DNA of 61,139 nt from an uncultured Gammaproteobacteria bacterium (GTDB lineage Bacteria; Patescibacteriota; Patescibacteriia; UBA9934), in the NCBI GenBank assembly GCA_964599455.1, contig CAZREA010000001.1:419829-480967 (forward strand), read 5' to 3'. The notes under the pieces are model-generated. The model was not told where the DNA came from. It did not search any database and was given only the letters and a program-made list of their open reading frames with translations. The translations under genes were made by a program, and so were the position numbers. The number at the start of each line of letters is the position of its first letter. Position 1 is the first letter of the stretch. Positions 1 through 61,139 of this stretch are shown here, in pieces.

Positions 1-1
1 A

Positions 2-595
2 CCAAAACCCAATGGCTATCAATCTTTGCACACCACGGTTTTTGACCGTGACGGTTCCATTTTAGAATTTCAAATTCGCACCAAACAGATGCATGAAGAA
101 AATGAGTATGGTGTAGCCGCACATTGGAAATATAAAGAAGGAAAGTCTGCCAACGAACGACATGTACATTGGATGGAAGAACTCGCCGCTATTCAAAAAG
201 AACTTTCAACCGCCGACTTCATGAAGGAACTGAACGAGTTCAAACTCGACATGTTCCGCGATCGTATTTTCGTATTCACTCCCCGCGGCGACGTCATCGA
301 TCTTCCCGAAGAATCCACGCCCATCGATTTGGGTTACGCTATTCACACCGAAATCGGCAATAAAGCCGTCCAGTCTCGCGTCAACGGGGAATTACGCCCA
401 CTGAATCATTCTTTACGCTCCGGCGACATGTGCGAAATCATTATCGATAAAAACCGCAAATTTCCCAGCGAAGATTGGTTAAAATTCATCAAAACACGCC
501 ATGCCAAACAAAAAATAAAAGATGCCCTCAAAGGCACACGGCAAAGTTTATGGTCATCGTTTGTGAAACGCACCGTTGGACGCGGGTCGACGTAA
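2..595 (+). CDS. RelA/SpoT-homolog (p)ppGpp synthetase/hydrolase, 3' part only (5' end outside window)
   Basis: Frame is open from nt 2 ([34 protein letters not shown], end of the synthetase domain). A TGS-like segment follows ([21 protein letters not shown]). Stop at 593-595. The protein ends soon after TGS with no ACT/RRM-like tail. Confidence 0.85.
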
Positions 596-604
596 TATTG
601 AAAA

Positions 605-627
605 AATACAGCTCATTGAGCTGTATT
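605..627. terminator. Bidirectional hairpin between convergent rel-like gene and parB
   Basis: aatacagctc-attg-agctgtatt stem-loop flanked by A-run and T-run. Confidence 0.6.
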
Positions 628-628
628 T

Positions 629-1585
629 TTATGTATTTGCATCATCTGCGCCTATGAGCACCGCCTCTCCCGTCATCTTCTTGGTTATATTTCGTAAATC
701 TTCTTTTGAATAAAAATGAACGGAAATCTTGCCGACGCCAGCACGATATTCGACAACGACCTTCGTACCCAAGGCGTCACGCAGAGCGGTTTCTAAAGCA
801 GCTATATTCGGATCTTTCACGCGATTGATGACACGAGTGCGTGCACCTGCCTGTGCCTCGGCAGAACGCACGGTCATGCCCGCGCCAGAAAGCATCTTTT
901 TAAACAAATCGCGACGCAATTGCGGAATCGGCTCGGCTAAAAGGGTACGCGCATGGCTCTTGGAAATCTTTCCTTCGGAGAGCGCTTGTAGCATGTCACT
1001 TTCCAAATCAAGCAAGCGCATCGCATTGGTAACGGTAGAGCGACTCTTTCCTACTTGGCGAGCGATATCTTCATGCGCCAAGCCGTATTCCTCTGACAAT
1101 CGTTTATAGGCACGGGCTTCTTCAACTGCATTCAAATCTTGACGCTGAATATTTTCGATCAAGGCGAGCACCAGCTTATCCTGCCCTTCCGATGATGAAC
1201 GAATAATGACCGGAACTGCTTCCAAACCCAGTCGACGCGATGCTCGCAAACGACGTTCACCGGCAATGAGTTCAAACGTCCCATTGCCGCGATCAGTGAC
1301 CAACAACGGCTGCAAAATACCATGTTCGCGAATGCTTTCAGTAAGCTCATCAAGTTGCTCTTCCAAAAAGACTGCCCGCGGCTGTTCAATATTCTCTACA
1401 ATCAATCCTGGAGAAATAAAACGAACACTCGCGCCGTCAGCCTGAGGCATTTCTTGCGATTCTTGTACTGCCCTTGCTGATACAGAAGAAAGAAAAGGTG
1501 ACTCCTGCACGGTAGGTGCAGGTGAAGGCCCAATGAGTGCTCCAAGCCCTCTTCCCAATCCTCCTTTTGGTTTATCTTGCGTCAT
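629..1585 (-). CDS. parB: Chromosome partitioning protein ParB/Spo0J
   Basis: ParB box IAGERRLRASR and an HTH region (RQVGKSRSTVTNAMRLL). Lies 3 nt downstream of parA. Confidence 0.93.
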   Translation of the reverse strand: MTQDKPKGGLGRGLGALIGPSPAPTVQESPFLSSVSARAVQESQEMPQADGASVRFISPGLIVENIEQPRAVFLEEQLDELTESIREHGILQPLLVTDRGNGTFELIAGERRLRASRRLGLEAVPVIIRSSSEGQDKLVLALIENIQRQDLNAVEEARAYKRLSEEYGLAHEDIARQVGKSRSTVTNAMRLLDLESDMLQALSEGKISKSHARTLLAEPIPQLRRDLFKKMLSGAGMTVRSAEAQAGARTRVINRVKDPNIAALETALRDALGTKVVVEYRAGVGKISVHFYSKEDLRNITKKMTGEAVLIGADDANT

Positions 1586-1588
1586 AGA

Positions 1589-2398
1589 TTACGTGGAGCT
1601 AACGACAGCATCTTGTTCTGTTGTACGCATCTCCTCCTCACGTTCTAAAAATTCTTTTGCCAAACGCTCGTACGCCTTGGCTGCTTTTGAATACGGATCG
1701 TAGTGTAAAATGGTTTTCCCAAAACTCGGTGCTTCAGCTAAACGCACGCTCCGCGGAATCACCGATCGATACATTTTACCAGGAAAATGTTTATACATTT
1801 CTTCAAGCACTTGTCGCGAGAGTATTGCGACGGGATTAAACATAGTAATAACCGCGCCACGGATATCGAGCCGAGGATTAAGATGTTGGCGGACAAGTGA
1901 AATTGTTTGTAATAATTGTCCAAGTCCTTCAAGGGCGTAATATTCTGCTTGTACCGGAACCACAACGCTGTCACTTGCAACCAGACCGTTGATCGTCAGC
2001 AGACCAAGTGACGGTGGATTATCGACAAGAATGTAATCGTACGCTTGAAGAAGCGGTTCGAGGGCCTGTTCAAGACGTCGCTCGCGATTAAAAGCATTCA
2101 CAAGCTCGACCTGTGCACCAGCAAGATTGGGACTCGCAGCAATAAGATGTAAATGTTCATGAGCGGTTGGAAGAACAACGTCCACCGCTTGATGAGTTCC
2201 CGACAACATTTCGTACGTACCTATACTTTCTGTTGGGGTAAAACCAAGACCGCTTGTTGCATTCCCCTGTGGATCTAAGTCCACCAACAAAATCTTTTTG
2301 CCAAAATCAGCAAGATACGCCGCCAAATTCATGGAAGTCGTGGTTTTACCAACACCGCCTTTTTGATTCACCACCGACACAACCTGCGCCATAGACAT
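1589..2398 (-). CDS. parA: Chromosome partitioning ATPase ParA/Soj
   Basis: Deviant Walker A NQKGGVGKTTT and the LVDLDPQGN motif. Forms an operon with parB. Confidence 0.95.
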   Translation of the reverse strand: MSMAQVVSVVNQKGGVGKTTTSMNLAAYLADFGKKILLVDLDPQGNATSGLGFTPTESIGTYEMLSGTHQAVDVVLPTAHEHLHLIAASPNLAGAQVELVNAFNRERRLEQALEPLLQAYDYILVDNPPSLGLLTINGLVASDSVVVPVQAEYYALEGLGQLLQTISLVRQHLNPRLDIRGAVITMFNPVAILSRQVLEEMYKHFPGKMYRSVIPRSVRLAEAPSFGKTILHYDPYSKAAKAYERLAKEFLEREEEMRTTEQDAVVSST

Positions 2399-2464
2399 GA
2401 GCGTATGGTATCACGTGCAGATGAATGAAAAAAGTCTGAAAAGTGGATGAGCAAGATTAAACAT

Positions 2465-2490
2465 AAAATCTCCTGTGAACAGGAGATTTT
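2465..2490 (-). terminator. Hairpin terminator after the tRNA-Met/tRNA-Leu pair
   Basis: aaaatctcctg-tgaa-caggagatttt perfect 11-bp stem immediately 3' of tRNA-Leu on the minus strand. Confidence 0.6.
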
Positions 2491-2491
2491 A

Positions 2492-2578
2492 TGGTGCCTC
2501 GGGAGGGACTCGAACCCTCAACCCCTCACGGGGAACGGATTTTGAGTCCGTCGCGTATACCAATTCCGCCACCAAGGC
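2492..2578 (-). tRNA. tRNA-Leu (anticodon CAA), long variable arm, CCA encoded
   Basis: Reverse complement reads GCCTTGGTGGCGGAATTGGTA...GGACTCAAAATCC...GGTTCGAGTCCCTCCCGAGGCACCA. Cloverleaf with a 7-bp acceptor stem, anticodon loop CU-CAA-AA and a class II variable arm. Confidence 0.9.
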
Positions 2579-2598
2579 TTTTATTTTTATGAAATTTC

Positions 2599-2675
2599 TG
2601 GTGGCTGGGGTGGGAATCGAACCCACGACCTAAGGCTTATGAGTCCTTCGCTCTAACCGACTGAGCTACCCAGCC
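2599..2675 (-). tRNA. tRNA with CAT anticodon (elongator Met or lysidine-modified Ile2), CCA encoded
   Basis: Reverse complement reads GGCTGGGTAGCTCAGTCGGTTAGAGCGAAGGACTCATAAGCCTTAGGTCGTGGGTTCGATTCCCACCCCAGCCACCA. It lacks the 1:72 mismatch and the triple G-C anticodon stem of initiators. Confidence 0.88.
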
Positions 2676-2849
2676 ATGAACAATTTGTCGAAATTCACGC
2701 CCCATAGCCTAACACGTCATGCACTTCCCGACAAGACAGTATTTCCTTCATTTGCCCTTTTATTATTGATCTGATAAAGTACTGTGCATTCAGTAGCTGT
2801 TTCATCTCTGGCGATGCAACCCGAGCAAGGGAGAAAGCGCCGAGCGAAG

Positions 2850-2973
2850 ATTTGCCACTAAGTTTGTCAGATGCTAGGAGTCGACGAGCACCGGCCGAGG
2901 CGTACTGCCTAAAGTACGGTGAGGCCGGAGCGCAAGTCGACGACAACGCAGCTGGCAAACTTGGGTGGCAAAT
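2850..2973. repeat. 124-bp rod-like imperfect palindrome (MITE-like) abutting tRNA-fMet
   Basis: The arms ATTTGCCACTAAGTTTGTCAG and CTGGCAAACTTGGGTGGCAAAT are inverted copies. The GC-rich interior has nested GTCGAC..GTCGAC and CCGGCC..GGCCGG pairings. Confidence 0.6.
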
Positions 2974-2979
2974 CTGTAT

Positions 2980-3056
2980 CGCAGGGTGGAGCAGCCAGGC
3001 AGCTCGCCGGGCTCATAACCCGGAGGTCGCAGGTTCAAATCCTGCCCCTGCAACCA
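2980..3056 (+). tRNA. Initiator tRNA-fMet (CAT), CCA encoded
   Basis: CGCAGGGTGGAGCAGCCAGGCAGCTCGCCGGGCTCATAACCCGGAGGTCGCAGGTTCAAATCCTGCCCCTGCAACCA. Has the C1:A72 mismatch and three G-C pairs closing the anticodon loop. Confidence 0.93.
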
Positions 3057-3060
3057 CAAA

Positions 3061-3090
3061 AACCCCTCATATCGAGGGGTTTTTGTTTTA
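3061..3090 (+). terminator. Intrinsic terminator after tRNA-fMet
   Basis: aacccctc-atatc-gaggggtt followed by tttgtttta. Confidence 0.7.
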
Positions 3091-3124
3091 TTTTAGCGCT
3101 TATGCTATACTATCGCCAATTGCT

Positions 3125-3592
3125 ATGACCCTTACCACTCACGCCGTTATTGGTGCTGCCATTGGTTCAGTTGTCGGCAGCCCGCTCCTTGGCTTTGTCC
3201 TTGGTGCCGCTTCTCACTTCCTGGTCGATATGATCCCTCATGGCGACAACGAACTCGCTGATAAATATCGCTTGCACAAAAAGAAAAAGGCAGCCGTTGC
3301 CTATGTCACCGTCGATGCCGCCATCGCCATTATTCTGCTCATGACGATTGTCTCCGGTCGATCGTCCAACACCACCAATATCGCTTTTTCTGCCGCGGTT
3401 GCCGGAAGCATCATGCCCGATCTGCTCGTCGGTCTAGGAGATATTTACAAACACCAATTTCTCAAAAAGTTCTCCAAACTCCACTTCTTTTTCCACGACT
3501 TTTTCTCCCGCAAATACGGCGACACTAAACTCGCCTACGCCCTCACCGGCCAAGCCGTTTTCATTATTGTGCTCATGCGCATGGTAGCGTAA
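3125..3592 (+). CDS. Small polytopic membrane protein, possibly YdjM/DUF457-like metal-dependent hydrolase
   Basis: Start moved to the ATG at 3125 because the upstream part of ORF 2852..3592 overlaps tRNA-fMet. N-terminus MTLTTHAVIGAAIG..ASHFLVDMIPHGD resembles the His-rich motifs of that family. About 4 hydrophobic segments. Confidence 0.5.
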   Translation: MTLTTHAVIGAAIGSVVGSPLLGFVLGAASHFLVDMIPHGDNELADKYRLHKKKKAAVAYVTVDAAIAIILLMTIVSGRSSNTTNIAFSAAVAGSIMPDLLVGLGDIYKHQFLKKFSKLHFFFHDFFSRKYGDTKLAYALTGQAVFIIVLMRMVA

Positions 3593-3600
3593 AAATAAAA

Positions 3601-3625
3601 ATCATCCTGAAATACTCAGGATGAT
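3601..3625. terminator. Bidirectional terminator hairpin
   Basis: atcatcctga-aatac-tcaggatgat flanked by A-runs and T-runs, between convergent genes. Confidence 0.65.
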
Positions 3626-3642
3626 TTTTATTTTTAAAAGCT

Positions 3643-4104
3643 TCAAAATACATTGATAATTCCAGCGGAGACCAAAGTGACAAATCCCGCTCCGCACAAT
3701 AACCCACAAAAAATACCCACAACCGCTGCACGAAAAGGAATCTTGAGCGTTACGGCAGCAAGCGTCATCGTCCACACACCCGTAAGAGGAAAAGGAACCA
3801 CGAGTGCTAAAAATAAGGCGATTGCTCCATATTTTTCATAATTACCCCGCAATTTTTTATCTGCACGAGCAATTAAGCGATCAAATGGCGTGATGAGTGC
3901 AGGAAAAATGGTCGTGAGATGACGACGTACAAATTCAAATCCAAAATACAATGGTAAAAACGGAATCAACGCGCCAATGACCCCTAAAAAGTAAGCAATG
4001 GGTAGAGAAAAATGATATTGCGTAATAGCAACCGGAATCGCTAATTGATACTCCGTAATCGGAGCAGCCGACAAGGCCATTACTTGCAACCAATCAGGAA
4101 TCAT
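3643..4104 (-). CDS. Small membrane protein (small multidrug export / COG2426-like)
   Basis: Start set at MIPDWLQVMALSAAPITEYQLAIPVA. The ATG overlaps the upstream stop as ATGA (4101-4104). Four predicted TM helices. Confidence 0.55.
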   Translation of the reverse strand: MIPDWLQVMALSAAPITEYQLAIPVAITQYHFSLPIAYFLGVIGALIPFLPLYFGFEFVRRHLTTIFPALITPFDRLIARADKKLRGNYEKYGAIALFLALVVPFPLTGVWTMTLAAVTLKIPFRAAVVGIFCGLLCGAGFVTLVSAGIINVF

Positions 4105-5075
4105 AGTGCAGTATTTTCTGGCCAAGTGTATGCAGCATAAACCCAATCGGCAACATTCGCCGCATCAGTAAAACGATCATCGATATCTTCCGCTCCCAGA
4201 ATCGTCACAAAAATAGGATGCTGCTCGTGATTAAACGCAGCGGTTACACAATAGCCGGCCTGAGGGATATACCCCGTCTTTCCTGCCAAAAGAGGATATC
4301 CCGAACCTACAAAAGTTGAAGTTAACAAATCATTGGTTGTAGAGACCGTCACTTGGAAACCCGAGGCTTGGACAATCGTTTTTTGTGACAGCGTTGTTCG
4401 TGTCGCAATGTCTTGGTATACAGATGCTCGCGCCAACAAGACACTGACTTCTCGGGCCGTGGATACATTGGCGGCCGACAATCCACTCGGATCAGTAAAC
4501 GATGTATGCGTCAATCCCCACTCCCGTGCCTTTTCATTCATCTTTCTTACAAAATCTTCAGTCGACAAACCAGAAAAACGCACCAAGGCCATGGTCGCCG
4601 TATTGTCCGAACCAATCAAACTTGTCGATAAGACATCACCTAATTTCACCGCATCGCGATAGCCAAGATACGCACGACCGCCACCCGCAAAATCTTCAGG
4701 CACAAGTGTTACCCAGGAAGATAAATCGGGATGCATGTCCAAAAAAACACTCGCCGTCATCAACTTGGTAATACTACCGATTGCACGTACTTCATCAGGT
4801 GCTTCAGCATACAAAAGCGCTCCGGAAGCGGCATCAATAACCGCAACGCTTTGTGCCGATGTTTCCAATCCAAACGTCATGACATCAGTTTTAATGGGAA
4901 CAAGATCCTTGGCCGGGGCTACAGGAAGACGAGCAGGGGCCTGTTGAAAATCATATCCACGAAATTGCGGAGCAGCGGCAGCAACAAAAGCGGGCGTAAA
5001 AAATGCCGTATCCACGCCCCACACTTGCAAGCACACGACTGCAAGTAAAATTTCGCCGATCGTTTTTCCCATCAT
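4101..5075 (-). CDS. D-alanyl-D-alanine carboxypeptidase (peptidase S11, PBP5/6-like)
   Basis: SxxK (SITK), SxN (GSDN) and KTG (AGKTGY) motifs in the canonical order. N-terminal signal/anchor present. Confidence 0.88.
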   Translation of the reverse strand: MMGKTIGEILLAVVCLQVWGVDTAFFTPAFVAAAAPQFRGYDFQQAPARLPVAPAKDLVPIKTDVMTFGLETSAQSVAVIDAASGALLYAEAPDEVRAIGSITKLMTASVFLDMHPDLSSWVTLVPEDFAGGGRAYLGYRDAVKLGDVLSTSLIGSDNTATMALVRFSGLSTEDFVRKMNEKAREWGLTHTSFTDPSGLSAANVSTAREVSVLLARASVYQDIATRTTLSQKTIVQASGFQVTVSTTNDLLTSTFVGSGYPLLAGKTGYIPQAGYCVTAAFNHEQHPIFVTILGAEDIDDRFTDAANVADWVYAAYTWPENTAL

Positions 5076-5626
5076 ACCGTTGTTTCCGATTCTTCTAAGG
5101 CATCAAGAATTTTGGTCATACGTCCGTCGCCATGAAAGGCCTGATAATCTGGCAATTCTGTAAGCGCATGCACACCCAAGTATCGTAAAGCATCGAGAGA
5201 TAAAGTATACACCGCTTCACCACGAGACGAATCGTCTTTTTCCTCAATCAATCCCCGCATTAAAAGATTCCGCAAAATCAACGCACACTGCACACCACGA
5301 ATAGCTTCAAGTTCTGGTCGCGTTATCGGGCCGCGATAGGCAATAACCGTCAGTGTCTCAAGCGATGGACGAGTGAGTTCTCCTACTTCATCTTTTGAAA
5401 GTTTTTTTAAAATTTCAGCATGCACAGGATTAGTAACCAATTGATACACTCCATCTTGCTCGAGAATATGGATACCTGATGTTTCTTGATTTTTTCTCTC
5501 AAAAAGATGTCGCATAGCTACTTTCGTCTCTTCTGTAGAAATCTCCAAAATATTCGCCAATTGTTTAATAGATAAAGGCTTAGGGGAAAGAAAAAGGAGA
5601 GATTCGAGCGCAGCTTCGTAGTTCAT
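5072..5626 (-). CDS. scpB: Segregation and condensation protein B
   Basis: Tandem winged-helix pattern (LSIKQLANIL; TLTVIAYRGPITRPELEAIRGV). 4-nt overlap with scpA. Confidence 0.88.
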   Translation of the reverse strand: MNYEAALESLLFLSPKPLSIKQLANILEISTEETKVAMRHLFERKNQETSGIHILEQDGVYQLVTNPVHAEILKKLSKDEVGELTRPSLETLTVIAYRGPITRPELEAIRGVQCALILRNLLMRGLIEEKDDSSRGEAVYTLSLDALRYLGVHALTELPDYQAFHGDGRMTKILDALEESETTV

Positions 5627-6330
5627 ACAGTTTTTTCCAAAGAAGTAATAGTAATGTCATGAAAAGGTTCAAGTTGATGAATCGTTACCTCACGCCGACG
5701 CAACATTTCAAGCAAGGCCAAAAACGTTACCACCACATCAGCAGAATGCTCAGCACTGCTCGCCACTTCACGAAAACTTAATCGAGCACGAACACGAAGC
5801 GCGTCACCAATATGTTTTATACGCTCTTCAACTGAAACGGTACGCACCATACGTTGCTCTCGCAAAGCGAAAAATGGCTCAAGACGACGCAAAAGTCCAC
5901 AGAACGATTCTTGCAATAGCTGCGGTGTGATATTTTTTGCAGGACGAAATTCTTCAACCCGTAACTGACGAATAAAAGGACGAGCAAAAAGCACCCCTCT
6001 TCCCCATTGTACCTGTAGCCGCTTGGCAGCCTCAACAAACTCTTTATATGCACGCAGTCGATCCTCGAGTCGCGTCGCTTCATCTTCTTCATCGGCAAAC
6101 CGAACATACGGTAATAATTCTTTACTTTTAAGATAAATGAGTCGTGCCGCGACAACCAAAAAATCCGCTATCTCATCCTCAGGAACATCAGTCGTTTGAA
6201 TGTGTGCTAAAAAAGCATCAGCCACTTGAGCTAAATGAACCTTTATAATTTCAAGACGCCGCTCTTCAATAAGCTCCAAAAGAAGCGCGAGCGGACCAGA
6301 ATAGGCATCCTGAGTAACCTGGAAAGACAT
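5623..6330 (-). CDS. scpA: Segregation and condensation protein A (kleisin)
   Basis: N-terminus FSGPLALLLELIEERRLEI and C-terminus VVVTFLALLEMLRRREV, typical of ScpA. Confidence 0.88.
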   Translation of the reverse strand: MSFQVTQDAYSGPLALLLELIEERRLEIIKVHLAQVADAFLAHIQTTDVPEDEIADFLVVAARLIYLKSKELLPYVRFADEEDEATRLEDRLRAYKEFVEAAKRLQVQWGRGVLFARPFIRQLRVEEFRPAKNITPQLLQESFCGLLRRLEPFFALREQRMVRTVSVEERIKHIGDALRVRARLSFREVASSAEHSADVVVTFLALLEMLRRREVTIHQLEPFHDITITSLEKTV

Positions 6331-6381
6331 AAAAGCAGTGTAGCGGAAAAACGAGAGTCAAGAAAGCAACAAAAAGCATTG

Positions 6382-6395
6382 ATCCACAACAGGGT
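6382..6395. repeat. Direct repeat ATCCACAACAGGGT (partner at 7005-7021)
   Basis: Identical to 7005-7021 apart from a 3-nt indel. The two copies bracket the hypothetical gene 6431-6952. Confidence 0.6.
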
Positions 6396-6398
6396 ATA

Positions 6399-6426
6399 AA
6401 AACATCACGTCATGACGTGATGTTTT
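6399..6426 (-). terminator. Intrinsic terminator after hypothetical gene
   Basis: aaaacatcacg-tcatga-cgtgatgtttt 11-bp stem with a U-run on the minus strand. Confidence 0.65.
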
Positions 6427-6430
6427 GATC

Positions 6431-6952
6431 CTATATTAACTCATTCAATTTACCTCGAGCCGCATTCAAATCAGCATCTTTTTCCTCTCTTCTTCGTCTC
6501 TCTCGCTCCCGTTCCGCTTTTTCAGCCTCTCTTCTCTGTTGCAAAACGTGATCAACGAATCTCTCCATTTTTGAAGAACTCATTAAAAGCATAATGGCCT
6601 CAAAAGGACCGTGCTCAGCGTCAAGCTTGCCATTATAAATATATTCCCCATTATCTGCGGCAGACGAGCTATCTCTTGAAAAAAGTTGAGTATATCCAAC
6701 CCTCTCTTGCATCTCACCCCTTAACGCATCAAGAATAACTCTATTCGCATCTCTGCCAGCCAAAAGACGAACACGAATCTTATCGCCGTCCTGTACTTGC
6801 TGAAGACGAACATCTTGTAAAGCCGGGACTCGGTTCCCGAATTCAGTCATAAATCCTCCAGCCCATTTCTCCCTCTCGAGTCTTTTTTGTTTTTGTCCTT
6901 CAGTCTCGCTTCCATCCAGCTTATCTGCAAAAGGATTTTCTAGTTTGGGCAT
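6431..6952 (-). CDS. Hypothetical protein with highly charged coiled-coil C-terminus
   Basis: First ATG at 6952 (MPKLENPF...); the longer ORF begins with TTG. C-terminal tail is RREAEKAERERERRRREEKD. No recognisable family. Confidence 0.55.
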   Translation of the reverse strand: MPKLENPFADKLDGSETEGQKQKRLEREKWAGGFMTEFGNRVPALQDVRLQQVQDGDKIRVRLLAGRDANRVILDALRGEMQERVGYTQLFSRDSSSAADNGEYIYNGKLDAEHGPFEAIMLLMSSSKMERFVDHVLQQRREAEKAERERERRRREEKDADLNAARGKLNELI

Positions 6953-7004
6953 AGGAATATTTCCCTTTAATAATAAGACTTCCCTCAAGAAGTTTCATAT
7001 TTTT

Positions 7005-7021
7005 ATCCACAACATCAGGGT
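7005..7021. repeat. Direct repeat ATCCACAACATCAGGGT (partner at 6382-6395)
   Basis: Contains the stop codon of the displaced aspS 3' fragment. Confidence 0.6.
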
Positions 7022-7125
7022 CGCAAACGCTGCACATCTCTCGGGAAAATCGTCGCTTCCTTGATATTCGCTAATCCGAGCACATCTTGCGTCAAACGCT
7101 GAAGATTCATACCGAATCCGCCTTC
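7015..7125 (-). pseudogene. Displaced duplicate of the last 36 codons plus stop of aspS
   Basis: Translates to EGGFGMNLQRLTQDVLGLANIKEATIFPRDVQRLRP*, versus EGGFGMGLQRLTQNVLGLANIKEATIFPRDVQRLRP* at 7597-7707. By hand count 89 of 111 nt are identical. No upstream coding body. Confidence 0.85.
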
Positions 7126-7150
7126 GTAATTTCAAGTTTCCGCTCGTCAA

Positions 7151-7591
7151 TCAGTCCCAACGCGATGATTGACAAATCTCTTCCAACACCTCTTGCTCTC
7201 CTTCAATAAGATCAAGAGACTCTATTTCCAACAAAGAAAAAAAGGCTAATTTATCAACTTTCGGATCTTTTTGATGCAAAATATTCTCTTCATGAATTGG
7301 AACGCAAAGAAAAGGCAACTCTACTATTTGCAGCTGTGTTCCATCAGCTTTTTCTCGATAACGAATAAAGGTACGAGATAACATTCCGAGCACACGAACC
7401 TCCACACCGCTTTCTTCTTCCACTTCACGCACGACCGCCTCTTCAGGCGATTCGCCATACTCTAACTTACCTCCCAATAAATTCCATTTTCCATGAATAG
7501 CAGGAATCTCTGGTTCATATCTTCTTCCCAGCAAATAGCGACCATTTACATCGCGAACAATCGCCAAAACGACCACTAGCTGCTTCGTCAT
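7151..7591 (-). CDS. NUDIX hydrolase
   Basis: Nudix box GGKLEYGESPEEAVVREVEEESGV (GX5EX7REUXEEXGU). Confidence 0.9.
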   Translation of the reverse strand: MTKQLVVVLAIVRDVNGRYLLGRRYEPEIPAIHGKWNLLGGKLEYGESPEEAVVREVEEESGVEVRVLGMLSRTFIRYREKADGTQLQIVELPFLCVPIHEENILHQKDPKVDKLAFFSLLEIESLDLIEGEQEVLEEICQSSRWD

Positions 7592-7596
7592 ATCGC

Positions 7597-8910
7597 TTAT
7601 GGACGAAGTCGCTGTACATCACGTGGGAAAATCGTCGCCTCCTTGATGTTGGCGAGTCCAAGCACATTTTGCGTCAAACGCTGCAGGCCCATACCAAATC
7701 CGCCTTCAGGCGGGATGCCGTATTTGTGCATCATGAGGTAATCCTCGAATTGAGCAGGATCTAAACCTTTATCTTTAATACGTTGCACCTGCTCATCATA
7801 GCGATTCACCCGCATGCCACCAGAAATGATTTCACTACCAAAGCCAACAAGATCGAAACTGAGCGTACCGTTCGGATCATCGGGATTGAGTTTTACGTAG
7901 AAGGGGCGTTTCGATGCCGGGTAGTCGGTCACAAATACAAAACCCGATCTGTAATGCTGCGGTGCCCACACGGTCGACAGCCAGCGCTCGCCCGCCGGGG
8001 AAAGATCAGGCTCACTTGTTTCATCAACGCCACCCTCATCTTTATAAACTTGCAGTGCTTCTTTGAGCGAAATACGAGGAAACTTTTCGCCAAGCGGCGG
8101 CAACGTGACACCCAACAACGAGAGCTCAAGTGCACATTCACGCTCAACGGTCGCGAGCATTTCCCGGATCACCGCCTCAGCATGATCCATAATCTCGTCC
8201 ATGCCATCAACAAAACCAAGCTCAAATTCGAATTGATTGAACTCCGTCAAGTGTCGTGACGTCGCAAACTTTTCAGCACGGAAGGAATACGATAAGCCAT
8301 ACACACCTTCGTAGACTCCCATAGTCATTTGCTTATACAACTGCGCAGATTGTGTGAGCGTTGCTTCACGACCGTAATAGTCAACCTTAAAAAACTCTGC
8401 ACCACCTTCAGAAGCAGCACCTGCCAAAACAGGAAAGAAGATCTCTGTGAATCCCTGACGATTCATGTACTCGCGATAGCCACGAACAAGCGCAGCTTGG
8501 ACGCGGAAAATAGCGCGTTGCTTTGGGTGACGTAAAGTAACGACGCGATTATCCAACAATGTATCGAGCTGTGCATCAATTTCCGGTTTGCTGATTTCCA
8601 CTGGAACTGGATCAAGAACCGGTGAGAGTATCTCGATCGTTTGCGCTTGCACTTCAACTTCTTTTACGCTTGGATCTTTGCTCTTTTTTTCCTTTACGAC
8701 GCCGGTAACCTTAAGAACTGTTTCCATCTGGAAGCCTTTTAGCTGCTCAAGATGTTGCGGTTCTAAAACGACCTGCACAAGTCCGGTTCGATCACGCAAA
8801 ATAGCGAAACCAAAATTCTTCATGTCGCGAAGATTGTGAAGCCAGCCAGCAATAATCACCGTTTCGCCGAGAAGTAAAGGAAGTTCAGAGATGAGTTTGC
8901 GATTGTGCAT
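7597..8910 (-). CDS. aspS: Aspartyl-tRNA synthetase, archaeal/eukaryal-type class IIb
   Basis: OB-fold N-terminus (VIIAGWLHNLRDMKNFGFAILRDRTGLVQVV), class II motifs (FRAEKFATSRHLTEF; GGFGMGLQRL) and C-terminus FPRDVQRLRP. Start chosen at ATG 8910; the alternative at 9000 adds 30 non-conserved residues. Confidence 0.9.
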   Translation of the reverse strand: MHNRKLISELPLLLGETVIIAGWLHNLRDMKNFGFAILRDRTGLVQVVLEPQHLEQLKGFQMETVLKVTGVVKEKKSKDPSVKEVEVQAQTIEILSPVLDPVPVEISKPEIDAQLDTLLDNRVVTLRHPKQRAIFRVQAALVRGYREYMNRQGFTEIFFPVLAGAASEGGAEFFKVDYYGREATLTQSAQLYKQMTMGVYEGVYGLSYSFRAEKFATSRHLTEFNQFEFELGFVDGMDEIMDHAEAVIREMLATVERECALELSLLGVTLPPLGEKFPRISLKEALQVYKDEGGVDETSEPDLSPAGERWLSTVWAPQHYRSGFVFVTDYPASKRPFYVKLNPDDPNGTLSFDLVGFGSEIISGGMRVNRYDEQVQRIKDKGLDPAQFEDYLMMHKYGIPPEGGFGMGLQRLTQNVLGLANIKEATIFPRDVQRLRP

Positions 8911-9059
8911 AGGAGTTAGGAGTGATGAGCGAGGGCCATGATCTGTCCACCACGATGGTCTTCTGAGCCAGCCGTCGGCAAAATTCCATTTTGCCGTCAA
9001 CGGCGTTTCTCAGCCGACCGGAGCAAGGACAGATCATTGCCCGAGCGATATCAAAATAT

Positions 9060-10364
9060 TTATGGAGTAAATCTATTAAGCATCCGAGGAAACGCGATCG
9101 TTTCCCGAATATGATGCACACCGGTAATCCAGCGAACCGTGCGTTCTAATCCAATACCGAATCCACTGTGCGGAACTGAACCGTATTTGCGCGTGTTCAA
9201 GTACCATTCGTATTGTTCAAGTGGATATTTGCGATCGATGATTTCTTGACGCAGAACTTCATAACTCTCTTCACGTTGGCTCCCACCAATAATCTCTCTT
9301 CCCTCTTCCGGCGCAATTAAATCAGCACACCGCGCACGGACGACACCTTCTTCATCCGCATAACGCTTCATGTAAAACGACTTCACGACAAGCGGATAAT
9401 CTTGAATGAAGACGGGTAGCTGATATTTGTTTCCTAAATGAATTTCTTCCTCAGTCGTCATGTCATCAAGGCGATCAACCGTTAAACCATCAGCAGCTAA
9501 GAGATCTTTCGCCTGAGCATGCGTCAAGCGAACAAACGGCTCATCAACCAGACGTTGTAGCAACGTTGTATCGCGTTCGAGAATCTTGAGCTCTTCCTGA
9601 CAATGTTCAAGCACATCTTTTACGATTCTTTTCACCATCTTTTCTTGCAAATCCATGTTCATGACCTGATCAAAAAAAGCCATCTCCGCATCCATCATCC
9701 ATAACTCTGATAAGTGATGCCGTGTCTTGCTTTTCTCGGCACGAAACACTGGTCCAAAATCATACACTTTACCAAAACCCATGATACCGGCCTCGCTATA
9801 AAGCTGACCTGATTGTGACAAATACATTGGTGTACCGTAATAGTCGACACTGAACAGCTGGGTCGTATCTTCGCAACTCGTCGGCTGCAAAATTGGTGCA
9901 TCAAAACGAATAAAACCTTCTTCGTGAAAGAATTGCTCAATTGAGAAAAAAACCCGATCACGAATACGCAATACTGCCCAAGGTGTTTTTGAGCGTAAGT
10001 ACAGATCGCGATTATCAAATAAAAATTCCGGACCATGATCTTTTTTCCCAATCGGATATTCATCGGTAAAAATATGGATTGCCTTGAAACTTGTACCTTG
10101 AATTTCAAATCCAGATGGCGCTCGAGGTTCCGCTTTAACCAAACCCGTGATCTCCACCGAAGATTCGATAGTCAACTTCTGCAATTCTTCCCACTGCTCA
10201 GCGGAAAGTTCAGCGGCGCTGTAGACAATCTGGACAAAACCAGAGCCGTCGCGAAACTGCAAAAAGAAGATCTTTCCGCTCGAACGGAAATTATATGCCC
10301 AACCTTTCAGCGTTACTTCTTGACCGACATGCTCAGCAAGGTGATTGATAGTGATAAAAGACAT
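9060..10364 (-). CDS. asnS: Asparaginyl-tRNA synthetase
   Basis: KGWAYNFRSSGKIFFLQFRDGSGFVQIV, FRAEKSKTRHHLSELWMMDAE, GFGIGLERTVRWITG..IRETIAFPR. AsnRS-type class IIb. Confidence 0.9.
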   Translation of the reverse strand: MSFITINHLAEHVGQEVTLKGWAYNFRSSGKIFFLQFRDGSGFVQIVYSAAELSAEQWEELQKLTIESSVEITGLVKAEPRAPSGFEIQGTSFKAIHIFTDEYPIGKKDHGPEFLFDNRDLYLRSKTPWAVLRIRDRVFFSIEQFFHEEGFIRFDAPILQPTSCEDTTQLFSVDYYGTPMYLSQSGQLYSEAGIMGFGKVYDFGPVFRAEKSKTRHHLSELWMMDAEMAFFDQVMNMDLQEKMVKRIVKDVLEHCQEELKILERDTTLLQRLVDEPFVRLTHAQAKDLLAADGLTVDRLDDMTTEEEIHLGNKYQLPVFIQDYPLVVKSFYMKRYADEEGVVRARCADLIAPEEGREIIGGSQREESYEVLRQEIIDRKYPLEQYEWYLNTRKYGSVPHSGFGIGLERTVRWITGVHHIRETIAFPRMLNRFTP

Positions 10365-10535
10365 AAAAGAAAAAACGCACTTACCTTTACAAAAATCACT
10401 AAGGAATGATTCTTGTAAGGGCGAGAGCGTTTGCTTCGCGGTGCCACCTTACTTTGTACTCTTTTTCGCATTGCGGAGCGAAGCCCGATCTGCTCGGCGG
10501 TTGTTCAGCCGCGTCATTGCATCTATCTTGACAAT
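10365..10535 (-). promoter_or_regulatory. T-box-type leader upstream of asnS
   Basis: The minus strand carries AAGGUGGCACCGCGAAG (10434-10450), matching the conserved T-box sequence. Upstream is a short hairpin GCGG-CUGAACAA-CCGC that exposes AAC (an Asn codon). Putative promoter TTGACA-18-TATTGT at 10560-10531. Confidence 0.65.
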
Positions 10536-10556
10536 ACTGGAAAGAAAAACAAGCTG

Positions 10557-11336
10557 TCAAGCCGAGAGATGTGCACCCTCCCAATATGGCCTCTCTAAGT
10601 AGCCCGGCACATGCATCCGCAACAAATCATGCACGCAAGAAGAAAAATGATACACCGGCTGTGGAGCAATGGCGGTACGCGCCAAATCAGCATAGGCCGC
10701 CTCGCGAGCATAACGCAGCAGGGCCACAATTTCTTCATCAATCATGCGTGCGCTAAACCATTCCTGCGCCTGACCCAAAAAACATTCAGTGCACACGAGC
10801 CCGCCTTTCAAATCATGCCAACGAAATGACAATGGCATAATTCCCGTTCGACAAGAAAGACACACATCAAGTTCGGGCTCATATCCCAAATGTCGCATCA
10901 GGCGTAAAAATAATCCACCTAGTAAAAAAGTGCTACGCGAAGGCGGCAAAGCGGGAATGGTATTTAAAAAGGTGAAAAAGCCGACTACTTCTTCATACAA
11001 GGCTTCATCAACAAAATCCGGTTTTACCATCTTATCAATGAATCCCATGGCTACCTGGCCCAGTAAACGATGTTCAAGTGTACACAAACATTGTGAAAAA
11101 ACTTCAAGACGCTCGGCTCCAATAACCGTCGTTTGACGCTTACCGACGATAAGTTCCAACTGAACAAGTGCGAACAATTCTAAATGCGATGCTAATTTTG
11201 CTTTTGCTTTCCGAGCACCACGTCCAATAAATTCAATCTTCCCAAAATCCTTGGTCAGTGCGCGATATTTTCGATCCGCCTCTTTAAACGGTTCAACTGC
11301 AATAATAAGGGCCGAGGTTTTAACAGATGACCACAT
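10557..11336 (-). CDS. recO: DNA repair protein RecO
   Basis: N-terminal OB region (ALIIAVEPFKEADRKYRALTKDFGKIEFIGRGARK) and a C-terminal zinc motif (CLSC..CTEC). Confidence 0.82.
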   Translation of the reverse strand: MWSSVKTSALIIAVEPFKEADRKYRALTKDFGKIEFIGRGARKAKAKLASHLELFALVQLELIVGKRQTTVIGAERLEVFSQCLCTLEHRLLGQVAMGFIDKMVKPDFVDEALYEEVVGFFTFLNTIPALPPSRSTFLLGGLFLRLMRHLGYEPELDVCLSCRTGIMPLSFRWHDLKGGLVCTECFLGQAQEWFSARMIDEEIVALLRYAREAAYADLARTAIAPQPVYHFSSCVHDLLRMHVPGYLERPYWEGAHLSA

Positions 11337-11449
11337 AGAGAATAAAACAGACGGACACAGATCAAAAAGTATAAACAGATACGAGAAGAATCGCGGTTAA
11401 TATCTGGATTCAAAAATGAATTCTTTAGGTGCACATCTGTCTGGAATCC

Positions 11450-11857
11450 TTAAAATCTGCGTTCATCTGTTCTTCCATCCAAAAACTCCTGCGTAATCAC
11501 CATCGCGGCTAATGCATCTTCAGGAGCTTTAGTGGCATTTTCTCGCTGTAAACGTTTGGCCTCATGCGAGGTAAAGGCTTCATCAATAATCTCTACCGGT
11601 AGGCCAGATAATTCTTTCAGTGACGCAATGAACACCTTTGTTCGTTCCCATTGTGCAGGGTTCTGCTGTGTGGTCGTAGGCACCGGTAAGCCTACAACAA
11701 AAGCATCAATGCCTTCCTTGGATGCTAGAGCAATAATACGTTGAACCACATCAGCACCACCTTCTATCATGTCAAAGGGAACAGCAATACGCGAAGCGCT
11801 GTCTCCAAGTGCAAGTCCAACCTTGCGTAAGCCGTAATCAATACCCAGATATTTCAC
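11450..11857 (-). CDS. ruvX: Holliday junction resolvase-like protein RuvX/YqgF
   Basis: MKYLGIDYGLRKVGLALGD RNase H-like start. Length 135 aa. Confidence 0.87.
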   Translation of the reverse strand: MKYLGIDYGLRKVGLALGDSASRIAVPFDMIEGGADVVQRIIALASKEGIDAFVVGLPVPTTTQQNPAQWERTKVFIASLKELSGLPVEIIDEAFTSHEAKRLQRENATKAPEDALAAMVITQEFLDGRTDERRF

Positions 11858-11862
11858 AAATA

Positions 11863-12291
11863 TTATTTTGCGGTAAATGAAATCTTAACAACCTCTCCAT
11901 TCACCATAACAGGACGATCAATACCCGGCTCATAAACACCATCTCCATCATCAACAATCAAAAGAGCAAAATAGTTCACGCCACTTTCAAGATGCTCTGA
12001 GGAAACAACGTAGTTAGTATACGCATCGGGCTTAAGAAGATCACTTACTCCGATAATTTTTCCTGGGGCAACGCCCATAGCTTCATGAATGGTAATGAAA
12101 CCTTCCTTCTGAATACTCGCATCAATCTGCACCATCGAGCCTTGCGCTTCCTCTATTGTTAGCGAGCTCCCCGATACTTCCAAAGGAGCAAAGGAGACCT
12201 CAGGAGCATCAGGAGCGAACATGAAAAATGCCGCCAAGCCGCCAAGCATAAGGAAAAGAAACGCAAGACCCGTGATATCACCTTTTTTCAT
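11863..12291 (-). CDS. Hypothetical membrane-anchored protein
   Basis: N-terminal TM anchor (ITGLAFLFLMLGGLAAFFMF) followed by a beta-rich domain. No known motif. Confidence 0.55.
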   Translation of the reverse strand: MKKGDITGLAFLFLMLGGLAAFFMFAPDAPEVSFAPLEVSGSSLTIEEAQGSMVQIDASIQKEGFITIHEAMGVAPGKIIGVSDLLKPDAYTNYVVSSEHLESGVNYFALLIVDDGDGVYEPGIDRPVMVNGEVVKISFTAK

Positions 12292-12490
12292 AATGCTTTT
12301 TCAGTATATCTTCCATCCACGCACGATCGTTATCGTCGATAACTTCATACGGCACAAAAAAAGTCGCTGATCCCATGCGTGTTTCATATCCTCCATCATA
12401 ATGCTCATGACGAACATACACGTTTTCCTGAGGAGCAAAAGCGCGGCAAAAATCACGAATCCATGTTTGATCACGCTCTTCATCGCGCAT
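12278..12490 (-). CDS. Hypothetical small protein (70 aa)
   Basis: ATG start 3 nt after the map stop. 14-nt overlap with the next gene. No family recognised. Confidence 0.45.
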   Translation of the reverse strand: MRDEERDQTWIRDFCRAFAPQENVYVRHEHYDGGYETRMGSATFFVPYEVIDDNDRAWMEDILKKHYEKR

Positions 12491-12493
12491 AGC

Positions 12494-13273
12494 TTACAAA
12501 TCAATCTCCGGTTGCGGAGTAAGAATTTCTGGACCCGCTTCCAAAAGCGCAATTGTTACTTCAAAATGCGCAGCATCACTACCATCTGACGTCACAATCG
12601 TCCAGCCATCGGTTGAAACTTCAACTTCATCCGTCCCCCGCGTCACCATTGGCTCAATTGCCAAACACATACCAGCTTGCAATGCCACTTTCGCAAAAGA
12701 CTTGCTTACAAAATTCGGTACGTGCGGCGATTCATGAACCGCATGCCCAACACCATGACCGACAAGAGATTTCACAATGCCATACCCACGCGGAACCGTT
12801 CCCTCAACCGCTGCAGCGATATCATGCGTCGTCTTCCCTACCTCAGCAGCCCAGACTCCAGCATACATAGCATCACGAGTAATACGTAACAGCTTCCGCC
12901 GTGCCTCAGTAATTTTACCAACCGGAACAGTAACCGCCATGTCCGTGCACAAATCTTTATACCAACAACCAATATCAAGTCCCACGATATCCCCTTCTTC
13001 AAGAACGATATCTCGGCCACCTACACCATGCACAACTTCATCATTACGAGAAATACAAACCGTGGAAGGAAAAGGAATTTTTCCACCTGCTTTATATCCT
13101 TTGAACGAAGGCTTTCCGCCACCAGTAATAATCGCAGCTTCAGCAATAGCATCAAGTTCTTTCATGGTAACACCGGGCCGAATCGCAGCAATCGCCTTGC
13201 TTAAAGCTGATGAAAGCAAAAGCCCACCTTCACGGAGTGCATCAATTTCTTTTGGAGATTTTATAAGAGACAT
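12494..13273 (-). CDS. map: Methionine aminopeptidase type I
   Basis: Metal ligands in context (VVHGVGG; DIVGLDIG; VGHGVGHAVHE; LAIEPM; FEVT). Confidence 0.94.
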   Translation of the reverse strand: MSLIKSPKEIDALREGGLLLSSALSKAIAAIRPGVTMKELDAIAEAAIITGGGKPSFKGYKAGGKIPFPSTVCISRNDEVVHGVGGRDIVLEEGDIVGLDIGCWYKDLCTDMAVTVPVGKITEARRKLLRITRDAMYAGVWAAEVGKTTHDIAAAVEGTVPRGYGIVKSLVGHGVGHAVHESPHVPNFVSKSFAKVALQAGMCLAIEPMVTRGTDEVEVSTDGWTIVTSDGSDAAHFEVTIALLEAGPEILTPQPEIDL

Positions 13274-13302
13274 AACGTAAGGCAGAGCGTCAGAGGCAGA
13301 AG

Positions 13303-13848
13303 TTATATAATCATGGCAATACGTTGTGCGATTTCATCAATCATGCCCACACCGTTTACGTGCCGAACAAGTCCACGTTTCGTATATTCTTCAAGCATAG
13401 GTAACGTTTCCGCTTCGTAAATATCCAGACGTCGCACCATAACTTCAGGTGTATCATCACTGCGACTCTCTTTTTCAATACGCTGCGTCAATCGTCGCAA
13501 AGATTCTTCGCGAGGAACATCCAGAACAATAACCTGTGTTGGTTGATCATAACGATCATAAGCCAGAAATTGATGATAATTCCGAGGAAACCCATCAAGA
13601 AGATAACCGCCTTTGGCGTGCAGAGTATCCAATTTCCGGTCAAGAACCGTAATAGCGATATCGTCAGATACCAATTCTCCCGCCTCAAGAATTGGTCGAA
13701 TACGTTCAGCAAGCATACCCCCCTCCGCAATAACTTCTCGCAAGAGATGTCCCATTGATAATACGGGAATACCTAATCTCTGTCCCAATAATGCGGCCTG
13801 TGTCCCCTTTCCCGACCCTTGCGGACCCAGCAGAAGGATTTTATGCAT
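13303..13848 (-). CDS. adk: Adenylate kinase (short form, no zinc lid)
   Basis: P-loop GPQGSGKGTQA and LLDGFPRN. Confidence 0.93.
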   Translation of the reverse strand: MHKILLLGPQGSGKGTQAALLGQRLGIPVLSMGHLLREVIAEGGMLAERIRPILEAGELVSDDIAITVLDRKLDTLHAKGGYLLDGFPRNYHQFLAYDRYDQPTQVIVLDVPREESLRRLTQRIEKESRSDDTPEVMVRRLDIYEAETLPMLEEYTKRGLVRHVNGVGMIDEIAQRIAMII

Positions 13849-13867
13849 ACGCCACCTATGGTAAACG

Positions 13868-13901
13868 AAAACACCTCACTTTGAAAGAAATGAGGTGTTT
13901 T
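13868..13901 (-). terminator. Hairpin (attenuator/terminator) between secY and adk
   Basis: aaaacacctca-12 nt-tgaggtgtttt with a U-run on the minus strand. Confidence 0.55.
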
Positions 13902-13926
13902 CTGTGGGCATTTTTCCTTTCGCGCC

Positions 13927-15183
13927 TTAACCGTCGTATGAATGCGTTGTAAGCTGAGCTTCAACCTGCTTCACGACATCAATAACAACCGATACCACAA
14001 TAAGCACCGAGGCACCCCCGACCGCCAACGACGGATTTGCCGTAATTGCCTGCACAATGGTTGGTAATACTGCCAAAACAGCAAGAAATACCGCACCAAC
14101 AAGCAAAATACGATTCATAACCCATTGTAAATACTGTACCGTTTTCTCTCCTGGACGAACACCCGGAATAAATCCACCTTGCTTTTGCAAATTATCACTA
14201 ATCTGCTGCGGACGAAAAACAATTGAGGCGTAAAAGAAGGTAAAAAGCACAACCAGTAAAAACTGTGCAATACCGTAAAAGAGATGATTACTCGAAAAGG
14301 CAATAACCCACCGCGCTACCGTGCGAACCCATTCCGTAGAAGCCGCTGTAAAGAATTGCGCAATCAATGCTGGGGTCACGAGCAGTGACATCGCAAACAA
14401 AATCGGGATCATGCCTCCCATATTTACCCGTAAAGGCAGAGCAGACGACACTTTTCCCGAACCACCTCGTGCATATTGCACAGGAATATTTCTTTGCGCT
14501 TCGCTCACAAAAACTACGCCCAGCACCGTTAACAACGTCAATGCAGCAAAGAGCAATACGTCAATAAGGTCAGAGGCGGAGTATGTCGAGGCAGTATTAG
14601 CCAAAAATCCTGGGAATGAGGCAACGATACCACCAAAAATCATCAACGAAATACCATTTCCCATCTTCCGTTCAGAAATAAGCTCTCCCAACCACATCAA
14701 AAATAGCGTGCCACTAACCATAGACACCACTGCCACAACCCATTGCCAAGTGGTAAGCACGGTACCAACACCAAAAATACCTTGCTGAGAAAGAAGGGTG
14801 ATTAAACTATATGCTTGAAGTGCCGCCAAAGGAACCGTCGCCACGCGCGTCCAGCGATTCAATGTGCGTCGACCCTGTTCTTCCTTTTGCATTTCTTCTA
14901 CAGAAGGAAAAATCATGCCCAACAATTGAAAAATAATTGAAGCAGTAATGTACGGAGCAACACCTAGCGCAACCAAAGAAAAATTGCTCAGTGTTCCACC
15001 AGCAAAAACGTTCAAAAGACCAAGAAATTGGTTCGCATTCAAGAGTGCCGTCAAGCTCGTCGCATCAATGCCTGGAACAGGAATATGGGCAACGACGCGA
15101 AAGATCGTCAAAACAAACAGGATGAAGAGCAATCCATTTCGCAAATCAGGGGTTTGAAGAATACGCCGCGCAACACCCATCAT
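13927..15183 (-). CDS. secY: Preprotein translocase subunit SecY
   Basis: 10-TM topology, conserved GVAPYITASIIFQLL and GGFIPGVRPG. Confidence 0.95.
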   Translation of the reverse strand: MMGVARRILQTPDLRNGLLFILFVLTIFRVVAHIPVPGIDATSLTALLNANQFLGLLNVFAGGTLSNFSLVALGVAPYITASIIFQLLGMIFPSVEEMQKEEQGRRTLNRWTRVATVPLAALQAYSLITLLSQQGIFGVGTVLTTWQWVVAVVSMVSGTLFLMWLGELISERKMGNGISLMIFGGIVASFPGFLANTASTYSASDLIDVLLFAALTLLTVLGVVFVSEAQRNIPVQYARGGSGKVSSALPLRVNMGGMIPILFAMSLLVTPALIAQFFTAASTEWVRTVARWVIAFSSNHLFYGIAQFLLVVLFTFFYASIVFRPQQISDNLQKQGGFIPGVRPGEKTVQYLQWVMNRILLVGAVFLAVLAVLPTIVQAITANPSLAVGGASVLIVVSVVIDVVKQVEAQLTTHSYDG

Positions 15184-15197
15184 AGAATTTCGTTGAT

Positions 15198-15635
15198 TTA
15201 AGCCTCAACCTTTCCACCAGCCTTTTCAATAGCCTGCTGGGCAGACTGAGAAACGCGGCAGCTTTTTACAGTAACTGAGATTGCGAGCTCACCCAATGCC
15301 AAAATCTTTACCATTTGATGTGCATCAGCAACCAAACCTTTTTTCACAAGCGTGCGAGGAGAAACCACTTCTCCTGCAATAAATTTCTCTTGAATTTCAG
15401 CAAGGTTCACGGTTTGTGCTCGTGCATGGGGAGAAGTAAAACCACGAAGTTTTGGCGTAGCGAGCATGGTGTGACGCATACCCAAACGTTTCAAACCACC
15501 CACGCCTGAACGTGAAGTTTGACCTTTTTGTCCGCGTCCGGCAGTAGTTCCCTTAGAACCCAAGCCGCGACCCACACGCTTCTTGTCTTTTTTGGCTCCG
15601 TACGCAGCACGGAGCGTATGCAAGGTAATCGACAT
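15198..15635 (-). CDS. rplO: 50S ribosomal protein L15
   Basis: KKRVGRGLGSKGTTAGRGQKGQ. Follows rpsE directly, with no L30 gene between. Confidence 0.95.
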   Translation of the reverse strand: MSITLHTLRAAYGAKKDKKRVGRGLGSKGTTAGRGQKGQTSRSGVGGLKRLGMRHTMLATPKLRGFTSPHARAQTVNLAEIQEKFIAGEVVSPRTLVKKGLVADAHQMVKILALGELAISVTVKSCRVSQSAQQAIEKAGGKVEA

Positions 15636-15640
15636 ACAAA

Positions 15641-16276
15641 TTATTTCACTACTTCAACGACTTTTGCTTTTTCACGTCCGTCACGTCGCAACATCTTCAG
15701 AGCATCAAAAGCCGCCTTTACGTTATTGATCTTGTTCTTTCCTCCCATGATCTTCGAAACCGCGTTTGGTACACCCGCAAGTTCAAGCACAATACGCGCT
15801 GGACCGCCACACTTCAATCCCGTACCCACTGGGGCGGGCTTCAGGAGAACTATCGCTGCACCGAATTTTGCATAGACTTCATGAGGAAGTGTTTCGCGTA
15901 CAATCGGAACATGGACAAGATGTTTCTTGGCTTGGCGGGCAGCCTTATCAAGTGCCATGGTAACATCGGCGCCCTTGGCCACACCAAAGCCTACACGGCC
16001 CTTGTGATCACCAACGACGACCGTGGCACGGAAACGCATACGCTTACCACCCTTGGTCACACGTGTCACGCGCGAAAGTTCCAGCGTCTTCTGATCGAAT
16101 TCGCGAGGATCACGTTCTTGCGTGCGGCCACCTCGTCCACCACGACGATCATTGCCACCACCACGCTGTCCGCCTCGGCCACCTCGTCCACCACGACGAT
16201 CCTGAGGTTTCGCTGCAGGCGCGGCATTGGCTGGATTAGTGGCTGGAACGGCTCCTTGTTGTTGTTCTACAGTCAT
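15641..16276 (-). CDS. rpsE: 30S ribosomal protein S5 with Arg/Gly-rich N-terminal extension
   Basis: Core RVTRVTKGGKRMRFRATVVVGDHKGRVGFGVAKG. About 60 aa of RGG repeats precede it. Confidence 0.94.
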   Translation of the reverse strand: MTVEQQQGAVPATNPANAAPAAKPQDRRGGRGGRGGQRGGGNDRRGGRGGRTQERDPREFDQKTLELSRVTRVTKGGKRMRFRATVVVGDHKGRVGFGVAKGADVTMALDKAARQAKKHLVHVPIVRETLPHEVYAKFGAAIVLLKPAPVGTGLKCGGPARIVLELAGVPNAVSKIMGGKNKINNVKAAFDALKMLRRDGREKAKVVEVVK

Positions 16277-16285
16277 AGCAAAAAA

Positions 16286-16642
16286 TTAGAACTCAAGTCC
16301 CGCCTCACGCGCTGCCTCGGCAAGCGCCTTCACACGGCCATGATATAAATAGGAACCGCGATCAAAAAGAACCGTGGCGACGCCCGCTTTCTTGGCCGCT
16401 TCTGCAACCGCAGTGCCAACAAGTGCCGCGATTTCCAAGGGCTTTTTGTTATCCATACCCTTATCGTTGGCACTCACCAGCGTTTTACCTGCGACGTCAT
16501 CGATCACCTGAGCAGAAATATGCTTCTGCGATCGAAAAATCGACAAGCGTGGACGCTCAGCAGTACCTCGGATGGTTGCACGGACGCGGCGGGCTCGACG
16601 AACCGCACGAGCGCGTTTGGCAAGAATTTCTTTACGAGTCAT
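16286..16642 (-). CDS. rplR: 50S ribosomal protein L18
   Basis: [18 protein letters not shown]...[17 protein letters not shown]. Confidence 0.95.
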
Positions 16643-16648
16643 AAGAGG

Positions 16649-17203
16649 TTATTTATCACCTTTCGCTGCCTTACCGGCCTTGCGACGAATAATTTCATCA
16701 AGATAACGGAAACCTTTTCCCTTGTACGGTTCAGGCTTTTTCAATGCCCGAATTTCTGCTGCGGCGCGACCAACTGCTGGCGCATCAATACCCGACAAGG
16801 TTAAGACGTTATTTTCAATTTTTGCACTTACTCCAGCGGGTAAAGGATATTTCACCTCGTGAGAAAAACCAAGAGCAAACGTCAGCACATTTCCCTGAAG
16901 AGACATCTTGAAACCTACGCCGTTCAACTCAAGACCCTTCTGATAGCCTTCGGTAACGCCCTTGACCATTTGCGCCAAAAGTGCACGCATGGTTCCCCAC
17001 AGGGCACGATCTTCACGTTCAGGATCAAGAACGTTAATAAGCAAGACTGACTTACCCTCTTCGTCATGTTGCGCAACAGACGCATGAGGATGAAGAGCGA
17101 AGGAAAGTTCGCCTTTAGGGCCTTTGATGGTGACGGTTTGTCCTGCGATCATTGCGGTTACGCCTGATGGCAGAAGAACCGGTTTTTTACCAATACGAGA
17201 CAT
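16649..17203 (-). CDS. rplF: 50S ribosomal protein L6
   Basis: MSRIGKKPVLLPSGV start at ATG 17203. The longer ORF would overlap rpsH. Confidence 0.94.
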   Translation of the reverse strand: MSRIGKKPVLLPSGVTAMIAGQTVTIKGPKGELSFALHPHASVAQHDEEGKSVLLINVLDPEREDRALWGTMRALLAQMVKGVTEGYQKGLELNGVGFKMSLQGNVLTFALGFSHEVKYPLPAGVSAKIENNVLTLSGIDAPAVGRAAAEIRALKKPEPYKGKGFRYLDEIIRRKAGKAAKGDK

Positions 17204-17213
17204 AAGCGTGGTG

Positions 17214-17609
17214 TTAGTACACTTCACAAATTACTTCTCCACCCAAACGACGCTTCCTTGCTTCGTCACTTGCCATAAGACCATTTGGTGTTGACAAAAT
17301 GGCAATACCGAAACCAGAGCGAACGGTACGAATATCATCGGCTTTCACATAGACTCGTCGACCAGGCTTACTGATACGAGTCAATGCGCTGATAGCAGGA
17401 GTGCGATCAACACCGTATTTGAGGGTTAAACGGAGTGTTTGTCGGCCTCCTTCGGTTACTGTCTCAACGGCATCAAGATATCCGCGTGTTTCGAGGATCT
17501 TGGCAATCGTGAATTTTATCTTCGACAAAGGCATTTCTACGATGTGGGCACGCGCCATAGTAGCGTTACGCACACGAGTCAGCATGTCGGAAATCGGATC
17601 GGTCATCAT
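17214..17609 (-). CDS. rpsH: 30S ribosomal protein S8
   Basis: MTDPISDMLTRVRNA. Confidence 0.95.
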   Translation of the reverse strand: MMTDPISDMLTRVRNATMARAHIVEMPLSKIKFTIAKILETRGYLDAVETVTEGGRQTLRLTLKYGVDRTPAISALTRISKPGRRVYVKADDIRTVRSGFGIAILSTPNGLMASDEARKRRLGGEVICEVY

Positions 17610-17615
17610 AGAAAT

Positions 17616-17801
17616 TTACCAGCTAGCCTTACGAATACCTGGAATCTCACCAACGTTGGCAAGCTCCCGAAAACAGATACGACACAGGCCGAAACGGCGC
17701 ATGAAGAAACGCTTTCGACCACAGCGCCAACAGCGAAGGACGAGGCGGGTGGAGAATTTAGGAGTTTTTTGCGACTTGGCAATTTGATTTGTCGTTGCCA
17801 T
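17616..17801 (-). CDS. rpsZ: 30S ribosomal protein S14 type Z (zinc-binding, 61 aa)
   Basis: CWRCGRKRFFMRRFGLCRICFRE CxxC..CxxC motif. Confidence 0.94.
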   Translation of the reverse strand: MATTNQIAKSQKTPKFSTRLVLRCWRCGRKRFFMRRFGLCRICFRELANVGEIPGIRKASW

Positions 17802-17804
17802 AGA

Positions 17805-18353
17805 TTACTTGGAAGTTTTTGAAACAAAGGGGAAACCAAGCTCCTTAAAGAGAGCGAGGCCGCGTTCGTGCGTTCCGGCGGTCGTCGTGATTGTGATCTG
17901 TAAACCATGAAGCGATTCAACTTCATCAGGACGAACTTCCGGGAAAGCCGTATGTTCGGTAAAGCCGAAGTTGAAGTTTCCATCGCGATCGATAGCTGTT
18001 TCGGGAATACCACGGAAGTCACGAATACGCGCAAACGCAACATGCGACAACTTATCAAGGAAATGCCACATCTGATTACCACGCAACGTCACTTTCGCTC
18101 CCAAGACCATGCCTTCGCGTACCTTGAAGCCTGCAATGGATTTGCGAGCCAACGTTTTTACTGGTTCTTGACCGGTAATGCGGCGCAAAGTTTCGGTGAT
18201 AGTGTCGATAAATTTACTATCACGTCCCTTCCCCAAACGTGCATTCAACGTCACTTTAATAATCCGCGGAGCTTCATGGACGTTTTTCAAGCCAAAGACT
18301 TCACGCAGCTTCGTGCCAACGGATTTGGTAAATTTTTCTTTCAAGATAGACAT
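17805..18353 (-). CDS. rplE: 50S ribosomal protein L5
   Basis: NVHEAPRIIKVTLNARLG..GFPFV. Confidence 0.95.
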   Translation of the reverse strand: MSILKEKFTKSVGTKLREVFGLKNVHEAPRIIKVTLNARLGKGRDSKFIDTITETLRRITGQEPVKTLARKSIAGFKVREGMVLGAKVTLRGNQMWHFLDKLSHVAFARIRDFRGIPETAIDRDGNFNFGFTEHTAFPEVRPDEVESLHGLQITITTTAGTHERGLALFKELGFPFVSKTSK

Positions 18354-18359
18354 AGGCTA

Positions 18360-18698
18360 TTATGAACCGATTTCTTCAACCGTCTTTTTCACACGAAGCA
18401 CACGCACCTTTTTTCCTTCTTTTACGGCATATCCCACCCGACCGATTCCTTTCTTGCCAACCAATACCACATTGGCAGCAGGTAAAGGAGCCTGAAAGGT
18501 CACCTTCTGTCCTTTTTGGTCGCCACGAGCCTTGAGGTGTTTCGTTCGGGTGCGAACGCCTTCAACAACGACCATGCGGTTATGAGGAAGAACCTGCGTA
18601 ACCTTTCCTTCTTTTCCACGATCGCCTCCCTGTTCTTTGGAGCGGCCGACCATGATACGCACCAGGTCGCCGACTTTAATTTTCATCTTAATTTGCAT
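18360..18698 (-). CDS. rplX: 50S ribosomal protein L24
   Basis: [16 protein letters not shown] motif. An alternative ATG lies at 18686. Confidence 0.93.
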
Positions 18699-18707
18699 AG
18701 GCGAAGA

Positions 18708-19079
18708 TTACAAAACTTCAGGCGCTAAAGAAACGATCTTCACAAAACCTGCCGAGCGAACCTCGCGGGCAATAGGGCCGAAGATGCGTGTTCCTTTGGG
18801 ATCTTTTGTTGCTTTGTTGATGATCACGCCCGCATTCTGATCAAAACGGATATAAGAACCGTCTGCACGACGTACTTCTTTGCGTGTACGGACAATAACC
18901 GCGTGCACGACATCACTCTTTTTGACCGGGTTATGAGGTGAGGCCTCTTTTACAACCGCAGTGACGACATCACCAAGACGAGCGTAACGCTTTTTATAGC
19001 CGCCGTGCACGCGAATAACTTGTAATTTTTTGGCGCCGGAGTTATCAGCGACGGCGATCATTGATCGATGTTGAAGCAT
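18708..19079 (-). CDS. rplN: 50S ribosomal protein L14
   Basis: [18 protein letters not shown] start at ATG 19079. Confidence 0.95.
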
Positions 19080-19089
19080 AGGAAAACGC

Positions 19090-19347
19090 TTACACTTTAG
19101 CAACTACACGCCAACGCTTGCGTGAGGAAAGAGGTCGGGTTTCTTCGATAACCACCGCATCACCAACTTTCACATCTTCACGTTCGTTGTGCGCAAGATA
19201 TTTCTTGCTCACCATGTATCGCTTGTGATACTTGGCATGCATAACTGTACGCGTCACTAAAACCGTGAGCGTTTTTTGCATTTTTTGCGCCACGACCGTG
19301 CCATTGATACGTCGGCGGGGAGTATTTTGAGTCGTTGTTGAAGTCAT
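19090..19347 (-). CDS. rpsQ: 30S ribosomal protein S17
   Basis: [29 protein letters not shown]. Confidence 0.94.
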
Positions 19348-19350
19348 ACT

Positions 19351-19569
19351 TTAGGTCGTAGGAACCTGTCGCTGCATCTCGGCTAACCGGGTTTCAATGC
19401 GAGCGATATCTTTACGTAATACCCGTAACTCACGAACATTCTTTATAGCACGAATGCCAACTTGTCGTTGATAACCTGCCAAACGCTGACGCAATACTTC
19501 GACAGAAGCGCGGAGCTCGTCAGCAGTTTTTTGCAAAAGTTCTTTATATTGCATATTACTGTCTGACAA
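19351..19569 (-). CDS. rpmC: 50S ribosomal protein L29
   Basis: Position between rplP and rpsQ. Helical 72-aa protein, ELLQKTADELRASVEVLRQRL. Confidence 0.9.
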   Translation of the reverse strand: MSDSNMQYKELLQKTADELRASVEVLRQRLAGYQRQVGIRAIKNVRELRVLRKDIARIETRLAEMQRQVPTT

Positions 19570-19969
19570 TAATCTTGGTTTTTACCGGAAGCTTATAGGC
19601 CGCCAAGGTAAGTGCTGCACGTGCTACCTCTTCAGTCACACCATCCATTTCGAACATGACGGTTCCGGCACGCACTGGCGTCATGTAGTAGTCGACACCA
19701 CCTTTTCCCTTACCCATCGGCGCCTCAGCACCGTGGTTGGTAACGGGATGGTCGGGGAAGATACGAATCCAGATCTTTCCTCCACGCTTAATGGCACGAG
19801 TCATAGCGCGACGAGCCGCTTCAATTTGGCGTGCCGTCACCCAAGACTCGGTCACCGCACGCAGACCATAGGTGCCAAACGCAACATCGGTCTTTTGCGT
19901 AGCGATACGATCGCCTTGCGTGTGGCGTTTATGCCACTTGCGGTATTTCATCTTTTTCGGAAGCAACAT
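19556..19969 (-). CDS. rplP: 50S ribosomal protein L16
   Basis: [15 protein letters not shown]. Confidence 0.95.
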
Positions 19970-19977
19970 AGATTCAA

Positions 19978-20709
19978 TTAATTTCGACTACTAGGAGCAC
20001 GTCGAGCAGGCCGACGCGCATCACGTTCACGAGGAGCTGCTTCAGCTGAAGCATCGGCTCGCTTTTCGGTTTCAAAGACATCACCTTTATAGATCCAAAT
20101 CTTGATACCTATCACGCCGTACACCGTATTGGCTCGGACACGTGCGAAATCAATATTTGCACGGAGGTTATGCAGTGGAATGCTTCCCTGAGACAATGTT
20201 TCGGTACGTGCGATTTCGGCCCCATTCAATCGACCAGACAACGTGATCTTCACTCCTTTTCCTCCAGATTTCATCACGCGTTCAATCGACATTTTCATGG
20301 AGCGTCTAAACGGCATACGCTTCTCAATGTCCTGTGCGATCTGTTGACCAATAACCTGCGAGGAAAGCGAGGGATTGGTAACTTCATGAACATTGAGATT
20401 AAGCGTGACACGCCGACCGCGATAAAAGCGCTGCATGATTTTCTTTTTGAGATCCTCGATACCTGCGCCTTGTCGGCCAATGATCATACCCGGCTTCGCA
20501 GCAGTCACTGCAATAGTGACGTGCTTCGGGGTGCGTTCGACGGTAATATCGTTTACGCCCGCGTCCTTCAGTGTGGTGCGCAAGAAATCGCGCAATTCCA
20601 CATCTTCCTGCAGCTGCGCGATAAATTGCTTACCACGGGCAAACCACTTGGAATCCCAGGCGAAGACCGTGTTCAAGCGAAATACTTTTGGATGTACTTT
20701 GTGACCCAT
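19978..20709 (-). CDS. rpsC: 30S ribosomal protein S3
   Basis: MGHKVHPKVFRL and KH domain IIGRQGAGIEDL. Confidence 0.95.
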   Translation of the reverse strand: MGHKVHPKVFRLNTVFAWDSKWFARGKQFIAQLQEDVELRDFLRTTLKDAGVNDITVERTPKHVTIAVTAAKPGMIIGRQGAGIEDLKKKIMQRFYRGRRVTLNLNVHEVTNPSLSSQVIGQQIAQDIEKRMPFRRSMKMSIERVMKSGGKGVKITLSGRLNGAEIARTETLSQGSIPLHNLRANIDFARVRANTVYGVIGIKIWIYKGDVFETEKRADASAEAAPRERDARRPARRAPSSRN

Positions 20710-20717
20710 AGGAAAAA

Positions 20718-21068
20718 TTATTTCTTGAGTGGTGCCGTGCGAGGACCGACGCCAATAGTAATGTGCGAGCTGCGCAAACGAATAGGCGTTGCTCGTCCCT
20801 GCGCACGCGGAGTGTAACGTTTAATTTTTGGACCTTCATCAACTTGCGCTCGGCTGACAATAAAGGAGGCTGCATCAAGATGAAGATTGTGCTCAGCATT
20901 CGCAATAGCGGAATTCAATGCTTTTAGCACTGGCTTCGCCGCAGCTTTCTTGGAAAGCATGAGTTGCTGTCGAGCCTTCTCAATTGAAAGTCCACGAATA
21001 AGCCCAACGACCAAGCGAGTCTTTCGCGGAGCAATGCGGATAAATTTTGCCTTTGAAATCACTTCCAT
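20718..21068 (-). CDS. rplV: 50S ribosomal protein L22
   Basis: AKFIRIAPRKTRLVVGLIRG. Confidence 0.95.
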   Translation of the reverse strand: MEVISKAKFIRIAPRKTRLVVGLIRGLSIEKARQQLMLSKKAAAKPVLKALNSAIANAEHNLHLDAASFIVSRAQVDEGPKIKRYTPRAQGRATPIRLRSSHITIGVGPRTAPLKK

Positions 21069-21077
21069 AAAACAAGA

Positions 21078-21392
21078 TTAACGACTCACTTTTTTAGCGG
21101 CAGCTGGTGCGGCGGCAGGAGCTGCGGCTGCGGCAGCCTTACCGGCATGACGAACGAACTTTCGTGTTGGGGAAAATTCACCAAGCTTATGACCGACCAT
21201 GTTTTCTACAACACGAACTTGGATAAAGTCTTTTCCGTTATGCACGCCAAAGGTAAAGCCAACCATTGCTGGCGTGATAGTAGAGGCACGTGACCAGGTT
21301 TTAAGAACCGTTTTATCACCCGGGCGCAAGTTGCTCACTTTTTTAGCCAAGTGCGGAGCGATGAAAGGGCCTTTTTTCAAACTACGAGTCAT
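21078..21392 (-). CDS. rpsS: 30S ribosomal protein S19 with Ala/Pro-rich C-terminal tail
   Basis: [15 protein letters not shown]. Tail is [18 protein letters not shown]. Confidence 0.94.
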
Positions 21393-21397
21393 AGGGA

Positions 21398-22249
21398 TTA
21401 GGCAGCACGTCCTTTGTCGTGATTGCGACGTCGGACAATCAATTTGTTTGAAGGTTTCTTGGCATGACGTGTCTTCACACCATGTGCGTGTTTACCCTGT
21501 GGTGTCTTGGCATACTTCAAACCAATAGAATTGCGAGCCTCACCACCACCGTGTGGGTGATCCACAGGATTCATTGCCTTTCCACGAACGGTTGGGCGAA
21601 CACTTCGCCAGCGCATACGGCCTGCTTTTCCCCAACGGACAAGGCTCCAATCGGGATTAGAAACCGTACCAATCGTCGCCATACAGGTCTTAGGAACCAT
21701 ACGTACTTCACCAGAAGGCATGCGCAAAGTTGCATATTCACCTTCTACAGCAAGCAACATGGCCGAAGTACCTGCACCACGAACCATTTTTCCACCTTGG
21801 CCAGGTTGTAATTCGATGTTAAACACCTGCATACCAACCGGGATCTTTTCCAAAGGATAGCGATTCCCTACGTTCGGTTCGCCACGTTCACGCATGGTAA
21901 CAACAGAAGTACCAACAGTAAGTCCTTGCGCGGCTAACACATATCGCTTTTCACCATCAGCATAGGCGAGCAAAGCGATGCGGGCACCACGGTTCGGATC
22001 ATATTCAATCGTTTGCACCTTAGCAGGCACGTTCACCTTATTCATCTTCCAATCAATCACACGAATGTGGCGACGAACACCACCACCTCGATGACGAACG
22101 GTAATTTTTCCACCCGCACCACGACCTGCTTGCTGCTTTTGGGCAAGAAGCAAGGATTTGTGGGGTGTAGAGGTGGTAATATCAGAAAACACCTGCACGC
22201 TTGAGTTGCGTCGGCCAGCCGATGTAGGTTTGTAGATTTTCGTTGGCAT
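21398..22249 (-). CDS. rplB: 50S ribosomal protein L2
   Basis: GRRNSSV..; [15 protein letters not shown]. Confidence 0.96.
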
Positions 22250-22254
22250 ACCTT

Positions 22255-22593
22255 TTAGACGTTGGCAAAGAGATCAATATGAGTACCGGCAGGAACGGCG
22301 ATATACGCTTTCTTCCAATCGGATCGTTGTGCAGTCACTCTTCCAAAACGCTTGGTCTTTCCATGGACGCGAAGAATATTTACTCGTGTAGGCAAAACCC
22401 CATACATTTCCTTAAATGCTTGACCAATGGCAATGCGACGAGCTGAAGGAAGGACCTTAAATGCATATACCGATGAACCCGCAAGATGCGCCGTCTTCTC
22501 GGTCATGAGTGGCGTTAATTTCACCGCAAGAGTCGCCGCCGAAAGACGAGAAGGGGTGATCTGCTGAGCAGGAGTTTTCTTTTTGGTAGGCAT
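22255..22593 (-). CDS. rplW: 50S ribosomal protein L23
   Basis: Position; LMTEKTAHLAGSSVYAFKV. Confidence 0.92.
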   Translation of the reverse strand: MPTKKKTPAQQITPSRLSAATLAVKLTPLMTEKTAHLAGSSVYAFKVLPSARRIAIGQAFKEMYGVLPTRVNILRVHGKTKRFGRVTAQRSDWKKAYIAVPAGTHIDLFANV

Positions 22594-22599
22594 AGGATA

Positions 22600-23232
22600 T
22601 TAGCCGGTAAACGTTTGTTCCATCTCGGCAATTGCTTGCGTCGAGGCAATCACCACGCGATGCTTGGCAAGATCGCGAACATTGAGATTAGATGCGCCAA
22701 TGCTTTGTGTTTTTGGCAAATTTTGCATGGTGTAGCGAGCGTCACTTTCATTCTTTGCAAGAATGACCAATGCCGACAATGTTCCACCGGGCAATGCTTT
22801 GCGCATTTGTGCTGCAAACTTGGTTTTGCGTTCTGGGAATGCAAAGTTTTCTACTACTACAACGTCACCTGTGCCAAGTTTATCGGAAAGCAACATGGCA
22901 AGTGCCGTGCGTTTAGCTTTACGGTTTACTTTTTTGGCAAAAACGCGCTCAGGATTTGGACCATGGGTAATACCACCACCAACCCAAATAGGTGAACGAC
23001 GTGATCCGTGACGAGCACGACCCGTTCCCTTTTGCTTCCACGGCTTTTTGCCGGTACCCGCAACTTGAGAACGATCTTTCACATGAGCAAAAATTTCACG
23101 TGCATTCGCTTCTTGTGCCACGATTACTTCATGAACAACAGAGGATTTGATCGGAAGAGCAAAAAGAGCATCAGGGAGCTCGGTAGATCCCACTTCTTTT
23201 CCTTCCCATGAATAGAGTTTTACTTGCGCCAT
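22600..23232 (-). CDS. rplD: 50S ribosomal protein L4
   Basis: KQKGTGRARHGSRRSPIWVGGGITHGP. Confidence 0.95.
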   Translation of the reverse strand: MAQVKLYSWEGKEVGSTELPDALFALPIKSSVVHEVIVAQEANAREIFAHVKDRSQVAGTGKKPWKQKGTGRARHGSRRSPIWVGGGITHGPNPERVFAKKVNRKAKRTALAMLLSDKLGTGDVVVVENFAFPERKTKFAAQMRKALPGGTLSALVILAKNESDARYTMQNLPKTQSIGASNLNVRDLAKHRVVIASTQAIAEMEQTFTG

Positions 23233-23843
23233 ACGTTTCCATCAGTTCCCATAAGGGTTACTTCCGAACCGCGTGCACCCGGGAGGGCGCCTTTGAGAGC
23301 GATCATATTCTTTTCTCCATCAACTGCAGCAACTTCAAGATTTTGTACCGTGACCTGCGATCCACCCATACGTCCAGCCATGCGCAAACCTTTGAACACA
23401 CGCTGGATGCCACCGGCACCAATAGAACCGGATTTACGAACCTGGTCCTTATGACCGTGCGTCGTGGGGTGACCAGCGAAACCATGACGTTTCACCACAC
23501 CTTGAAAACCTCGTCCTTTACTTGTACCAACAACATTTACCAAATCACCCACCGTAAACGTCGCAACGGTCAACGTTGCACCATTTTCCGGCACACTTCC
23601 CTCCTTTACAGGCACAGAAGCTAAACGGGCAAAAGGTCCTTTATCTGCAAAAGCTTTTGCTTGCGCTTTGGCAGGATGTTTGCTGATACCGGTACCAAGA
23701 ATAACCACATCGCGACCCTGAGGATCTTTACGAATAGCGGCGACAGTGCACGGTAAAACCTCAACAAAGGTTACCGGAACAACCATACCGTTGTCGGCAT
23801 ACACTTGGCCCATATGCATCTTTTTTCCTAAAAGATACTTCAT
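23220..23843 (-). CDS. rplC: 50S ribosomal protein L3
   Basis: MKYLLGKKMHMGQVY start at ATG 23843 (alternative 23858). GTSKGRGFQGVVKRHGFAG. Confidence 0.95.
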   Translation of the reverse strand: MKYLLGKKMHMGQVYADNGMVVPVTFVEVLPCTVAAIRKDPQGRDVVILGTGISKHPAKAQAKAFADKGPFARLASVPVKEGSVPENGATLTVATFTVGDLVNVVGTSKGRGFQGVVKRHGFAGHPTTHGHKDQVRKSGSIGAGGIQRVFKGLRMAGRMGGSQVTVQNLEVAAVDGEKNMIALKGALPGARGSEVTLMGTDGNVWRK

Positions 23844-24133
23844 ATTTTCCACGTTCATGCGTTACACGCAGCGGAACGAACAAGAATAAAGGATAAATAA
23901 AAAGCAAGAAGTCATCTGCATACGTGCAAGACGGCTTCCAGCCCACAAAAAAGCAACTCTGAAGAACAATCCTTCTGAAAGATGTTCATGTTGTTTTAAG
24001 GAGATGGAGCAAAGCTTTTCATTTCAAGGAATTCCGTGCAAAGCGCGGCAAGGTTTTCCCTCGAAGCTCCGACGTAAGGAGGAGCGAAGTGGGATCTTTC
24101 TTTCCGGTTTGTCATAGGAACCGCAGTACGGAA

Positions 24134-24171
24134 CTGCCATGGAAAGACAATGTTTTCTCTTTCCATGGCAG
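24134..24171 (-). other. Perfect 13-bp stem-loop inside the rpsJ-rplC spacer
   Basis: ctgccatggaaag-12 nt-ctttccatggcag, about 35 nt downstream of the rpsJ stop. No U-tract follows. Confidence 0.7.
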
Positions 24172-24204
24172 ACCCGATCCTGTGAAGGATCTGATCTGCG
24201 AACA

Positions 24205-24543
24205 CTACATTTTGATTTCAACGTCAACGCCTGCAGGTAAGTTGAGATTCATGAGCGCGTCAATCGTTCGTTCCGTAGGATTAACGATATCGATCAGACG
24301 CTTGTGAATACGCATTTCGTATTGATCACGCGATGTTTTGTCGATAAACGTTGAACGGTTCACCGTGAATCGACGAATTTCCGTAGGAAGAGGCACCGGG
24401 CCAATGACCGAAGCACCACTGCGTTCCGCGGTTTTGATGATTGTGACGGTTGCTGTATCGATCAATTTATGATCATACGCACGAATCTTCATGCGAATAC
24501 GCTGTTCCTTCTCTTCTTTCTGCTGTTTAGCGGTATCAGACAT
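24205..24543 (-). CDS. rpsJ: 30S ribosomal protein S10
   Basis: [40 protein letters not shown]. Confidence 0.95.
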
Positions 24544-24597
24544 ACAAGGTACAAAAGAGCAAAAAGGGGAACCGTGAGGGAACCCCTTTCTTCATCA

Positions 24598-25791
<1,194 letters not shown>

Positions 25792-25910
25792 AGGTCGTGA
25801 GAAAGTTAGAGAGGTCCAATCAAAGAAAGATTGGACAAAAATTAAAAATAATTGCCGCGGAACTGTAACAGAAACGAAAAAAACGTGCAAGTGGTAGTGT
25901 GGGAGGAATA

Positions 25911-26384
25911 CTATTCCCCAATCGTAAATCGATCCTCGGGAGACATACGGTGAGCCGGTTTTGGTCGAAGATTGCCTGGTGATGGACGTTGAGGAGGGAT
26001 TTGGAAGGCCTGATAGGCCTGTGCGGCCTGATTGACAGACTGTTGCATGCGTTGAGGGGGAGGATTTTCGGGAAAACCTCGCTGATGGGCCATGATTTGC
26101 TCGGCATCGTAGTCGCTGTCCCAAGAGTCGGCGGCGGAGGGGGTATTGAAAGAAGAGGTTGCGGGGGCAGGAGGGCTCGTCCGCGGGTCTACGGCCGAGG
26201 AAGGTAAAGAGGACGAGGGGAGAAGGGGGGTCATCAATGCAGTCGATGGTTGAGAAATAAGCTGTTCGTAGGCAGAAAGAGGCAGAATCATCACGGGCTC
26301 ATGCCGCTCATTCAAAGAAAAAACCACTCGTTCGCCATTTTCCTGAACAAGACGAATAAGGCGAAGAATGTGCTCATGGTGCAT
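25911..26384 (-). CDS. Hypothetical protein: Phd/YefM-like N-terminal fold with long Pro/Ser-rich disordered tail
   Basis: [38 protein letters not shown] resembles the antitoxin-type N-domain pattern. The rest is low complexity. Confidence 0.45.
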
Positions 26385-26455
26385 AAAACGCTTTTCTGTA
26401 TGGTACTCACCGGGTAAGGAATTGAAAACAGACCCTGTGGGTCTGTTTTCAAAAA

Positions 26456-26935
26456 TTAACTTGCAATATCTTGATCAAGAACTTCCCAAGACAAAATTTC
26501 TTGCACTATTTGATCAAAAGAGAAAGCTGGGTATTGCTTCCAGACTCCAATAACCGCATCCCCTACCTGTTCAGGAGAAGTCCGAGCATCAAGGCCAAGT
26601 TTTGGACGAAGCATTATCACTTCAGCTCGCGATAATTCACGGGAAGGAATAAAGCTCACCTCGTGTACCTCAGGAGATGGGGAAGGTTCATTTCTTCCTG
26701 GAGATGGTCGAGATAATACTTCGGCTACAAAGGCCCCAAAGGAAGGCACATCTGGTCGTGTAATATATTCGTCTGTTAATGCACGATAAGTTTCATCAGA
26801 GGTCGCATTATCAGGCAATCCCATCTTTATACCTAACATGCGCAGTTGATCAGCAGGAATTTCAGGGACAAATCCCCTACTTACTTCAATGTCTCCTCCC
26901 CTTGATGCTGATCCTATATTATCTATACCGCTCAT
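26456..26935 (-). CDS. Hypothetical protein (160 aa)
   Basis: Start set at ATG 26935 (MSGIDNIG...). The upstream part of the ORF overlaps the fusA 3' end and its terminator. An AT-rich TATAAT-containing region lies at 26936-27000. Confidence 0.5.
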   Translation of the reverse strand: MSGIDNIGSASRGGDIEVSRGFVPEIPADQLRMLGIKMGLPDNATSDETYRALTDEYITRPDVPSFGAFVAEVLSRPSPGRNEPSPSPEVHEVSFIPSRELSRAEVIMLRPKLGLDARTSPEQVGDAVIGVWKQYPAFSFDQIVQEILSWEVLDQDIAS

Positions 26936-27002
26936 AAAAAGATATTTCAAAAGAATTATAAAGCTTTTATCGTAATTCTTGTGATGTCTTATGCACAGAA
27001 TC

Positions 27003-27029
27003 AAAAACACCCCGAGATGGGGTGTTTTT
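27003..27029 (-). terminator. Intrinsic terminator after fusA
   Basis: aaaaacacccc-gagat-ggggtgttttt. Confidence 0.75.
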
Positions 27030-27038
27030 GTGTTCAGG

Positions 27039-29129
27039 TTATTTTGCTGAACGCTCTTTGATAATTTGTTCGGCAACGTTACGAGGAACTTCTTGATATT
27101 CGGCGAATTCCATAGTGGAGGATGCACGGCCCTGCGTCAGAGAACGCAGGTTGGTTGCGTATCCGAACATTTCTGCAAGAGGAACCAATGCCCGAACCGT
27201 TTTAACATTACCTCGGTTGCCCATTTCTTGAATCTGCCCGCGCTTAGAGTTGAGATCACCGACAACTGAACCCAAGGATTCTTCTGGAGTAACAACTTCA
27301 ACCTTCATGATTGGCTCGAGAATTACCGGCTGTGCTTTGCGGATAGCCTCTTGGATAGCCATAGAACCCGCCATTTTAAAGGCAGCTTCGTTGGAGTCTA
27401 CATCGTGGTACGAACCATCGAAAACCGTAGCATGTACACCAATAAGAGGGAATCCTGCCAACACACCCCGATCAACCGCTTCGCGAGCACCTTTTTCAAT
27501 TGCCGGAATATATTCACGAGGAACAGAACCTCCTTTAATTTCTTCTTCGAATACAAAGGCTTCGGGATGTTCGGTATCGGTATTTGGGGTGACACGAATC
27601 CAGGCATGGCCATATTGACCACGACCACCTGATTGCTTCACGTATTTTCCTTCGCCCTCGGCAGAACCACGAATCGTTTCGCGGTAACTGACCTGCGGCT
27701 TCCCTACCGTTACTTCAACACTATATTCACGTTTCATGCGATCAACCATGATTTCGAGGTGAAGTTCTCCCATACCCGAAATGATGGTTTGATTGGTGTC
27801 GCTATCGGTATGCACACGGAAGGTAGGATCTTCTTCCATGAGGCGAGAAAGGGCCATGCCCATTTTTTCTTGGTCGGCTTTTGTTTTTGGTTCAACGGCT
27901 TGAGAGATAACCGGCTTAGCAAAATTGATTGCTTCAAGAACGATGGGATGATCGGGATCACACAAGGTATTTCCCGTTGCCGTTCCTTTTAAACCTACTG
28001 CCGCCGCAATTTCTCCTGCGTATACTTGATCAACTTCTTCACGAGAATTGGCGTGCAAGCGTACAATGCGAGAAATGCGCTCTTTTTCACCAGTAGAAGA
28101 GTTGAGTACATAAGTACCCGACTTCACCGAACCAGAATAGACGCGGAAGAACGCCAATTTTCCCACAAAAGGATCAGCAGCGATCTTAAATGCAAGTGCA
28201 GCGAAAGGTTTACTGTCGTCAGCCAAGCAAGGAATGACTTCTTCGGGATCTTCGGGATTAAAGCCAGAAAGTGCAGGACGATCCAAAGGAGAAGGCAGAA
28301 ATTCCACAACCGCATCAAGCATTTGTTGCACACCTTTGTTCTTGAGCGATGATCCGCACAGCACAGGGAAAATGCTCATACTCACAACGCCCTTGCGCAG
28401 TGCGGCCTTCAATTCAGGAATAGGAATTTCTTCACCCGCAAAGAAACGATCCATCAACTTTTCATCTTGTTCAACGATCGCTTCGATAAGTTCCTTGCGA
28501 TACTTTTCTACGTTTTCCTTCATGTCTTCAGGAACATCGGTTTCCTGAATATCTTTTCCGAGATCATCCTTATAGATATAGGCACGACGCGTAAAAAGAT
28601 CAACCAAACCAACGAAGTTTGATTCAGTGCCAATAGGCAGCTGAATAGGATGCGCTTTGGTCGTGAGACGCTTAGCAATGGATTCCAGATCTTTATAAAA
28701 ATCTGCACCGGTACGATCGAGTTTGTTGATATAACACACACGAGGCACACCGTATTTATCGGCCTGGTGCCAAACCGTTTCGGATTGTGGTTCAACACCC
28801 GCAACACCGTCAAAAACCGTTACACCACCATCAAGCACACGAAGAGAACGTTCAACTTCAACCGTAAAGTCAACGTGACCCGGAGTATCGATAATATTGA
28901 TGCGATGATCTTTCCAAAAACAAGTTGTGGCGGCGGCGGTAATCGTAATACCACGTTCCTGCTCCTGCTCCATCCAGTCCATGGTAGCTTCACCTTCATG
29001 CACTTCACCAATTTTGTGCTTTTTACCCGTATAGAAAAGGACGCGCTCGGTAGTAGTGGTTTTACCGGCATCAATGTGCGCAATAATACCAATGTTTCGT
29101 ACACGTTCCAAAGGATAGTCACGGTTCAT
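27039..29129 (-). CDS. fusA: Elongation factor G
   Basis: [26 protein letters not shown]. 696 aa. Confidence 0.97.
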
Positions 29130-29138
29130 AGAGAAAAA

Positions 29139-29181
29139 CGGTTAAATCGGTTAACCGGTTAAACGCCTTAACCGCCTTAAC
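29139..29181 (-). repeat. Short tandem units (CGGTTAA x3, CGCCTTAAC x2) forming an imperfect hairpin just before the fusA start
   Basis: cggttaaat cggttaac cggttaaa cgccttaac cgccttaac. On the mRNA strand the hairpin is followed by CCGUUUUUCUCU-AUG. Confidence 0.7.
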
Positions 29182-29194
29182 CGCTTTGAAATAC

Positions 29195-29662
29195 TTATCG
29201 AGCAAAGTGCGCAAAAGCACGGTTAGCTTCAGCCATGCGTTGTACGTCGGCACGCTTTTTAACAGCTTCACCTTCACCCTTTGCTGCGTTCATTAGCTCT
29301 TCAGACAATTTTTCACACATTGGGCGACCTTTTTTGCCACGAGCTGCGCCTAAAATCCAACGAAATGCCAACGCGTATTTACGTTCACCGCGAACAGGCA
29401 TCGGAACCTGGTAGTTTGCACCACCCACACGCTTGGACTTCACTTCAACGGCAGGCATGACGTTTTTCATGGCCTCATCAAAAACTTCAATAGGGCTTCG
29501 TTGCGTTTCGGTGGCAATAATTTCAAAAGCCTCGTACACAACCTTTTGCGCTACGGACTTCTTGCCGTCGCGCATGACGTAGTTAATAAGTTTTGCAACT
29601 AAAACACTGCTGTATTTGTTATCGGGAAGAACAATTCGCTGAGGTGCGGCTTTACCACGCAT
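29195..29662 (-). CDS. rpsG: 30S ribosomal protein S7
   Basis: KYSSVLVAKLINYVMRDGKKSVA..; C-terminus ANRAFAHFAR. Confidence 0.95.
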   Translation of the reverse strand: MRGKAAPQRIVLPDNKYSSVLVAKLINYVMRDGKKSVAQKVVYEAFEIIATETQRSPIEVFDEAMKNVMPAVEVKSKRVGGANYQVPMPVRGERKYALAFRWILGAARGKKGRPMCEKLSEELMNAAKGEGEAVKKRADVQRMAEANRAFAHFAR

Positions 29663-29740
29663 AATGAAGAGAGATTATCCTTCGCGATCACAGGGATCAC
29701 TTCCCGAGGTGGAGCTTCGGTACTCGAAGGGGAATGAAAA

Positions 29741-30184
29741 TTACTTTTTCTTAGGGGCTGCTTTTCCGGCCTTTGGACGCTTGGTTCCGTAACGAGAACG
29801 GCCACGATTACGGCCATCAACACCGGTTGCGTCGTAACGACCGCGAACAATGTGATAGCGCACACCTGGCAAGTCTTTTACACGTCCACCACGGATCATG
29901 ACGATGGAATGCTCTTGCAGGTTGTGACCTTCGCCAGGAATATAGGCTGTAACTTCCGTTCCATTAGAAAGGCGGATACGAGCAATTTTACGCAAAGCCG
30001 AGTTTGGCTTTTTTGGGGTCATGGTGGTGACCTTCACGCAGACGCCGCGTTTAAAAGGTGCGCCCTTGGGCAAATCGGTACGCTTGCGATGCAAAGAATC
30101 GAGCGTGTATTGCATGGCGGGTGATTTTGACTTCACCTTGGTGCGCGAACGTCCTTTGCGGATGAGTTGGTTAATAGTTGGCAT
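29741..30184 (-). CDS. rpsL: 30S ribosomal protein S12 with Lys-rich C-terminal tail
   Basis: [22 protein letters not shown]. Extra tail is [19 protein letters not shown]. Confidence 0.95.
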
Positions 30185-30202
30185 AGCAAATAAAGTGCCA
30201 AA

Positions 30203-30231
30203 ACTCTAACATACGCCAAAAATTGGGTCAA
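30203..30231 (-). promoter_or_regulatory. Putative sigma-70-type promoter of the str operon
   Basis: Minus strand reads TTGACC-17 nt-TAGAGT, about 20 nt upstream of the rpsL ATG. Confidence 0.5.
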
Positions 30232-30233
30232 TG

Positions 30234-30914
30234 TTATCCTCCGAAATAGAAGCTTAAAACCCCTAAACAGGAGGTTTGCGACAATAAATCACAAGCAAAG
30301 ATAGCAGGCGTGGTGATAAAAAAGAAGGGATCAAAAGGAGTTACTAATGAAATGACGACCAATCCTAAAAGAATTTGGGAGCCGTAGGCTTCGAAAAGTA
30401 TACGAGCCCGATGCCATTGCGCTTTATGAAGTAACGCATCCAAAACATGCGATCCATCAAGAGGTGGAATGGGAATGAGATTAAAAAAGAGCAACATGAG
30501 ATTAACGAGCATGAGCAACATCAAAAATGCAGGCAATAAGCTTCCAGCCTGTAAAAGATTTGCTATCAACAACCACTGAAAAACCATACCCGCAGCTGCT
30601 GCCATCAACAGGTTTGCCGCTGGTCCAGCCAAGGCAATCACTGCACCATCGAGCAACGGGTTAGGGAGACGACGAGGATCAAACGGCACTGGCTTGGCCC
30701 AACCAAAGCCCAACGTCAGCAACATGAGGGTTCCTACCGGATCAAGATGCGCAAGTGGATTCAGCGTTAATCTTCCCATGTGTTCCGCAGTCCGATCACC
30801 GCGCCACTTCCCTACTGCTGCATGCGCAAATTCATGCACGGTTAACGAGACAATAAGCGCAATCGCATACGCGAGCGCAAGAAGAGGAGCGGTGAATAAA
30901 AGATTCAAAAGCAT
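30234..30914 (-). CDS. Site-2 protease family zinc metalloprotease (peptidase M50)
   Basis: HEFAHA (HExxH) in TM1 and NLIPIPPLDG in a later TM. About 6 TM helices. Confidence 0.82.
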   Translation of the reverse strand: MLLNLLFTAPLLALAYAIALIVSLTVHEFAHAAVGKWRGDRTAEHMGRLTLNPLAHLDPVGTLMLLTLGFGWAKPVPFDPRRLPNPLLDGAVIALAGPAANLLMAAAAGMVFQWLLIANLLQAGSLLPAFLMLLMLVNLMLLFFNLIPIPPLDGSHVLDALLHKAQWHRARILFEAYGSQILLGLVVISLVTPFDPFFFITTPAIFACDLLSQTSCLGVLSFYFGG

Positions 30915-30990
30915 AGAGAAAAGATTAAGGGGCAGGCGCTAATGCAAAGAGGAATCCAGCGCTAAATACTATTCTTTTATCACAATCGTT

Positions 30991-31025
30991 TTCTAGGCCC
31001 TTCGCATTCGCTCAGGGTCTGTCCT
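30991..31025. repeat. Copy 1 of TTCTAGGCCC..TTCGCTCAGGGTCTG repeat core
   Basis: ttctaggcccttcgcattcgctcagggtctgtcct. Near-identical cores at 42914, 47229 and 43441. Confidence 0.75.
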
Positions 31026-31037
31026 GCACATCTTTCA

Positions 31038-32336
31038 TCACTCCACCACGATTTGTGCGCCGACGCTGCGGAGTTTTGCGTCGAGATTTTCGTAGCCACG
31101 TTCGAGGTGATCAATACCCGTCAGTGTCGAAGTCCCTTCAGCGACAAGGGCGGCAATGACGTACGCAAGTCCCGCACGAATATCAGGCACGATCATTTCC
31201 GTTGCATGAAGCGAGGTCGGCCCCTTGATCACTGCTGAATGCTTGTAATTATGATCTTTAAACCGACAAGGAATTTCACCCAAACAATTTTCAAAAAGTG
31301 TAATATCAGCACCCATCTTTACCAGAGCTTCAGTATAGCCGAATCGCTCTTGATAGACCGTTTCATGCATAACTGACGTTCCTTCCGCTTGCGTCAACAC
31401 CACGAGAAAAGGTTGTTGCCAATCGGTAGAAAATCCGGGATAGGTATCGGTTTCGATTTGCAAGCCTTTGTATTTCTCTTTGCCAATAAAACGAATACCA
31501 TCATTGCTTACTTCATATTCCCCACCAATCAAACGTACGGCATTCAGAAACGTAATCATGTCCCGATGATGTGCGCCTTTCACGAAAATATTTCCCCGAG
31601 TCGCAAGTGCAAGCGCTGCGAATGACGCCACCTCGAGACGATCAGGTAAAATCGTATGTTCGCATCCATGCAGCTCAGAGACACCGATAATTTCAATTTC
31701 ACGCCCCGCACCAAGCTCGATAATCGCTCCCATCTTTTGGAGCATCATCACAAGTTCAATGATCTCCGGTTCGATAGCTGCATTTTTTAAAACAGTTCGT
31801 CCTTTTGCCAGAACACCCGCAAACAAAATCGTTTCGGTTGCTCCAACCGAAGGATACGGCAATTCGATCACGGTTCCCTTTAAACCATTCGGCGCAGTTG
31901 CACGATAGCCATCCGTCGCTTCTTCAATCGTTGCTCCCATTTTTTCGAGCGCATCAAGATGGAAATTGACGGGACGGGGTCCAATCTTATCCCCGCCGAG
32001 CGTTGGCACAAAGGCTTCACCTGCACGATGGAGCAAAGGTGCGAGCGCTAAAATCGCCAAACGATTCTTCCGCGACAACTGCATGGCCGAAGTTGAAGCA
32101 ATCTCCCTCGTCCGTAATTGAAGTGTGTGATCTGTAAGATTCGTCTGTGCGCCCAACGTCGTGATCAATTCCCGGGCAATATCCGACTCTTGCTGTAACG
32201 GAACATTATGCAGAATCACTTCTTCTTGAGTTAAGAGAGAAGCGATAATCATCTTTGAAGCAGCATTTTTAGCTCCGGAAACGGTGACTTCACCAATCAA
32301 AGGCTTTCCTCCGGTAATGTGCATGCGTGTGGGCAT
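31038..32336 (-). CDS. murA: UDP-N-acetylglucosamine 1-carboxyvinyltransferase with Asp at the catalytic Cys position
   Basis: ITGGKPLIGEVTVSGAKNAASK. Active-site loop LGGDKIGPRPV. Start chosen at ATG 32336. Confidence 0.93.
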   Translation of the reverse strand: MPTRMHITGGKPLIGEVTVSGAKNAASKMIIASLLTQEEVILHNVPLQQESDIARELITTLGAQTNLTDHTLQLRTREIASTSAMQLSRKNRLAILALAPLLHRAGEAFVPTLGGDKIGPRPVNFHLDALEKMGATIEEATDGYRATAPNGLKGTVIELPYPSVGATETILFAGVLAKGRTVLKNAAIEPEIIELVMMLQKMGAIIELGAGREIEIIGVSELHGCEHTILPDRLEVASFAALALATRGNIFVKGAHHRDMITFLNAVRLIGGEYEVSNDGIRFIGKEKYKGLQIETDTYPGFSTDWQQPFLVVLTQAEGTSVMHETVYQERFGYTEALVKMGADITLFENCLGEIPCRFKDHNYKHSAVIKGPTSLHATEMIVPDIRAGLAYVIAALVAEGTSTLTGIDHLERGYENLDAKLRSVGAQIVVE

Positions 32337-32422
32337 AATAGGGATATAGTAGCAAGAAGAAGGCCAGTGAGGCCAGCTTTCAGAAAGTAACGTGATTTCC
32401 AAGGAAAGTCCGTAAAAAGATT

Positions 32423-32454
32423 CACCCGCCGACTAGATCGCTAGTCGGCGGGTG
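32423..32454 (-). terminator. 14-bp perfect hairpin terminator (minus-strand sense)
   Basis: cacccgccgactag-atcg-ctagtcggcgggtg, followed on the minus strand by aaucuuuuu. Confidence 0.6.
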
Positions 32455-32478
32455 AAGAACGGAGAGTGGGTCGACGAA

Positions 32479-32667
32479 CTAGTTGTTGTCGACCCTGTTC
32501 TCCAAGGCGCGGAGGTCTCTCCGCGAAAGGTGCGAGGGCGTCAGGACAGGTATCCCAACACAAGAGCTCGGAGCCAACGAGGAGGGGGTCTCTCTGACCT
32601 CATCAGGAAAGGCGGGATCGGCGGGCGACGAGAGGAGGGGCGGTTCCGGAGGGGGAGACTTGGTCAT
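32479..32667 (-). CDS. Candidate small ORF (62 aa, Pro/Ser-rich) in GC-rich island
   Basis: GGAG 7 nt upstream of the ATG. G/C preferred at third codon positions. Terminator 32423-32454 lies downstream. Low-complexity sequence, so it may be non-coding. Confidence 0.3.
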   Translation of the reverse strand: MTKSPPPEPPLLSSPADPAFPDEVRETPSSLAPSSCVGIPVLTPSHLSRRDLRALENRVDNN

Positions 32668-32771
32668 GTACGAGCTCCAATGAGCAGGTGCTGCGCGATG
32701 CGGGACTGCGATCGCGAGTACGGTACCTTTTTGCAAGATGCCGTTTTCGCGAGTGCAGTGCGCCTACGTGC

Positions 32772-32810
32772 AACCTCCTCCCGGCCTCCTCCTTGAAAAG
32801 GAGGAGGTGA
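32772..32810. repeat. Palindromic element family P1, copy A, flanked by perfect 11-bp direct repeats
   Basis: aacctcctcccgg-CCTCCTCCTTGAAAAGGAGGAGG-tga lies between cgcctacgtgc (32761-71) and cgcctacgtgc (32811-21). Confidence 0.8.
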
Positions 32811-32837
32811 CGCCTACGTGCCTTCGTGCCAAGGTAC

Positions 32838-32872
32838 GAAAGAACCGCCCAATGACCGAGGCGGTTCTTTGT
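32838..32872 (+). terminator. Plus-strand terminator-like hairpin
   Basis: aaagaaccgcc-caatgaccga-ggcggttcttt followed by gtt. Confidence 0.45.
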
Positions 32873-33077
32873 TACATTCGCATTGAGGATGAGCTCTTTA
32901 GCTATGCATGAGATACCGCCACATTTTTTACAAGAAACACGACATCGAGAGAGGACGTCGTAAAAATCTTGCAAATAGTGCGGTACGGTGATTGCATATC
33001 GTCTTTTTTAGAATAACGCACAAAAAGCTGATAATTGAAAAGTTATCCCCATCTCTTCCTACTGTCAAGAACATCTC

Positions 33078-33572
33078 CTACTCGCCAAAATGATATTTAT
33101 CGGTGATCTTTGCGTAGGTAACCAATTCTTCAGGCTTAAACCAAACGCCAATTTCTACTTCAGCTTCTTCAGGAGAACCCGAGGCATGAATAAGATTAAA
33201 GATACCCATATTCTTGGCATCAGCGTGCGCAAAAGAAGCATGTGCGTAATCACCACGAATTGTTCCCGGAGCCGCAGACTTTGGCTCGGTTGAGCCAATC
33301 ATCTTGCGGGTAACTTCCACCATATCAACCCCTTCGAAAACCAAAGCCACAACAGGGCCCATAAGGAGCATGTCAACCATGAGCTTGCGCACGTTTTCGC
33401 CACGGCGACGGGCAAGATCGTCGGTGTAGTGCTGCATGGCGGTGTCGCGGTCGGAAACAAGCAATTTCATGCCAACCATTTTGGCGCCCACGCGTTCAAA
33501 ACGTGTAAGAATTTCGCCAACAATGCCGCGATCAAGGGCATCAGGCTTTAAAAGGACAAGTGTTCGTTGCAT
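33078..33572 (-). CDS. ndk: Nucleoside diphosphate kinase
   Basis: RTLVLLKPDALDRGIVGEIL; catalytic His context NLIHASGS. ATG at 33572. Confidence 0.92.
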   Translation of the reverse strand: MQRTLVLLKPDALDRGIVGEILTRFERVGAKMVGMKLLVSDRDTAMQHYTDDLARRRGENVRKLMVDMLLMGPVVALVFEGVDMVEVTRKMIGSTEPKSAAPGTIRGDYAHASFAHADAKNMGIFNLIHASGSPEEAEVEIGVWFKPEELVTYAKITDKYHFGE

Positions 33573-33632
33573 AAAAAATATCAATAATTTGCATGGAGTA
33601 TAGGAAAAAATACAAAAAATGCAAGGGTAGCG

Positions 33633-34157
33633 CTAAGGAGACTCAAACATCTCTTTTAATAGTTGCGGGAGAGAATCACGATTTTCTGGAGTAACGGTGA
33701 TTAACGTAATGTCCGGATGCGTTTTATATTTCTCTGCCCAAGACTCAGGATCATATACGATAGTAGCCAAGATATCTTGCTCAGACCAAAGAAGTGTATC
33801 AACAAGGGGAAGAAAGGCGGGATCACACACCTCCATCCTCCCAATTTCATCAATAACAAGAATAGCGTCGGTCATTTCACTCGAAGCCTGAAGAGTGGGA
33901 TTAATAAAAGAAGAAATAGCATCAACATCTACAAAATACTTTCCAGCAACAATACATGATGAATGTGAAAACATTTTTTTATGTGCAAGGATGCGATGAG
34001 ATCCCCTAAAATCAACAGCCGTGAAACCCTGACGGCCTTCTTTGTCTCGTATCTCCTGCGTATATACACCTACAAGCTTTCTTGTGGTTATTTCTTTAAA
34101 TTGTAACAGTACGGTGGTTTTTCCAGCTCCTGGAGCACCGGTAAGAAATACCTTCAT
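33633..34157 (-). CDS. P-loop NTPase (THEP1/NTPase_1-like)
   Basis: Walker A GAPGAGKTT, Walker B LVIDEIGRME. 174 aa. Confidence 0.6.
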   Translation of the reverse strand: MKVFLTGAPGAGKTTVLLQFKEITTRKLVGVYTQEIRDKEGRQGFTAVDFRGSHRILAHKKMFSHSSCIVAGKYFVDVDAISSFINPTLQASSEMTDAILVIDEIGRMEVCDPAFLPLVDTLLWSEQDILATIVYDPESWAEKYKTHPDITLITVTPENRDSLPQLLKEMFESP

Positions 34158-34224
34158 ATGATAGCAAGTGTATCAACTTCTTCTTTCGCCCAGAAGAGTC
34201 TTCAAAATCTATCCAAACCTACTT

Positions 34225-36675
34225 CTACAGCTTAAAATCTTTCACCTCTATCCCCTTCTCTGAAAACAATACTCGAATGTCGCCTTGCAGGTCGGTGCGA
34301 TAGGTCGTCGCTCCAAAAAAAGTGAGTCGATCAAGTACATCTTCGTCGGGCAATCCGTAGCTATTCTCTTCTGCGACAGAAATAATTACTACGGTCGGTC
34401 GGATTTTTTCGAGAAGCTCGGATGACGTTGATGTCCGGCTCCCATGATGACCGACCTTCAGCACATCAACCCTATCAGGCAAGGCATCAAGAAAAAAATC
34501 TTCTTGCTCAACTCCCGCATCACCCGTTAGCAACATTGATCCGTGCGGCGTCTCGAGCAGCGCCACGATAGAACCATCGTTGGGATCATCAATGCGATCA
34601 TTACCATACGGAGCTGCGGGCCAAAGAATACGCAGACGAGTGTCAGGAGCAAGTTCGATCACATCACCTGCTCGAGGAAAAATGCGCTCGGGAATCATCT
34701 TTTGCCACACAAAAAATTCAGATGACGTATATCCTTGTTGCGGATCGTAAACCGACGTCACTGCATACGATTGATAAGTAGGAATCAAACCAATGAGATG
34801 ATCCGCATGTGGATGCGTGACCATCATCGCGTCGATAGAACGATCAAACCACGGCAACACGGCACCAATTTTCTCGGGCATGATCGTTGAAGGTCCGCCA
34901 TCAATGACTACATCTTTACCAGGCGTATCAATGAAAATACCGTCACCTTGTCCGATATTAAATACCCAAACCGAAACCGTATCACGCGAAATCCACGTTC
35001 CGCTTCGGTACGCATGAAAAGCGAGCAATGCCACGATGATTACCACGCCGCCAAATGCAAGCACATTTGTCGAAATTGTAGAAGAAATCTTCTGCGCAGC
35101 CTGTACTGGTTTATGTTCTTTCGCTCGTCGAAAACGAAAGTATATAAAGATTACTCCTGCTCCAATTCCCACAAAAAGCAATTTCACAAACAGATCCGCT
35201 TTCACGCTTGCATACGGGATCTGCGACATCTCACGAATGACAAACAACATTGCCTCAAGCAAAATCCACGGAACAACGGCAAGATATCGTGCGATTGTTG
35301 TTAAAAAAATTCCTAAAACGGTCGTGATTGATCCGGTCAGCATCGCGTACGGAATCAAAGGAAGGACAAGGAGATTCACGAACGGTGCTACAAAGGAAAA
35401 TTGCCCTAAAGAAAAAAGTGTGACCGGCATCGTCGCAAGCGTAGCCGCACAGGTTGTCGCAAAGGCTTCACGTAATCCCAACTTTTCCGGAATGAATGCG
35501 AGACGTTCAGCAAATGGTTTTGCCCAAAACAACAATCCTATCGTCGACAAAACAGAAAGCTGGAATCCGACATCATCACGCAACAATCGTGGCTCGATCA
35601 CAAGCATCGTCGCCACCGTCAGTAAAACGATATTGCGCATGGTTGTTTTGCGTCCGATCATGCGTGCAAGTACGACAAGCGATGCCATGACCCCTGCACG
35701 AGTAACCGCCGCTTCCATTCCCGCCAAAAGAACAAAAAGCAAAATCCCTCCGAGCACAATCCACGTTGCTCGCTTGCGAGGAATGGCAAGTGCGAACAAT
35801 GCGGACAATAGTAATGACACGACAATGGCGACATTTGATCCACTCGCTGCCACAATGTGCGATGTCCCGGTTGTCAAAAATCGTTCATTCCAAGTTTGAG
35901 AAAAAGCGTCATCGCCAATTAACAGTCCCGCGAGAAGTTGCGCGTGCGGATCGGGCAATATGCGATCAATCGCATGCACAACTGCGTCATGCAGATATGC
36001 GGTTGCACGGAGAATTTGAATGCTCCATCGCGAATCCTCTTCGAGAAAGAAAGGAATTTCCCGCGTCGAACAGCGCGCTACAATATCTTTTGCTGCCAAA
36101 AAACGATCGTATGCAAAACCTTCGAACGCTTCCGGTTTTTTCAGCTCACAAAATACTTGTACGCGATCCCCCACGTGCAAGGTTGCAAATAATGGCGCCG
36201 TCACAAGTACACGATCGGTTCGATTTTCTTTATCAACTGCAAGATTTGTGAGGGTGTAGCGCAATGAGGTCTCTGTTTCTTGAATGCGAACGATGGTGCC
36301 GACCACTTCGCGATAGGATTCGGTTGTGTAGATGACAGAGGCAGCATCGGGTTGCACAAGTTGGTAGCGATACCAACCGACGGCAGCGGTAAGAAGGATG
36401 ATGGCGGCGAGCGCCATGCCTGCACGCGACCACCCCCTAGCCCCCTCCTTGAAAAGGAGGGGGAAACGCAGGCTCACACCTTCGCTCCTTCGTACTCCGC
36501 TCAACCACAAAACCATTAGCAAGACAGTAATGCCGAGGACGATATACCCCCACGTCGTGATCGCAAACGAGGCAAAGGCGACTCCAATGATGTATCCCGC
36601 ACAGGCATGCGCAAGAATCCAGCCAGGTTTTAATTGCGGGATGGGCAACATAATGGATGCATTATATATCGCCAT
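34225..36675 (-). CDS. comEC: DNA internalization competence protein ComEC/Rec2 with C-terminal metallo-beta-lactamase domain
   Basis: Polytopic competence domain plus MBL motif VTHPHADHLIG..GHHGS. Start chosen at ATG 36675. Contains the in-frame P1 repeat at 36441-36463. Confidence 0.88.
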   Translation of the reverse strand: MAIYNASIMLPIPQLKPGWILAHACAGYIIGVAFASFAITTWGYIVLGITVLLMVLWLSGVRRSEGVSLRFPLLFKEGARGWSRAGMALAAIILLTAAVGWYRYQLVQPDAASVIYTTESYREVVGTIVRIQETETSLRYTLTNLAVDKENRTDRVLVTAPLFATLHVGDRVQVFCELKKPEAFEGFAYDRFLAAKDIVARCSTREIPFFLEEDSRWSIQILRATAYLHDAVVHAIDRILPDPHAQLLAGLLIGDDAFSQTWNERFLTTGTSHIVAASGSNVAIVVSLLLSALFALAIPRKRATWIVLGGILLFVLLAGMEAAVTRAGVMASLVVLARMIGRKTTMRNIVLLTVATMLVIEPRLLRDDVGFQLSVLSTIGLLFWAKPFAERLAFIPEKLGLREAFATTCAATLATMPVTLFSLGQFSFVAPFVNLLVLPLIPYAMLTGSITTVLGIFLTTIARYLAVVPWILLEAMLFVIREMSQIPYASVKADLFVKLLFVGIGAGVIFIYFRFRRAKEHKPVQAAQKISSTISTNVLAFGGVVIIVALLAFHAYRSGTWISRDTVSVWVFNIGQGDGIFIDTPGKDVVIDGGPSTIMPEKIGAVLPWFDRSIDAMMVTHPHADHLIGLIPTYQSYAVTSVYDPQQGYTSSEFFVWQKMIPERIFPRAGDVIELAPDTRLRILWPAAPYGNDRIDDPNDGSIVALLETPHGSMLLTGDAGVEQEDFFLDALPDRVDVLKVGHHGSRTSTSSELLEKIRPTVVIISVAEENSYGLPDEDVLDRLTFFGATTYRTDLQGDIRVLFSEKGIEVKDFKL
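36425..36470. repeat. P1 palindromic element copy B, in frame inside comEC
   Basis: CCCCCTCCTTGAAAAGGAGGGGG (36441-63) encodes RFPLLFKEGARGW within ComEC. Confidence 0.8.
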
Positions 36676-36702
36676 GTATCGGCCGCGCGTATTCAAACGC
36701 AA

Positions 36703-36725
36703 GAGACGGGTCGCCGACCCGTCTC
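36703..36725. repeat. P2 palindrome GAGACGGGTCGCCGACCCGTCTC, copy 1 (intergenic)
   Basis: Perfect 23-bp palindrome. The twin at 43999-44021 shares the flanking tacg. Confidence 0.8.
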
Positions 36726-36796
36726 TACGGCGACAAAATTCAGCAACGCAATTCGTTTTCGCTAATGCATTTTTGCGATTGCATCCGCGGCACGAT

Positions 36797-36818
36797 GGGG
36801 TCGGGCATGCCCGACCCC
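36797..36818. repeat. P3 perfect palindrome GGGGTCGGGCATGCCCGACCCC touching the leuS stop codon
   Basis: 22-bp perfect palindrome. Confidence 0.8.
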
Positions 36819-39800
36819 TACAGCACAAAATTCACAATTTTTCCTTTTACCACGATCGTCTTTTTTGGCTCGTTCGTCAGGTGCTTGGCAACGTTTTCGT
36901 TTTGTTTAGCAATGGCGACAATCTGTTCATCAGTAGCGTCGGCAGGAACAGTGATGTTCCCACGTAATTTACCGTTTACTTGAACCGCAATCGTCATCTC
37001 GTCATCAGTTAGGAATGCAGAATCAAATTGCGGCCAAGGCTGTTCTTCAACAAATCCTTTTTCGCCAATCTTCTCCCAAAGTTCGTTCGCAACATGCGGA
37101 GCAAAAGGAACGAGCATCATCAATATAAGCTTAAAAGATTCTTTGGTAATCACCTTTTGTTCGTAGACATCGTTCACCAATGTCATCAAGGCTGCAACAG
37201 CCGTATTAAAACGATATCCTTCAATATCTTTGGTGATTTTTTCGAGCGTTTTGTACACTTTCTTTTTTAATGACGCATCTTCGCTGTCAGAAACAAACTC
37301 TGCCATACGCACGACGCGATCCAAAAAACGACGTACGCCAATCACGCCATTCATCGACCATGGTACTGGCTCCTCAAACGGTCCCATGAAAAGCTCATAC
37401 ACACGTAGCGTATCTGCTCCGTACGCTTGCACAATGTCATCGGGATTGACGACATTACCTTTTGATTTGCTCATCTTGGTTCCGTCTTCTGCGAGAATTA
37501 ATCCATGAGCAATACGCTTCTGACAAAATTCGGAAAATGGCACATGTCCGCGATCGAACAACACTTTTGTCCAGAAGCGTGCATACAATAAGTGACGCGT
37601 GGCATGCTCCATCCCACCGTTGTACACATCAACTGGCAACCAGTGTTTAAGCTTATCTTTGCTGGCAAACGCCTGATCATTATGCGGATCGGCGTAGCGC
37701 AAAAAATACCAACTCGACCCTGCCCAATTCGGCATCGTATCGGTTTCGCGTGTGGCTTTGCCCCCACACTGCGGACAAGACGTGTTCATCCAATCAGGAA
37801 TCAACGACAACGGTGACTCGCCCGTATCGGTTGGTTCGTATTTTTCAACCTGCGGCAACGTTACCGGCAAATCTGTTTCCGGCACCGGTACCCAACCATC
37901 ATGTTCCGATGCACATCCATTTTCACAATGCACGAGCGGAATCGGCTCACCCCAATAACGCTGTCGCGAAAATACCCAATCACGCAAACGATAGGTCACT
38001 TTCTTGCGTCCACTTCCCTGCTCTTCGAGCCAAGTAGTAATTTTTTGGATCGCATCATCAGAGGTAAGTTCGGAGAATTGATCTGAGTTCGTAAGGATGC
38101 CTTTTTCAGGCGTACATTGATCGTCTCGACCAATACGTCGCCACACTTCTTTCATGTCGTCAGCAGTAATAAAGCTCATCACTTCATCACGCGAGATCCA
38201 AACAAGATCAGCAAGTGCTTTTTCATCGTCGGCAATCTCTTGGTGAGTATCGTCAGCAAGTTCAAATAACATGCCAGAGAATTCTGCCCAACGATTTTGT
38301 TTTTTTACCATGTGATAAAACTGGGAATGGATAGAATCCCCAAGTTTACGAACCAAACGCATGTTTTGATAACCTGTTTCCTCTTTAATTTCGCGCATCG
38401 CAGCTTCAATCGGCTCTTCCCCATCTTCAATACCGCCAATCACAAATCCCTGCCACGTATTCGCTTTATACTTCACGCACAAGTATTTCTCTTCATTCCA
38501 ATGTTTAATAACACACACTGCAGCTTTTCGTTTTACAAAAGGAGCATCAGGTCGAAGAGCATCATCACCGCTTGATCGAACGAATAATGATTGCACGACC
38601 GAACGAATTGATAAGTGATATTTCTTCGCAAACGCCCAATCACGTTCATCATGCGCCGGCACGGCCATCACCGCACCTGTTCCATACGAACCGACAACAT
38701 AGTCCGCCACCCAAATCGGAACCTTTTCGCCATTTGCCGGATTCACGGCATACGCACCCGTAAAGACCCCGGTTTTTTCACGACTGAGGTCACCACGCTC
38801 TTCATCGGTTTTATTTTTCGTAGTAGCAACATATGCATCAACCTCAGCGCGCTGTGCGTCGGTCGTGATTCGCGAGACCAAGGGATGTTCCGGAGCAAGA
38901 ACAACATACGTAACACCGAAAACGGTATCAGGACGAGTGGTAAAAACGGTAATAATCGGATTTGTCAGCTTAAAATGATAAATATAAACGAGATCATCGT
39001 CGGTAATTTCACGCTTGTAGTACGTAGAATAAATCTTACGTCGCTCCTCAAGCGTCTGCGCATCATGCTCATGGCCCGGAAAATCAAGAGGAACATCCTT
39101 CAACGAACGCTCTTCAATCTGCGTCACTTGCGCCATAGCAAAAACTTGCTGCGCTTCCCAATTAATCAACTTCACAATATCGCCTTCTTTGATATTCTTC
39201 TCCATTCTAAAAGTCACTGTTTTGTTACCAGACATGATCTCATCACAAAGCCAAGGACGGAATTTGAAATATTCGATCGGTCGAGCAGCCGTTTCTCCAA
39301 TCACAAAATCAATCTCCGCACCTTCACTTCTTCCAATCCATTCTTCCTGCTCTTTTTTAATTTTCGGCAAATAGTCGACGCCTTTGAGATCTTCTAACAG
39401 ACGATCGGCATATTTTGTCATCGCAATCATCCACTGTTCTTTTTCGCGCTTCTCAACTGGTGTTCCGCAGCGTTCACACACACCACCAGCTGCTTCTTCA
39501 TTTGCCAAACCAATCTTATCCTTCGGACACCAATTGATCGGCATCTTCGCCTTATAACAAAGTCCATGCTTAAAAAATTCCAAAAACATCCATTGCGTCC
39601 ATTTGTAATACGCGGGATCAGTTGTATCAACTTCGCGGGACCAATCAAAACTAAAGCCGATGGATTGTAATTGTCGGCGAAACGTTTCGATGTTTTGTTT
39701 GGTCACGATTGACGGATGAATGCCGGTTTTGATGGCATAATTTTCAGCAGGCAATCCAAACGCATCCCAACCCATGGGAAAAAGGACATTCATTCCTTCC

Positions 39801-40000
39801 ATGCGACGCTTACGCGCTATGACATCAAGTGCGGTGTAACTCCGCGGATGACCGACGTGCAAACCAGCTCCTGATGGATAGGGAAACTCGACAAGAACAT
39901 AATATTTTTCTCGCAAATCGTTTTCTTTTGCATAAAAGATGGCACTTTCATGCCACTTTTTTTGCCACTTGGGATCAAAAAACCGATGATCGTACGACAT
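36818..40000 (-). CDS. leuS: Leucyl-tRNA synthetase with two extra inserted domains (ASCH-like and Nudix)
   Basis: HIGH (HVGH) and KMSKS present. CP1 editing motifs TTRPDT and AVPAHDERD present. 1060 aa, roughly 200 aa longer than typical bacterial LeuRS. Confidence 0.95.
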   Translation of the reverse strand: MSYDHRFFDPKWQKKWHESAIFYAKENDLREKYYVLVEFPYPSGAGLHVGHPRSYTALDVIARKRRMEGMNVLFPMGWDAFGLPAENYAIKTGIHPSIVTKQNIETFRRQLQSIGFSFDWSREVDTTDPAYYKWTQWMFLEFFKHGLCYKAKMPINWCPKDKIGLANEEAAGGVCERCGTPVEKREKEQWMIAMTKYADRLLEDLKGVDYLPKIKKEQEEWIGRSEGAEIDFVIGETAARPIEYFKFRPWLCDEIMSGNKTVTFRMEKNIKEGDIVKLINWEAQQVFAMAQVTQIEERSLKDVPLDFPGHEHDAQTLEERRKIYSTYYKREITDDDLVYIYHFKLTNPIITVFTTRPDTVFGVTYVVLAPEHPLVSRITTDAQRAEVDAYVATTKNKTDEERGDLSREKTGVFTGAYAVNPANGEKVPIWVADYVVGSYGTGAVMAVPAHDERDWAFAKKYHLSIRSVVQSLFVRSSGDDALRPDAPFVKRKAAVCVIKHWNEEKYLCVKYKANTWQGFVIGGIEDGEEPIEAAMREIKEETGYQNMRLVRKLGDSIHSQFYHMVKKQNRWAEFSGMLFELADDTHQEIADDEKALADLVWISRDEVMSFITADDMKEVWRRIGRDDQCTPEKGILTNSDQFSELTSDDAIQKITTWLEEQGSGRKKVTYRLRDWVFSRQRYWGEPIPLVHCENGCASEHDGWVPVPETDLPVTLPQVEKYEPTDTGESPLSLIPDWMNTSCPQCGGKATRETDTMPNWAGSSWYFLRYADPHNDQAFASKDKLKHWLPVDVYNGGMEHATRHLLYARFWTKVLFDRGHVPFSEFCQKRIAHGLILAEDGTKMSKSKGNVVNPDDIVQAYGADTLRVYELFMGPFEEPVPWSMNGVIGVRRFLDRVVRMAEFVSDSEDASLKKKVYKTLEKITKDIEGYRFNTAVAALMTLVNDVYEQKVITKESFKLILMMLVPFAPHVANELWEKIGEKGFVEEQPWPQFDSAFLTDDEMTIAVQVNGKLRGNITVPADATDEQIVAIAKQNENVAKHLTNEPKKTIVVKGKIVNFVL

Positions 40001-40040
40001 AGATAGAACTATGGTAAAGAGAATACAAAAAAAGGCAACC

Positions 40041-40469
40041 TTAGATCACTTCATCCGACGGAAATGAAGGCATTGTGCCATGCACGCGGTATCCACAGAG
40101 ATCCGAAAAAACAAGATGGACCACAGCCTGCCGGAAACCGAGTGTATCCGGTAATTCTAAATCTTTTGCCAATTCCTCTATATCGCGGTAAATCCCCGCA
40201 GGGAGAACGAACTCAGTTGCAATAGAGGAAGTTGGAAGAAGTTCTTGTCCTGTTTCAAAAAGCTGCTCAAGTGCTTCAGTAATATCGTCATAAGAAAAAT
40301 CTCCGGCAAAGGGCCCACGAGACAATCGCCAACCGTCTTTATATAATACTTGCATTCCCTCAAGAAATCTTCCCAGCAAAGGAACCTGCATCCCCGTCCA
40401 TTGCGCAGCTTCATGAAAAAATCTTTGTGCCTGTTGATCTGGACTCTCTCTTTCTCTTTCACGAGACAT
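40041..40469 (-). CDS. Hypothetical protein (142 aa)
   Basis: ATG at 40469, 2 nt after the methyltransferase stop. No family recognised. Confidence 0.5.
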   Translation of the reverse strand: MSRERERESPDQQAQRFFHEAAQWTGMQVPLLGRFLEGMQVLYKDGWRLSRGPFAGDFSYDDITEALEQLFETGQELLPTSSIATEFVLPAGIYRDIEELAKDLELPDTLGFRQAVVHLVFSDLCGYRVHGTMPSFPSDEVI

Positions 40470-40471
40470 AG

Positions 40472-41356
40472 TTAGGGTTTTTGACCGATCAGCAGAAAGC
40501 TTAGCCACAACGCCCGCTCACTCATACCTAGATTTTTCTGCGCAACACCTCGCAAATGCAACGCTCGTTGTGTCTCAGGAATCTGAAAAACGGGAATTAC
40601 CTGGATATGTTTCCATCCTAAATGTTGGAGAACTTCTTCATACTTTTCAGGCCGGACGCGATTAGGAATGCCGGGAAAGTGCGCGAGACGATAAAGCCAC
40701 TGCGGATAGCGATAAATATTAAGCGGATCACGCTCACGTAAAATGCCCGTGTGCGTTTGTAAATCAATATGCGCGCACAACCACCCGCCGGGCGCGAGGA
40801 CGCGATGTACATCAACAAGCGTTTGCGCGATAGTATCAAAATGCTCGAAGGCATTATTACTCACTACTACATCAATACTCGCATCGGCAATCGGTCGCAA
40901 ATGAAATGCCACGTCCTGTATCCACGAAAGCGCCGAGGACTGATGAGCTTCATAGGCATTCAATTCCTGAGAAATATCCTGACGCTGCGCTGGATCAATA
41001 ATTTCATCCAGCAATGGCTGATACCAATTCTGCGGAACCTGTTCGAGCAGATTGTTTTTATCAAGTCCAACATACCTTTTAGCACCAGCTGCTAAAAGTA
41101 AAAGTCCAGGAGCCAAGTCGGCACCGGGTCCTAATTCCAGCACGCGTTTTTCGGCAAAAGGATGTGCTGATTTCGTCACCTCAACAAGCGCTTTTTCCCA
41201 ACGAGCAACCGTTTCATGCGCATACGTAAACGCACGATCACGTTCAGCGACGGTAAACGGACGCGGTTTATGATAGCCGAGTATCGTGTAACGAATTTTA
41301 TTCAAAAATAAAACCTTCATTCCAACAAAAAAGAGTATGGTAGCACGAACGCTCAT
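40472..41356 (-). CDS. Class I SAM-dependent methyltransferase
   Basis: Motif I VLELGPGADL and post-I/II pattern (LAPGGWLCAHIDL). Confidence 0.72.
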   Translation of the reverse strand: MSVRATILFFVGMKVLFLNKIRYTILGYHKPRPFTVAERDRAFTYAHETVARWEKALVEVTKSAHPFAEKRVLELGPGADLAPGLLLLAAGAKRYVGLDKNNLLEQVPQNWYQPLLDEIIDPAQRQDISQELNAYEAHQSSALSWIQDVAFHLRPIADASIDVVVSNNAFEHFDTIAQTLVDVHRVLAPGGWLCAHIDLQTHTGILRERDPLNIYRYPQWLYRLAHFPGIPNRVRPEKYEEVLQHLGWKHIQVIPVFQIPETQRALHLRGVAQKNLGMSERALWLSFLLIGQKP

Positions 41357-41358
41357 AC

Positions 41359-41697
41359 TTAGGATTCCTTGCCACCTTCAACGTGATAACCCGCCTCCAT
41401 CCAGCCCATGAGACCTCCCGCCAAACGTTGCACATGTGTATATCCACACGCCCGCAAAGCTTCAACTGCCGCGCTGCCTTTGCCCAATTCATCAAATTCA
41501 CCATACACAACAATAACCGCATCTTTATCCTTCACCACATTCATACACGCCTGTTCGGTTATGTGATCAGACGGGAGATGCACCGCGCCAGGAATATGCC
41601 GATGCTCGTAGCCTTCATCGCTTTGCAGATCAATGAGTGTTAACGGCGTATGTTGGTCGAGGTGATTTTTCAATTCAACAACTGAAAGTGTTTCCAT
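41359..41697 (-). CDS. Rhodanese-homology domain protein lacking the catalytic cysteine
   Basis: Rhodanese pattern (LIDLQSDEGYEHRHIPGAVHLP..GGLMGWMEAG), but the active-site position reads IVVYGEFDELG, with Gly instead of Cys. Confidence 0.7.
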   Translation of the reverse strand: METLSVVELKNHLDQHTPLTLIDLQSDEGYEHRHIPGAVHLPSDHITEQACMNVVKDKDAVIVVYGEFDELGKGSAAVEALRACGYTHVQRLAGGLMGWMEAGYHVEGGKES

Positions 41698-41794
41698 ATA
41701 AAGAAAGTGTAGCGAAGTTTAGAGAGAAAGATGGGATAGTGCTGTGGATGAAGTCAATAATCTCGATAACAATGCAATTTTTCGTAAATAACCA

Positions 41795-41812
41795 TTATCA
41801 TCCTGATGATAA
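41795..41812. promoter_or_regulatory. Operator-like inverted repeat in divergent promoter region
   Basis: TTATCATC-CT-GATGATAA between the rhodanese operon and rsmB/F. Confidence 0.25.
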
Positions 41813-41855
41813 CCTTACTAGCCCGTCGTTTAGCCTCCTGCTACACTTCCCTTTC

Positions 41856-42824
41856 ATGAAATCCCCCCAGCTTCCCCCCGATCTCCATACCCGATTCCTC
41901 AGCCAGTTCGGCCCCTCTGCCACCGAACGCATACTTAAGGCATTTCAAACACCACGAAAAACTACTCTCCGCATTAATACGCTCAAAGCAACCGACCAGG
42001 AAGTAATGGAACGTTTCCGAGAGGAAAATATTGCCTTTGAACGTGTAAAAGATATTCCTCATGCACTCATCATCAAAAATCGAAACGATGATGACATGCT
42101 CGCACATCCCTTAAATAAAGAAGGCAAAATCTATCTCCAAGGTATCGCCTCAATGATTCCACCACTGGTGCTTGATCCCCAACCCGGCGAACGCATTCTT
42201 GATTTGTGCGCTGCGCCGGGAAGCAAGACAACGCAGATGGCCGCGCTCGTCCAGGAGGCGCAAACCGCGTCCGTCATCCGCGAGCACAGACCCCCTCCTG
42301 GCCTCCCCCTTGGAAAGGGGGAGGGACCTCGGCTCATCGCGTGCGAGGACAACGAAGTACGCTATCAAAAACTACTGAACACGATCATGATACAAGGTAC
42401 CGATGTTGATGCACGAAATGTAGACAGCACGTTATTGCATCACGAATTACCCGAATATTTCGATAAAATCTTAGCGGACGTTCCGTGTACAGCCGAAGGA
42501 CGCATTGCTTTTACCGATCCACGTTCGTACAAATTTTGGTCACAAAAGAATATTTTGGAACATGCCAAACTCCAACGACGTCTGTTACGCAGCGCCGTGC
42601 GCATGCTTAAACCTGGCGGCACACTCGTCTATTCGACATGCACACTTGCTCCAGAAGAAAATGAACTCATGACGCAATGGTTGCTTTCCGAATTTCCGAA
42701 GATGAAACCTGTCGCTTTTTCCCTTCCCTTACCTTCCGTTAAAAAAGTGGAACATGGAGTCATATTATTGCCAACGGAATCGCACGAAGGATTTTTTGTG
42801 GGGAAGTTTAAAAAGGCGGGCTAG
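41856..42824 (+). CDS. RsmB/RsmF-family (NOL1/NOP2/Sun) RNA cytosine-C5 methyltransferase
   Basis: ILDLCAAPGSKTTQ, DVPCTAEG and TLVYSTCTLAPEENE motifs. Start chosen at ATG 41856. Carries the in-frame P1 repeat. The stop codon lies in repeat E2. Confidence 0.88.
   Translation: MKSPQLPPDLHTRFLSQFGPSATERILKAFQTPRKTTLRINTLKATDQEVMERFREENIAFERVKDIPHALIIKNRNDDDMLAHPLNKEGKIYLQGIASMIPPLVLDPQPGERILDLCAAPGSKTTQMAALVQEAQTASVIREHRPPPGLPLGKGEGPRLIACEDNEVRYQKLLNTIMIQGTDVDARNVDSTLLHHELPEYFDKILADVPCTAEGRIAFTDPRSYKFWSQKNILEHAKLQRRLLRSAVRMLKPGGTLVYSTCTLAPEENELMTQWLLSEFPKMKPVAFSLPLPSVKKVEHGVILLPTESHEGFFVGKFKKAG
42288..42335. repeat. P1 palindromic element copy C, in frame inside rsmB/F
   Basis: CCTCCCCCTTGGAAAGGGGGAGG (42302-24) encodes PPPGLPLGKGEGPR between the SAM-binding motif and LIACEDNE. 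Confidence 0.8.
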
Positions 42825-42825
42825 C

Positions 42826-42960
42826 GAAGAAGGCGGGCAAGGTAAAAACGAAGGGACGAGCAGATCCCGACGCCAGGAGGGACCTAAAAAATCTCCGTGT
42901 GACAAAGGAATTGTTCTAGGCCCTTCGCGTTCGCTCAGGGTCTTTTCGCTTCTTACCTAG
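42826..42960. repeat. Composite repeat E2 (GGCGGGCTAG / GGGCAAGGTAA end, internal 25-bp module, TTCTAGGCCC core)
   Basis: aaaaaggcgggctag..ggcgggcaaggtaa..cagatcccgacgccaggagggacct..ttctaggcccttcgcgttcgctcagggtct. Related to 47171-47337 and 59894-59930. Confidence 0.75.
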
Positions 42961-43047
42961 TCTTACTTTCACCTCTCAAACAGAAAGCACCCGACCACAG
43001 AAAGCCGAGGCTCCCTGCGATGGGTGCTGAAGTTTTTGCGCACGCGT

Positions 43048-43365
43048 TCATCGACGCGGGTGCAAGACGATGATGTACAAGTTGGCGTCGGGCAATGGGA
43101 AATCTGAGTTCTGCCAGGATAGACGTCCTTTGTGGATACGGTGTAAGAAGAGGATATTACCCTTCCTCTCAGAACGCCAGAAGATTTTATGGAAGATGCA
43201 GTCTCTATTTCTGCCATCGTGATACGTCCAGTTCAGATGAAGATCATCCCCATGAAACTCCATCTCGTGAAGGGGTCCTGCATCGATATCGGTGGCTCGA
43301 TGCTCGATAACGGTTCCATTTCGCAATTCATCCGCAGTCAAACCGTGAAACTGAAGTGTAGACAT
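43048..43365 (-). CDS. Hypothetical protein (105 aa) inside an inverted-repeat-bounded segment
   Basis: AAGGAAG 8 nt upstream of the ATG at 43365. A stem-loop lies downstream at about 42985-43030. No family recognised. Confidence 0.55.
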   Translation of the reverse strand: MSTLQFHGLTADELRNGTVIEHRATDIDAGPLHEMEFHGDDLHLNWTYHDGRNRDCIFHKIFWRSERKGNILFLHRIHKGRLSWQNSDFPLPDANLYIIVLHPRR

Positions 43366-43440
43366 GTCGATTCTTCCTTTCACCGTATTCCACGACGGAC
43401 AAATACCCTATAAAAGTTTTCTCTATCAGTCAAAGGCGTT

Positions 43441-43478
43441 TTCTAGGCCTCTCCTGGCGTCGGGATCTGTTCGCTCAG
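43441..43478. repeat. Variant TTCTAGGCC..TTCGCTCAG core containing the inverted 25-bp module; encodes the C-terminus and stop of the glycosyltransferase
   Basis: ttctaggcctctcctggcgtcgggatctgttcgctcag. 43445-43469 is the reverse complement of 42861-42885 (23 of 25 identical). Confidence 0.75.
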
Positions 43479-44522
43479 AAGCTTCCAAATCTTTTTCACC
43501 ACTTCATCCCACGAATATTTTTCTAAACGAATTTTGCCCGCCGCAATCAGTCGCTCACGTAATGCCGCATCATCGGCAACGCAAGATATTGTTTCGGCAA
43601 TGTCTTGAATATTTTCTGGTTCGGCGTAAACGACCGCTTCTTGGCCAATTTCTTGTAAGACGGGAATTGATGATGCAACAACGGGAATGTTATAGGAAAA
43701 CGCTTCAAGCATCGGAAAAGAAAAACCTTCTTCTTTGGAAACAATCGCCATCATCGATGATTGCAAAAGTAATCGATTTTTTTCTTCATTAGAAATATAT
43801 CCCAGCGCACGAACTCCGGGAGTTATCAGTAGCGGCTCGATAGCCTCATAACCATGACCAGGCTTACCGGCAAGGATCAGTTCCCACGTTGGATGCGATT
43901 CGCGAAAAATAGCAAAGGCACGAATGAGATTAGCGACATTCTTTTTCTCTTCGATGCGGCCGATGAATAATATGAATGGCGCGCTTTCGTTCGTGCGCGA
44001 GACGGATCGCCGACCCGTCTGTACGTCAACAGAGCCCCATCCCGTCACCACAATTCGATCTGCGGCAAAACCTACTAATTCGACTAAATCTTTTTTGATT
44101 GCCTCGGTCGGCACAACAACATACCGACAAATCCTCTTCGTTCGCCACAAATCAAAACGCATATACGTTCGTTCACGCAAACTATACGCCTCGGGTCGGC
44201 GGAAAAAAGAAATGTCATGGATGATTTTTACCGTCTTTTTCGGACAAAAAAATGGCAAAGTGTGTACCGGCACAAAAAGCGCATCCGGTTTATCACGCCG
44301 CATCGCCAATGAAAGACCACCAAGTGTCCAAAATCGCTTCCACGTGATAACGCGCTGCGTCATTTCCGGTAAAGAGGAGATCTTTTGCGGCGTGTAATAT
44401 GAAAGATCAACGCCGTCCGGACGCGTTTCCTGCATCTTTTTCAGAAGTGCGTCACTTACAATCTCAACACCCGTTTTTTGCACGCCGTCGATACTGCGTG
44501 AAGCGTCAATCGCGATTTTCAT
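43443..44522 (-). CDS. Glycosyltransferase family 4 (GT-B, group 1)
   Basis: EX7E region EGFSFPMLEAFSYNIPVVAS. The ATG overlaps the upstream stop as ATGA (44519-44522). Confidence 0.85.
   Translation of the reverse strand: MKIAIDASRSIDGVQKTGVEIVSDALLKKMQETRPDGVDLSYYTPQKISSLPEMTQRVITWKRFWTLGGLSLAMRRDKPDALFVPVHTLPFFCPKKTVKIIHDISFFRRPEAYSLRERTYMRFDLWRTKRICRYVVVPTEAIKKDLVELVGFAADRIVVTGWGSVDVQTGRRSVSRTNESAPFILFIGRIEEKKNVANLIRAFAIFRESHPTWELILAGKPGHGYEAIEPLLITPGVRALGYISNEEKNRLLLQSSMMAIVSKEEGFSFPMLEAFSYNIPVVASSIPVLQEIGQEAVVYAEPENIQDIAETISCVADDAALRERLIAAGKIRLEKYSWDEVVKKIWKLLSEQIPTPGEA
43999..44021. repeat. P2 palindrome copy 2, in frame inside the glycosyltransferase gene
   Basis: gagacggatcgccgacccgtctg encodes part of VQTGRRSVSRT. 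Confidence 0.75.
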
Positions 44523-45613
44523 AGCTTCTCTAAAAGACGTTTTATCTCCGTCGCAAAGCGCTCCAAAGAAAACTCTCGTGCGCGTTCCTCGCACGCAGTT
44601 CGCATGGCAAGAGCTCGCTCGGGCGTCATCTCGTGCACCACGTGAATAAGATCATCAATCGCATATTTTGCCGGAATCAAGAGGCCATTTTTGCCATTAA
44701 TAATGGTCTCTTTCAATCCACCTTCGTCAACACCAATGCACGGTTTTCCCGCCGCCATACCTTCGAGCGGCGTCATGCCAAAATCTTCATCAATCGGAAT
44801 ATAGATGGTAGCAATACAGTTTCCTACCAATTGCTGCAATCGATCATTATCAACCCATCCGGCAATCTGGATATTCTCGTATCCTTTTGCTAATACTTTC
44901 ACCGCTTCGGCACGATCGCCCCCTGACAGTACAATGAGCTTCTTTTGTGGTATCCGCTGAAATGCTTTCATAATATCTTCAACCCGCTTCAATTCATCAA
45001 GCCGAGCCGTTGAAAGATAATAATCTCCCTGACCGATCCAATGGAACTTATCTGTTCGTATCGGAGGATAGACAACAAATGCATCTCGGTTGCAAAATCG
45101 CTTGATGCGATTCTGCACATTGACCGAGTTCGTTGCGATCGTCTTCATTCTCGACAATCCCAACCGATACAATCCTCGAATTAAATATTTCCCGATATCA
45201 TAAAAGAAAAATCTCTTTAACGGAGAAGGCTCCGCATTGCGCCGATACGCAAGCAGATCGTAGACATAGCGAACCGGCGTGTGGCAATAATAGAGGATTT
45301 TCTTTTTTCCCAAAGGACGCAATACTGCCGCCAAACAGTTATTGCCAGAAAGAATAATCGTATCGTAGTTTTTAATCAGCTTTCTCGTCTTCCACCAAAA
45401 GTTCCACTGTGCCCGGAAATAGCGCCACACCATTGCCCTTGGCTCGCCTTCGTCTAAAACAAAGACTTGATGCGGAGCATCACTTTTTGAAAACGTTTCC
45501 TCGGTCCAAAACTCAGTCGCAATATCGGCATCAAGAATATGAGCCAGGTCCAAAACCAATCGCTCTGCCCCACCGCGAAATTGAAAACGATCGTGAATGA
45601 TGAGTGTCGGCAT
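44519..45613 (-). CDS. Glycosyltransferase family 4 (GT-B, group 1)
   Basis: EDFGMTPLEGMAAGKPCIGV EX7E motif. Confidence 0.85.
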   Translation of the reverse strand: MPTLIIHDRFQFRGGAERLVLDLAHILDADIATEFWTEETFSKSDAPHQVFVLDEGEPRAMVWRYFRAQWNFWWKTRKLIKNYDTIILSGNNCLAAVLRPLGKKKILYYCHTPVRYVYDLLAYRRNAEPSPLKRFFFYDIGKYLIRGLYRLGLSRMKTIATNSVNVQNRIKRFCNRDAFVVYPPIRTDKFHWIGQGDYYLSTARLDELKRVEDIMKAFQRIPQKKLIVLSGGDRAEAVKVLAKGYENIQIAGWVDNDRLQQLVGNCIATIYIPIDEDFGMTPLEGMAAGKPCIGVDEGGLKETIINGKNGLLIPAKYAIDDLIHVVHEMTPERALAMRTACEERAREFSLERFATEIKRLLEKL

Positions 45614-45621
45614 AGGAAAAA

Positions 45622-46359
45622 TTAAGAAGCCGATTGGAGTATTTTAGACAATCGGTCTATATACCCGCTATGTTCTGATGCAGGAAGAATGTCTAACATT
45701 TTATTTAAAACAATACGTAAACCTTTCTCCACCTTGTCCATATCCGCATCTTGTTCGCGAGCAAGGCGTACTTTTATTAGTGCCTCTCCTCCTTCTAACG
45801 AAAGAAATATTTCAATCTTCTCTCTTGCCATGTTTTTTACCATTTCTTGTAACTGCATCTTTTCAACACCGGTTGCCTCTTTTCCCACTGTACGTTTAAA
45901 TTCGTTTAAAAGATATGCGAAAATATCGTTCGTTTTTTGTCCACTTCGAAACAAACCTTCCGCACGTTTTCGCGCAGTGCCATGATGAGGGTGAAGAAAT
46001 CTTTCTTTTACGGGTGGGGACGCTTGTCGCTTGCCCTGTTTGGAAGTAGTAGTCCGATTCTTCGCATGGCCCGAGCCATATCCTTGTCGTAAAACAGGAT
46101 CAAGAATAATCCCTGCAGTATCAAGACGAAGCCGGTCATACACAAGCTTTTCTTTGGGATCGGATAATATTTCAAACGCCGTACATATTTCTTTAAACCT
46201 TACTTCTGCATCAGGGTTATCAGGATTACGATCGGGGTGATAACGCAAGGCAAGTTTGCGGTATGCTTTTTTTATTTCATCCGGTGTTGCATCGGGAGAA
46301 ATTCCTAAAACAGAGTAAAAATCATATTTTTCGGATAATTTTCTACTCTCACGATCCAT
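45622..46359 (-). CDS. J-domain protein with non-canonical C-terminal region
   Basis: [35 protein letters not shown] (HPD). No Gly/Phe or zinc-finger region. ATG at 46359. Confidence 0.8.
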
Positions 46360-46498
46360 AAAGGGTATATACGCGAGAAAGAATAGCAATATTCATTACC
46401 TGTAAGCAAACGGAAAAACTGTACAAATATCACAAACTCCGCTAAGGTGCTGCGTCGCTGATAACGACATCCCTTTCACTTCACTCTTCGGAGGCATC

Positions 46499-47062
46499 AT
46501 GATCGCGATTCTGGCTATTCTGTCCCTTGCCGCCCACGCCGAACCCCTCAGCGGACAGCTCATGCTGACCGCAACCGGGCAGAGCGAGCTGTCCGAGAAG
46601 GTCGACCTGGACGCTTTCGTCTCGTTGTTCTGGGAACGCTCGGCCGAGACCGAGCTCGCATTCGCCTACGTCGGCATGCCGATCGCAATCACCGATCGCC
46701 TCACGATCGGACCCTACACCGGCGCGGTCCTGAACTGGACCGGGCAGGGCGACATCGCGCCGCTGGCGTCGATCTGGACGTCGTTCGACGCGACCAAGAA
46801 GCTGCACCTGTTCGCGGAAGGAGACCTCTACTTCTTCCCCACGGGACGGCCGGTATACTTTGGTGCCTACAGCGCGGACTACGACCTGATCAGCGACGTG
46901 CTCTCGGCCGGACTCGTCACCGAGCACGTGGACACCGGCTTCAACTCCGGCGGACGCCTGAAGATCGAGTTCGGCGAGACACTGAGCCTGACGGGCACCT
47001 ACCTGAAGAAGATCCGTGCCGAAGGACAGGCCATCCGCATCACGGTGGGCGCCAAGTTCTGA
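46499..47062 (+). CDS. Secreted beta-barrel-like protein in GC-rich island
   Basis: GGAGG 5 nt upstream of the ATG. Signal peptide MIAILAILSLAAHA|EP. Alternating hydrophobic pattern, and C-terminus AIRITVGAKF resembles an OMP beta-signal ending in Phe. High GC3. Confidence 0.6.
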   Translation: MIAILAILSLAAHAEPLSGQLMLTATGQSELSEKVDLDAFVSLFWERSAETELAFAYVGMPIAITDRLTIGPYTGAVLNWTGQGDIAPLASIWTSFDATKKLHLFAEGDLYFFPTGRPVYFGAYSADYDLISDVLSAGLVTEHVDTGFNSGGRLKIEFGETLSLTGTYLKKIRAEGQAIRITVGAKF

Positions 47063-47091
47063 GAGACCACCACGTCATCAACCCGCATCGA

Positions 47092-47133
47092 CAATTCCCC
47101 ATCGGGGTCACGTCGGTGCGGGAATTGTTTTTT
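47092..47133 (+). terminator. Intrinsic terminator
   Basis: caattccc..gggaattg stem with nested cccgcatcgac/gtcggtgcggg pairing, followed by tttttt. Confidence 0.7.
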
Positions 47134-47170
47134 ATGTTCGTTTTCTGTTCGGTGTATAATAAAGAAGAGT

Positions 47171-47337
47171 AGTTGGGCTAGGCGGGCAAGGTAAGGAACA
47201 AAAAGACTCCTGCGTCACGAAGGGATTTTTCTAGGCCCTTCCCCTCGGCCATAGCACGGAATGTACTGGCCGGACGGGCGAGGCTATCGTCAGGGTCTGT
47301 TCCTCCCTTCATCTTTACCTTGCCCAACTAGCCCGCC
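47171..47337. mobile_element. MITE-like element E3 with about 28-bp terminal inverted repeats, in the rarA 5' region
   Basis: Left end is agttgggctaggcgggcaaggtaagg. The reverse complement of the right end is aggcgggctagttgggcaaggtaaag. The interior contains the TTCTAGGCCC..CAGGGTCTG core with an extra hairpin. Confidence 0.7.
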
Positions 47338-47351
47338 TTTTTATCCCTCTT

Positions 47352-48608
47352 ATGGACCTCTTCGACACCAAACCTCCATCCCTCGTACACACTCCCCTTG
47401 CCGAACGCATGCGACCAAAAACACTCGAGGAATACGAAGGTCAACAAGGTGTGATTGGGCAAGGAAGATATTTGCGTACGCTATTACAAAAAGGCGACAT
47501 TCCTTCACTCATTTTTTGGGGACCGCCGGGCGTTGGCAAAACAACACTTGCTCGCATCATCACCAACCACGTCAAGGCACGTTTTGTACCGTTCAGTGCG
47601 ACAAGCGGCAGCATCGCAGATATTCGTCTCGTCTTGAAAGATGCCGAGGAACGACGAAAATTTTATAACGAACGCACGATTCTTTTTATTGATGAAATTC
47701 ATCGCTTTAATAAGAGTCAGCAAGACGCCTTTTTACCCTCAGTAGAAAGCGGCATTGTGACGTTGATCGGCGCGACAACCGAAAATCCGTCGTTCGAAGT
47801 CAATGCCGCACTCTTATCTCGCTGCCGCGTGATCGTCCTTGAGCAATTGTCACTAGAAGCAGTTGTTTCCATTTTACAACGAGCGTTATCAGATGAAGAA
47901 CACGGGCTCGGAAAACTCAAATTAAAACTTTCAGATGACGCGATACGTTTCATTGCACAAGTGTCGAATGGCGATGCACGAAGCGCCCTCAACATGCTCG
48001 AGCTGGTCGCAAAAACGATCGAGTCCGAAAACGCCACCAAAAAATCAATCACACTCGACAAAGTCTCGACGATCATCGAAAAAAATACGCTCCTGTACGA
48101 CAAAACCGGCGAAGAGCATTACAACATTATCTCTGCACTCCATAAATCGATGCGCGGGAATGATGCCGATGCCGCGCTCTATTGGCTTGGCCGTATGCTC
48201 GAAGCCGGTGAGGATCCGCTCTATATCGCTCGTCGTCTTGTTCGATTTGCCAGCGAAGATATTGGTCTCGCGGACCCACATGCACTTGTGCAAGCCGTTG
48301 CCGCGCATCAAGCCGCACACATGATTGGTATGCCGGAATGTAATGTCATTCTTGCGCAATGCGTCGCCTACATGGCTAACGCACCAAAATCAAATGCACT
48401 TTATGTGGCGTATCATCAAGTAAAAGAGGACATCCGTAATCTCCCAAACGCGCCGGTGCCTCTTCATTTACGAAACGCGCCAACAAAACTCATAAAAGAG
48501 CTCAATTATGGCAAAGGTTACAGATACACGCCGGACTTTACGAATGTCGAGGATGCCAAACAGGATTATTTGCCAGAAAAATTAAAAGGCAGGAAATATT
48601 TTGAGTGA
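47352..48608 (+). CDS. rarA: Replication-associated recombination protein A (AAA+ ATPase RarA/MgsA)
   Basis: GPPGVGKTTLA, LFIDEIHRFNKSQQD, and C-terminal MgsA domain (YDKTGEEHYNIISALHKSMRG). Confidence 0.93.
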   Translation: MDLFDTKPPSLVHTPLAERMRPKTLEEYEGQQGVIGQGRYLRTLLQKGDIPSLIFWGPPGVGKTTLARIITNHVKARFVPFSATSGSIADIRLVLKDAEERRKFYNERTILFIDEIHRFNKSQQDAFLPSVESGIVTLIGATTENPSFEVNAALLSRCRVIVLEQLSLEAVVSILQRALSDEEHGLGKLKLKLSDDAIRFIAQVSNGDARSALNMLELVAKTIESENATKKSITLDKVSTIIEKNTLLYDKTGEEHYNIISALHKSMRGNDADAALYWLGRMLEAGEDPLYIARRLVRFASEDIGLADPHALVQAVAAHQAAHMIGMPECNVILAQCVAYMANAPKSNALYVAYHQVKEDIRNLPNAPVPLHLRNAPTKLIKELNYGKGYRYTPDFTNVEDAKQDYLPEKLKGRKYFE

Positions 48609-48628
48609 AAAATTGCTCACATTTTTTC

Positions 48629-48656
48629 TTGACACAAAAAAGACTTGTACTAAGGT
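48629..48656 (+). promoter_or_regulatory. Putative promoter of the tmRNA-like gene
   Basis: TTGACA-16 nt-TAAGGT, about 14 nt upstream of the GGGG 5' end. Confidence 0.4.
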
Positions 48657-48669
48657 AAAGATATCTGGC

Positions 48670-48837
48670 GGGGTCTCCATGACCTTTTCCGAGATGACCA
48701 AAGTAACTCCCCAATTTGGCGGAGTTATTTTTGTTAACACGCCGAGTTGAGCCAAGAATGGGGCCGTGAGGTCAATCGGTTAACCCGTCAGGTTTGTCAT
48801 CTCGAAAATGTCGGTTCGAATCCGGTCGGCTCCACCA
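48670..48837 (+). ncRNA. tmRNA-like RNA (possible minimal ssrA): tRNA-like domain, P2, one pseudoknot and a short tag frame
   Basis: The acceptor GGGGUC/GGCUCC has G3:U and the 3' end is ACCA. The T-arm carries a GGUUCGAAUCC loop. A 9-bp helix 48690-98/48796-804 takes the P2 position. A pseudoknot spans 48703-45. The frame GCC..UAA lies at 48751-83. Only 168 nt. Confidence 0.5.
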
Positions 48838-48863
48838 TTGTTCTTTGGTAAAACTCGGCACCA

Positions 48864-48888
48864 AAAACCCCGCATCACGCGGGGTTTT
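48864..48888. terminator. Bidirectional terminator between the tmRNA-like gene and the LOG gene
   Basis: aaaaccccgc-atcac-gcggggtttt. Confidence 0.75.
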
Positions 48889-48891
48889 CAA

Positions 48892-49440
48892 TTACTTATT
48901 TACTTCTTTCAACCGAGCAATTGCTGTTTGGATATCGGGAATAAATTCAATCAGATCCAAAGGACTACTATAGGATAATCCATTTTCGACAATACTTTCT
49001 AAGACTCGTCGCAACGGCTCATAGCCATCACCAACACAAAGAAGCAGTTTCTGTTTATCTATCTCGCCCAAAGCTTTTCGACAAAGAACTTCGAGAATTT
49101 CATAATGCGTACCAATGCCTCCAGGAAGCGCAACATAGGCATCTCCTAGTCCAATGAGACGCTGCTGGCGCGGAGATAAAGGAGAAAAATCCTCGATATG
49201 CGTATATGCATCATGTTCGAGTGGAGAATCTTTTTTATTTAGGGTAATGCAATGTACTGTACCTCCCGCCGCATGCATGCTTTTACAAATTTCGGTCATC
49301 ATTCCCAAATTTCCGCCGTTCACGCAGGTAAAACCTTCTTTGGCTAACAAAACGCCAAAATCTCGCGCTATTTGCAAATATTTCTCTGCATGTTCACCAC
49401 TTGGTGACGAGGCGCAAAAAACCGTCACATTCTTAATCAT
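48892..49440 (-). CDS. LOG family protein (TIGR00730, cytokinin riboside 5'-monophosphate phosphoribohydrolase-like)
   Basis: GGNLGMMT and PGGIGTHYEILE motifs. Confidence 0.82.
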   Translation of the reverse strand: MIKNVTVFCASSPSGEHAEKYLQIARDFGVLLAKEGFTCVNGGNLGMMTEICKSMHAAGGTVHCITLNKKDSPLEHDAYTHIEDFSPLSPRQQRLIGLGDAYVALPGGIGTHYEILEVLCRKALGEIDKQKLLLCVGDGYEPLRRVLESIVENGLSYSSPLDLIEFIPDIQTAIARLKEVNK

Positions 49441-49443
49441 AAT

Positions 49444-50679
49444 TTAGATGAGTTTCTTCTCCCTCATTGCGGTTTCAAGTCGCTGCAAGGCGATGATAAA
49501 TGCACCGCGACGCAAATCGGTTTGCAAAGAGTGTGATTTTTCAAAGATTTCCATGGTGTTATGACGCAAAATTGTTTGCAGTTTGGCAAACACATCAGCC
49601 TCAGCCCAATGTTCACCCTTCACATTTTGCTCCCATTCAAAGGTGGAGACGGTCACACCACCGGCATTGGCAAGAATATCAGGGATAACGGCAATGCCTT
49701 TGGCAAAAAGAATATCATCGGCTTCGGGAGTCGTTGGACCATTGGCAAGCTCCAAAATGACATTCGCTTGGATTTTGTCGGCATTATCGGCACGGATCTG
49801 ACCTTCGAGTGCAGCCGGGATCAAGAGATCACATGAAAGTGCTAAAAGTTCGTCATTGGTGATATTGCGTGAGCCAGGAAAATTCATGACCGATCCGGTT
49901 GATCGCTTATGTTCAAAAACTGCTACTGGATCAAGTCCAGATTCATTAACAATTGCGCCTTGCGAATCAGAAACCGCAAGAATCGTATGCCCCGCCGCGG
50001 ACCAAATCTTGGCTGCATATTCACCTGCATTGCCAAAGCCCTGAATAACCACGCGACACTTTTCCGGCAATTTCAGGTTTTCACGGAGCGTCTCGAAGAC
50101 ATAAAATCCTCCTTGCGCGGTGGCCGTACCGCGACCTTCCGATCCTCCGTTTGCGAGTGGTTTACCGGTAATCACCGCACCGCTGGTGTCACCGGTGATC
50201 TTTCCATATTCATCAGCCATCCACGCCATAATTTCCGGCGTGGTGTTCACGTCCGGTGCTGGTACATCTTTTTGCGGACCAATAACGTCAGCAAAAGCCC
50301 GTGCCCAGCCGCGGCTGAGTTGCTCAAGCTCAGCTTTGGATAACGTTTTGGGATCAACAGTCACCCCACCCTTCCCTCCGCCCATGGGAATATTGGCAAC
50401 TGCACATTTCAGCGCCATCCAAAATGCCAATGCCCTTACTTCATCAATATCGGTTTGTTGATGAAAACGAATGCCGCCCTTAAACGGACCACGGGCATTA
50501 TTGTGCTGCACACGATAGCCTTCAAAAACTTTCAGCGTGCCGTCATCCATGCGCACCGGAATCGATGCCCGCACTTCACGCATCGGTCTTGCTATGACTT
50601 CAAGGAAATCCGGCGAAAATGTCACCAGTCGGCCAGCACGATCAAGTTGATGGAGCGCATGTTGAAAAGCATTGGTCAT
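49444..50679 (-). CDS. gdhA: Glutamate dehydrogenase (Glu/Leu/Phe/Val dehydrogenase family)
   Basis: FKGGIRFH, IPMGGGKGG and Rossmann motif GFGNAG. Confidence 0.92.
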   Translation of the reverse strand: MTNAFQHALHQLDRAGRLVTFSPDFLEVIARPMREVRASIPVRMDDGTLKVFEGYRVQHNNARGPFKGGIRFHQQTDIDEVRALAFWMALKCAVANIPMGGGKGGVTVDPKTLSKAELEQLSRGWARAFADVIGPQKDVPAPDVNTTPEIMAWMADEYGKITGDTSGAVITGKPLANGGSEGRGTATAQGGFYVFETLRENLKLPEKCRVVIQGFGNAGEYAAKIWSAAGHTILAVSDSQGAIVNESGLDPVAVFEHKRSTGSVMNFPGSRNITNDELLALSCDLLIPAALEGQIRADNADKIQANVILELANGPTTPEADDILFAKGIAVIPDILANAGGVTVSTFEWEQNVKGEHWAEADVFAKLQTILRHNTMEIFEKSHSLQTDLRRGAFIIALQRLETAMREKKLI

Positions 50680-50762
50680 AAAATTTTACGTTATATTTGA
50701 TGATAGATGGGTCTTTGGAAATGTGTAGCTAAAAATAACAAGGATGTGCTTCTTGCAGAATA

Positions 50763-52028
50763 CTAACGAAAGAAGCTGTCTAGTGCAGGATACCAATGTT
50801 TTGCCGATAATTGCATCAACTTTTCTTGAAACGAAGTGTTATCAAACAATTCTCCAATTTTACGTAAAATATCATCATCACATTCTGCCTGTTCATCTTT
50901 ACTCACGCCGCGTTCTCTGCGGTCAAGCGCAAGCGCATGAACTTCACCAAAAAATGCTGGGTAATCGGCAGCTTGAAGGATTTCTGCTCGTTGTCCACGA
51001 AGAGTTTCCGTAATAAATGCACGAACACGAAGATCAGTAAAAGCTCCAGGACGAACGGTGCGCGTTTTCCATTGATGCCAGTAAATTCCTTTGCTCTGTA
51101 CTTCTCCAAAAAGTCTATCAAGCGCCTCTCCTGCAAAACCTAATTCAATACATCGTTGACGAGTATCTTTCACTGTTTCGGCATCAAGATGTTGAAGGCT
51201 AAAAAGTTCAGGAGCGACCACACCCATCCCTACCAATACATACTCACCAACACTATTGAGAAAAGCGTGTTCGAAAGACTCGGGCGTTGATCGCGAAGTT
51301 AATTTATGAACATTCGTCAGCAAACGCTTCTGAATACGGTCTGCTAATAGGGGAAAGAAACTTTCCAAGACACTCAGCTCACGCAAAAATTCAAGAGGGG
51401 TGCGCAAAGACTGAGGATCCCTTTCAGTCAAAAAACTGCGAGTAAAGGTAGCAAGATTATTCACGGGCTCTTGTAACTGTTCAGCAATAGCCTGTGCTCT
51501 TCGAAGACGTTGTAATTCTTGAAGGAAGCCCGTCATAACGACATCCGGTTTCGCCCGCAAAACTTCTTCATGCTGATCAATATCGATCTGTACTTCCTTT
51601 GGTCTTACCAATGCCTTTTGCACCTCAACAAATGAAGCACGTCGCTCCTTTTCTTCATCTCCTTCAAGAAATATCCCATCTTGTGCATCGTAGTAATAAC
51701 GAAGTGAAAAAATCTGTAAACGCCTTGCATTTGGCACCGCTAAATCAGCGGCTCGATCCACGATTCTTTCAAGAAAATTTGGCAGCTGCTGAAGAGTAGC
51801 AGCGTAAATAGTACGACGTTGTTCAGGAGCCGCCGCTACTACTCGCTCTAAAAAAGCAGGAAATACTTCACGTGGACTGTCTTGACCTTCTCGAAAATGC
51901 TCGCGCAAGCTCAAGGCAAGTCTCTGCAAAAGCGCCTGACGCTGTTCAACTCGCTGATCTAAAAGTTCTTCTTGAGATAGTCTTTGTTCTTCTCGAAGCT
52001 CTAAACGCATCCCTCCCATAAAAATCAT
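50763..52028 (-). CDS. Hypothetical protein (421 aa), helical, Gln/Leu/Arg-rich N-terminus
   Basis: Long uninterrupted ORF with native-looking composition. No recognisable catalytic motif. Confidence 0.6.
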   Translation of the reverse strand: MIFMGGMRLELREEQRLSQEELLDQRVEQRQALLQRLALSLREHFREGQDSPREVFPAFLERVVAAAPEQRRTIYAATLQQLPNFLERIVDRAADLAVPNARRLQIFSLRYYYDAQDGIFLEGDEEKERRASFVEVQKALVRPKEVQIDIDQHEEVLRAKPDVVMTGFLQELQRLRRAQAIAEQLQEPVNNLATFTRSFLTERDPQSLRTPLEFLRELSVLESFFPLLADRIQKRLLTNVHKLTSRSTPESFEHAFLNSVGEYVLVGMGVVAPELFSLQHLDAETVKDTRQRCIELGFAGEALDRLFGEVQSKGIYWHQWKTRTVRPGAFTDLRVRAFITETLRGQRAEILQAADYPAFFGEVHALALDRRERGVSKDEQAECDDDILRKIGELFDNTSFQEKLMQLSAKHWYPALDSFFR

Positions 52029-52036
52029 TTATATTT

Positions 52037-52963
52037 TTACTCATGATGCGCCAGAAAACGTTCAGCGTCGAGAGCAGCCATGCACCCCGTACCTGCAGCA
52101 GTTACCGCTTGTCGATAGGTAGGATCCATCACATCGCCACAGGCAAAGACTCCAGGAATATTCGTACGGGTCGATTTACCTTCGGTGACAACATAACCCT
52201 TGATGTCTACCGTGAGTTTATCGGCAAAAAGTTCGGTATTCGGTTTATGACCAATAGCCACAAACAGTCCCTCCGTTTTATATTCGCTGATTTCCCCACT
52301 TTTTACATCACGCAACTTGAGTGCCTCTATTTTTTCAGTTCCGAGTACTTCTTCAATAACGGTATTCATGATGAAAGAAATTTTCGGATTTTTCTTAGCA
52401 CGCTCAAGCATGATATGTGATGCTTTGAAGGTTTCGCTGCGATGAACAATAGTGACCTTTGTCGCAAATCTTGTTAAAAATGTCGCTTCTTCCATAGCAC
52501 TATCACCACCACCGGCAACCACAATCTCCTTTCCACGAAAAAAGAAGCCATCGCACGTTGCACACGCAGAAACACCCTTGCCCTGCAATCGCTCTTCGCC
52601 AGGAATGCCAAGCCATTTTGCCGATGCGCCCGTCGCAATAATGATCGCCTTTGCCTGATGCTGTACACCTCGCGAGGTTGTCAACGTAAAAGGATGATTA
52701 GAGAGATCAACCGCAGTGATCGTATCTTCAACAATCTCCGTTCCGAAACGTGCTGCCTGCTTTTTTAATTTTTCCATGAGTTCAGAACCCAAAACGCCAT
52801 CAGCTTCACCCGGCCAATTCTCAACTTCAGAAGTCAACATTAATTGTCCGCCCGGTTGCAAACCTGCAAACATGACTGGCTCAAGACTTGCACGCGAAGC
52901 ATAAATAGCAGCGGTGTAGCCCGCAGGACCCGAACCGATGATGGCAATATCGCGAAGAGACAT
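52037..52963 (-). CDS. trxB: Thioredoxin-disulfide reductase
   Basis: GSGPAGYTAA FAD motif, redox centre CATCDG, and NADPH motif GGGDSAMEE. Confidence 0.95.
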   Translation of the reverse strand: MSLRDIAIIGSGPAGYTAAIYASRASLEPVMFAGLQPGGQLMLTSEVENWPGEADGVLGSELMEKLKKQAARFGTEIVEDTITAVDLSNHPFTLTTSRGVQHQAKAIIIATGASAKWLGIPGEERLQGKGVSACATCDGFFFRGKEIVVAGGGDSAMEEATFLTRFATKVTIVHRSETFKASHIMLERAKKNPKISFIMNTVIEEVLGTEKIEALKLRDVKSGEISEYKTEGLFVAIGHKPNTELFADKLTVDIKGYVVTEGKSTRTNIPGVFACGDVMDPTYRQAVTAAGTGCMAALDAERFLAHHE

Positions 52964-52976
52964 AGGGGAAAAATCC

Positions 52977-53291
52977 TTAGCTCAAAACACTCGCCAATTT
53001 CTCTTTAAGCACATCTTTCGTTGTCGCACCTTGCAAGCGACCAATTTCCGAACCCGCTTTCATGATGATGAGTGTGGGAATGGAAAGCACATTAAAACGC
53101 ATCGCCAAATCGGGCGCTTCATCAACATTTACTTTAGCAAAAGTAAGATCAGGCATCTCTTGCGCAAGTTCTTCGAAGATTGGTCCCATAGTTCGGCATG
53201 GACCACACCAGGGTGCCCAAAAATCAACCACAACCGGAGCAGTGAATTTGGTCACTTCGGCATCAAAATTTTGTGCAGTAAGAGTAAGCAT
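52977..53291 (-). CDS. trxA: Thioredoxin
   Basis: WAPWCGPC active site. 104 aa. Confidence 0.95.
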   Translation of the reverse strand: MLTLTAQNFDAEVTKFTAPVVVDFWAPWCGPCRTMGPIFEELAQEMPDLTFAKVNVDEAPDLAMRFNVLSIPTLIIMKAGSEIGRLQGATTKDVLKEKLASVLS

Positions 53292-53338
53292 AGGAGTTAG
53301 ATATAATACGGATTGAAAACGGATAGCGACGGATCAAA

Positions 53339-55360
53339 TTACGACACCATCAATGTGCGTGCTTGTAATTCTTCCTGGTAGGCCTCCAGTGTATCACCGA
53401 CTTCCATTTTGGTTTTCCCCAAAAAAGAGACACCGCACTCCTGACCTGCAAGCACATCTTTAACAGATGTTTTACCAACCTGGATTGCCTCGATCTTTCC
53501 TTCACCAATGATTTGTTCCTGACGCATGACACGAAGCGTAGCACCGGGAATGAATTTCCCCTTGCGCATTTTCACCCCAACAATAACGCCCTTGTCGGTC
53601 TTTTTAAAGAGAGCGAGCACCTCGCCCGTTCCAAGTTCGGAATACACCTTTTCGGACGGGAGAAGTTTCTTGAGGTGTTCAACAACACTTTCAAACAGTT
53701 TATAAATAATCGAATGTTCTTCGATGACAATATGTTTTTCTCGAGACAAGTCAGCAATACCCATGCCCGGCTTCACGTTAAAAGCCATGATGATGGCATT
53801 GGCAGCTTCGGCTCGTCCGATATCGGCGTCGGACACGTTACCCAAACCTCTGCCGACAACTTTCACTGCGACGTGCGGATTTTGAATCTTTTCAATCATG
53901 CCAAGCACTGCCTCAAGCGATCCCAACACGTCCGCTTTTACCAACAGATTTAATGTCGGCTTTTTCCCATCTTCTTCTTCATTTGAAGGCTTTTGTGCCA
54001 CCGAAGAAATCTCATCAACACCCGAACGCTTGGATGAAGACGTTTCTTTCAAATCTGACAATGATGCCAAGTCACGTGTGGCTTCAACAATATCACCAAC
54101 CGATGGCGCCGCTTTAAAACCGAGAATTTTCACTGGCGTTGAAGGAGGCGCTTCTTTAAGTGATGTGCCATCAAAAGCCTTCATCGCCCGAACGCGTCCG
54201 TAGTTAATACCACGCACACCAAGATAATCCTGTAAACGCAACGTTCCCGTTTGCACCACAATAGTGGCAAGCGGTCCTTCATTTTTATCGACACGCGATT
54301 CGATGATCGTTCCAATCGCTGCGCGATCGGGATTGGCAACGATATTTTCCTTCTCCATGTCAGCAACAAGCAACAAGACATCAAGAAGACCGTCAATATT
54401 CGTCAATTTCTTGGCTGAGATAGGAACACAAACGGTCTTTCCTCCCCAATCTTCCGGCACCAGCCCTAAATCCGACAACTGCGTCTTCACAAAATCCTGA
54501 TTGGCATCGGGTTTATCGATTTTGTTGATCGCAACCACAAAAGGAAGTTTTGCAGCTTTAATAATATCGATCGCTTCTTTGGTTTGCGGCTGCACACCAT
54601 CGTCGGCAGCGACAACTAAAATAGCAATGTCCGCAACCTTCGCACCACGCGAACGCATAACCGTAAAGGCTTCGTGACCCGGAGTGTCAATAAACGTCAG
54701 CGGTCGACCATTGCGTTCAACCTGATACGCACCAATGTGCTGGGTAATTCCACCCGCTTCGCCCGCGACGACGTTTGCTTTTCGCACGGCGTCGAGCAGC
54801 GACGTTTTCCCATGGTCAACGTGACCCATGACCACGATGACGGGCGGACGAGCCTCGGCATCACCGGACGCTTTTTCATTCTCTTTCACTTGTGCCAAAC
54901 GATTATCCGCTTCACCATCAACAGCTTCTTCTTTTTCTTCTTCAGCTTTTTGCGCAATAAAACCTAAATCTTCCGCAATAATTGCTGCAGAATCGTAATC
55001 GATTCGTTCGTTCAAAGACGCCAAAATACCACTACGCATCAATTCCTGCATGACCTTGGCAACCGGCAAATTAAGTAATGCCGCAAAATCACGCACCGTA
55101 ATCAGCGCAGGAATAGCAACCTGATCAGCAGAACCGGATTGCACGCGTGCCTTTCGTTCGGCACGAGCTTTTTGCTCCTCCATTTTCTTTTGCAAATACA
55201 AGCGCTTTTTGTATTCATTCCAGGCTTTGGAGATTTTACCGACATCACGATCAGGAATTTTGATGGCCTTTCCCCCAATATCAAAGCCAAGTTCCGGCAA
55301 GCGGGAACGCAATTCTTCAGTTGGCACCCGTAACTGACGGGCAAGTTCGGAAATATTCAT
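53339..55360 (-). CDS. infB: Translation initiation factor IF-2
   Basis: Start at ATG 55360 ([10 protein letters not shown]). G domain [21 protein letters not shown]. Confidence 0.95.
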
Positions 55361-55557
55361 GTGGGCAAGGATACTGGAGAGAGCCTGATTTGACAACCAA
55401 AGAAACCAATGGTGGCATATACCGGTTCCTTCACTCACCCTAACAGAACCTTTTCTCCACGGTGGAAGGAAGGTCATGCACAAGCCCATTTCTGCGGTAA
55501 GCGACACTGTGCATACGTTATCTTGAGTGAGGGCACCTTTTATGATTCAATAATCTT

Positions 55558-55997
55558 GCCTGTCTCAGGCAAGCGTTTCTGTATCCCCAAACGGCGAGGG
55601 GAGAGAAACGATGGACGCCAACGCGGCATCATCGAGGTCACCTGCGACCTTGCCGTGCCGCTTCAGCACTACGCCATCAACACAAGGGATCAACCACATG
55701 CTCTTCGTCACCTAGCCCCCGCGCCATAGGCGCGGGAACCCTGTAAGAGCCGCAAGGCTCCGGGGCAAAACGTGATGCCGCCGAGAACGGCAACAAGTAC
55801 GAGCCAAAGCTTGAACGCTAGGTTCGTGGTCGGGAACGCGTGTTCCGACTAAGCTCTGCCTTGACCAACGACACGCGTATCGTTGCCGTCACCTCTGTCT
55901 ACACCTCCTGTCCTACTCCATCCTCCATCCTGCTTCCAAAAAGAAAGGAGTCTTCGTTCGAACGCCCCGACCAAGTTGGGGCGTTTCCTTTTATTTT
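55558..55997 (+). ncRNA. Candidate structured noncoding unit ending in a strong terminator (GC-rich island, unit A)
   Basis: Nested helices: cctagc/gctagg, cccgcgcc-atag-gcgcggg, gagcc-gcaa-ggctc, cggcaac/gttgccg and gtcgggaa..ttccgac. Terminator aacgcccc-gaccaagt-tggggcgtt plus a U-run at 55961-97. Only a 34-codon ORF lies inside. The 5' end is a guess. Confidence 0.35.
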
Positions 55998-56435
55998 AAA
56001 GGAAATAACGTTGACACCAAGTTTAAAATCATGATTACATATGTACGTCCCCAAGCGTCCATTTGCGTGTCACCACGCTCTACGGACAGTGCACCCTACA
56101 GCATCCATGACTCGCAAGAGTTATCGTACAACGTGGTACGAAGGATGCATCATACAGGAAACGCACTCCAGCTTGGAACAAGGACCCTCCCGTTCCGAAG
56201 GTTTCGGAACTCCAACTCCTGCCTCCATCGAATTCTCCGAGGTGAACATGACGAAGACCCAGACGCTCTGACGTTTCATACCTGGACGGCGAGAACTCCC
56301 TCAAGCCGGGGCAAGGCCGGCTTCCCTACCAAATGAGTTCGGTAAGGCAAATTCGCGCCAAACCCGCACTCATTCACCCTCCGCCGCCGAGCCTGACCCT
56401 CGGTGGTACACCACCCCTTTCCTCTCGAGGACAAC

Positions 56436-56570
56436 ATGTTCGATCACCTGATCGGCTACGTCCCGAGCAGCGAGGACTTCCGTTCCTTGGCCCTGGAGCC
56501 CGCATTTCTCTCAGCGGCGAGAGCTCCGAACGGCCAGATGAAGATCCTCCTGGACGGGACCAACGTCTGA
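56436..56570 (+). CDS. Small ORF (44 aa) with strong SD and high GC3
   Basis: GAGGA 5 nt upstream of the ATG. About 80 percent G/C at third positions. A 14-bp hairpin at 56588-56625 lies downstream. MFDHLIGYVPSSEDFRSLALEPAFLSAARAPNGQMKILLDGTNV. Confidence 0.45.
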   Translation: MFDHLIGYVPSSEDFRSLALEPAFLSAARAPNGQMKILLDGTNV

Positions 56571-56797
56571 GGCGCCCTGCCTCGCTCACGCACTGTCATC
56601 GGGCTCGCCCTCGATGACAGTGCGTCAACTTTCTTACAGAAAAATATTCCGGCTAAAGGCCGTTTTTTGTTTGACCATTTCCCCTCTACCTGTTTTACTA
56701 TTCGCTCCTCGAAATCGAAACTCGATGAGAGGATCTTCCCGCTCTTAGTAGGCAATAGCTGAAAAGAGTTCACCTGACACGTGGGGATACTAAAGAA

Positions 56798-56962
56798 ATG
56801 GCCGAGATCACATTCGCAATCATCGGAGGAAGCGACGGCGATGTGGACCTCAACGAGGAAGAGACCGCCAAATTTCTGCCCGTTCCCGAGTCCGTCATCT
56901 GCGACCCTGAGACGGTGACGGCTGGACACTTCGAGGTGCAGAGCGTGGTGACGATCGGCTGA
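56798..56962 (+). CDS. Small ORF (54 aa), acidic, high GC3
   Basis: GGGGA upstream. Third positions are mostly G/C. Terminator at 56988-57030 (hairpin plus T8). MAEITFAIIGGSDGDVDLNEEETAKFLPVPESVICDPETVTAGHFEVQSVVTIG. Confidence 0.45.
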   Translation: MAEITFAIIGGSDGDVDLNEEETAKFLPVPESVICDPETVTAGHFEVQSVVTIG

Positions 56963-57158
56963 TCGGCCTCGCTCTCACCTCATCTGTCCCTCGCGCATCT
57001 TTTGATGTGCGGGGGACGTATCTTTTTTTTGAAAAAGGATGAAATGAAAAAGCATCTCCTGAAACAACAGAAAGTTTTACAAAAACGCTTAAATGGTTTA
57101 GCAAACATTTAAATAAACCGGTAGAGTAAAATACGGAATCATAACCATTGAAACACGT

Positions 57159-57956
57159 ATGTCATTTCTCTTGATTGATAAACCATCCGGCATAACGAGC
57201 CATGACGTTGTTGACGTTGTGAGAAAAATCACCGGTGAGCGCCGGGTTGGGCATGCAGGAACTTTAGATCCGTTTGCGTCGGGTTTACTTATTGTTGGCG
57301 TGGGACGAGAAAGCACCAAGTATCTCTCTCATTTTCTTGGTATGGATAAAGCCTATGAAGCCGATATCACGCTCGGGGTTACTACAGCAACACTAGATCC
57401 AGAGAGTCCAGAGGAGATTGTTCCAAAAGAAGGCGAGCAGATTGTCACAGAAGCAGAACTCAGACAAGCAATTCAAGAGCTAACCGGAACACTACAACAA
57501 ATCCCGCCGCAATACGCAGCTATCAAAATCCAAGGCAAAAAAATGTACGAACTCGCACGGGAGGGAAAAACGGTCGATGCGCCGCCGAGAGAAGTAACAG
57601 TGTATGAGTGGAGGGAAAAGTGGGATGGGGCACAAGAAGGCCAGGCGAGCCAGAAGGCCAGAGGATCAAAAAATCTGATGGCTGGCCTACTGGCCCAACT
57701 CTTCCCTCTCCCCGTCACCCTTTCCTTCCATATCCGCGTTTCTTCCGGTACCTACATTCGCGCCCTGGCTCGAGATCTTGGACAGAAATGTGGAACGGGT
57801 GGCTATTTACGCTATTTGCGTCGAACAGCGATTGGGCCGTATACCATTGAACACGCAGTTCCTCTCCATGACCTAACCCCGGAAAACTGGGCCAGTGTTT
57901 CAATTGACTTGGACCCCAACGGGTTGTATCCTAAAAACGCGCGAGAGATGCAATAA
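57159..57956 (+). CDS. truB: tRNA pseudouridine(55) synthase TruB carrying an in-frame palindromic insertion
   Basis: GHAGTLDPFASG catalytic Asp motif; SSGTYIRALARDLG. Confidence 0.93.
   Translation: MSFLLIDKPSGITSHDVVDVVRKITGERRVGHAGTLDPFASGLLIVGVGRESTKYLSHFLGMDKAYEADITLGVTTATLDPESPEEIVPKEGEQIVTEAELRQAIQELTGTLQQIPPQYAAIKIQGKKMYELAREGKTVDAPPREVTVYEWREKWDGAQEGQASQKARGSKNLMAGLLAQLFPLPVTLSFHIRVSSGTYIRALARDLGQKCGTGGYLRYLRRTAIGPYTIEHAVPLHDLTPENWASVSIDLDPNGLYPKNAREMQ
57608..57728. repeat. About 115-bp imperfect palindrome (MITE-like) inside truB
   Basis: Outer arms are ggagggaaaagtgggatgggg and ccccgtcaccctttccttcc. Inner arms are ggccagaggatc and gatggctggcc. Encodes roughly KWDGAQEGQASQKARGSKNLMAGLLAQLFPLPVT. 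Confidence 0.65.
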
Positions 57957-57980
57957 GAAGAAACATCGCGCCCTAAATCT

Positions 57981-59540
57981 ATGCTTTTTACAATCAGTGC
58001 CCTGCTCCTCGGCTTAGCCGGTGGAGCTCTCATTGGATACGCGGTTCGTGTCATACTTTCAAAGCGAAATATTGATTCGGCTGAAGAAAACGCCAAAAAG
58101 ATTCTCGACAATGCCAAGCAAAAAGAGATCTTGGCACTAGAAAACATCAAAAATCAAGAACAGAAATTACTCCTAGAGGCCAAAGAAAAAGCCTTCAAAA
58201 TTGTTGAGGAAGGACAAAAGACCTTACAAGAAAAAGAGCAAGATCTCAAAACATCCCACGATCGCCTCAGTGATCGCGAACGCCGTTTCGACGAAACGCT
58301 TTTAGATTTTGAAAACAAAAAAACACAACTCGAAACCTATAAACAACAACTCGATACCGCAAAAACCACACTTGATACACTTCATATTGAAGCTGAAGCA
58401 AAGCTTGCTCACGTTGCCGGCATGGATAAAGAAACAGCCCTGCAGGAGCTTTTGAAAAAAGTCGAAACCGACAATGAAGAAGCGCTCATGAGCCGCGTGC
58501 GCAAAATGGATCAAATCACCGAAGAAGAGCTTGAAGCGCGTGCACGCAAAATCTTGTCGCTTGCCATTCAGCGCTTTGCCGGTGGTCATGTCGTTGATGC
58601 AACCATCACCTATGTCGAATTGCCGTCTGAGGACATGAAAGGTCGCATTATCGGCAAAGAGGGACGCAACATCAAAGCCATCGAACATCAAACTGGCTGC
58701 GAACTCATTATCGATGACACACCAGGCGTTATTACCATTAGCGGCTTTTCTCCTGTTCGTCGCCAAGTTGCCAAACGCGCACTCGAAATTCTCATGAAAG
58801 ACGGGCGCATTCAGCCAGCGAAGATCGAAGAGGCAATTAAGGAGGCAAAGAATGATTTAGCAAAAGAAATGAAAAAGGCGGGCGAAGATGCGTTGTACGA
58901 ACTAGGCATTCCGGTTCCGAGCATTGATCCAAAACTCATTTCGATTTTGGGTCGTCTGAAATTCCGTACCAGCTACGGACAAAACGTCTTGCAACACTCT
59001 TTGGAAGTCGCTCGTATTGCCGGCATGATCGGTGAAGAGCTGGGTATGGACCCCTTCCCGCTCAAAAAAGGCGGGCTCTTTCATGATATCGGCAAAGCCG
59101 TTGATCATGACATGCAAGGTGCACATCCACAGATCGGCTATAACATCATGAAGAAATTCGGTTTTCCCGAGGATCTCTGCTATCAATCAATTGCGCATCA
59201 TGAAGATCGACCTCGTACCATCGAGGGGGTAGTCGTAAAAGCAGCCGACGCAATCTCTGGCGCGCGCCCCGGAGCGCGACGCAATAGCTTAGAAGAATAT
59301 CTCCAGCGCTTGCAAAACCTCGAAGCAGCGGCCATTAGTTTTGAGGGTGTCGAAAAAGCCTACGCCATTCAGGCTGGTCGCGAGGTGCGCGTATTTGTCG
59401 AGCCCAATACGATTGATGACCTCAAGTCTTACGAACTCGCAAAGCAAATCGCCTTCAAGATCGAAAAAGAGCTTACCTATCCTGGCGAAGTACGTGTCAC
59501 GGTTATTCGCGAAAAACGGGTAATTGAATTCGCTCGATAA
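57981..59540 (+). CDS. rny: Ribonuclease Y
   Basis: N-terminal TM, coiled coil, KH domain (GRIIGKEGRNIKA), HD domain (LFHDIGKA). Confidence 0.95.
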   Translation: MLFTISALLLGLAGGALIGYAVRVILSKRNIDSAEENAKKILDNAKQKEILALENIKNQEQKLLLEAKEKAFKIVEEGQKTLQEKEQDLKTSHDRLSDRERRFDETLLDFENKKTQLETYKQQLDTAKTTLDTLHIEAEAKLAHVAGMDKETALQELLKKVETDNEEALMSRVRKMDQITEEELEARARKILSLAIQRFAGGHVVDATITYVELPSEDMKGRIIGKEGRNIKAIEHQTGCELIIDDTPGVITISGFSPVRRQVAKRALEILMKDGRIQPAKIEEAIKEAKNDLAKEMKKAGEDALYELGIPVPSIDPKLISILGRLKFRTSYGQNVLQHSLEVARIAGMIGEELGMDPFPLKKGGLFHDIGKAVDHDMQGAHPQIGYNIMKKFGFPEDLCYQSIAHHEDRPRTIEGVVVKAADAISGARPGARRNSLEEYLQRLQNLEAAAISFEGVEKAYAIQAGREVRVFVEPNTIDDLKSYELAKQIAFKIEKELTYPGEVRVTVIREKRVIEFAR

Positions 59541-59564
59541 AATGACCGCTTGGTGCATTTGCTC

Positions 59565-59593
59565 TTGACGGATAATCATTCCTTGGCTAATAT
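59565..59593 (+). promoter_or_regulatory. Putative promoter of hup
   Basis: TTGACG-17 nt-TAATAT. Confidence 0.5.
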
Positions 59594-59617
59594 CAGCCCA
59601 TTCTTAATGCTTCTTTT

Positions 59618-59908
59618 ATGAATAAAGCCGAATTGGCACTAAAACTCTCCGAACGCCTGAGTATTCCTAAAAAATTGGCTGAAGATTTTATTGCCCTTTT
59701 TGAAGAATTGATTACCCAAGCACTTGTTACAGGTGAAGAAGTAACAATCGCGGGTTTTGGCACGTTTTCTGCACGCACGCGCACCGCACGCATGGGCGTA
59801 AACCCGCGCAAGCCTCAAGAGAAGATTCAAGTTCCCGAAGTACGTGTGCCAAAATTCAAGGCAGGCAAAGCGCTGAAGGATGCGTTGAAACATAAAAAGG
59901 TGGGCTAG
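59618..59908 (+). CDS. hup: DNA-binding protein HU
   Basis: MNKAEL..GFGTFSARTRTARMGVNPRKPQEKIQVPE..PKFKAGKALKDAL. The last codons and the stop lie in a repeat. Confidence 0.93.
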   Translation: MNKAELALKLSERLSIPKKLAEDFIALFEELITQALVTGEEVTIAGFGTFSARTRTARMGVNPRKPQEKIQVPEVRVPKFKAGKALKDALKHKKVG

Positions 59909-59930
59909 TAGGGCAAGTTAGGCTAGGTAA
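59894..59930. repeat. Partial copy of the GGGCTAG/GGGCAAG-TA repeat end supplying the hup stop codon
   Basis: aaaaaggtgggctagtagggcaagttaggctaggtaa. Compare aaaaaggcgggctag..gggcaaggtaa at 42821-42845 and the E3 ends. Confidence 0.6.
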
Positions 59931-59934
59931 TATA

Positions 59935-59966
59935 AAAATCCACAGAACATCTCTGTGGATTTTTTA
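59935..59966. terminator. Bidirectional terminator
   Basis: aaaaatccacaga-acatc-tctgtggatttttt. Confidence 0.75.
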
Positions 59967-60791
59967 ATCGATACGAAAACCTTGATAGTCGTCTTTGGGC
60001 AGTGGGTTGTATCGCGAATGTACTTCAAAAGTCTCCCCGCCCTCCTTCATGATTAACACTTCAAGAATTCCGGTTTCGCTATTTGTCTGCAGCATTACTT
60101 CTTTTGTTCCTTTGGGAATCAGTACTGGCTGTTCGGGATTGGTAAAAAATCTATACAACGCGTCTCCCTCAAGTTTCGTTTGTGTGCCGTCAGGAAACGA
60201 TCCGCCCCATCCTGCAATAAGCTTTTTCACACCTTTTTGCATCTTCACCGGAAAAGAAAGATTGGGAATTTCAATCCAGCTTTCATCAGGATGTACATAT
60301 CGTTGTTCAGATAATCTCTCATCGTTTTGCTGTGAAGCAGGAGCCCGATGGATACGCGCACCTTGATCAAGAGCGCTGTACGATGAGTGCAATCGAAATG
60401 CTCTTAATCCCGAAGAGGAGATTATGACGTCAACCGTATGTTCTTCAGATTTTTTCAAAATCTGCACCTGTGTGATTCCTAAAGGAATTTCCACGGGTTG
60501 ATCGGGTCGCATGAAAAAGATGTAAGGTGCAGTACCTGCAAGTTGCTCAGCAGAAGGAGGAGGGAAAGACGCTCCCCATTCTTTCATCAGCACCTTTACA
60601 TACTCTTGTACCTCAAGTGCAAATGGTAATACTTTAGGAATCTCCACACGCTCTCCTTTACTGCCAGCCAAAGCCCAAGCCTCAGCATCGGCATCAGTAA
60701 CAAGATAAGATTGGGTACCGGCTCTACTTTCAGATGAAAGAGCGCCCAAAGCAAGCGCTGCTCCCAAAAGTGCCTCTCGCATCTTTCTCAC
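59964..60791 (-). CDS. Secreted hypothetical protein made of two tandem homologous domains
   Basis: Signal peptide MRKMREALLGAALALGALSSESRA. Residues about 50-145 and 175-270 align (EIPKVLPFALEVQEYVKVLMKEWGASFP.. versus EIPNLSFPVKMQKGVKKLIAGWGGSFP..). Confidence 0.65.
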   Translation of the reverse strand: MRKMREALLGAALALGALSSESRAGTQSYLVTDADAEAWALAGSKGERVEIPKVLPFALEVQEYVKVLMKEWGASFPPPSAEQLAGTAPYIFFMRPDQPVEIPLGITQVQILKKSEEHTVDVIISSSGLRAFRLHSSYSALDQGARIHRAPASQQNDERLSEQRYVHPDESWIEIPNLSFPVKMQKGVKKLIAGWGGSFPDGTQTKLEGDALYRFFTNPEQPVLIPKGTKEVMLQTNSETGILEVLIMKEGGETFEVHSRYNPLPKDDYQGFRID

Positions 60792-60797
60792 ACTTTT

Positions 60798-61001
60798 TTA
60801 CGTAAAGGTTACAAATCGAGCCACCACATGACCCATCACCAGCAAAAGACCGATAAACATCACCACGCATGCCGCACGAAAAACTGCGCGAGCATCTTTA
60901 TCGTCGTTAATAAAACCCATGAAAATGTAGGTGGCAAAACCAGCGATGAGTAACGCCGGCAAACCCATCATGACAATACCGATAAGAAGGAGGGTGGACA
61001 T
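60798..61001 (-). CDS. Small two-TM membrane protein (67 aa)
   Basis: Start moved to ATG 61001 because the longer ORF overlaps tRNA-Lys and its terminator. Confidence 0.45.
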   Translation of the reverse strand: MSTLLLIGIVMMGLPALLIAGFATYIFMGFINDDKDARAVFRAACVVMFIGLLLVMGHVVARFVTFT

Positions 61002-61063
61002 AGATACAGACAGTATAGCAAAAAATCCGCACGTTTCATGGTATTCATGAAGTGCGGATTTTA

Positions 61064-61139
61064 TGGTGGACCGGGCGGGACTCGAACCCGCGACCAATTG
61101 ATTAAGAGTCAACTGCTCTACCGACTGAGCTACCGATCC
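61064..61139 (-). tRNA. tRNA-Lys (anticodon CTT), CCA encoded; 5' end coincides with the window edge
   Basis: Reverse complement reads GGATCGGTAGCTCAGTCGGTAGAGCAGTTGACTCTTAATCAATTGGTCGCGGGTTCGAGTCCCGCCCGGTCCACCA. Followed by terminator hairpin aaatccgcac..gtgcggattt (61022-61062). Confidence 0.9.

Follow-up and report, generated by a model that had tools for sequence, protein, structure and literature searches.

Does the GC-rich DNA between infB and truB in an ultra-small uncultured bacterium hold a gene for a noncoding RNA, the remains of a foreign protein-coding gene, or neither? The bacterium was found in wastewater and has a genome of 1.08 Mb; genomes of ~1 Mb throughout the phylum sampled suggest Patescibacteria/CPR. 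The stretch of its DNA that was analysed (the window) is 61,139 nucleotides long. A sequence-only reading had described one part of the infB-truB spacer, here called unit A, as a terminator-ended, highly structured and apparently noncoding transcript, and had offered two explanations, a candidate novel structured RNA and a foreign gene in decay. The spacer holds three short cassettes on one strand (units A, B and C), all of them with a terminator at the end, and unit A comes first. The features discussed below are collected in Table 1.

Table 1. Features of the infB-truB locus, in window coordinates
Feature	Position	Strand	Basis or remarks
infB (IF-2)	53339..55360	-	Pfam IF-2, GTP_EFTU, IF2_N; 673 aa
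infB promoter-like site TTGTCA-17-TATCCT	55368..55396	-	promoter scan
infB-truB spacer, 1798 nt	55361..57158		three plus-strand cassettes: units A, B, C
Promoter candidate TTGAGT-17-TTCAAT	55523..55551	+	sequence only
5' hairpin, 8 pairs	55555..55573	+	pair probability 0.99
Hairpin pairing the Shine-Dalgarno-like GGGGAGAG ahead of the 34-codon ORF	55575..55609	+	predicted fold
34-codon ORF	55611..55715	+	ORF list; codon-model score -15.7
Predicted domain 1	55623..55781	+	closing 10-bp helix 55623-32/55772-81, p 0.69
Predicted domain 2	55783..55895	+	closed by ACGGCAAC/GUUGCCGU, p 0.84-0.88; two hairpins inside
C/U-rich tract with CCUCC motifs, mostly unpaired	55887..55940	+	sequence and predicted fold
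Intrinsic terminator of unit A	55960..55997	+	hairpin and T-run; pair probability 0.96
RNA-library contig, X5 record 6	55601-55926	not shown by contigs	100% identity
RNA-library contigs, X9 records 11, 12	55605-55766, 55758-55926	not shown by contigs	100% identity
Unit B	56013..56662	+	upstream TTGACA; structured leader of ~390 nt
Unit B 44-codon ORF	56436-56570	+	ORF
Unit B terminators	56588-56625, 56650-56662	+	hairpins
Unit C ORF P0002, 54-aa acidic orphan protein	56798..56962	+	codon-model score 18-22; GC3 0.69, GC2 0.39
Intrinsic terminator of unit C	56985..57018	+	15 pairs and T-run
truB	57159..57956	+	Pfam TruB_N, TruB_C_2; ATG at 57159

The spacer and its composition

The two genes flank the region divergently, in agreement with the position first given for unit A. 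Alignment of the N-terminal region with those of three relatives identifies the ATG at 55360 as the true start of infB; the -10 hexamer of the infB promoter-like site ends 7 nt ahead of this ATG, and a similar promoter-like element is found at the same position in the short infB-truB spacers of relatives. The three closest relatives (G001, G007 and G011) have the same divergent layout, with spacers of 70, 79 and 58 nt, respectively, and unit A is not present at the syntenic site in any of them. Spacer length within the genus runs from 58 to 5690 nt, which makes this site a hot spot of gene-content change; in more distant members, fpg and a gene of 172 aa occupy it. The present spacer is not a decayed remnant of those two genes: when it was compared with 58 ORFs from the spacers of relatives, the best match had an E of 8.7e-4 over 18 aa at the AT-rich end, and blastn gave no match at E<=0.01.

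The hallmarks of a mobile element (terminal inverted repeats with a target-site duplication, and a recombinase) were not found in the spacer, which has no duplicated flanks by eye and no recombinase ORF. Its repeats are short and at chance level (a 13-nt inverted pair at 55571-83/57078-90, and a direct pair with 11 of 13 positions matching). The sole tandem repeat found by Tandem Repeats Finder in 55361-57158 is a 7-nt unit, CTCCATC, present 2.3 times at 55916-55931 within the C/U-rich tract of unit A; there is no tandem interspaced repeat array of the kind described for TIGR guide RNAs (as outlined in PMC12045711). The possibility that the spacer is conspicuous for being free of ORFs was dropped, because GC-rich DNA yields spurious long ORFs and coverage by ORFs of at least 90 aa is therefore undiagnostic. 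Three terminators lie on the same strand within 1.06 kb; among the 145 terminator-like hairpins of the genome, there is just one other cluster of this kind.

Unit A was said to be richer in G+C than its surroundings, and it is (GC 0.61 at 55600-55899 vs 0.43-0.50 in infB). Such richness is not unusual here: the GC content is above 0.58 in 5% of the 300-nt windows of the genome and at least 0.55 in 53 of its 533 ORFs of at least 250 aa (GC3 0.73 vs 0.43), and GC-rich segments of a similar kind, more than 50 in number, lie inside contigs genome-wide. Many of the GC-rich accessory genes finish in long hairpin terminators; the other GC-rich ORFs of the window do not share this layout. Unit A resembles the GC-rich single-gene cassettes of the genome, units B and C included, in its GC of ~0.6 in a genome of 0.47, in having its own long hairpin terminator and in its lineage-specific distribution. 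However, codon bias is clear in the ORFs of those cassettes (for example NAMPT, MopE-type repeat proteins, an M23 peptidase and orphan proteins), whereas unit A has no such ORF. Horizontally transferred islands in Patescibacteria have been described in terms of protein-coding exchange (PMC12455944); unit A, too, is accessory DNA whose composition is atypical for its ultra-small genome, but it is not recognisably coding. The evidence supports the view that unit A sits in lineage-variable, foreign-looking DNA. The spacer DNA is accessory, either acquired or newly arisen in the lineage, and lies outside the ancestral infB-truB region.

Units B and C are orphans as well. In both protein searches the unit C protein stood alone; no protein candidates were obtained for the unit B frame or for P0001, and the ESM Atlas gave unnamed clusters only. 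The three units are not recognisable as diverged copies of each other, as their local alignments do not reach significance (equally high scores in 26, 16 and 23 of 200 shuffles). Pairing of unit A with unit B or unit C was likewise rejected, as the complementary runs are at chance level: the longest are matched by 50/150 and 84/150 shuffles, respectively.

Signals and folding of unit A

The putative promoter proposed for unit A is present at its position; the promoter scan did not list it, and its -10 hexamer lacks the A at position 2. This sigma-70-type test considered the -35 and -10 hexamers, a spacing of 16-18 nt and the key -10 positions, and the lineage may use another consensus. An alternative -10 hexamer, TATGAT at 55541-55546, is better than TTCAAT but has a poor -35. 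At the other end, the C/U-rich stretch and the strong terminator are both as described, the latter comprising a hairpin at 55960-55986 with 12 pairs (7 G-C), followed by the tail CCTTTTATTT.

Five complementary pairs had been named as nested helices, and all five exist in the sequence, with CCTAGC/GCTAGG at 55711-16 and 55817-22, one base away from where it had been placed. Only three of them form in the minimum-free-energy fold: CCCGCGCC/GGCGCGGG (55718-25/55729-36, p 1.0), GAGCC/GGCUC (55747-51/55756-60, p 1.0) and ACGGCAAC/GUUGCCGU (55787-94/55882-89, p 0.88). In place of CCTAGC/GCTAGG and gtcgggaa/ttccgac, the fold has other pairings. The predicted structure is multi-helical and includes a GNRA-capped hairpin; the CCCGCGCC and GAGCC-GCAA hairpins both lie in predicted domain 1 (p 1.0 each).

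Against shuffled sequences, the fold of unit A appears strong: z was -4.41, with 0/100 shuffles as stable, and -3.69 in a separate run. The plus strand folds better than its complement (z -3.69 vs -2.23 and, in a further run, -3.28 vs -1.80), an asymmetry in the same direction as that of the tmRNA and RNase P RNA of this genome. When GC-rich coding DNA of the same genome was used as the control (20 random 326-nt windows), the mean z was -1.92 (sd 1.73), 4 of the 20 controls were at or below the value for unit A (-2.78), and ensemble diversity was 0.194 for unit A vs a control mean of 0.199. The housekeeping RNAs of the genome fold more convincingly (z -4.2 for tmRNA and -8.0 for RNase P RNA). 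The fold statistics of unit A are within the range of same-genome GC-rich coding DNA and are not clearly exceptional. Here, neither nested helices nor a strongly negative z vs shuffles can tell an RNA gene apart from coding or junk DNA of high GC, and for genomes with GC-rich accessory DNA, controls from the same genome are needed for z-scores of folds.

Coding potential, relatives and RNA-library contigs

It had been stated that only a 34-codon ORF fits inside unit A. This was too narrow: on the plus strand, 55840-56034 and 55883-55999 are ORFs as well (64 and 38 aa, respectively), and the minus strand has several of 31-48 aa, none of the ORFs of the region being long. The description as apparently noncoding was borne out by a codon model trained on the GC-rich genes of the genome (true frames, mean 13.9, sd 12.4; off-frames, mean -7.9), in which the best score in any frame of unit A was 5.9. 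Ten ORFs and six read-through frames had no match at curated cut-off in Pfam, PHROGs, NCBIfam or PADLOC; tblastn of the six frames vs 7.3 Gb of plasmids gave nothing significant (one match at E 0.8); and a 106-aa ORF had no candidate among 5.8 billion proteins. These results support the conclusion that unit A is not recognisably coding.

The main rival to a noncoding transcript is a GC-rich protein-coding cassette that was acquired horizontally, decayed and is still transcribed from leftover signals, its helices being incidental. In its favour, about 10% of the long ORFs of the genome are GC-rich accessory genes; units B and C are laid out in the same way, and the codon use of their small ORFs is coding-like; the fold of unit A is not clearly better than that of GC-rich coding DNA; and there is a weak GC periodicity at 55560-55800, which the minus-strand frames fit slightly better than the plus-strand frames. 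Nevertheless, no frame of unit A has a coding-like codon score, the read-through frames are without matches, the spacer is not what is left of fpg or the 172-aa gene, and pattern scans of metagenome, genome and viral collections gave no protein match. Pattern scans of metagenome contigs and viral contigs gave no match; that of genome contigs gave the sole match, 45 nt long, to a Saccharothrix locus (35/45 nt, over the last 9 codons and downstream of an XRE-cupin gene). It is near chance for a collection of that size, the rest of the XRE-cupin protein is unlike the spacer, and the period-3 pattern of the match was imposed by the search method. Decay of a foreign gene is a real possibility, if a doubtful one.

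Could unit A instead be the messenger for a peptide of 34 residues with a long structured 3' untranslated region? The Shine-Dalgarno-like GGGGAGAG, 5 nt ahead of the ATG, is a good one, small proteins seem to be encoded by units B and C, and contigs from RNA libraries start at 55601 and 55605, just upstream of the ATG. However, the codon-model score in the frame of this ORF (Table 1) is about 2.4 sd under the mean for true frames, and the searches gave neither a family nor a homologue for the ORF. Further, the Shine-Dalgarno-like element is itself paired in a predicted hairpin of high probability (helices 55575-80/55604-09, p 0.98, and 55584-88/55598-602, p 0.93), and an untranslated region of 245 nt after 34 codons would be unusual for so compact a genome. 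The ORF is probably not translated into a selected protein, and a peptide messenger is distinctly unlikely.

The claim that unit A has no match to the common RNA families was upheld by Rfam 15 (4227 models), none of which reached its gathering score on 54800-57600. There were five matches at E<=10, all far below gathering scores; the best (E 0.34, 27.4 bits vs gathering 90) was on the minus strand, over the terminator. At gathering scores, the whole window holds only five tRNAs. The RNase P RNA of the genome is at C4:44503-45000 and its tmRNA at C10:2216-2630, the latter by Rfam model, ARAGORN having given no tmRNA match; the models for 6S and SRP RNA match nothing in the assembly, spacer included. 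Unit A corresponds to none of these four housekeeping RNAs.

Relatives of unit A were sought widely. In a DNA search, 1.6 kb of the spacer matched only itself in its own genome, and nothing in 40 relatives, in 400 genomes across the phylum, or in phages and plasmids. The sequence-only reading had suggested that homologues be sought in metagenomes, and nothing convincing was found in metagenome contigs; overall, no homologue of unit A was found in about 550 related genomes, nor in metagenome, genome, viral, plasmid or phage collections. Several candidates were rejected. A covariance model of 55718-55895 (R1, 56 pairs), run over 149 relatives, gave five weak matches (best E 0.002 per genome), all inside GC-rich ORFs of 500-939 aa. 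The frames of the spacer, searched by tblastn against their own genome (53 queries), gave a best E of 6e-4 over 22 aa, judged to be noise. High-depth contigs in X3 and X7 share only 55608-55641 with the window (30/34 nt), plausibly by chance for a query of that length, and blastn of 55596-55655 against plasmids gave chance-level matches only (E 0.4-4). A literature search, in those parts of the texts that were available, turned up no account of a noncoding RNA from Patescibacteria and none of an infB-truB element.

These searches bear on the idea that structured RNAs of a conserved but still undescribed class (ribozymes, riboswitch-like elements or large noncoding RNAs) include unit A, for which its helices, its GNRA-capped hairpin and its z of -3.7 to -4.4 vs shuffles could be cited, together with the fact that 6S RNA and SRP RNA both went undetected in the assembly. 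Such a class is very improbable, given the absence of unit A from the syntenic site in the three closest relatives, the lack of any homologue by sequence or covariance model in about 550 genomes of the phylum and of any Rfam match near its gathering score; a housekeeping RNA would not be limited to one species. Large structured noncoding RNAs such as OLE, GOLLD, ROOL, HEARO and raiA emerged from comparative genomics and are defined by covariation across many genomes. Unit A is like them in being intergenic, several hundred nucleotides long and rich in GC-rich helices, but it has neither a homologue nor an Rfam match. Trans-acting small RNAs of bacteria of the RsaE/RoxS type end in an intrinsic terminator and have unpaired C-rich motifs that pair with ribosome-binding sites. 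Unit A likewise stands alone between genes, with a body of stem-loops, an unpaired C/U-rich tract with CCUCC and a Rho-independent terminator; it is, however, three to four times longer, without conservation and without a match to Rfam, in which these families are included.

Contigs from the RNA libraries of two independent metatranscriptome studies (X5 and X9) cover 55601-55926 at 100% identity. Such contigs tell of presence but give no strand, ends or level, and RNA libraries may contain DNA. Three contigs extend to the 3' side, and each of them stops at 55925/6; since one comes from a run guessed to be DNA, this common stop is probably a break in the assembly graph at the CTCCATC repeat rather than the end of an RNA. 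An RNA-library contig also covers 56084-56292 in unit B, and every environmental contig compared is 100% identical to the spacer. The RNA-library runs have no contig on the infB and truB flanks or on 55927-56083, an absence that is not evidence of anything.

That the spacer is a chimera, with foreign GC-rich reads joined into the contig during assembly, is hardly credible: the genome is metagenome-derived with heterogeneous GC, and no independent contig bridges the truB junction or that between units A and B, but there is synteny with relatives on either side, the spacer lies well within a contig of 481 kb, a contig from an independent run (55338-55488) joins the start of infB to spacer sequence, parts of all three units recur at 100% identity in independent runs of other studies, and similar GC-rich segments are embedded genome-wide, as noted above.

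What unit A may be

The proposal of a candidate novel structured RNA has thus fared unevenly: its lack of coding signal, its foreign-looking context and its cover by RNA-library contigs stand, whereas its fold is within the range of GC-rich coding DNA and it has no homologue. The reading preferred here, tentatively and at a little short of an even chance, is that unit A is transcribed separately, up to a terminator of its own, and yields a young orphan noncoding RNA from an accessory cassette. Roughly half the weight of this reading goes to an RNA with a selected function.

The RNA would be ~330-440 nt (a small or long noncoding RNA) and a weak promoter of sigma-70-like type would start it near 55553-55560. 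Terminator orientation and the stronger folding of the plus strand point to that strand as the probable RNA strand. If the RNA is functional, its likeliest action would be base pairing in trans with purine-rich ribosome-binding regions via the C/U-rich tract (CACCUCCU, CCUCC), which is largely unpaired in the predicted fold and separates the folded body from the terminator, and the GC-rich helices may serve mainly to stabilise it. A regulatory role for unit A is unproven. Possibly, the RNA is a stable one of ~326 nt (55601-55926) that accumulates in wastewater communities; in the predicted fold, the ends of this segment pair with each other (GAG/CUC and GAUGGA/UCCAUC). Such an RNA would be a regulator that was born or acquired recently, with its anti-Shine-Dalgarno-like CACCUCCU/CCUCC binding ribosome-binding sites, and perhaps part of an accessory module of three cassettes with the orphan small proteins of units B and C; this more specific proposal is unlikely.

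If unit A does specify an RNA with a function, regulatory RNAs confined to one lineage would gain a rare example from an ultra-small bacterium that is uncultured, and the spacer would be a case of noncoding accessory DNA that has been kept despite strong reduction in genome size.

Three terminated cassettes between infB and truB

The window lies inside a 481-kb contig of the host genome (1.08 Mb, 13 contigs, mean GC 0.47), in which infB and truB are divergent and separated by 1798 nt. RNase Y follows truB on its downstream side, and infB is followed downstream by thioredoxin and thioredoxin reductase. This spacer contains three bodies (units A, B and C), each with a GC of about 0.61, each on the plus strand and each closed by a long hairpin and a T-run. 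Terminator-like sites in the region number 11, compared with 2.7 (sd 1.7) in shuffled sequences. A count over the whole genome gave 145 terminator-like hairpins with 9 or more pairs, among which the spacer trio (1.06 kb) is one of two same-strand triplets within 1.2 kb; in the other (contig C1, 291612–292868) the terminators are ~630 nt apart, each after an ORF of 155–180 aa.

Features of the infB–truB spacer (window coordinates)
Feature	Position	Strand	Remark
infB	ATG 55360	minus	true start, set by alignment with relatives
Unit A	55523–55997	probably plus	GC-rich island
Unit A ORF	55611–55715		34 codons
Unit A terminator	55960–55986	plus	12 pairs + T-run
Unit B ORF	56436–56570		44 codons
Unit B terminator	56588–56625	plus	16 pairs + T-run
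Unit C ORF	56798–56962	plus	54 aa
Unit C terminator	56985–57018	plus	15 pairs + T-run
truB	start 57159	plus	

A promoter-like −10 hexamer, TATCCT (region 55360–55396), ends 7 nt before the infB ATG, a position which suggests that the infB mRNA may be leaderless or nearly so; a similar layout is present in the 58–79-nt spacers of relatives.

Of 19 genus genomes, 17 contained TruB, and in 14 of the 15 loci extended infB lies next to truB in the divergent arrangement of the host. Spacer lengths in 14 genus genomes are 58, 70, 79, 764, 1413, 1859, 2154, 2256, 2322, 2378, 2592, 2975, 3582 and 5690 nt. The shortest three belong to the closest relatives (G011, G001 and G007) and contain two promoter regions only, and in more distant members the spacer is occupied by genes for proteins, fpg and one of 172 aa among them, on the same strand as infB (loci L058–L067 and L029–L033). 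None of the 58 ORFs of these longer spacers was similar to any part of the host spacer, and blastn of spacer against spacer was empty; tblastn at E ≤ 1e-8 detected no fpg homologue in the whole host genome.

GC-rich stretches abound in the host genome: GC exceeds 0.58 in 5% of 300-nt windows, and of 533 ORFs with 250 aa or more, 53 reach a GC of 0.55, with a GC3 of 0.73 versus 0.43 in the remainder. Ten sampled GC-rich ORFs include NAMPT, MopE-type metal-binding repeat proteins, an M23 peptidase and orphan proteins. These GC-rich long ORFs (about one in ten) are scattered single genes, often with their own long hairpin terminators, and several are of MopE type; the pattern suggests that accessory genes, foreign or fast-evolving, have been acquired on a large scale.

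Fold and coding potential of unit A

All five complementary pairs listed by the sequence-only reading are in the sequence (one with coordinates off by 1 base), and three are formed (pair probabilities 0.88–1.0) in the minimum-free-energy structure, whereas two are replaced by alternative helices. The hexamers of its promoter are likewise present, but the promoter is weak and missing from the promoter-scan list. Positions 55552–55997 fold at −165.7 kcal/mol (z −4.41 against shuffled sequences; 0 of 100 equally stable), 55558–55997 at z −3.69 versus −2.23 for the reverse complement, and 55601–55926 at z −2.78 and −3.28 in two runs. Twenty random 326-nt windows within GC-rich ORFs gave a mean z of −1.92 (sd 1.73; extremes +1.46 and −7.03), and four of them were at or below the −2.78 of unit A. 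Per nucleotide, unit A has an ensemble diversity of 0.194 versus 0.199 (sd 0.080) in 40 coding windows. The helices by themselves are insufficient proof of evolved structure, and the control set lowers the weight of the helix observation. The host's own tmRNA (z −4.2) and RNase P RNA (z −8.0) are genuine structured RNAs, and the fold of unit A is intermediate between coding DNA and these. The original observation is largely real, yet less exceptional than at first appearance.

The fold of unit B (56045–56640) is more convincing than that of unit A, with z −5.59 for the whole and −4.18 for its 390-nt leader without terminator. Its ORF has a GC3 of 0.82, and coding-like periodicity begins upstream of the ORF start. 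The unit C protein is strongly acidic, with clear coding-type codon use, and in collections of 5.8 billion proteins and 1.84 billion cluster representatives it is a singleton. Positions 56069–56081 of the unit B leader are perfectly complementary over 13 nt to 56940–56952 at the 3′ end of the unit C ORF, a length matched in 2 of 150 dinucleotide shuffles; this could be an RNA–RNA interaction or chance.

That unit A is the mRNA of a micro-protein is less likely. A codon model trained on the host's GC-rich genes (true frames mean 13.9, sd 12.4; off-frames mean −7.9) scored it at 5.9 or less in every frame and at −15.7 in the frame of its short ORF; the unit C ORF scored 18–22 and the unit B ORF window 12.9. 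Searches of Pfam, PHROGs, NCBIfam and PADLOC with ten ORFs and six stop-read-through frames of unit A gave no match at a curated cut-off, and the six frames compared with plasmids by tblastn gave one match (E 0.8). These low scores and absent protein matches disfavour a recognisable or recent pseudogene; unit A may be an old, fully decayed one.

Homologues and RNA libraries

Membership of a conserved RNA class is also less likely. Rfam offered no family for unit A: among five hits at E ≤ 10 the lowest E value was 0.34, and at gathering scores the whole window gave tRNAs only. DNA searches gave no spacer match in 40 relatives, in 400 genomes sampled across the phylum, or in phage and plasmid collections. 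Five weak matches came from 149 relatives searched with a covariance model built on 178 positions (56 pairs) of the core, all rejected as lying within GC-rich ORFs of 500–939 aa. Pattern-based scans (two of metagenome contigs, three of viral contigs, one of the genomes of 185,579 species) gave a single match, 45 nt in the last part of a regulator gene from an actinomycete, judged near chance. DNA, covariance-model and pattern searches thus yielded no convincing homologue. Positions 55608–55641 share 30 of 34 nt with short ~85x contigs of two runs from different habitats, both sides diverging, probably a chance match to abundant unrelated sequence.

Elsewhere in the host assembly, the tmRNA (contig C10, 2216–2630) was found by the Rfam model and missed by ARAGORN, the RNase P RNA match is 498 nt long versus a 367-position model, and SRP RNA (small or large model), 6S RNA and 16S rRNA were not found.

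Among the matches listed, the stretch is present in 13 runs from 6 studies, and the assembly may derive from two of these runs. Four runs were compared with the spacer as assembled contigs. An RNA-library contig of run X5 covers 55601–55926, and those of run X9, from an independent study, cover 55605–55926 in two pieces, all with zero differences; such contigs are blind to strand, ends and level, and such libraries may contain DNA. An X5 contig also covers 56084–56292 in unit B. Two further runs, guessed to be DNA, gave scattered spacer pieces at 100% identity, one crossing the infB start (55338–55488); an assembly chimera is less likely. All three contigs that extend to the 3′ side stop at 55925/6, and this is read as a graph break rather than an RNA end, because the spacer's sole tandem repeat (CTCCATC x2.3, 55916–55931) lies there and the guessed-DNA contig stops too.

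Reading of unit A

The reading with the best support is that unit A gives a noncoding transcript, with a terminator of its own, from an accessory cassette of recent origin. It is probably transcribed, and the terminator and stronger plus-strand fold point to plus as the RNA strand. The chief alternative is that unit A is a foreign cassette that has decayed, its helices being incidental. The earlier interpretation, a structured RNA or decayed foreign gene, is partly supported, in that unit A is noncoding and foreign-like; the analysis gave no sign of selected structure. C-rich-seed small RNAs act by pairing of a C-rich motif with ribosome-binding sites. If unit A is functional, the most plausible mechanism would be similar: the C/U-rich tract (CACCUCCU, CCUCC), for the most part unpaired, would bind purine-rich ribosome-binding regions.

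Compared with the closest relatives sampled, the host's 1.8 kb is lineage-specific accessory DNA, and the infB–truB spacer is a site of gene-content turnover.
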